In this document: piece after piece, positions 1 through 27,378 of the stretch
Layout of the letters: each line of letters opens with the position of its first letter
Numbering within the stretch: position 1 is the first letter of the stretch
NCBI GenBank assembly: GCA_034408725.1
Contig: JAWXCN010000192.1
Span: 1-27,378, forward strand
Reading direction: 5' to 3'
Length of the DNA: 27,378 nt
From: Candidatus Hydrogenedentota bacterium
GTDB taxonomy: Bacteria > Hydrogenedentota > Hydrogenedentia > Hydrogenedentales > SLHB01
Program-made: the position numbers and the translations under genes
Notes under the pieces: generated by a model
What the model was told of the DNA's origin: nothing
Databases searched by the model: none
What the model saw: the letters and a program-made list of their open reading frames with translations, nothing else

Positions 1-1
1 G

Positions 2-367
2 CTTCGATCACTGCGCATCGACGGTAAAAATTTTGCGGCATTGAACCTGATGGGCTCGGTCTACCGGGGACTGAACAGGCTGCGCGGTGCGCGGGAAGCC
101 TTCATGCGATCGCTGGAATTGAACGCTGATCAACCCCGCACCCGTCAAGCGCTCGATGAACTGGATACGATGGAACGAGAGAACCCAGGCTCGACGACAT
201 TTCAGGGCGGGGAGCAGGGAGAAATCGGCGCGACGCCGGCTGGCCCGTCGCAGGGTGGACAACCAGAGGCACAAGCCCAGATCGATCCGCCGCAAGCGGC
301 ATCGACGGAGACGACGGATGCCGTTCCGGGCGCGCCTGGAATCGATTCGCCCCCCGCAACTCCATGA
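2..367 (+). CDS. 3' part of a tetratricopeptide-repeat protein with an acidic, Pro/Gly/Ala-rich tail (5'-truncated by window edge)
   Basis: Frame is open from base 2: LRSLRIDGKNFAALNLMGSVYRGLNRLRGAREAFMRSLELNADQP fits the TPR pattern (A..lG..y...g....A...f..aL.l.P). A low-complexity tail follows, ending at TGA 365-367. Confidence 0.7.
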   Translation, partial: LRSLRIDGKNFAALNLMGSVYRGLNRLRGAREAFMRSLELNADQPRTRQALDELDTMERENPGSTTFQGGEQGEIGATPAGPSQGGQPEAQAQIDPPQAASTETTDAVPGAPGIDSPPATP

Positions 368-512
368 GCCGGTAAAGTTATTCATCGCGTCCGCACCGCG
401 GAAATCGCGGTGGCAGAAGTATCTGGGTAGAATGAACACTCATGCCGTTTCGCGGGTTTTATCGTGGTGACATACATAAACCAGCGCTGCGCAAAGAGGG
501 GATAAAGGATTC

Positions 513-2309
513 ATGACGGGGGAGGCATGGTTTACGCTCTTCGTGGTCGCGCTCATATTCGCAGGCCTCGCGAAGGAGTTGGCGCCGGACGTATTGCTAC
601 TGGGCGGCGCGGTAGTATTGGTGCTGGCCAACGTGGTGACACCGAAAGAAGCTCTTGCGGGTTTCTCGAACGAGGGGATGATCACCGTCGCGGCGCTTTT
701 CATCGTCGCGGCTGCGCTTAAAGAGACTGGCGCACTCGAGCACATCGGACGAATTCTTCTCGGCCGCGCAAATACGGAACGAGGCGTGCTGGCGCGCATG
801 AGCCTCGTTGTTACAACGATCTCGGCGTTCATGAACAACACACCGGTAGTGGCAATGCTGCTGCCCGTCTTGATTGGATGGTGCCGCCGGCATCGTGTAT
901 CGCCGTCGCGCGTGCTCATTCCGCTTTCCTACCTCACGATTCTCGGTGGACTTTGCACACTCATCGGCACCAGCACCAACATTGTCGTCAATGGCCTGTT
1001 GGAGAAGGCCCATGAAACGCGTCCCGAACTGATGCCGATGAGTCTCTTTGAACTGGCTTGGGTTGGTATTCCCTGCGCGATAGCGGGTTCGATCTACATC
1101 ATCCTGTTTGGCCATCGCCTTTTGCCCGAACGGAAGGACCTCATTGACCAGGTTGGTGACTCGATGCGCGAGTACATGATTGACATGCGGGTTGAACCAG
1201 GGTGCAGGCTTGTCGGGCAGCGCGTCGAACAGGCTGGTCTGCGCCATTTGCCGGGACTTTTTCTTGTTGAACTCGTCCGCAATGGCGAGGTGATTTCACC
1301 GGTGGGGCCTGATCAACTGATCGAGGCGGGAGACATCGTCGCGTTTACCGGCAGCGTGACAACGATCGTTGATCTGGAACGGATTCCGGGACTCGTTCCG
1401 GTTGCCGACGAAGGCTACGAGGCAGAGGCACGGCGGCGCCGTGAAGGCGCGCTCAGCGAAGCGGTCATTTCCGGGAAATCGCCGCTAGTGGGTAAGAGCA
1501 TCCGTGACTCGAATTTCCGGACAACGTATAACGCCGCCGTCGTTGCTGTGCATCGCGGCGGGGAACGATTGAAAGGGCGCGTGGGCGACATCGTGTTGCG
1601 CAACGGCGACACGCTGCTTTTGCAAACCGGCCCGCACTTTTCACGGGCGCATCGCGATAACCCCGACTTTTTCCTTGTCAGCGACGTTGAGGATTCGCGC
1701 CCGACGCGCCATGAACGATCAACGTTGTCGCTGTTTTTCCTGGGACTGTTAGTAGTCTTGCTGGTGACTGAATATTGGGGCACCGCGATCGCCGCGCTGG
1801 TTGTGGCAGGTCTCATGATTGCCACGCGGTGCATATCTTCTTCCGACGCGCGGCAGAGCGTCGACTGGCAGACCCTCATTACGATAGGCGCGTCATTTGC
1901 CATTGGCGGCGCGATGGAAAAATCAGGATTGGTTTCGGCGATAAGTTCAACGCTTGTGCCGAACCCGGAGGCGATGTCGCCCTGGCTTGTGCTCGCGGTT
2001 TTGTACATCATGACAAACTTAGCCACGGAGTTGATAAGCAACAACGCCGCCGCGGTGCTCATGTTTCCGTTCGCCGTGAGCCTTGCGGATAAAGTTGGTT
2101 CACACCCACGGCCGTTTGTAATTGCGGTGATGATCGCGGCTTCCGCGGCGTTCGCGTTGCCGTTGGGATACCAAACGCATCTGATGGTCTATGGGCCCGG
2201 TGGATACCGGTTCACAGACTTTCTGCGGATCGGTGTTCTGTTAAATATTCTCGTGGGGGTGGTTGCGTTATTGGTAATCCCGATGGTGTGGGCATTCAAA
2301 CCGTCATGA
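513..2309 (+). CDS. SLC13/CitMHS-family anion permease with two central TrkA-C (RCK_C) domains
   Basis: 598 aa with many hydrophobic segments. Motifs SAFMNNTPVV, LGGLCTLIGTSTN, TELISNNAAAVL and PLGYQTHLMVYGPGGY. Soluble middle part has TrkA-C repeats (LVGKSIRDSNFR...VVAVHRGG...GDTLLL). AAGGA SD upstream. Confidence 0.92.
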   Translation: MTGEAWFTLFVVALIFAGLAKELAPDVLLLGGAVVLVLANVVTPKEALAGFSNEGMITVAALFIVAAALKETGALEHIGRILLGRANTERGVLARMSLVVTTISAFMNNTPVVAMLLPVLIGWCRRHRVSPSRVLIPLSYLTILGGLCTLIGTSTNIVVNGLLEKAHETRPELMPMSLFELAWVGIPCAIAGSIYIILFGHRLLPERKDLIDQVGDSMREYMIDMRVEPGCRLVGQRVEQAGLRHLPGLFLVELVRNGEVISPVGPDQLIEAGDIVAFTGSVTTIVDLERIPGLVPVADEGYEAEARRRREGALSEAVISGKSPLVGKSIRDSNFRTTYNAAVVAVHRGGERLKGRVGDIVLRNGDTLLLQTGPHFSRAHRDNPDFFLVSDVEDSRPTRHERSTLSLFFLGLLVVLLVTEYWGTAIAALVVAGLMIATRCISSSDARQSVDWQTLITIGASFAIGGAMEKSGLVSAISSTLVPNPEAMSPWLVLAVLYIMTNLATELISNNAAAVLMFPFAVSLADKVGSHPRPFVIAVMIAASAAFALPLGYQTHLMVYGPGGYRFTDFLRIGVLLNILVGVVALLVIPMVWAFKPS

Positions 2310-2319
2310 GATGCCGGCG

Positions 2320-3015
2320 CTATGCGGGCGCGCAGTCGAAAATTCTGAGAAATTCCTCGATGAACACGTCTTGCACGGTATCGAGCGGTGGAGGGGAACG
2401 CAACAGCGCGCGCATTGTCGTGACTGGTTTATCCGGAATACCGCAAGGCACGATCATTCCGAAGTGGGCCATGTCCGGGTCGACGTTTAGCGCTATGCCG
2501 TGAAACGTGACCCAGTTGTGCAAGCCGATGCCGATTGCGGCAACCTTTGCCCCGCCTACCCACACGCCGGTGTATCCTTCCAGTCGTTCGCCACGCAACT
2601 CGTATCGCGCGAGCACCGCGATGATGACGTCTTCGAGCATGCGCAAATACCACTTGATGGACGGGGTCCATTCGTTCAGGTTGAGAATGGGATAGGCCAC
2701 CAACTGCCCCGGCCCGTGGTAGGTGGCGTCACCGCCGCGATCTGCGTTTACCACTGCGACGCCAGCTTTTTCTAAGAACGCCGGTGAATGAAGCAAGCTG
2801 CTCGCCTGAAAGTTTCGCCCCAGGGTGATAACTGGATCGTGCTCGACGATAATCAGGGCGTTGCCGGCTTCTCCGCGTTCGATTGCGCGGCGCCGTTCCA
2901 TCTGTTGCTCATAAACTATCGCGTATGGTTTTCGAGCGGGAAAGCGAAAAATTTCGATTTGCCTCGGCGTGGCCATAGCGTTTCCGCGTTCGCCGCCCGT
3001 ATTGATTTTGGTCAT
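2320..3015 (-). CDS. lipB: Lipoyl(octanoyl) transferase LipB (start could be ATG at 2976)
   Basis: Motifs EHDPVITLGR, RGGDATYHGPGQLVAYP, TGVWV..KVAAIG, HGIALNV and IVPCG. Confidence 0.95.
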   Translation of the reverse strand: MTKINTGGERGNAMATPRQIEIFRFPARKPYAIVYEQQMERRRAIERGEAGNALIIVEHDPVITLGRNFQASSLLHSPAFLEKAGVAVVNADRGGDATYHGPGQLVAYPILNLNEWTPSIKWYLRMLEDVIIAVLARYELRGERLEGYTGVWVGGAKVAAIGIGLHNWVTFHGIALNVDPDMAHFGMIVPCGIPDKPVTTMRALLRSPPPLDTVQDVFIEEFLRIFDCAPA

Positions 3016-3040
3016 AGCGCTACGCGCAAAAGCGTTAAGG

Positions 3041-3754
3041 TCATGCGCTGTCTTCGACCACTACACGAAATACCGGTGTAACCATGGAAAGGCGATCCAG
3101 TAGCGCGTACACAAACACAATAACGCCGGCCATTTCCAAGAATTCTTCCGCCGTTGTGATCATGCTGTACGTTAAGTTTTTACCGCCAAAAGTATGCGTG
3201 TACCAAGACCCAAACATTTCCATCCCGAGCGCGCCTCCAACATAGACAATCCCGGCGAGAACAAAAAGGGCACGCGCGCGCGTGGTAAGTGACCGGAGAA
3301 ATGGAATTGACGCAGCGGCGAATAAGACAACAATCGGTATTGCCACCACTACCCACGCAAACCAAAATGGACCTTGGAGATCGAATCGATTCCGGAGTGG
3401 GACAATGAGGCGCTCATGAATGCTTACCATTTCGTCAAATGCCAAGTACAAGAAGATTGCGGCAAGGAAGCGCCAGAAATTGGGAAAGGGTTGCCGAAGC
3501 ATCCGCGTCAGGCGCGCGGATTCCGCTAACAGAACGGAACAAAATATAAGCAGCAAACCGGAAAAAAAAGAAGGGACATTGAATTCATCATCAAGGCTGA
3601 AAAGTAAAACAAATCCGTAGACTGATCCGTGGCCAAAAATAAATTTTATAATTTGGCCGGTTACGCTTAGAAAGACCAACGCAACCGTGATTGCAGCCAA
3701 TACGCGGACAATTCGGGGTGCGTCAACGACAAGGACTGTCAAGTATGGTCGCAT
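3041..3754 (-). CDS. Conserved hypothetical multi-pass membrane protein (about 237 aa; start moved to ATG 3754)
   Basis: About seven hydrophobic segments, with motifs LDDEFNVPSFFS, DEMVSIHE, GGALGMEM and EEFLEMAG. The ORF-track extension to 3883 overlaps the DCC gene and a promoter-like region. Confidence 0.75.
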   Translation of the reverse strand: MRPYLTVLVVDAPRIVRVLAAITVALVFLSVTGQIIKFIFGHGSVYGFVLLFSLDDEFNVPSFFSGLLLIFCSVLLAESARLTRMLRQPFPNFWRFLAAIFLYLAFDEMVSIHERLIVPLRNRFDLQGPFWFAWVVVAIPIVVLFAAASIPFLRSLTTRARALFVLAGIVYVGGALGMEMFGSWYTHTFGGKNLTYSMITTAEEFLEMAGVIVFVYALLDRLSMVTPVFRVVVEDSA

Positions 3755-3763
3755 CGTGCCGGA

Positions 3764-3792
3764 AATATAATAAAGTAGGGGCTTTTTTTCAA
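3764..3792 (-). promoter_or_regulatory. Candidate sigma70 promoter TTGAAA-N17-TATATT for the membrane protein gene
   Basis: Minus strand reads TTGAAA (3792-3787), a 17-nt spacer, then TATATT (3769-3764). ATG lies 9 nt downstream. Confidence 0.5.
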
Positions 3793-3816
3793 TGTAACGC
3801 GAACAGTTCGATGAGA

Positions 3817-4233
3817 TCACGCCAAGAATCTGTCTCGCACGTCCGGCGTAGGAATGATGCACGCATCCTGTTTTCCCCACCATTTATACCGGTTCCGGGC
3901 GATAAAGTCGTACCCGTAGTTGCGGATTCTCCGCGGAACGAAGCGGAGCAGCGCGCCGAATTTTGCCGAGCCGCTGAGTCGCGGCGCCATGTGAATCGTT
4001 GCATCCGACTTGATGTACGCTGAATTTCCCTCGATCAGCACAACAGAATCGAGTTCAGGCGATAACCCGTATTTTTTTAGGAGTTCCTGTCCGATGGCAG
4101 ACTGAAGATGCGCAAACCGAAAGTGTTTGGCAGGGTCGTGCCGGATCATATAATTGCAAATTCGATTGCAATAATTGCAAACGCCATCATAAAGGATAAT
4201 AGGGTGTTCCGTCTCGGCTGCGTTATTTGACAC
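3817..4233 (-). CDS. DCC-family thiol-disulfide oxidoreductase (DUF393/YuxK-like)
   Basis: N-terminal YDGVCNYC (D-x-x-C-x-x-C) and C-terminal YDFIARNRYKWWGK..C..P. GTG start preceded by AGGAGG. Confidence 0.92.
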   Translation of the reverse strand: MSNNAAETEHPIILYDGVCNYCNRICNYMIRHDPAKHFRFAHLQSAIGQELLKKYGLSPELDSVVLIEGNSAYIKSDATIHMAPRLSGSAKFGALLRFVPRRIRNYGYDFIARNRYKWWGKQDACIIPTPDVRDRFLA

Positions 4234-4262
4234 GATGTAACCTCCTGCTGCGCACAGTCCCG

Positions 4263-4271
4263 ATTATAGCA
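4263..4271 (-). promoter_or_regulatory. Extended -10 promoter TGCTATAAT upstream of the DCC gene
   Basis: Perfect TGnTATAAT on the minus strand about 30 nt upstream of the GTG start, in the dnaE-DCC intergenic gap. Confidence 0.6.
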
Positions 4272-4306
4272 CCCGCGGCCCGAACGGGAATCCGGCGATA
4301 CAATCC

Positions 4307-7300
4307 TTAATCGTGGCGGGGAAGGCCGTTTCCGCCCGAGAACCATAGCGTGTCCTCTCCGAGGAGCTGCTCAATGTTTTCGAACAGTTCCTGCGTGGGC
4401 GAAACTTTGCACGCGGACGTCGCATGTACGGTAACGTCCTCGTGTTCTGGTGTGACGCAATGGAGGTAGACATCGCACTTGCCGGGGCGTTGGCCCAACA
4501 ATTCCGCGAGCCGTTCAATGAGTGTGGCGTCCAGTCCGACGGTAGTGAGTCGAATATGAACGGCTTTCGTGAGGCGGCTGGCCGCTTCGTCGATAGGGAT
4601 GATGTCCGAAGCGATCAGCCCTGCTTCGTCGTTGCGAAAACTGATTCGGGCGGTAATCATCACTGCCATATCGCTTACTACAAGGCCGCCCTTTTGCTCG
4701 AATAAATCTGGAAACACGGTGATTTCGCATGGCCCTTCGAGAGTTTCCAAAGTAATAAACGCCATTTTTTTATTGCCCCTGGCGGTGAAATGGTGTTTAA
4801 CATTTCCAATGAGACCGCCCACGACCACTTCGGCGCCGTCGCGCAAATCTTTGTACACGGCGATGCTGTGCGAGGAATAGCGTTCCAGGACCTTTGCATA
4901 CCGCGCCAGGGGATGGCTGCTGACATAGAGTCCGAGCGTTTCCTTCTCGAACTGGAGCAGCTCGTTTTCGGGCCACTCGCCGATGTTGGGCTTCGAGTGC
5001 ATTGGCGCGGCGGCGCCGTCGCTTCCCATGAGATCAAGGAGTGAAGTCTGGCCAGATTCGCGTTCACGCTGGCTAACCTGGCCTTCGCTGATCGCGGCGT
5101 CCAGCACCTGTTCAACTTGTTTGCGGTTCCACCCGGTGCTTGCAAACGCGCCGGCCTTGTTCAAACTTTCGATTACGCGCTTGTTGATGAGCTTGCTGTC
5201 GATCCGCGAGCAAAAATCGAAGATATCTTTGTATGGGCCAGCGGCACTGCGTTCCGCGGTAATCGCTTCGACCGGTCCCGCGCCAACATTCTTTACCGCG
5301 CCCATTCCAAAACGGATGCAGTTGTTCTCGACCGTGAAGCCGGCGTAGCTTGCATTCACGTCGGGAGGAAGCACTTCAATGCCGAGCCGGCGGCATTCTT
5401 CGACGTAGACGCCAACCTTGTCGAGGTTGCCGGATTCGCTGGTGAGCAGCGCCGCGTTGAATTCCGCGGGGAAATTCGCTTTGAGGAACGCCGTCTGGTA
5501 CGCAACATAGGCATAGGCCATGCTGTGCGATTTGTTGAAGCCGTATCCCGCGAACTGCTGAATTTTGTCGAACAACGTTCCGGCGATTGATTTGCCGATG
5601 CCGTTGGCAACGGCCCCTTCCACAAACTGATCGCGCTGCTCGGCCATGAGATCGGCTTTTTTCTTTCCCATGGCGCGGCGAAGTATATCGGCCTGTCCGA
5701 GTGAGAAACCGGCGACCGCCTGCACGATCTGCATGATCTGTTCCTGATACAGCGCTACACCGTAGGTTTCGCGCAGTATCGGTTCGAGCAGCGGATGGTC
5801 GTACTTGATGCGCTTCGGGTTGTGTTTGTTCTCGATATACTCGTCCTTGAGCTGCATCGGTCCCGGCCGGTACAGCGCAATCAGCGCGCAAATTTCTTCG
5901 AGACTTTCGAGGCCGATGCGCTTGGCGATATCTCGCATGCCAGAACTTTCCAACTGGAAAATGCCCATCGTTCTGCCGGACCGCAAAACGGCGTAGGCGT
6001 TTGAATCGGTCGGTTCCAGATTGTCTATGTCTATTTCAATGCCGCGGTTTTCCCGGATGAACCGCACCGCGTCGTGTACAACGGTGAGCGTGCGCAGGCC
6101 CAGGAAATCCATTTTCAGCAGGCCGACTTCCTCGACACCCTTCATTTCAAACTGGGTTGCGACTACGTCGCTTCCCGCGGCCTGGAACAAAGGCACGTGG
6201 TCGACCAGTGGCTGATCGCAGATAACGACGCCCGCGGCGTGCGTGCCGCAGTTGCCGATAGTGCCTTCAAGCCGCGTTGCAAGCTGCCAGAGCCGCTTGA
6301 CGTTCGGATCGTCCTTGATGAGTTTCTGAAGTTCCGGCTCTTGCTCTGCTGCATCCTTGAGCGTGATTTTCAGCGCGGGGTCGTCCGGGATGAGCTTTGC
6401 CAGCCGGTCAACGTCACCGTAGGGCATTCCGAGCACGCGTCCTACGTTGCGCACGGCCTGGCGCGCTTTCATACGTCCAAACGTGATGATCTGACTCACG
6501 TTTTCCTGGCCGTACTTTACGCGCGCGTACTCGATGACTTCGACACGCCGGTTATAGCAGAAGTCGAGATCAAAGTCTGGCATCGAGATGCGTTCCGGGT
6601 TCAGGAACCGCTCGAAAAGCAGACCGTAGCGCATTGGATCGATGTTAGTAATTTTCAAAGCATAGGCGACGAGGCTTCCCGCGCCGGAGCCGCGGCCCGG
6701 CCCCACCGGAATGCCTTTGCTTCGCGCAAACGCGATGAGGTCCCACACGACAAGAAAGTAATCAATGAAGCCCATCTGAACGATAACGTCAAGTTCGAAA
6801 TCTGCCCGTTTTGTATAGTCCGCGGCGGGTTTTCCGTCGTATCGCTCGTCGAGACCGAGTTTAACGAGGTCCCGAAGATACTGCTCCTTTGTGAACCCGT
6901 CCGGCGGCAGGTAGTGCGGCACGAGTTGGCCACCCAATTGCAACTCGACATTGCAACGCGCCGCAATTTTCTCCGTATTCGTGATGGCCTGCGGATAGTC
7001 CTTGAACCGCTCGATCATTTCCTCGCTGCTGCGGAAATAGAACTCGGGCGTAGGAAAGCGGAAGCGGTCTTCCTGGTCCAGCGTCGCCTGTGTCTGGATC
7101 GCAAGCAGGGCCTCATGCGATACCGCGTCTTCCTTGTCGGTGTAGTGACAGTCGTTTGTCGCGATGAGCATGAGGCCATGGTGCTCAGCCATTTCCGCGA
7201 GAATCGGGTTGATCTTGATTTGTTCAGGCAGGCCGTGGTCCATCAACTCGATGAGAAAATTGTCGCGGCCATAGATATCGATGTATTTCTTGATCGATTC

Positions 7301-7810
7301 ATTCGCAGAATCGAGATTGTCGTTCATTAGGAACTGCGGAATTTCGCCGGCGAGGCACGCGCTGGTCGCGATGAGGCCGGCTTTGTGTTTCGCAAGCAAT
7401 TCGAGATCGACGCGCGGTTTGTAATGAAAACCTTCCGTGTATCCGTAAGAGCTCAGCTTGCACAGGTTGTGGTAGCCTTCGTCATTCTCACACAGCAACA
7501 GGAAGTGGTTGTTCGACTGGCCCGAGCGCCCGGTTTTTTCCCGGCGGCTGCCTTTGGCGACATACAGTTCCGAGCCAATGATGGGTTTGATGCCGGCCTT
7601 TCGCGCAGACTGGTAGAATTCGAGGGCGCCAAACAATGCGCCGTGGTCGGTCAGCGCGCACGCGCGCATTCCGTATTGCTTGCATCGCTCGATGATTTCG
7701 TGAATCTTGCTTTGTCCATCGAGCACGCTGTACTCGGAGTGTACATGCAGATGCACAAACCCGCTGTGCCCGGTTTCATGCGCGCTTGTGTCCGCCGTCT
7801 TCTTGCTCAC
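4307..7810 (-). CDS. dnaE: DNA polymerase III alpha subunit
   Basis: PHP domain (FVHLHVHSEYSVLDG, ALTDHG), GPGRGSGAGSLVAY, catalytic PDFDLDF, LLKMDFLGL, YGFNKSH, clamp-binding-like QTSLL and an OB fold. GTG start overlaps the cinA stop (GTGA). Confidence 0.98.
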   Translation of the reverse strand: MSKKTADTSAHETGHSGFVHLHVHSEYSVLDGQSKIHEIIERCKQYGMRACALTDHGALFGALEFYQSARKAGIKPIIGSELYVAKGSRREKTGRSGQSNNHFLLLCENDEGYHNLCKLSSYGYTEGFHYKPRVDLELLAKHKAGLIATSACLAGEIPQFLMNDNLDSANESIKKYIDIYGRDNFLIELMDHGLPEQIKINPILAEMAEHHGLMLIATNDCHYTDKEDAVSHEALLAIQTQATLDQEDRFRFPTPEFYFRSSEEMIERFKDYPQAITNTEKIAARCNVELQLGGQLVPHYLPPDGFTKEQYLRDLVKLGLDERYDGKPAADYTKRADFELDVIVQMGFIDYFLVVWDLIAFARSKGIPVGPGRGSGAGSLVAYALKITNIDPMRYGLLFERFLNPERISMPDFDLDFCYNRRVEVIEYARVKYGQENVSQIITFGRMKARQAVRNVGRVLGMPYGDVDRLAKLIPDDPALKITLKDAAEQEPELQKLIKDDPNVKRLWQLATRLEGTIGNCGTHAAGVVICDQPLVDHVPLFQAAGSDVVATQFEMKGVEEVGLLKMDFLGLRTLTVVHDAVRFIRENRGIEIDIDNLEPTDSNAYAVLRSGRTMGIFQLESSGMRDIAKRIGLESLEEICALIALYRPGPMQLKDEYIENKHNPKRIKYDHPLLEPILRETYGVALYQEQIMQIVQAVAGFSLGQADILRRAMGKKKADLMAEQRDQFVEGAVANGIGKSIAGTLFDKIQQFAGYGFNKSHSMAYAYVAYQTAFLKANFPAEFNAALLTSESGNLDKVGVYVEECRRLGIEVLPPDVNASYAGFTVENNCIRFGMGAVKNVGAGPVEAITAERSAAGPYKDIFDFCSRIDSKLINKRVIESLNKAGAFASTGWNRKQVEQVLDAAISEGQVSQRERESGQTSLLDLMGSDGAAAPMHSKPNIGEWPENELLQFEKETLGLYVSSHPLARYAKVLERYSSHSIAVYKDLRDGAEVVVGGLIGNVKHHFTARGNKKMAFITLETLEGPCEITVFPDLFEQKGGLVVSDMAVMITARISFRNDEAGLIASDIIPIDEAASRLTKAVHIRLTTVGLDATLIERLAELLGQRPGKCDVYLHCVTPEHEDVTVHATSACKVSPTQELFENIEQLLGEDTLWFSGGNGLPRHD

Positions 7811-8283
7811 TCCAACTGCTCCAACAATAGTGTTAACGCCTGGATGGCGGTATCTTCCTTTACCTGCTCACGCGATCCCGCGAACCGGCATTCCGCGACG
7901 ACCGTAGCGCGCGGTCCGGCCACGGAAATAAAGACCATGCCCACGGGTTTCTCCGCGCTGCCGCCATCGGGGCCGGCAATTCCGGTAACGCCAATCGCAT
8001 AGTTTGTAGCGAAGACGCGTTTCGCGCCTTCCGCCATGGCGCGCGCGACCGGTTCGCTCACCGCGCCGTGTTTATCAAGAATATCTTGCGGCACGCCCAG
8101 GATTGCTTTTTTCACGCCGTTACCATAGGCAACAACGCCCCCGATAAAGTATTTCGATGAGCCTGAGACATTCGTTATGCGGTGCGCGACAAGGCCCCCG
8201 CTGCACGATTCCGCCGTGGATAGTGTACTTGCCGACGCGACAAGCTTTGCCGCTATTGCCTTGTCCAGTTCGCCGCATTGCAT
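7807..8283 (-). CDS. cinA: CinA C-terminal-domain protein (PncC, nicotinamide mononucleotide deamidase)
   Basis: Motifs TAESCSGG, GSSKYF.GGVVAY.N..K, HGAVSEPVARAMAEG and TGIAGPDGG...KPVG. Confidence 0.92.
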   Translation of the reverse strand: MQCGELDKAIAAKLVASASTLSTAESCSGGLVAHRITNVSGSSKYFIGGVVAYGNGVKKAILGVPQDILDKHGAVSEPVARAMAEGAKRVFATNYAIGVTGIAGPDGGSAEKPVGMVFISVAGPRATVVAECRFAGSREQVKEDTAIQALTLLLEQLE

Positions 8284-8546
8284 GGTTGGTGTCCGCGCCG
8301 CGCCCCCACCCGATTCGCGTTACGTGTACGGTAGCATGCGCGGCGCAAGACGGCAAGAATCGGCGTAACCATTTCCCAGCGTGTTCATAGTAAAATCTCT
8401 AAGAGCGCTCATGTGGCTCATGGACATCGTCGAATGGCAGGCGCGCGAGGACGCGCGCCCTCCCACGGGAAGCGCGAGGGGAAGTGCGTCCGGCCGTCCG
8501 GATGATGGCGTGGAGCCTCGTGGAGATTGGCAGTAAGGAGTAGTAC

Positions 8547-11090
8547 GTGTATCGATACCAGTTGAGCTTTGCCCTATGTGCTGTTGTGCTTGGCATTTTC
8601 CCAACGGTGGTTGCCCGAAGCGCAACGCTCCAGGATTTTGACAAGGGCAATGGTATATGCGCGAAAGGCGCGACATGCGCCACGCTCACCATTGAAAACG
8701 ATCCCGCGCCGGCCCTGTTCGCCGGCGGGCCGACCGGACTCGGACGGTTCTTGCGGCTGGGCTACGCCTCGCCCGAGGAAATCCCCAATTTCAACACGGT
8801 ATCCTTCGAGCAAACGGACCCGGCGGCGGACCTTGTCATCGTCGATTTTGATTTTCGCATTACGACGGCGCATACCCGGGGAGATGGATTCGGGTTCTCG
8901 TTCCTTGATGTCGCGCAGTTCGGAGCAACCGGAACCCAGGAAGGCGCGGGTGAAGAGCCTGGTTTTTCCAATTCCGTTGGCGTCGGGTTTGATATTCACG
9001 AGAACGAAGACCTCGACGATCTCGGCAACGACAGTGTAAGACAGGATTTCAGCAACAGTATTTCGCTGCATTTCAACGGCGTTCGCGCGCAGGCGGACGT
9101 TTCGCCGATTATCGATCTCGCTTGCGGGTTGTGGCTCCATGCGCGCGTCGTCATGCGTTTTGGCGGCGGCTTTTCGGACGTCAGCGTGCTGCTGGGTGCG
9201 CCCGAAGGTGAACTCGAGCCGGTCTTCGATCAGTTTCACATTGATGGCCTCGCGCCGTACGCGGGACGGGCGCATTTTGGCGCGCGTTCGGGCGGAGAGA
9301 CCGCGGATGTCGATATCGACAACATTCGCATCGAATATGCCTCGCTGAACGTCCCGATGTTCAGCCTGTCGGGGTCGCACTATCGTGTGCATGAAAACAG
9401 CGGCGTAGCGGAAATTGACGTGTTGCGTGCGGGCGACGTATCCGCGCCAGGCATGGTCAATCTCGTTGCGCTCGATTCTGGCGACGCCGGGGATGGCAGC
9501 GACTTCGGCGGCGGCGCCATTCAGGTGTCATTCGCGGCCGGCGAAACAGTGAAAGCCGTGCCCTTTGCAGTGACGGACGATAGCGACTTGGAAAACGACG
9601 AACTGTTCGAGGTGGTGTTGCGCAATCCGCGAAACGGCGCCATCCTCGCGGGGCCTGCCGCAGCAGGCGTATCCATCATCGATAATGAGACTGCCAAGAA
9701 GAAAGGCGCGTGGGACAGGCTCTACAACTGGCCCAATGTCGCCGTACACATGCACCTGCTGCCGAACAAAACGGTGGCGATTTGGGACAGGCTCGGAGCG
9801 GCGGCGCTTTGGAACCCCGAAACCGGCGAGGCCGCACTGAGCACTACACCGGGCTACAATTTGTTTTGCAGTGGGCACGCGTTCCTGCCGAATGGAAATC
9901 TTCTGATCACCGGGGGCCACGCGGATCTTGGCGGACATCCAAATTCGGACGGCGTGGGGGAGATTGAAGCCTCGCTCTATGTGGCAGAGACCGATTCGTG
10001 GCTGGCATTGCCCAATATGAACGCGCGCAGATGGTATCCCACCAATTTCGTGTTGCCCAACGGCGACGTGTTGGTCCTGTCTGGCACCATCAACGGGTTC
10101 GCCAGTAAAAATACCCTGCCGCAGGTGTGGGAGGTTGAGAATTCCGCTTGGCGGAACCTGACCACCGCGGACGAAGGATTCCCTCTGGGCGTCGATCTCT
10201 ATCCGCGCATGTTTCTCACACCCGACGGCCTCGTTTTCAAGGCGGGTATGGACGCATTTTGTTATTACCTGGATACTTCTGGCACAGGCGCGTGGATACC
10301 CGGCCCGACCACGAAATCGGGCTTTCATCTATACGGCGCCGCGACGCAGTACGCGCCGGGCAAAATTGTCACGGTGGGCGGCAGCGATATTAGCCTGGAA
10401 GGCGAAGCGGGCATCAAACCTAACCGTAAAACCGAGGTCATTGACCTTGCGGATGACGACCCGAAATGGCGCACTGTCAAGTCGATGAAGAATGCCCGGC
10501 GCCAGCACAACGCGACTGTGCTACCTGACGGAACGGTGTTGATAACCGGCGGCACCAGCGGCCTCGGATTCACGAACCCGACGACGCCGGTATTCGCAGC
10601 GGAAGTCTGGAACCCTGAAACGGAGAAATGGCGGGAACTTGCATCCATGCGCGTGCCGCGGATTTACCATAGTTCGGCGTTCCTGCTGCCGGACGGGCGC
10701 GTGATCTCCGCTGGCGGCGGACAGGGCGGTGGAGAAACTCCGAATTTTCAAAACCTCGCTGAGGTTTACATGCCGCCGTATTTGTTCAAAGGCCAAAGGC
10801 CGGCCATAGTCAGCGCGCCTGAAACCATCGGCTATGGCGAACTGTTTAGCGTCGAAACCACACAGATCACGCGTATCGAAACGGTTTCGTTGATCCGTCT
10901 GCCCTCGGTAACCCACGGTTACGACATGAACCAGAACTATGTCCCGCTGGCATTCACGCCAGGCGCAACCGCGCTTAACGTCACTGCGCCGGCCAATGGT
11001 ATTATCGCCCCACCGGGACATTACATGCTGTTCGTGGTAAATAATAAGGGTGTTCCGTCGGTCGCGGAGATCGTGCAGCTTACGCTGTAA
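8547..11090 (+). CDS. Secreted copper radical oxidase (galactose/glyoxal oxidase-like, Kelch + DUF1929) with N-terminal lectin-like and Calx-beta domains
   Basis: Signal peptide; GDGFGF/VGVGFD lectin-like beta-sandwich; Calx-beta (FAAGETVK...DDSDLENDELFEVVL); Kelch repeats LPNG/LPDG. Active-site motifs NLFCSGH, RWYPT, RIYHSSA and VTHGYDMNQ; C-terminal APPGHYMLFVV...GVPS. AAGGAG SD before GTG. Confidence 0.88.
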   Translation: MYRYQLSFALCAVVLGIFPTVVARSATLQDFDKGNGICAKGATCATLTIENDPAPALFAGGPTGLGRFLRLGYASPEEIPNFNTVSFEQTDPAADLVIVDFDFRITTAHTRGDGFGFSFLDVAQFGATGTQEGAGEEPGFSNSVGVGFDIHENEDLDDLGNDSVRQDFSNSISLHFNGVRAQADVSPIIDLACGLWLHARVVMRFGGGFSDVSVLLGAPEGELEPVFDQFHIDGLAPYAGRAHFGARSGGETADVDIDNIRIEYASLNVPMFSLSGSHYRVHENSGVAEIDVLRAGDVSAPGMVNLVALDSGDAGDGSDFGGGAIQVSFAAGETVKAVPFAVTDDSDLENDELFEVVLRNPRNGAILAGPAAAGVSIIDNETAKKKGAWDRLYNWPNVAVHMHLLPNKTVAIWDRLGAAALWNPETGEAALSTTPGYNLFCSGHAFLPNGNLLITGGHADLGGHPNSDGVGEIEASLYVAETDSWLALPNMNARRWYPTNFVLPNGDVLVLSGTINGFASKNTLPQVWEVENSAWRNLTTADEGFPLGVDLYPRMFLTPDGLVFKAGMDAFCYYLDTSGTGAWIPGPTTKSGFHLYGAATQYAPGKIVTVGGSDISLEGEAGIKPNRKTEVIDLADDDPKWRTVKSMKNARRQHNATVLPDGTVLITGGTSGLGFTNPTTPVFAAEVWNPETEKWRELASMRVPRIYHSSAFLLPDGRVISAGGGQGGGETPNFQNLAEVYMPPYLFKGQRPAIVSAPETIGYGELFSVETTQITRIETVSLIRLPSVTHGYDMNQNYVPLAFTPGATALNVTAPANGIIAPPGHYMLFVVNNKGVPSVAEIVQLTL

Positions 11091-11177
11091 CATGGAAAAT
11101 TTTTAGATTCTGCCACGGGTTGGTTTAGATGGCGGTAGATGGGGTCCGTAGCATGGGTAATTGAGAGGAAGTAACTT

Positions 11178-12047
11178 GTGATTGTTAACCAATGCAGGTG
11201 CGCGCCAGTCTGCTGTTTCGTGTTCATGGTCTTGGCCGCGTTGTCCGGTTGCGATAGGACGTCGAATTCACAACAGGGTCTCGATTCCCTCGGCAGCACA
11301 AAATTTCATCGCGCTGCGCGCGCGGGCGACGTTGCAACAGTGACTGCAATGCTTCGGGAGGGCGCGTCACCCGATGTGTTGGATGCGGACGGCGTGACCG
11401 CGTTGCACCGCGCCGCGAGGGACGGCAGGACTGACATTGCGCAGGCGCTGCTCGATAATTACGCGAACTCAAATTTAACGACTGGGCCCGGCTGGACGGC
11501 CTTGCAACTTGCGGTCAAATACCAGCGCGTCGATATCGTGCGCCAACTGCTGCAATACAATGCCAACCCCGACCTGGCCGCGCCCGAAGGACCGTTGCCA
11601 CTGACCGAGGCCATCTCGACGCACAATGACGAGGTGGTGCGATTGCTTCTGATGGATTGGCCGCAATGGGAGATGCAAAAAATTATACATGAAGACCGGA
11701 GCGTCGAGTACAAGATGAACACGCTTGGGACCCGCACCGCGAACGTCAACCTGCAGGATGGAAAAGGCATTACCCCGCTGTTCGCGGCGGTGGCGATTGG
11801 CAATCACATTGTTGCTTCGGAGCTACTTGGAAAGGGCGCCGAACCGGATGGAAAAACAATAGACGGCAGCGCGCCGATCCATCTCGCGTCAAAATCGGGA
11901 ACTGATTACATGGTGAAGCTGTTGATCGACCGCGGCGCGAATCCCAATATGAGGGACGGACAAAACGAAACCCCGTTAACCATTGCCGAGCGCAGAAATG
12001 ATCCGGTAATTGTGCAGCTTATCTGGGATCGCGGCGGGCGGCGGTAG
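11178..12047 (+). CDS. Ankyrin-repeat protein, probable lipoprotein
   Basis: Multiple ankyrin repeats (GVTALHRAA, GWTALQLAV, GITPLFAAV, GSAPIHLAS, NETPLTIAE) and lipobox-like LAALSGC. Confidence 0.9.
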   Translation: MIVNQCRCAPVCCFVFMVLAALSGCDRTSNSQQGLDSLGSTKFHRAARAGDVATVTAMLREGASPDVLDADGVTALHRAARDGRTDIAQALLDNYANSNLTTGPGWTALQLAVKYQRVDIVRQLLQYNANPDLAAPEGPLPLTEAISTHNDEVVRLLLMDWPQWEMQKIIHEDRSVEYKMNTLGTRTANVNLQDGKGITPLFAAVAIGNHIVASELLGKGAEPDGKTIDGSAPIHLASKSGTDYMVKLLIDRGANPNMRDGQNETPLTIAERRNDPVIVQLIWDRGGRR

Positions 12048-12098
12048 TGTGAAGATTCGCCAGACGATATTAGCCTATAATGGCAAGTCACGTCATGC

Positions 12099-12123
12099 AA
12101 TCTAAAATCTAAAATCTAAAATC
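12099..12123. repeat. Heptamer tandem repeat (AATCTAA) x3.6
   Basis: aatctaa aatctaa aatctaa aatc between the convergent ankyrin and DUF1559 genes. Confidence 0.9.
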
Positions 12124-12125
12124 GG

Positions 12126-12968
12126 CTACACGCCTAGCGCGTCCAATATTTCCGCCCACGCGCGGCTGCACGGAAAATCCCCGGGATAGCGCACAAACTC
12201 GACATGCCCGTCCATGAACAGCACGTTGCCACCACCCGGGACGTGATTGAATTCCATGACGTCCATGTGGACTTTGTCGAACATCATGGGAAGCGCGCTT
12301 TGCGACACGCTCGTGAGCGATGGGTTGTTGATGTCTTTGATAAAAAAACGTTCGATGCCTTCCTTGAAGCGCATGACTTTTTGTTCCTCGCCGGAGTCGT
12401 CCACAAAGGCCCAATCAGAATTGAACCCTGATGAGGGTCCGTTGAGCAGGAGATTGTGGAAAGCATCGAAGAACGACGGGGACATGTCCAGGGTCGCTGG
12501 CTCAGCCAGCCAGGGCGAGCGCAGTACCCAGCCCACATAGACATACGACATGGAATCGAGCTGGCAGGGGTTGAACGAACCGCCCCGATACGATCCACCT
12601 GGACCGTCCGGACGCCGCCACCGCGGCCCATCCAGTTCCGCCATGCCTTCGGAATCCGATGGGCAGGCGAGCACGCGCGCGTCCGGCACATATTCCGGAT
12701 ACATTGCGCTGCCGGTAAACATCAGGACAGATGTGTTGGGCTGGTCGCAATTTGGACCGATGAGGTGCTGGATAGGGGGGAAATACTCGGAACTCTCGGA
12801 GGCGTACATCTTCAATGACAAGCCAAGCTGGCGCAGATTGCTTCCGCAGCTCACACGACGCGCAGCTTCGCGGGCGCGGGCGAGGGCCGGAAGGAGCATA
12901 CCCGCGAGGATCATGATGATCGTGATCACCACGAGCAGTTCAATCAGCGTGAACCCTGTCCGTTTCAT
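12126..12968 (-). CDS. DUF1559 / prepilin-type N-terminal methylation protein with H-X9-DG C-terminal motif (start at ATG 12968)
   Basis: [49 protein letters not shown] at the N-terminus and [18 protein letters not shown] at the C-terminus. GAGGAG SD and TATAAT (12999-12994) upstream. Confidence 0.93.
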
Positions 12969-13212
12969 CGGGGAACCACTCCTCCACGCTGCTATTATAC
13001 ACATTCAGGGTATATTTATTCGGTGGGATATGTTGTCGCAGGCTGTTTTGCGCGATTTGACGTCCACACTATCCTGTGGTATAGTTTCGCTGGTTTGACA
13101 CCTCTTGGGGCGGGTCTGCCCATTTTGGGCTTGGCCGCCCTGTTCCGTTGGCGGATGCGGGCAGTGCTAGTGTACGGTAACCCATTAAATGGCAATAAGT
13201 TGCAGGATACCG

Positions 13213-14964
13213 TTGGGCAAATATTCTCCAGAGATTAAGGCGCAGGTTCTCGCATCAACTGACATCGTCGAGTTGATTGGCGCCGCATTGGAGCTAAAGC
13301 CATCCGGTGGCGGAAGATTTCTTGGGCTCTGCCCGTTCCACAACGAGAAGACACCTTCGTTTAACGTCAGCCGGGACCGCCAGCAATTCTACTGTTTCGG
13401 ATGCGAAAAAGGTGGCGACGCGATCAGCTTTCTCATCGAGCACGAAGGTCTGACCTTTCCGGAAGCAATGCGAAAGCTCGCAGACCGCGCGGGGATTACA
13501 TTGCCCTCGCCGACGGACCACGACAACAAAGAGGATTACTTGCGGCGGCAACTGATCGAACTGAGTAGCTTTGCCGCCGGATATTTTGCTGATATGCTCA
13601 AAGACCCTCTGAAAGGCGGCGCCGCCCGCACGTATCTGAAGACCCGCAACCTCAAACCCGAAACGCACCGCCGCTTCGGGATCGGGTATGCACCGGATGG
13701 CTGGTCCTCGCTGCTTGACGCCGCACGTGTCAAGGGCTATCGCGACGCCGTTCTGGATGCATCGGGTCTCGTGAAACGCGGCGAACGCGGTTCCTTCTAC
13801 GATACGTTCCGAAACCGCTTAATAGTGCCCATCCGCGACGTGAGCGGAAACGTCGTCGCGTTTGGCGGGCGCGATCTCGCTGGTGACTCCCAGGCTAAAT
13901 ACATTAACAGCCCCGAGAGCATGATTTATAAAAAGGGCCGGATTCTATACGGCCTATACGAAGCGCGCGACGCCATGCGCAAGGAAAAGCGCGCGCTCCT
14001 GGTTGAAGGATACTTCGACCTCATGCGCTGTTTCGACGAGGGTGTCTGCAATGTCATCGCGACGTGCGGCACCGCATTGACCTCGGAGCAGGCCCAACTG
14101 ATTCGGCGGTATGTACCCGAAGTCATCGTTGTCTTCGATGGCGACGCGGCGGGTATCCGGGCCGCATTGCGCGGCATCGCTATCCTCACGGCAGCAGGCC
14201 TCACGGTACGGGCAATGACCTTGCCCGACGGTAACGACCCCGATGATTACATCCGCGACGCAGGTGTCGAGGCATTTCAACATTTGATCGATACCGCGCA
14301 GGACTTCGTCACCTTCTATGTCCGCATGAACGAACCGCGGCTTTCCACCATCGAAGGCCGGACCGACGTTGCGCGGGAAATTTTTACTATCGTGCAGAGT
14401 TTGGACGATACCCTGCGCACGGACGAGTACCTCAAGCGCACCGCGCGAGAATTGCAGTTGGATGAGTGGAGTGTGCGCCGCGAATATGAAACGGTGCTCC
14501 GGCGGCGTGAGGCGGGACGGTCCGTGCCGAAGGTTGAACTGTCGAGTGGGCCGAAGTTTACTCTTGACGATACCGATTTTATTGCTTATATCATTACAAA
14601 CGACGCCGCGCGAAAGCGCGCATCGCAATTCCTAAACGGCATTTTCCTGAAACCCGGGCCATTGGCCCAGGTATTAATTGCTGTACTGGCCGGCGATGCC
14701 ACGTCCATAACCGCGTTGGACGACGACCCCTCGCGCCAGTTGTTCGCGGCAGCCAGCAACCGCCACATCGAGCCGGAAGCGGGCGAAGAATTGCTCGAAA
14801 AACGTCTAAAAAGCCTGCGAAAAGAGTCCCTCCTGGATGAAGACGCCAACGTTCTCGCGCAAATGCGCGAAGCCAAACAACGGGGTGATACGACCGCCGA
14901 GGCCCAATTGGCGTTCCGGCGGGTGGGCATACGTCAAGAAATAGATAGGCTGGGCGCGGCATAA
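13213..14964 (+). CDS. dnaG: DNA primase (start uncertain: TTG 13213 or ATG 13189)
   Basis: CHC2 zinc finger CPFHNEKTPSF...YCFGC, FRNRLIVPI, FGGR, KYINSPE and TOPRIM VEGYFD...FDGDAAG...DPDD. Confidence 0.97.
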   Translation: MGKYSPEIKAQVLASTDIVELIGAALELKPSGGGRFLGLCPFHNEKTPSFNVSRDRQQFYCFGCEKGGDAISFLIEHEGLTFPEAMRKLADRAGITLPSPTDHDNKEDYLRRQLIELSSFAAGYFADMLKDPLKGGAARTYLKTRNLKPETHRRFGIGYAPDGWSSLLDAARVKGYRDAVLDASGLVKRGERGSFYDTFRNRLIVPIRDVSGNVVAFGGRDLAGDSQAKYINSPESMIYKKGRILYGLYEARDAMRKEKRALLVEGYFDLMRCFDEGVCNVIATCGTALTSEQAQLIRRYVPEVIVVFDGDAAGIRAALRGIAILTAAGLTVRAMTLPDGNDPDDYIRDAGVEAFQHLIDTAQDFVTFYVRMNEPRLSTIEGRTDVAREIFTIVQSLDDTLRTDEYLKRTARELQLDEWSVRREYETVLRRREAGRSVPKVELSSGPKFTLDDTDFIAYIITNDAARKRASQFLNGIFLKPGPLAQVLIAVLAGDATSITALDDDPSRQLFAAASNRHIEPEAGEELLEKRLKSLRKESLLDEDANVLAQMREAKQRGDTTAEAQLAFRRVGIRQEIDRLGAA

Positions 14965-15039
14965 GTCGCGCATTTCCGGCTGTTAGGTATAAGAAGCAGT
15001 ACAACTGACCAATCGCGTGAAGGGTGGACAGGATACGCT

Positions 15040-16818
15040 ATGGGCACCAAGATTTCGGCCGACCGTGAAGTGATGAAGTCGAAGGCGATCGAGCTTGCCA
15101 AGAAGAAAAAGGGCAAGCTCACCTACGACGATTTGAATGATTTGCTCCCCGCCGACAGCAAAGTCGACATCTCCGTCGAGATTGACGAGATGATGGTCAT
15201 GCTTAGCGGCATGGACATCGACATCGTCGATGAGCTTCGCGTCGATGCGGAGACCAAACAGGTCCAGGAAGAGAAAGACAAGGCTGCGCGCCGCGCCGAG
15301 GCGCGTAAGGAAGCCGCGCAGACCCGTCTTGAACGCGCGGACGATCCCGTGCGGATGTATCTACGCGAGATGGGTCGCGTCCCTCTCCTCACCAAGGATC
15401 AGGAAGTTGCGATTGCCAAGCGCATCGAAGCGGCGGAGAACGATCTTACCGAGCTTCTGCTGAGCACGCCTTACACCTTCAAGGAAGTGTCGATGCTTGC
15501 CGCGCGCATCCTCGCCGGCCGCATGAGCTTTGGCCAGATCACGGAAGTCGAAGAGCCGAAGGAACACGAAAAGTTTCTCAAGAAACTTCCGGGCATGATG
15601 GAGCAGATGAACCATCATGAAGCGCAGATCGAGCTTCAGGAAAAACGCGCGCGCCGCTCCGGACTTTCCGACCGCAGCATCGACAACATTTTGCATCGCG
15701 TGCTCGAACTGCGCCACATGCAGGCCGACATTGTCCGCGAGTTCCGCCTGAAGACCAAAGAGATCATGAAAATCGCGCGCAAGATTAAAAGTCTCAAGCG
15801 CCGAATCCAGTCTTCCCGCGACGAAATTGATCGGGTCGAGCGCGAGATTGGGTTCTCGACGGAAGAAGTCCGCGCGATGGGCGTGCAGCTCCGGCGCAGC
15901 GCCTCCGCCGCGAACAAGCTCGGCGTGGACCGGGATCAGATTTTCGATGCCGAACGGCGCCTTGATCTTGCAAATCGCAAAGTCAACCAGATCGAGATGG
16001 ATTCCAAACTGAATTCGGACCAGATCACCGTGCTCATCGACACGATTAAAGAGAAAGAAGAGCGCATTTACAAAGCGAAGATGGAGCTTGTCGAGGCCAA
16101 CCTTCGTCTTGTTGTCAGTATCGGTAAGAAATACACGAACCGCGGCATGTCGTTCCTTGACCTGATCCAGGAAGGCAACATCGGCCTGATGAAAGCGGTG
16201 GACAAGTTCGAATACCAGCGCGGCTACAAGTTCAGCACGTACGCGACGTGGTGGATTCGCCAGGCCATCACGCGCTCCATCGCGGACCAGGCGCGCACCA
16301 TCCGAATTCCCGTACACATGATCGAATCGATCAACAAGCTTGTCCGCACCAGCCGCCGGCTTGTGCAGGAATACGGCCGCGAACCCAGCGCCGAGGAAAT
16401 TGCCGAGCAGATGCAAATGTCCGCGGACAAGGTCCGCAGCATCCTTAAAATTGCGCAGGAAGCCATCAGCCTCGAAACGCCCGTGGGCGATGACGGCGAC
16501 AGCAACTTCGGCGACTTCATCGAAGACAAGAGCGCGGAGTCTCCCGCGAACGCGACGGCGTTCACCGTGTTCCAGGAAAAGCTCGACGAAGTGCTTTCCT
16601 CGCTCACGGAGCGCGAAGAAAAAGTGCTACGCCTCCGCTTCGGCCTTGGCGACGGTTACCCGCGCACGCTCGAAGAAGTTGGCAGCGTGTTCAACGTCAC
16701 CCGCGAACGCGTCCGCCAGATAGAAGCCAAAGCGCTTCGCAAAATGCGACACCCGACCCGCGCGCGCGACCTCAAGCCGTTTCTCGATTGGACACTGGGA
16801 CAGAACAGCAACAATTAG
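15040..16818 (+). CDS. rpoD: Primary RNA polymerase sigma factor RpoD
   Basis: Region 1.1; [12 protein letters not shown]; non-conserved region; [33 protein letters not shown]; region 4 [21 protein letters not shown]. Confidence 0.98.
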
Positions 16819-16829
16819 GAATTGGCTGG

Positions 16830-17085
16830 ACTCCAAGCGGGAGCTTCCGGCGCGCGCGTTCCCAAAGCTGGGAGCTTTGGGAACGAGGGGTCTGGTGAAG
16901 TCGCGGAACACAGCTTCGGGCATGCCCGTTCCCCAGAAACGAGGGGTCTAGTGAAGTCGCGGAACTCAGCTTCGGGCATGCCCGTTCCCCACAGCAGGAG
17001 CTTCGGAACGCGGAGTCTGGTGGCGGCTCCCGCAGCGTAACGCGGCCCCGCATTCACTCCTCCTTTGAAGGGGGGCAGGGGGGAT
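16830..17085. repeat. REP/BIME-like palindromic repeat cluster between rpoD and the tRNA
   Basis: Perfect 13-bp hairpin CGTTCCCAAAGCT-GGG-AGCTTTGGGAACG (16857-16885). A 54-bp direct repeat (16882-16935 and 16938-16991, 2 mismatches) carries the palindrome CGGGCATGCCCG in each copy. Degenerate hairpin at 16983-17010, and TCCTCCTTTGAAGGGGGG...GGGGGGA at about 17058-17085. Confidence 0.8.
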
Positions 17086-17110
17086 GTTACCCTCTCACTC
17101 ACACCCATGT

Positions 17111-17187
17111 GGGCCCATAGCTCAGTTGGTTAGAGCAGGTGACTCATAATCACTTGGTCGTAGGTTCGAGTCCTACTGGGCCCACCA
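17111..17187 (+). tRNA. tRNA with anticodon CAT, most likely tRNA-Ile2 (lysidine-modified)
   Basis: Cloverleaf: acceptor GGGCCCA/TGGGCCC-A-CCA, D arm GCTCAGTTGGTTAGAGC, anticodon arm GGTGA-CTCATAA-TCACT, T arm GTAGG-TTCGAGT-CCTAC. C4-G69/C5-G68 pairs and overall resemblance to ileX-type tRNAs. No C1 mismatch or three G-C anticodon pairs, so it is not the initiator. Confidence 0.93.
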
Positions 17188-18695
17188 TCTACACTTCCAT
17201 TGTCAGTGGATGACATTCCACGAATAGCCTTGCAAACATTGACTAATTTGTGATCGCTCGCATTCGATTCTCCGTGTTCGGTATTAGAAGCTTGAATGTC
17301 ACCAATTGACTGAAAATCACAGTTATCGCCAGAGGCTGGTGCAACATTTGGTGCAACCAAACTCTGGGCGTCCATCGGAATGACGGGAAGTGCGTCGAGG
17401 GCGCGACCTATGTCCACAAGTTCCAAATGCGTGTACGTTGTTGATGTCAATTTGGGATCACTGTGCCTCATCGCGGCTTGTGCCACTTGCATTGATGCAC
17501 CGCTCCGGCCCATGAACGTCGCGAAGGTATGACGCAAGGAGTGGAGATCCAGGGTCCGCCCGCTCTGGTCACGTTTGGGGATACCAGCGGCACGCAAATC
17601 AAGGTCAAAAACCTTTATCGACGGCATGTTGGCGAATACGCGAGCGTTTGCTGCAGAATGGAGCGGCACCAGTTGCCCGCTTTTACCTGTCGTGACCCAT
17701 GCATTTTTGGCGTCAAGGTAATTCTTCAAATCTTCCGCGACATCGGGTCTTAGCGCCACGCGGGCCAACTTCCGATTTTTCGCGTAGCGGGCTTCGAGCG
17801 TGATGCGAGGGGATTCGCCGCCTAACGTTAATGCCCCCTCAGTTAAAGTCTTAACTTCATTACATCGCAATCCAGTCAAGGCCATCAATTTATACGCCGT
17901 TGCGCGTTCGAGACCCAGTAGCTTGAGGCGTTGCCGTGTAGATTCCGACAGTTTTGCCGAAACACCGCGATTACCTAGCTTCGAATCAAGAGGCCGCTCT
18001 TTTGCCGCACGGATTAGTTTAGTGAGTTCGTCTGTTGTCAGAGCGCGACGGGGACGTCTCGCGTCAACTTGCTCGTTGGAGCGCGGTACCCCGGCGAATG
18101 GATTCACGTGTCTTCGCTGTGTACGAAGCAACCAAGCGCCAAAAGAGGTAGCGGCTACGCGAAAACCATTTCGCACCCTTGCCGAAAAGTGTTGGCCGTC
18201 AAGCCAACGCTCGAAGATTTCGCGCCGTAGATCACTTAAACGACTGAAATTACATCCTGCGTTCATGCGTTCGAGGTACCGCCTCGTCTTCTTTTGATGT
18301 TCGACTGTTGTTCCCTTCGCCACCAGATGGCTTAAAAACCCGTCGATGTGAGATTCGAGCGCCGCGTGGGCGTGTAGTGTCGCGGCGTTCTCCGCTACGG
18401 TTATTACCCCGCTCCGCACCAATTCAGCTTGCCGTTCAAGTTTTGTGAGTACACTAAGCGCAGCACCTCTGTCACGGCATCCGGTAGAGATTTCGCGAAC
18501 GACGTCTTGACCATCCCGATATTTCGCAATATAGGTTCGCGATTCCGTCGTAATGCGTCCGTTTTCAATTATGCGGGCTGTCCGAGGTTTTCCCTTCCCG
18601 TCCGTCCATTGCGCCCACTTCTGTAGATTTTTGACGATTACAATGGCACCCTCAGGCAAATGCCGCGTCACAGATTTTCGAAATACAGTACCCAT
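17130..18695 (-). CDS. Tyrosine recombinase / phage-type integrase
   Basis: Catalytic motifs LTGLRCNE (R), YAKN (K), LHSLRHTF (H-x-x-R) and MRHSDPKLTSTTYTH (H, Y); N-terminal arm-binding and SAM-like regions. AAGAGGA SD before TTG 18698/ATG 18695. Confidence 0.95.
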   Translation of the reverse strand: MGTVFRKSVTRHLPEGAIVIVKNLQKWAQWTDGKGKPRTARIIENGRITTESRTYIAKYRDGQDVVREISTGCRDRGAALSVLTKLERQAELVRSGVITVAENAATLHAHAALESHIDGFLSHLVAKGTTVEHQKKTRRYLERMNAGCNFSRLSDLRREIFERWLDGQHFSARVRNGFRVAATSFGAWLLRTQRRHVNPFAGVPRSNEQVDARRPRRALTTDELTKLIRAAKERPLDSKLGNRGVSAKLSESTRQRLKLLGLERATAYKLMALTGLRCNEVKTLTEGALTLGGESPRITLEARYAKNRKLARVALRPDVAEDLKNYLDAKNAWVTTGKSGQLVPLHSAANARVFANMPSIKVFDLDLRAAGIPKRDQSGRTLDLHSLRHTFATFMGRSGASMQVAQAAMRHSDPKLTSTTYTHLELVDIGRALDALPVIPMDAQSLVAPNVAPASGDNCDFQSIGDIQASNTEHGESNASDHKLVNVCKAIRGMSSTDNGSVDGGPSRTRTYDQVIMSHLL

Positions 18696-18921
18696 CAATC
18701 TATTCCTCTTTGTGCGGCATTAACGTTGGCGATGCCGAGAAGTGTAGCGGCAGTGACAGTTACGATGCATGTTTTCCACCTTCTGATCTTGAGCGGTCGA
18801 GGTCTGGAAATTTCCATTCATTCACGTTCAAGAGACCACCGTTGCCCGCGCGTTCAATTGGATTGGGTGTCCCTATACTGTATCCACCGGGAAAATTCAA
18901 CCAGCGCTACGCTAACTCCAT

Positions 18922-18996
18922 CGAAGATGATCAAGGTCTCGCGAACATACTCACCTTTGTGTACCTGATCGCCTTCGGTCATCATGATCACCTTCG
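18922..18996. repeat. Cluster of 12-mer repeats (consensus TGATCACCTTCG), candidate replication-origin iterons
   Basis: TACTCACCTTTG 18948-18959, TGATCGCCTTCG 18966-18977, TGATCACCTTCG 18985-18996, plus an inverted copy CGAAGATGATCA at 18922-18933. Confidence 0.55.
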
Positions 18997-19008
18997 AGTG
19001 CGTGTTCA

Positions 19009-20823
19009 CTATCTACTGGTTACTGGCGGCTGATTGGGCAATCGCCAGTGCCACTTCTGTCCGTCGGATCCGGGTTGGCCATGCTTTTCCGCACGCACGT
19101 CGAGGCAGGTCTTCGCGCGTCGTAACGTTGCTTTCGCGATGCCGTTTTCCTTTGCTTGTGCCTGAATGTCCAAGGCGGATGCGGGCAAAACTTCCAGCAG
19201 GAACTCCTTGGCAGCGGAGAGCTGAGACTGGAATTCGTGGTTTACCGGAGCAAGTAGGTCCTGTGCAGTGTGTGGACTCTCGCCTTGCCACTCTATGACT
19301 GGCGCACCCGATGCTGCGACATTCACGGCAAACGAAAGCGACGCCGGAAAACGCCCAACGTTTATCTTCGATACGGCCAATACGCGACGGTTTGCATTGT
19401 CCGGGTCGTTTGCAATAACCATCCCAATCCGTGCTGCGGCGATGATTCCAATACTTCCGCCGCCTCTATACAACGGATTCGGGCCAGCGACCTTGTTCAA
19501 GTGGCGCACCAATATCACTGCGATTCCGGCGGATTCAGCCAGTCGTTTCAGGGGGTGCAGGGCCAATCGCACGTCCTGGTCTTTATGCGCGCATATTCCG
19601 GTAGAGAGAAACGCCATGATCGGGTCAATCACGAGTAACCGCGCTTTACTTTCGGCTACTGCCTCGCGAAGTCGCTCAATATCCTTTGGAATTGAAACTG
19701 GGCCTGCGGCGCTCCCTGCGTTTGGTTTAATTGTATAAACAAGCGAGACATCGGCGCCCGCGGCTTCAAGCCGGGGCCGAATAGTGTCCGCTTCACCGTC
19801 TTCTGCGTTCAGCATGACAACCGAACACGGTGGTCGACGTTCTGTCTCACCAGGGAACGGAAGCCCAGTGGAGAGGCGGGCAGCGATATCGATGGTAACG
19901 AGGCTCTTGCCCCCACCCGGGTCTCCGTCCAAGACAGTGATTTTGCCACAGGCGATTCGATTCCTCCACAACCAATCCACCGGTTCGGACGCAATTTCGC
20001 CGAAACTGATTATTTGGGATCTGTTTTGGCCTGTTGCAAATACTTGGCCAATGTCATCGACCATGGACATCAACTGTTCTCGCGTCCCTCCCGCGGCGAT
20101 CCAGTCTGACACGTCGCCTTTTTCAGCCAAGTGAGGCAAGTTGAGCACGCGGATACTGCGCGCTATGCCCTCCACGAAACTTACGACCAACTCGCCGTGT
20201 TTTCGTCCGGCCTCATCGTTATCAGGAAGTACGATTACGTCGGCATTTCGTAACGCTTCGCTTAGATCCTCGGTCCATTTGCCCGCGCCGCCAGAGTTGC
20301 AAGTGGCGACGACGCCAATGCCCTCGAGGCCCAGGACGTCTTTCTCACCCTCCACGACAAAAATCGGTTGACCTTCGACCACCGCCTTGGCAACCGCTGG
20401 CCAACGGAAGATAACGCGGCGGATTCCTTTCAGGTTCCAAAGCCAACCACCCTTCCCATCGGGTCTACGTTGGCGAAACTTTTTTGGCTGCTTGCGAATC
20501 ACCTGATAAAGCGTATTGCCCGAAAGATCCGTATACTCGTATACGGTCTCACTTGCTATCGGGGCGTCATTTGTTGTCTCGCGTTTTTGTGACGGGTCTT
20601 TGTCTATTGGTGGGGTTACGCTTTCTGGGGAGAGCGCTGCGATAATGTCCGCATATTTGCAGCCGGCATGGCAGTGCAACAGCGCTAGACCATTTCCGGC
20701 TCGATCAATAGCGAGTGAGGGATCATGGTCGTCGTGGGCAGGGCAAAGTGCCATCATTCCATTGCCGTTGGCTCGGACTCCCGATAGATGGGGAAGCACG
20801 TCGTCGAACTTTAAAAATGACAT
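19009..20823 (-). CDS. Primase-helicase fusion: zinc finger + TOPRIM + RecA/AAA_25 (RepA-like) helicase (start at ATG 20823)
   Basis: CPAHDD..PSL...LLHCHAGC zinc finger; VVEGEKD...LPDND TOPRIM; Walker A GDPGGGKS; Walker B LLVIDP; RHLNK. Strong SD AAGGAGG overlapping the AlpA stop codon. Confidence 0.9.
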   Translation of the reverse strand: MSFLKFDDVLPHLSGVRANGNGMMALCPAHDDHDPSLAIDRAGNGLALLHCHAGCKYADIIAALSPESVTPPIDKDPSQKRETTNDAPIASETVYEYTDLSGNTLYQVIRKQPKKFRQRRPDGKGGWLWNLKGIRRVIFRWPAVAKAVVEGQPIFVVEGEKDVLGLEGIGVVATCNSGGAGKWTEDLSEALRNADVIVLPDNDEAGRKHGELVVSFVEGIARSIRVLNLPHLAEKGDVSDWIAAGGTREQLMSMVDDIGQVFATGQNRSQIISFGEIASEPVDWLWRNRIACGKITVLDGDPGGGKSLVTIDIAARLSTGLPFPGETERRPPCSVVMLNAEDGEADTIRPRLEAAGADVSLVYTIKPNAGSAAGPVSIPKDIERLREAVAESKARLLVIDPIMAFLSTGICAHKDQDVRLALHPLKRLAESAGIAVILVRHLNKVAGPNPLYRGGGSIGIIAAARIGMVIANDPDNANRRVLAVSKINVGRFPASLSFAVNVAASGAPVIEWQGESPHTAQDLLAPVNHEFQSQLSAAKEFLLEVLPASALDIQAQAKENGIAKATLRRAKTCLDVRAEKHGQPGSDGQKWHWRLPNQPPVTSR

Positions 20824-20834
20824 TTCATTCCTCC

Positions 20835-21080
20835 TTAGCGCTGTGCTGGACAGCCGGCAGCTATCCACGAATCGATGTCTGATTTTCTCCAACGCACCAG
20901 CGCGCCGAGGCGCAGCGCTTTCGGAATTTTCCCGCAGTCCCGCAAGCGCCACACATGGCGGCAGGAGCAGCTTAGGAGCGCCGCGACGACGCTCACATCG
21001 ATGAGGGCAGCTTGATGGTCCGATGATGTGGGACTTGGGGTTGGGGAAGAGGAGGTTCGATCGCTAGATGCTTGTACCAT
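20835..21080 (-). CDS. AlpA/excisionase-like helix-turn-helix protein
   Basis: LIDVSVVAALLSCSCRHVWRLRDCGKIPKALRLGALVRWRKSDIDSWI matches the AlpA/Xis winged-HTH pattern. AAAGGA SD. Confidence 0.88.
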   Translation of the reverse strand: MVQASSDRTSSSPTPSPTSSDHQAALIDVSVVAALLSCSCRHVWRLRDCGKIPKALRLGALVRWRKSDIDSWIAAGCPAQR

Positions 21081-21267
21081 GGCTCCGATGTCCTTTCATT
21101 ACCCGACGGACCCTGTGTCCGTCTGCGGTGGACATTTTTGCCATGGAATCTTGCGATGAAACTTGACTGAAATTTGAAGCGGAGTTTTTGCGATTTGTAA
21201 CTGTTTGATATGAAGTGACTTGTGGAATTACGATTGGGTTCAAATGAAACTTGATGTCAACTAGCTC

Positions 21268-22134
21268 TCATTTCTTTTTTGTTGTTTTGCCGTCGGGGGA
21301 GCGTCCCGACCGGCCAAGGCGCAGTTTGTTTTCTACTTCTTGTTCGGACTCATCTCCTTTGGGTTTCATGTTCCGGGCCTGAAGAACGCGATTTATACCG
21401 TCCATCGAAATACGCCGCTGCTTGCCCTTCAAACCATTGGTTTCCAATTTCCCCGCGCTGCACCATCTCGAAACCGTTGGGTCAGAGACTTCTAATAGTA
21501 TTGCAGCGTGCGATACCTTCACAGACGGGGTGCTTTCGATACCCTGTCCCGAAGCGATATTCACTTGGTCCCATTTTTCAATCGCGCACAGCACTAACCA
21601 CAGGAATTTCCTGGTGGCATCCGATATGGGCTTGCAAGGGCAATTTGCAACAACCCGCCACGCATCGATGTGGTTTATCGACAAGCGCTTCACGAGTTTG
21701 CGGTTTTCATAGCAGTCCTTCATTTCAAGATGTATCAGTCCAAGCCGGTGCATTTCAGTAGCTTTTCGGCAGAGGGCATCAAGGACTATCGGTGCCCCAT
21801 TAGTGTAATTACCGAGCGATGAACTCTTATCCCAGAATTCGAAGAACCAAAACAACAGGTGGCGCTGCACGGGGTTCAAATTTTCATAGGGTATGTCGTT
21901 CTCCGGGCTATCCCAAAGCACCGTTTGTGAGGGTGGCGGAGCGAGAACGAGTTCCACATCTTCAGTAAGCTCAATCAACGAATGTGGGGAGGTTTCTTGG
22001 TTTCGCACGACGAAAGAACATTTGCTCGGATACCCCGATTCTTCAGGCCCGCCTGTACGCATTTCCGAGTTTGCCTTGTCGAAAATGGCCCAATTTTTCA
22101 CAATGAGCGGTTGCACGTCGAGAGAATTTGGCAT
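21268..22134 (-). CDS. Hypothetical protein with C-terminal MerR/HTH_17-like DNA-binding domain
   Basis: 288-aa ORF with GGGAGA SD. C-terminal VKVSHAAILLEVSDPTVSRWCSAGKL...RRISMDGI is HTH-like; the N-terminal about 200 aa are unrecognised. Confidence 0.7.
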   Translation of the reverse strand: MPNSLDVQPLIVKNWAIFDKANSEMRTGGPEESGYPSKCSFVVRNQETSPHSLIELTEDVELVLAPPPSQTVLWDSPENDIPYENLNPVQRHLLFWFFEFWDKSSSLGNYTNGAPIVLDALCRKATEMHRLGLIHLEMKDCYENRKLVKRLSINHIDAWRVVANCPCKPISDATRKFLWLVLCAIEKWDQVNIASGQGIESTPSVKVSHAAILLEVSDPTVSRWCSAGKLETNGLKGKQRRISMDGINRVLQARNMKPKGDESEQEVENKLRLGRSGRSPDGKTTKKK

Positions 22135-22690
22135 ATCAATGAGTCTCCCTGTTCATTGGTAGAATTCTATAGAATGTCAACATTGGGCAATAGGTGTTGT
22201 AGGTGGCGGCCGCGCTGCGTGAAACAAACGAATCGAGAACGCGAACTTCGCGTCGGTGCAACATGAAATTCCACATCGCGCAAAAAGGGTTGCAACGCTT
22301 TTTATGGTCTTGTTTTTTTCGTGATAACGGTCATTTCGACATTCACAAAACTCCTGAAAAGAAACTCCTGGTTCGAGCAACATTTGACAAGCGCTGTTCT
22401 CGTTAGTCGTCGCCCATTCCGTTCAAGATTTATCTATAAGATCTCCGTTTAAAGGGTTAAATTCAATCTTTCAGAGGAGTCAGAATACGTCGGGCAGGAG
22501 TTTCCCTTGACACCGATGGACAATAATTTGTTCAAGAGGATAATCCATGACTCAACCGCCGGCTGGACTTGGTCCCAGATTGATAGTACTCTTGGCTTTG
22601 TGGGGCGCGAACAGGTGCGGGGGGGCGCGACCTGACGAGTGCCATTCGCGCATTTTCCTGGGGTGATCGAACACGAGGGCTGGGGTTAGC

Positions 22691-25600
22691 GTGAGCGATA
22701 CATTTTTCGGAAGACCGATTCTAAATTCGCCCTATGACTACCCCCAACGACACTGGGAGCTGGACGAGCAGGGCCAGCCGACGCAACGCATCATCGAGAC
22801 CCGCCGCAAAGCCGAGTTCATCACACCCATTCCAAAACCCCGAAAGCGAAAGGGGGCGAAGCAGCAGGACCTCGTTTTCGATGAAGGTAAGGGTCTATCC
22901 ACCCAGGAACAGCAGTACGAACAAACCTCCGTCGTCATCAACGAACTTCGCCGTCAGGTGGACCAATGGCGCAGCCTTCCGAACCCGGCGGACTGGCATG
23001 TCACCCCCGAAACAGCCCGGTTGCTCCAGCATTGGCGGCACCATCCCTTCGCTGGTATTCGGCCTTTCTTCTGCCAGATTGAAGCCGTGGAAACTGCGAT
23101 TTGGCTGACGGAGGTCGCGCCGGCAACCGGGCAGATGGGCAAGGGTTTCCTCGAGCACCTGGCCAATGCAAACAACGATGCCAATCCGGAGCTGATGCGC
23201 CTCGCGTTGAAACTCGCCACCGGCGCCGGCAAGACCACCGTCATGGCCATGCTTATCGCGTGGCAGGCCATCAACGCCGCCCGCAGACCTGGTAGCAAGA
23301 AATTCACCCGTGGCTTCCTCGTCGTCACGCCAGGCCTCACCATCAAAGACCGCCTGCGCGTTTTGCAGCCCAACGACCCCGATAGCTACTACAAAGACCG
23401 TGAACTGATTCCCAGCGACCTGGTAAGGGAATTGACGCACGCCAAGATCGTCATCACGAATTATCACGCGTTCAAGCTCCGCGAGCGCATGGAATTGTCC
23501 AGTGGCGGGCGCGCACTGCTCCAGGGCCGCGGCGCGGAACCATTGAACACCCTTGAAACCGAAGGTCAAATGATTCAGCGCGTCATGTCGGAGCTGATGG
23601 GTATGAAAAATATCCTCGTGCTGAACGACGAGGCGCACCACTGCTACCGGGAGAAGCCGGGTGAGGTAGTCGAGGGCGAGATTGCGGGCGAGGAAAAGAG
23701 AGAAGCCGAGAAGAATCTGGAGGCGGCCCGGTTATGGATTTCCGGACTGGAAGCAGTGAACCGACACATCGGTCTTACAAATGTCATCGACTTGTCGGCC
23801 ACGCCCTTCTTCCTCCGCGGCTCAGGCTATGCTGAGGGAACCCTGTTCCCATGGACCATGAGCGACTTCTCCCTTATGGATGCCATCGAGTGCGGCATTG
23901 TGAAACTGCCACGCGTACCAGTTGCGGAGAACATTCCAGGCGACGAGATGCCGATATACCGCAATCTCTGGGAAAACATTCGAAAGGACATGCCCAAGAA
24001 GGGCCGTGGCAAGAGCGAGGAACTCGACCCGCTCAAGCTCCCAACGCGATTGCAGACGGCGCTGGCAGCCCTGTACGGCCATTACGAGAAGACTTACGAG
24101 CTGTGGGTGGAAAAGAAGATCAAGGTGCCGCCCTGCTTCATCATCGTTTGCCAGAATACGTCCATCTCGAAGTTGGTATACGACTACGTTTCCGGGTTTC
24201 ACCGAAAGAACGACGATGGCTCGACCACACTTGAGAACGGCCGTCTGGCACTCTTCCGAAACTTCGACGAAACAACCGGCAACCCTTTCCCTCGGCCAAA
24301 CACTATTCTCATCGACAGTGAGCAACTCGAAGCCGGCGACGCGCTCGACAACAACTTCCGCGCGATAGCGGCTGACGAAATAGAACGATTTCGCCGTGAA
24401 ATCATCGAACGAACCGGTGATGCCCATGCCGGCGACAAAATCACCGACCAGGAACTGCTCCGCGAAGTCATGAACACCGTCGGCAAGCCTGATCAACTTG
24501 GAGGTTCCATCCGCTGCGTCGTCTCCGTCTCGATGCTCACCGAAGGTTGGGATGCCAACACCGTCACCCACGTCCTTGGAATCCGCGCGTTCGGCACGCA
24601 ACTTCTGTGCGAACAGGTTATCGGCCGCGCTTTGCGTCGTCAGTCATACGAACTGAACGAAGAAGGGTTGTTCAACGTCGAGTACGCCGACGTATTCGGT
24701 ATCCCCTTCGATTTCACGGCCAAGCCGGTGGTGGCGCCGCCACAGCCTCCGCGTCCCACGGTCCAGGTGAAAGCCATGCGCCCGGAGCGCGACAGCCTCG
24801 AGATTCGCTTCCCGCGCGTCGAAGGGTACCGCGTGGAATTGCCAGAGGAACGGCTGGCAGCCAGCTTCACCGACGATTCCATCCTGGAACTTACTCCGGA
24901 ACTGGTCGGTCCCTCCATCACACGCAACTCCGGAATCATCGGTGAAAGTGCAGACATGAATCTGGAGCACCTCGCGGACATGCGCCAGTCCACCGTCCTC
25001 TTCGAGGTAACGAAACGACTCCTATACACCAAATGGCGCGATCCCGGCGAGGAGCCCAAACTCTTCCTCTTCGGTCCGCTCAAGCGCATCACCAAGCAAT
25101 GGATGGACACCTGTCTGGTCTGCAAAGGGGACACCTATCCCGCGTTGCTCATGTACCAGGAACTGGCGGATTGGGCTTGCGAACGCATCACAGCCGCAAT
25201 TACCCGGCAGTTCCTGGGCGAGCGCCCCATCAAGGTGTTGCTGAATCCTTACAACCCGACCGGCTCGACCAACCACGTGAATTTCAGGACATCCAAGACC
25301 GACCGCTGGGAAACGGACTCGCGGCGTTGCCATATCAACTGGGTAATTCTCGATAGCGATTGGGAAGCCGAATTCTGCCGGGCCGCGGAATCTCATCCCC
25401 AGGCAAAAGCCTACGTGAAGAACCACAACCTCAGTTTCGAGGTGCCCTACCGCTACGGCTCGGAAACCCGAAAGTATCGGCCCGACTTCATCGTGCTCGT
25501 GGACGACGGTCATGGCGACGAAGATTTGCTGCATCTGATCGTCGAGATAAAGGGCTACCGCGGCGAGGACGCAAAGGACAAGAAATCGACCATGGAGGTC

Positions 25601-25762
25601 TATTGGGTGCCCGGCGTGAACAACAATGGACAGTACGGGAGATGGGCTTTCGCAGAATTCACCGACGTTTATCAGATCGAAGACGACTTAGAAGAATTAA
25701 TCGCCTCAAAATTCACGGAGATGATTGATGCGGTGGTCGTAAACAGTATATCGACACCATAA
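22691..25762 (+). CDS. Type III restriction enzyme Res subunit (SF2 helicase + PD-(D/E)XK nuclease; resembles the BPTD_3080-type family)
   Basis: RPFFCQIEA Q-motif, Walker A LATGAGKT, DEAHH, LSATP, MLTEGWDA, EQVIGRALRR and C-terminal YRPDFIV...IVEIKG. Confidence 0.92.
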   Translation: MSDTFFGRPILNSPYDYPQRHWELDEQGQPTQRIIETRRKAEFITPIPKPRKRKGAKQQDLVFDEGKGLSTQEQQYEQTSVVINELRRQVDQWRSLPNPADWHVTPETARLLQHWRHHPFAGIRPFFCQIEAVETAIWLTEVAPATGQMGKGFLEHLANANNDANPELMRLALKLATGAGKTTVMAMLIAWQAINAARRPGSKKFTRGFLVVTPGLTIKDRLRVLQPNDPDSYYKDRELIPSDLVRELTHAKIVITNYHAFKLRERMELSSGGRALLQGRGAEPLNTLETEGQMIQRVMSELMGMKNILVLNDEAHHCYREKPGEVVEGEIAGEEKREAEKNLEAARLWISGLEAVNRHIGLTNVIDLSATPFFLRGSGYAEGTLFPWTMSDFSLMDAIECGIVKLPRVPVAENIPGDEMPIYRNLWENIRKDMPKKGRGKSEELDPLKLPTRLQTALAALYGHYEKTYELWVEKKIKVPPCFIIVCQNTSISKLVYDYVSGFHRKNDDGSTTLENGRLALFRNFDETTGNPFPRPNTILIDSEQLEAGDALDNNFRAIAADEIERFRREIIERTGDAHAGDKITDQELLREVMNTVGKPDQLGGSIRCVVSVSMLTEGWDANTVTHVLGIRAFGTQLLCEQVIGRALRRQSYELNEEGLFNVEYADVFGIPFDFTAKPVVAPPQPPRPTVQVKAMRPERDSLEIRFPRVEGYRVELPEERLAASFTDDSILELTPELVGPSITRNSGIIGESADMNLEHLADMRQSTVLFEVTKRLLYTKWRDPGEEPKLFLFGPLKRITKQWMDTCLVCKGDTYPALLMYQELADWACERITAAITRQFLGERPIKVLLNPYNPTGSTNHVNFRTSKTDRWETDSRRCHINWVILDSDWEAEFCRAAESHPQAKAYVKNHNLSFEVPYRYGSETRKYRPDFIVLVDDGHGDEDLLHLIVEIKGYRGEDAKDKKSTMEVYWVPGVNNNGQYGRWAFAEFTDVYQIEDDLEELIASKFTEMIDAVVVNSISTP

Positions 25763-25793
25763 AATTCGACCAGGATCGGTAGCGATAAACAGA

Positions 25794-26480
25794 ATGTTTG
25801 ATGACGAGCCAAAGAGCCTTGAAGAATCACTCGTGGCAACACTAGCCCGAACGGATTTGCGAGATACGATAACTGAACTCTCCGAAGTTGGTCTTGATGC
25901 ACTTTTTGATGACGGAGTTGCCCGGGACGTGCCGATAATCGGAACGCTTTTCTCGTTAGCCTCGGGAGTCATGACAATTCGCGACCGACTTTTTGCAAAG
26001 AAAGTTCTGCGGTTTTTGGCCGCACTCGACGACATTCCGAGGGAAGAACGGCAAGCCCAAATAGATCACATGGCTGCGGATCCGAAGGAGCGTAGGCGTA
26101 TAGGTGAACAACTAATTCTATTGTTGGATCGGCTAAACGATATGGGCAAGCCTGCCCTGCTGGCCAAAGCGTTTCAGGCATTCCTGAAAGACCAGATTGA
26201 GCGCGCACAGTTTCAAGCTTTGGCCAACGCAATAGACGGCATACTTCCGGAGAACGTGGGCATTTTCAAGTCGCGGATGGATGCGCGAGGCAGAATTCAT
26301 GATCGAGAGTCCGATGATGCTACGGCAAACTTCATGCAGTGCGGACTCGTCGTTTTGAAACTTGAAGACATCGACACTACCGCCCGCTGGGGAGATGGAA
26401 GTGTCACATTGGCTCGCCCAGGCTACTACGCTACGAGCCGTTTGGGCTCCTTGTTCTACGAAATAGTATTAAAAAACTGA
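25794..26480 (+). CDS. Hypothetical protein (228 aa, mostly helical) nested between res and mod
   Basis: Clean ORF co-oriented with res, 31 nt downstream. N-terminal segment LDALFDDGVARDVPIIGTL...RDRLFAKKVLRFL and a possible C-terminal winged-helix-like end (CGLV...YYATSRLG). Confidence 0.78.
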   Translation: MFDDEPKSLEESLVATLARTDLRDTITELSEVGLDALFDDGVARDVPIIGTLFSLASGVMTIRDRLFAKKVLRFLAALDDIPREERQAQIDHMAADPKERRRIGEQLILLLDRLNDMGKPALLAKAFQAFLKDQIERAQFQALANAIDGILPENVGIFKSRMDARGRIHDRESDDATANFMQCGLVVLKLEDIDTTARWGDGSVTLARPGYYATSRLGSLFYEIVLKN

Positions 26481-26500
26481 ATCCACGACTCGCAAAACCG

Positions 26501-26533
26501 ATGCATCAAAGTAGTCATCATTTGATGTATACT
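26501..26533 (+). promoter_or_regulatory. vapBC promoter/operator: inverted repeat overlapping a TATACT -10 box
   Basis: ATGCATCAAA-N10-TTTGATGTAT (9 of 10 complementary), TATACT at 26528-26533 and GGGAGG SD before the GTG at 26564. Confidence 0.65.
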
Positions 26534-26563
26534 GCACGGAACGATTAGGGAGGGACGGATGCC

Positions 26564-26761
26564 GTGAGAACTACCATCAACCTCGACGAACAACTCCTGG
26601 GCAAGGCCCAGCGCATCACCGGCGTGACTGAGCGCACATCACTCATCCACGCTGGTCTGCTCGCGCTCATCGAGCGCGAAAGCGCGCGCCGCCTGGCCCG
26701 ACTGGGCGGCAGCGAACCCAAGGCGAGTGCGCCGCCCCGGCGACGGGCCAGGCCCGCATGA
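26564..26761 (+). CDS. vapB: VapB-family antitoxin (ribbon-helix-helix)
   Basis: MRTTINLDEQLL..AQRITG...RTSLI..GL.ALIERESARRLARLGGSEP; ATGA overlap with the toxin gene. Confidence 0.88.
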   Translation: MRTTINLDEQLLGKAQRITGVTERTSLIHAGLLALIERESARRLARLGGSEPKASAPPRRRARPA

Positions 26762-27129
26762 TTTTGGTCGACACCTCGGTCTGGATTGACCACCTCCGCC
26801 ATGGAGACAAAGCCATTCAGGAGGTCCTCAATGCGGATCGCGCGGTAATGCATCCCTTCGTGCTCGGCGAACTGGCTTGCGGCAACCTCAAGAACCGGCG
26901 CGAACTCCTGAGTCTGTGGGCGGACCTTCCCGCGGCGCGCATGGCCACCGACGAAGAGGCCCTCGCGTTTATCGAGCGGCGCGCGTTGATGGGCAAGGGC
27001 ATCGGGTATATGGATGTCCACCTGCTCGCGTCCGTGGCGCTCGACGCCGGCACGCGCCTGTGGACGCGCGATAAACGGCTCGCCACGGTGGCCGAATCGC
27101 TGCATTTGAATTTCGCGGAACACAAATAG
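26758..27129 (+). CDS. vapC: VapC-family PIN-domain toxin
   Basis: MILVDTSVWIDHLR, VLGELACG, GIGYMDVHLLAS and LWTRDKRL supply the conserved acidic PIN residues. Confidence 0.92.
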   Translation: MILVDTSVWIDHLRHGDKAIQEVLNADRAVMHPFVLGELACGNLKNRRELLSLWADLPAARMATDEEALAFIERRALMGKGIGYMDVHLLASVALDAGTRLWTRDKRLATVAESLHLNFAEHK

Positions 27130-27138
27130 GAACTGCGC

Positions 27139-27378
27139 ATGGCAAAGAAATCGGCGGGATCGAAGTCCACCAAAACAGTCACGACCCTCACCCACGACGA
27201 AGCGAAGCGGAAGAACATTCCCACGGCGGAGCATCAGTCTGTCGTGGCGAAGGAGGCGCTGGACCCGATTCGTGTCGCGTATGAGCGGCGGAACCGCGAC
27301 CTGGACCCGCAGTTGGTGTGGCGCGGGAAGGATGAGCAGGATTGGTCAGACCTCGTGGTGCAGGCGCCGCCGCTGTAC
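27139..27378 (+). CDS. 5' end of a site-specific DNA methyltransferase (Type III Mod subunit), truncated by window edge
   Basis: ATG at 27139, open to the end: MAKKSAGSKSTKTVTTLTHDEAKRKNIPTAEHQS...RNRDLDPQLVWRGKDEQDWSDLVVQAPPLY. The NIPTAE and DPQLVW.GK motifs are typical N-termini of the Mod partners of this Res family. Catalytic motifs lie outside the window. Confidence 0.8.
   Translation, partial: MAKKSAGSKSTKTVTTLTHDEAKRKNIPTAEHQSVVAKEALDPIRVAYERRNRDLDPQLVWRGKDEQDWSDLVVQAPPLY

Follow-up and report, generated by a model that had tools for sequence, protein, structure and literature searches.

The right-hand part of this 27,378-nucleotide stretch (hereafter the window, which is the entire contig C192 of a draft Hydrogenedentota assembly, genome G000, 92% complete in 280 contigs) raises the question of whether a handful of genes next to a tRNA gene, together with the defence genes that diverge from them, form a mobile element, and of what kind. 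We consider it probable that they constitute a helper-dependent ("hitcher") integrative genomic island, which occupies the 3' half of the tRNA-Ile2(CAU) gene situated after dnaG-rpoD. An earlier note on this DNA had described four co-oriented core genes pointing at the tRNA and then divergent restriction-modification (RM) and toxin-antitoxin (TA) cargo, and both coordinates and content were confirmed and refined here. The integration target (attL) is the tRNA(CAT) gene at 17111-17187 (+), found by ARAGORN (label Met) and by the Rfam tRNA model (75.4 bits); it is the sole tRNA of the window, is placed downstream of dnaG-rpoD, and the Rfam scan of the window gave nothing besides it. The genome has three CAT tRNAs. 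That on contig C114 has the traits of an initiator tRNA (a mismatched 1:72 pair, an anticodon stem with three G-C pairs), and the acceptor stem of the window tRNA has 6/7 pairs in common with tRNA-Ile(GAT) on contig C151; thus, by these features, the window tRNA is likely, though not proven to be, tRNA-Ile2. Since the window is the whole contig and its last letter falls within a type III mod gene, the element is cut at 27378, and what is visible of it (tRNA to contig end) measures at least 10.3 kb.

The core consists of four genes, all on the minus strand, from 22134 down to 17130 (5.0 kb). The one nearest the tRNA, int (17130-18695, -), encodes a tyrosine integrase of 521 aa (PF00589, 4.1e-14; phrog_1, 5e-26) in which R278, H386-x-x-R389 and Y422 are all present; its frame stays open for 100 codons beyond the catalytic Tyr, and its last 19 codons overlap the tRNA gene in antisense. 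It is preceded in the operon by a 604-aa primase-helicase (19009-20823, -), made up of a CHC2 zinc finger, a TOPRIM domain and an AAA_25 RecA-fold helicase (AAA_25, 1.6e-30; Toprim_2, 5.7e-05), as the earlier note had proposed in calling it a Zn-finger/TOPRIM/AAA_25 replicase. The Pfam scan of this protein (E<=0.01) returned AAA_25, Toprim_2, Toprim_3, Toprim and KaiC only, the best PHROG was phrog_239 (DNA primase/helicase, 1.6e-33), and the family profile matched the DnaG Zn domain, T7 gp4 TOPRIM and RSF1010 RepA in the PDB, with alignment columns E201-D205, D244/D246 and K349 invariant. Its start is likely the ATG at 20823, which has AAGGAGG ahead of it. Homologues are numerous (at least 6586 at E<=1e-20) and spread over many phyla, e.g., primase/helicases of Microbacterium phages (27-29% identity over 82-84% of length) and a protein encoded on a circular Streptomyces plasmid of 22 kb (32% over 93%) with an integrase gene and an adjacent HTH gene as well; judged by such relatives, this replicase type serves autonomous replicons. 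Eleven nucleotides upstream of the primase-helicase start lies the stop of an alpA-type HTH_17 gene (AlpA/excisionase type; 20835-21080, -; 81 aa; HTH_17, 6.9e-08; TIGR01764 excise, 3.4e-4; phrog_66, 3.3e-07), whose product scores 33.1 bits against PF12728 (cut-off 27) and 18.3 bits against Phage_AlpA PF05930, under the 21-bit cut-off. The first gene of this leftward operon, X (21268-22134, -), codes for a 288-aa HTH_17 protein (1.1e-06, residues 207-254) that is taken to be a regulator. Its N-terminal domain is rare: an exhaustive search among 1.84 billion representatives turned up 11 further proteins (E<=1e-3), four of them aligning over that domain, a word-index search gave no relative, and the gene at the equivalent position in genome G002 is weakly similar (25% over 214 aa, E 1e-4). 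The Atlas model of X is poor (pLDDT 0.42), and all its Atlas matches score below 0.9.

Between the two arms lies a divergent intergenic region of 556 bp (22135-22690, GC 0.48) that presumably holds the promoters of both, although a promoter and terminator scan found sites no more numerous than in shuffles, with one sigma-70-like site at 22517-22544 (+). No convincing iteron-like or origin repeats were seen in the element. The cargo (22691-27378) is entirely on the plus strand and begins with res (22691-25762, +), a 1023-aa restriction subunit of the BPTD_3080 family (NF046055, 1371 bits against a cut-off of 800) composed of a ResIII helicase (2.8e-09) and a C-terminal endonuclease (RE_endonuc, 2e-05). 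Its partner, a type III Mod methyltransferase, is represented by the N-terminus (27139-27378, +; PDLC03632, 1e-22) up to the contig end, and the remainder is absent from the 280 contigs; a Res with helicase and endonuclease domains followed by a Mod methylase defines a Res-Mod system of the BPTD_3080/type III kind, and the pair in the window conforms to this. Relatives of res in metagenomes (72-81% identity; 80 loci kept of 681 confirmed) are followed by a homologous Mod start in 57 of those 80 loci, and in none of the 80 was int, the primase-helicase or alpA found beside res, so the RM system is independent cargo. Two insertions separate res from mod. One is a helical ORF of 228 aa with nine relatives (25794-26480, +), which matched nothing in Pfam, NCBIfam, PHROGs or PADLOC (in Pfam at E<=1, only KinB_sensor, 0.074) and whose AF2 model (pLDDT 68.5) had no Foldseek match in the PDB at E<=0.001; an Atlas feature score of 0.97 to unnamed or "DUF4393" clusters provides a lead, if only that, towards an Abi_alpha/DUF4393-like protein. 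The other is a VapBC type II TA pair, with the antitoxin vapB (26564-26761, +; PF09957, 2.9e-15) directly upstream of the PIN toxin vapC (26758-27129, +; PF01850, 3.4e-10) and overlapping it by 4 nt. A 229-aa ORF on the opposite strand (26545-27234, -) was rejected as an antisense artefact over vapBC.

The earlier note had regarded the whole as an inserted element that encodes an integrase and a replicase of its own and bears an arm of defence and TA genes, and had proposed to look for empty tRNA sites in relatives. Such a site exists in the congener G002, where 328 nt separate the tRNA-Ile2 gene from an FG-GAP/RGL11-like gene, the orthologue of which in the window genome is located on a different contig (C65). 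In G001 and G003 the same site is occupied by islets of 3.1 kb and 2.4 kb that terminate in incomplete copies of the tRNA (86% over 51 nt and 38/38 nt, respectively), and in G004 by an int-tail remnant and then cas6...cas1; these three are decayed islets, comprising one alpA-only remnant and int-tail remnants. Judged by the empty site in one congener and the different islets in three, the window element is an insertion, and the region is not conserved in relatives. The second att copy, which was to be sought as a direct repeat of the tRNA 3' end, did not appear: across the 280 contigs 14-25-mers of the tRNA 3' region match only other tRNAs and a repeat on C215, with none of at least 20 nt, and the window has no 16-mer run with two or fewer mismatches. 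On C65 the right chromosomal flank is rearranged (P450/ALDH genes, no att copy; the ALDH orthologue in G001 is on another contig). We discarded C65 as the att-bearing flank, its best local alignment being 15 nt (13/15, taken as chance), as well as joins among C192, C191, C5 and C65, which have no end overlap of 15-200 nt. The missing att copy, the rearranged flank and the decayed islets at the same site in three congeners would all suit a fixed, immobile remnant, i.e., a defence island left behind at a tRNA hotspot after decay of its att copy or removal of that copy by rearrangement. We hold this to be unlikely, as the four core ORFs are intact with conserved catalytic residues, and the primase-helicase gene, with its strong ribosome-binding site, is closely coupled to alpA. 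Moreover, the assembly is incomplete and also without the rest of mod, so the missing att copy says little; together, these two gaps make the size given above only a minimum.

The insertion reading is reinforced by the recurrence of the tRNA, int and primase-helicase module at four other tRNAs, which means that the arrangement is not due to chance. With the window (tRNA-Ile2, G000:C192) included, four Hydrogenedentota genomes carry the module at five tRNAs in all, the others being Pro-GGG (G000:C191), Lys-CTT (G002:C73), Ser-CGA (G075:C195) and Val-GAC (G113:C535); an alpA homologue accompanies it in four of the five, and those of C191, G002 and G113 sit at the equivalent position with 50-52% identity. 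A scan of genome contigs for relatives returned the G002 locus only. The window integrase is 63% identical to that of C215, 58% to that of G002 and 39% to that of C191, and such diverged but intact modules (58-63% identity) at other tRNAs of the same genome and a congener point to recent activity of the family and speak against a remnant. Siblings possess att repeats that consist of the 3' half of the tRNA (53/53 nt identical for C191/C5, 58/62 nt for C215, two exact 34-nt copies for G002:C81); they begin at the anticodon stem and extend a few nucleotides beyond the tRNA 3' end, and by analogy the att core of the window element is expected at about 17138-17194. Defence cargo is found in four of the five modules (RM systems three times, a CRISPR array once), e.g., type I RM with M78/DUF4411, WD40 and AAA-RyR proteins in G002, Mrr and type I RM in G113, and the CRISPR array on C191, the repeat of which has no exact match in IMG/VR. 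C191 also encodes a protein that, over its entire length, has no Pfam or PHROG match.

Might the window nevertheless be the left end of a larger prophage or ICE/IME, with the structural or transfer genes past the contig end? The break inside mod would allow it, related primase-helicases do occur in full-size phages (Microbacterium phages of ca. 62 kb), and the IMG/VR profile scan for this protein recovered relatives of up to 38% identity mostly on contigs of 30-60 kb (the IMG/VR single-protein scan gave no match). Two further contigs were noted: L071, circular and of 7.8 kb, with a 107-nt terminal repeat, and L091, of 11.3 kb, with the order primase-helicase, int, tRNA seen in the window. The G002 sibling probably spans at least 27 kb, a size that, with the truncation of the window element, leaves the description "minimalist" unsupported, and G113 encodes, some 15 kb away from its module, a 186-aa protein with an HTH of the small-terminase type (PF03592, 1.4e-13; phrog_51, 1.8e-13). 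However, this match, the sole packaging hint among the family members looked at, is confined to ca. 50 residues that correspond to the DNA-binding portion of TerS. The earlier note had seen no capsid, terminase, relaxase or conjugation gene, and none of these families is present among the submitted ORFs of the window (Pfam, NCBIfam, PHROGs and PADLOC). A temperate prophage should show capsid, portal, terminase and tail genes; they are absent from the visible element, whose right end lies beyond the contig, and the siblings, over 26 kb in G002 and 20 kb in G113, are free of capsid, portal, large-terminase, tail, relaxase and T4SS families (Pfam on submitted ORFs, PHROGs on the 16 proteins without a Pfam match). 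Likewise, for an ICE/IME, no Pfam family of relaxase, coupling protein or T4SS was detected in the submitted ORFs of the window or the siblings. As, in addition, cargo starts right beside the core in four of the five family members, we consider the end of a larger prophage or ICE/IME very unlikely.

Joints of the attP type and raised coverage had also been proposed as signs of activity. For the Logan contigs of four mat metagenomes no attP- or attB-type joint was among those listed, and element word depth equalled flank depth (in X1, 8.5-11 and 9.3-9.9, respectively). Single-copy depth and the lack of junction variants would agree with an immobile remnant, but contigs drop rare forms, which makes this null result weak evidence. 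A metagenome scan gave no contigs of the same population, the best res match being 81%. One X3 contig departs 7 nt past the tRNA end, and another continues 149 nt beyond the window end.

Returning to the helper-dependent island, from its gene content we infer the following course. Transcription of the leftward operon would run from X through alpA and the primase-helicase to int. Int would recombine a core of about 40-60 bp (anticodon stem to just beyond the tRNA 3' end) with its counterpart on the element, and the AlpA-type protein (HTH_17) would act as directionality factor or activator of excision; the primase-helicase could then prime and unwind the excised circle and so amplify it, and X, which heads the operon, may be a regulator that evolves fast. 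The arm on the right would be interchangeable cargo, a BPTD_3080-type res-mod pair into which the 228-aa gene and VapBC were inserted, that may protect the host and stabilise the island. Owing to the lack of visible transfer genes, movement between cells would need a helper, more likely a phage capsid and less likely a conjugative element. The word "satellite" in the earlier note went further than the data, as no capsid-hijack or packaging gene, helper, attP/attB junction or raised depth was found; nor was a packaging signal or oriT identified for the window element, oriT not being recognisable by the methods used. A bolder and, in our estimation, improbable idea is that the five modules afford a first glimpse of true phage satellites of uncultivated Hydrogenedentota, in which a T7-gp4-like primase-helicase would replace the D5/DUF5906 enzymes of known satellites and whole RM systems (once a cas-less CRISPR array) are shuttled between tRNA sites. 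If so, int would end inside attP, and the C-terminus of the integrase would change on integration.

How, then, does the island compare with known systems? P4-like satellites and Gram-negative PICIs integrate at tRNAs and possess an integrase, an AlpA-type regulator, a fused primase-helicase and anti-phage hotspots, and the window element resembles them in its tRNA site, integrase, AlpA-type gene, fused primase-helicase and defence cargo, i.e., it has the integrase, alpA/regulator and replicase expected of a PICI. P4-like satellites also carry sid, psu, delta and an alpha helicase of the D5/SF3 type, and PICIs the packaging and redirection genes terS, ppi, cpm and rpp. No psu/delta/sid, terS, rpp, ppi or cpm types and no D5-type primase were found in the visible 17111-27378 (Pfam, PHROGs), and in contrast to P4 the helicase here is a RecA-fold AAA_25. 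The replicase has the domain plan of T7 gp4 and RSF1010 RepA, in that a DnaG-type zinc finger and TOPRIM primase are joined to a RecA-fold hexameric-helicase-type ATPase, although the sequence matches to these structures, with E from 4e-6 to 3e-5, are weak and cover the proteins only in part.

A further comparison is with PICMIs (phage-inducible chromosomal minimalist islands), for which the published account gives alpA, int and prim as needed for excision and replication, with defence genes in a hotspot, and assigns by experiment the triggering of excision to AlpA and the rise in copy number to the primase (PMC10803314). The window element shares the int, alpA and primase core and a defence hotspot beside the replicase. 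Against the SatelliteFinder model quoted there (PF00589/PF00239/PF07508; PF05930/PF12728; PF13148/PF19263), it has the integrase (via PF00589) and the AlpA (via PF12728), but no DUF3987 (PF13148) or DUF5906 (PF19263) in the Pfam scan at E<=0.01, the Zn-finger/TOPRIM/AAA_25 protein standing in their stead. As described, PICMIs further differ by integrating next to fis rather than at a tRNA(CAT) downstream of rpoD, by their size (ca. 6 kb) and by gene order, the replicase here lying between int and alpA. Marine VEIMEs (virion-encapsidated integrative mobile elements), whose gene repertoire resembles that of the window element, are portrayed as small integrative elements with integrases, AlpA, excisionases, primase/helicases and RM and Abi-like cargo (PMC9618062); by that account they are defined by recovery from virus particles, whereas the window element is known from genes alone. 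The tmRNA/tRNA islands with intY, alpA and defence genes, for which transfer by a jumbo phage was shown experimentally (PMC12595487), have in common with our family direct repeats (here in the siblings), a tyrosine integrase, AlpA, defence cargo and no autonomous transfer genes, but from their description are larger, have int and alpA at opposite ends and are without a primase-helicase. Prochlorococcus tycheposons, compared by description, have a tRNA-targeting tyrosine integrase, partial flanking tRNAs, an excisionase, a primase/helicase and modular cargo, with tandem and decayed copies at one site and some PICI-like variants with terS (bioRxiv 10.1101/2020.12.28.424599). The tRNA, integrase, excisionase-type gene, primase/helicase and cargo logic are alike, and the host phylum and the cargo (nutrient genes there, defence here) differ; of the flanking partial tRNAs, only attL is seen in the window, and partial copies are seen for the siblings and the G001 and G003 islets.

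Our search of titles and abstracts retrieved no paper on Hydrogenedentota mobile elements, and the att sites and core genes can now be used to mine mat metagenomes and viromes for helper phages, with one more replicase type in the repertoire for satellite searches. Views on how such elements work are left unchanged by the window element. Of the undescribed family in a poorly studied phylum that the earlier note put forward as a possibility, a recurring Hydrogenedentota family stands. Its kind, as the cited descriptions present it, is already described (tycheposons, PICI, PICMI, VEIMEs) and its replicase is widespread, so that "undescribed" applies only in a narrow sense: the window locus and its four siblings show that tRNA-linked defence islands of Hydrogenedentota use the tycheposon/PICI/PICMI toolkit, i.e., integrase, AlpA, self-priming helicase and swappable defence cargo.

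Four minus-strand genes, packed into 5.0 kb and all directed at a tRNA gene, form the core of an integrative replicative defence island that we judge genuine and well formed, and of an already known kind. The earlier note had proposed a satellite-like integrative element with defence cargo; its integrative character and defence cargo are borne out, while the status of satellite is unproven. Nearest the tRNA lies a tyrosine integrase (17130-18695) retaining R278, the HxxR motif at 386-389 and Y422, followed by a 604-aa primase-helicase (19009-20823; CHC2 zinc finger, TOPRIM and AAA_25 helicase), an 81-aa AlpA/excisionase-type HTH_17 protein (20835-21080) and a 288-aa protein, here called X (21268-22134), whose sole recognisable part is a C-terminal HTH_17. 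The alpA stop codon, an AAGGAGG motif and the primase-helicase ATG fall within 15 nt. A profile of 25 primase-helicase homologues matches three solved structures, i.e., the DnaG zinc domain, the T7 gp4 and DnaG TOPRIM, and RSF1010 RepA. X is nearly an orphan, as a word-index search found no relative and an exhaustive search of 1.84 billion representatives returned 11 other proteins at E<=1e-3, 4 of them spanning the N-terminal domain.

The assembly is a 92% complete draft of 280 contigs, one of which makes up the entire window, and its first 17 kb, on the left, are normal chromosomal sequence with genes for a citrate-type transporter and lipoyl ligase, then dnaE, cinA, dnaG (13189-14964) and rpoD (15040-16818). 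The only tRNA after rpoD in the window (17111-17187) carries the anticodon CAT, one of three such tRNAs in the genome. Given that another of these has initiator traits, and that the window tRNA has 6/7 acceptor-stem pairs in common with tRNA-Ile(GAT), its previous designation as tRNA-Ile2 is likely correct; ileX of E. coli also lies directly after rpoD. Between rpoD and the tRNA sits a 56-bp tandem repeat in two copies (96% match, 16882-16991). Within rpoD itself, at 15826-16651, metagenome contig depth reaches 30-100x that of neighbouring bins with many variant letters, which fits a conserved rpoD core common to other mat organisms.

In five integrases of the family (window, 17130-17430; C191 and C215 of the same genome; contig C73 of the congener G002; contig C535 of G113, another member of the phylum) the frame stays open for ~100 codons beyond the catalytic tyrosine and the stop codon lies inside the tRNA, read antisense. 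The core of the integration site (att) thus falls within the 3'-terminal part of int, and excision would be expected to alter the final int codons relative to the integrated form, an arrangement that resembles Mx8 intP.

Comparison of the dnaG-rpoD-tRNA locus in four congeners shows the element to be inserted at a hotspot. The empty site that the earlier note suggested looking for is seen in G002, where an FG-GAP/RGL11-like gene follows 328 nt after the tRNA. In G001 the site is occupied by an islet of 3.1 kb that includes an alpA homologue (42% identity) and a partial copy of the tRNA. The islet in G003 measures 2.4 kb and terminates in 38 nt identical to the tRNA 3' end, beyond which lies a remnant of an integrase tail. 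In G004 (C172, L022:418-4683) a 57-nt integrase tail directly precedes a cas6-like gene, unassigned genes and cas1, so the tRNA-Ile2 hotspot accommodates CRISPR-Cas as well.

An intergenic stretch of 556 bp with a GC of 0.48 separates the core from the cargo genes, which lie on the plus strand. They comprise a full-length restriction enzyme, res (BPTD_3080 family, NF046055, 1371 bits), an unassigned 228-aa helical protein, vapB-vapC and a type III Mod methylase, of which 80 N-terminal codons precede the contig end. A 229-aa minus-strand ORF over vapBC was rejected as an Arg-rich antisense artefact. A metagenome scan confirmed res relatives in 681 of 683 candidate stretches. In the best 80 of these 681 loci (72-81% identical to res), mod follows res in 57, and int, primase-helicase, alpA, X and the 228-aa gene occur in none. 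In the 56 loci that allowed both gene ends to be located, res and mod are separated by <=150 bp in 33 cases, by 150-600 bp in 5 and by >600 bp in 18. The restriction-modification (RM) system is thus an independent, widely travelling cargo with an internal insertion point. The res-mod junction (25762-27139) is a recurrent insertion point of this RM family, occupied in the window copy by the 228-aa gene and VapBC.

The replicase is of a common type, with homologues at E<=1e-20 in at least 6586 of 8000 scored candidates and relatives encoded on 555 of 597 candidate stretches in IMG/VR. Proteins of 40-47% identity occur in MAGs labelled Actinobacteria, Armatimonadaceae, Nitrospiraceae, Thermoleophilia and Limnochordia, and also in Rhodocaloribacter. 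Autonomous replicons do depend on this type of replicase: the window protein shares 27-29% identity over 82-84% of its length with Microbacterium phage primase/helicases, and 32% over 93% with a protein encoded on a Streptomyces plasmid, circular and 22 kb in size, that also bears a co-oriented integrase and HTH gene.

Closer to home, the primase-helicase query finds some match at E<=0.001 in 20 of 41 genomes (this one and 40 relatives), and full-length copies only in the window, on C191 (61-62% identity) and in G002 on C73 (59-63%). At E<=1e-40 the family profile recovers 11 of the 135 genomes compared across the phylum, and of four further loci the order tRNA, int, helicase is found in G075 (C195) and G113 (C535) and is absent at G071:C1 and G111:C146. 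The tRNAs targeted by the resulting five modules are Ile2, Pro-GGG, Lys-CTT, Ser-CGA and Val-GAC, and four of the modules include an alpA homologue (none was found in G075 by tblastn). The G002 module is neighboured by type I RM, M78/DUF4411, AAA-RyR proteins and a WD40 protein of 1579 aa, that of G113 by Mrr together with type I RM, and that of G075 by sulfatase and SASA genes that may be chromosomal. The 3' end of the C191 tRNA-Pro recurs over 53/53 nt on contig C5 (C5:201-253, L029), and an islet on C215, consisting of an integrase 63% identical to that of the window and one gene, is bounded by a repeat (58/62 nt) 3 kb away. Provided that C73 and C81 are contiguous, the G002 element would be at least 27 kb long, with a second one following in tandem. 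This 11.5-kb element (G002:C81:133453-145009, L124) is fully delimited by two exact 34-nt partial tRNA-Lys copies and encodes two recombinases, one an integrase of 401 aa and the other a serine recombinase, along with a D5_N/DUF5906 primase, an AIPR protein and an HTH_3 protein. In the C191 sibling (C191:21113-27038, L028), a CRISPR array lies between the core and the att copy; it comprises 12 perfect 33-nt repeats, an incomplete 13th where the contig stops, and spacers of 32-36 nt that have no self-matches; Cas1 and Cas7 were not found in the 92% complete assembly, and the repeat family (<=3 mismatches) is present in 4 of 54 genomes of the family. In G001, which lacks the primase-helicase, part of tRNA-Pro(GGG) is repeated at a distance of 9.3 kb (98% over 45 nt; C19:112953-122341), marking another repeat-flanked island.

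A second tRNA 3'-end repeat, which had been expected to delimit the window element, is not present in the 280 contigs, nor is the rest of mod. In the window's own genome (G000), the orthologue of the FG-GAP/RGL11-like flank gene lies on C65, adjoined by P450 and aldehyde-dehydrogenase genes and with no att copy; as the aldehyde-dehydrogenase orthologue is at another place in G001, the right side is rearranged in G000. The window sequence occurs as contigs in eight mat-metagenome runs. In the four compared for depth, perfectly matching unitigs show similar word depth on flank (9.39, 9.9 and 9.33 in one run, X1) and element (11, 9.3, 8.5 and 9.64), and the anticipated attP/attB-type joints or raised coverage were not seen at this contig level. 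This hints at a quiescent single copy. Phage structural, packaging, relaxase and T4SS families have no match in the window, 26 kb of G002 and 20 kb of G113, with one exception in the last. There, ~15 kb from the sibling core, a 186-aa protein (C535:21235-21795, L126:6235-6795) contains a ~50-residue small-terminase-type HTH at residues 130-184 (PF03592, 1.4e-13; phrog_51, 1.8e-13), the one hint of packaging that the family offers.

Homology, together with the analogy to PICMI and tycheposons, suggests a most likely mode of action: Int would recombine the tRNA 3' half with the element's own copy, the AlpA-type protein would switch on or direct excision and the primase-helicase would amplify the excised circle, while the cargo may benefit the host and stabilise the island and transfer would be supplied by a helper. 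Judged by title and abstract, no paper on Hydrogenedentes mobile elements was found, and none of the papers searched contained the term 'AAA_25'. P4-like and PICI hijack genes were not seen in the element. The PICMI model calls for int, alpA, a DUF3987/DUF5906 primase and fis (PMC10803314); the window element has the first two and lacks the latter two, and the 11.5-kb G002 element comes closer by its primase type. The nearest described logic is that of the tycheposons (bioRxiv 10.1101/2020.12.28.424599).
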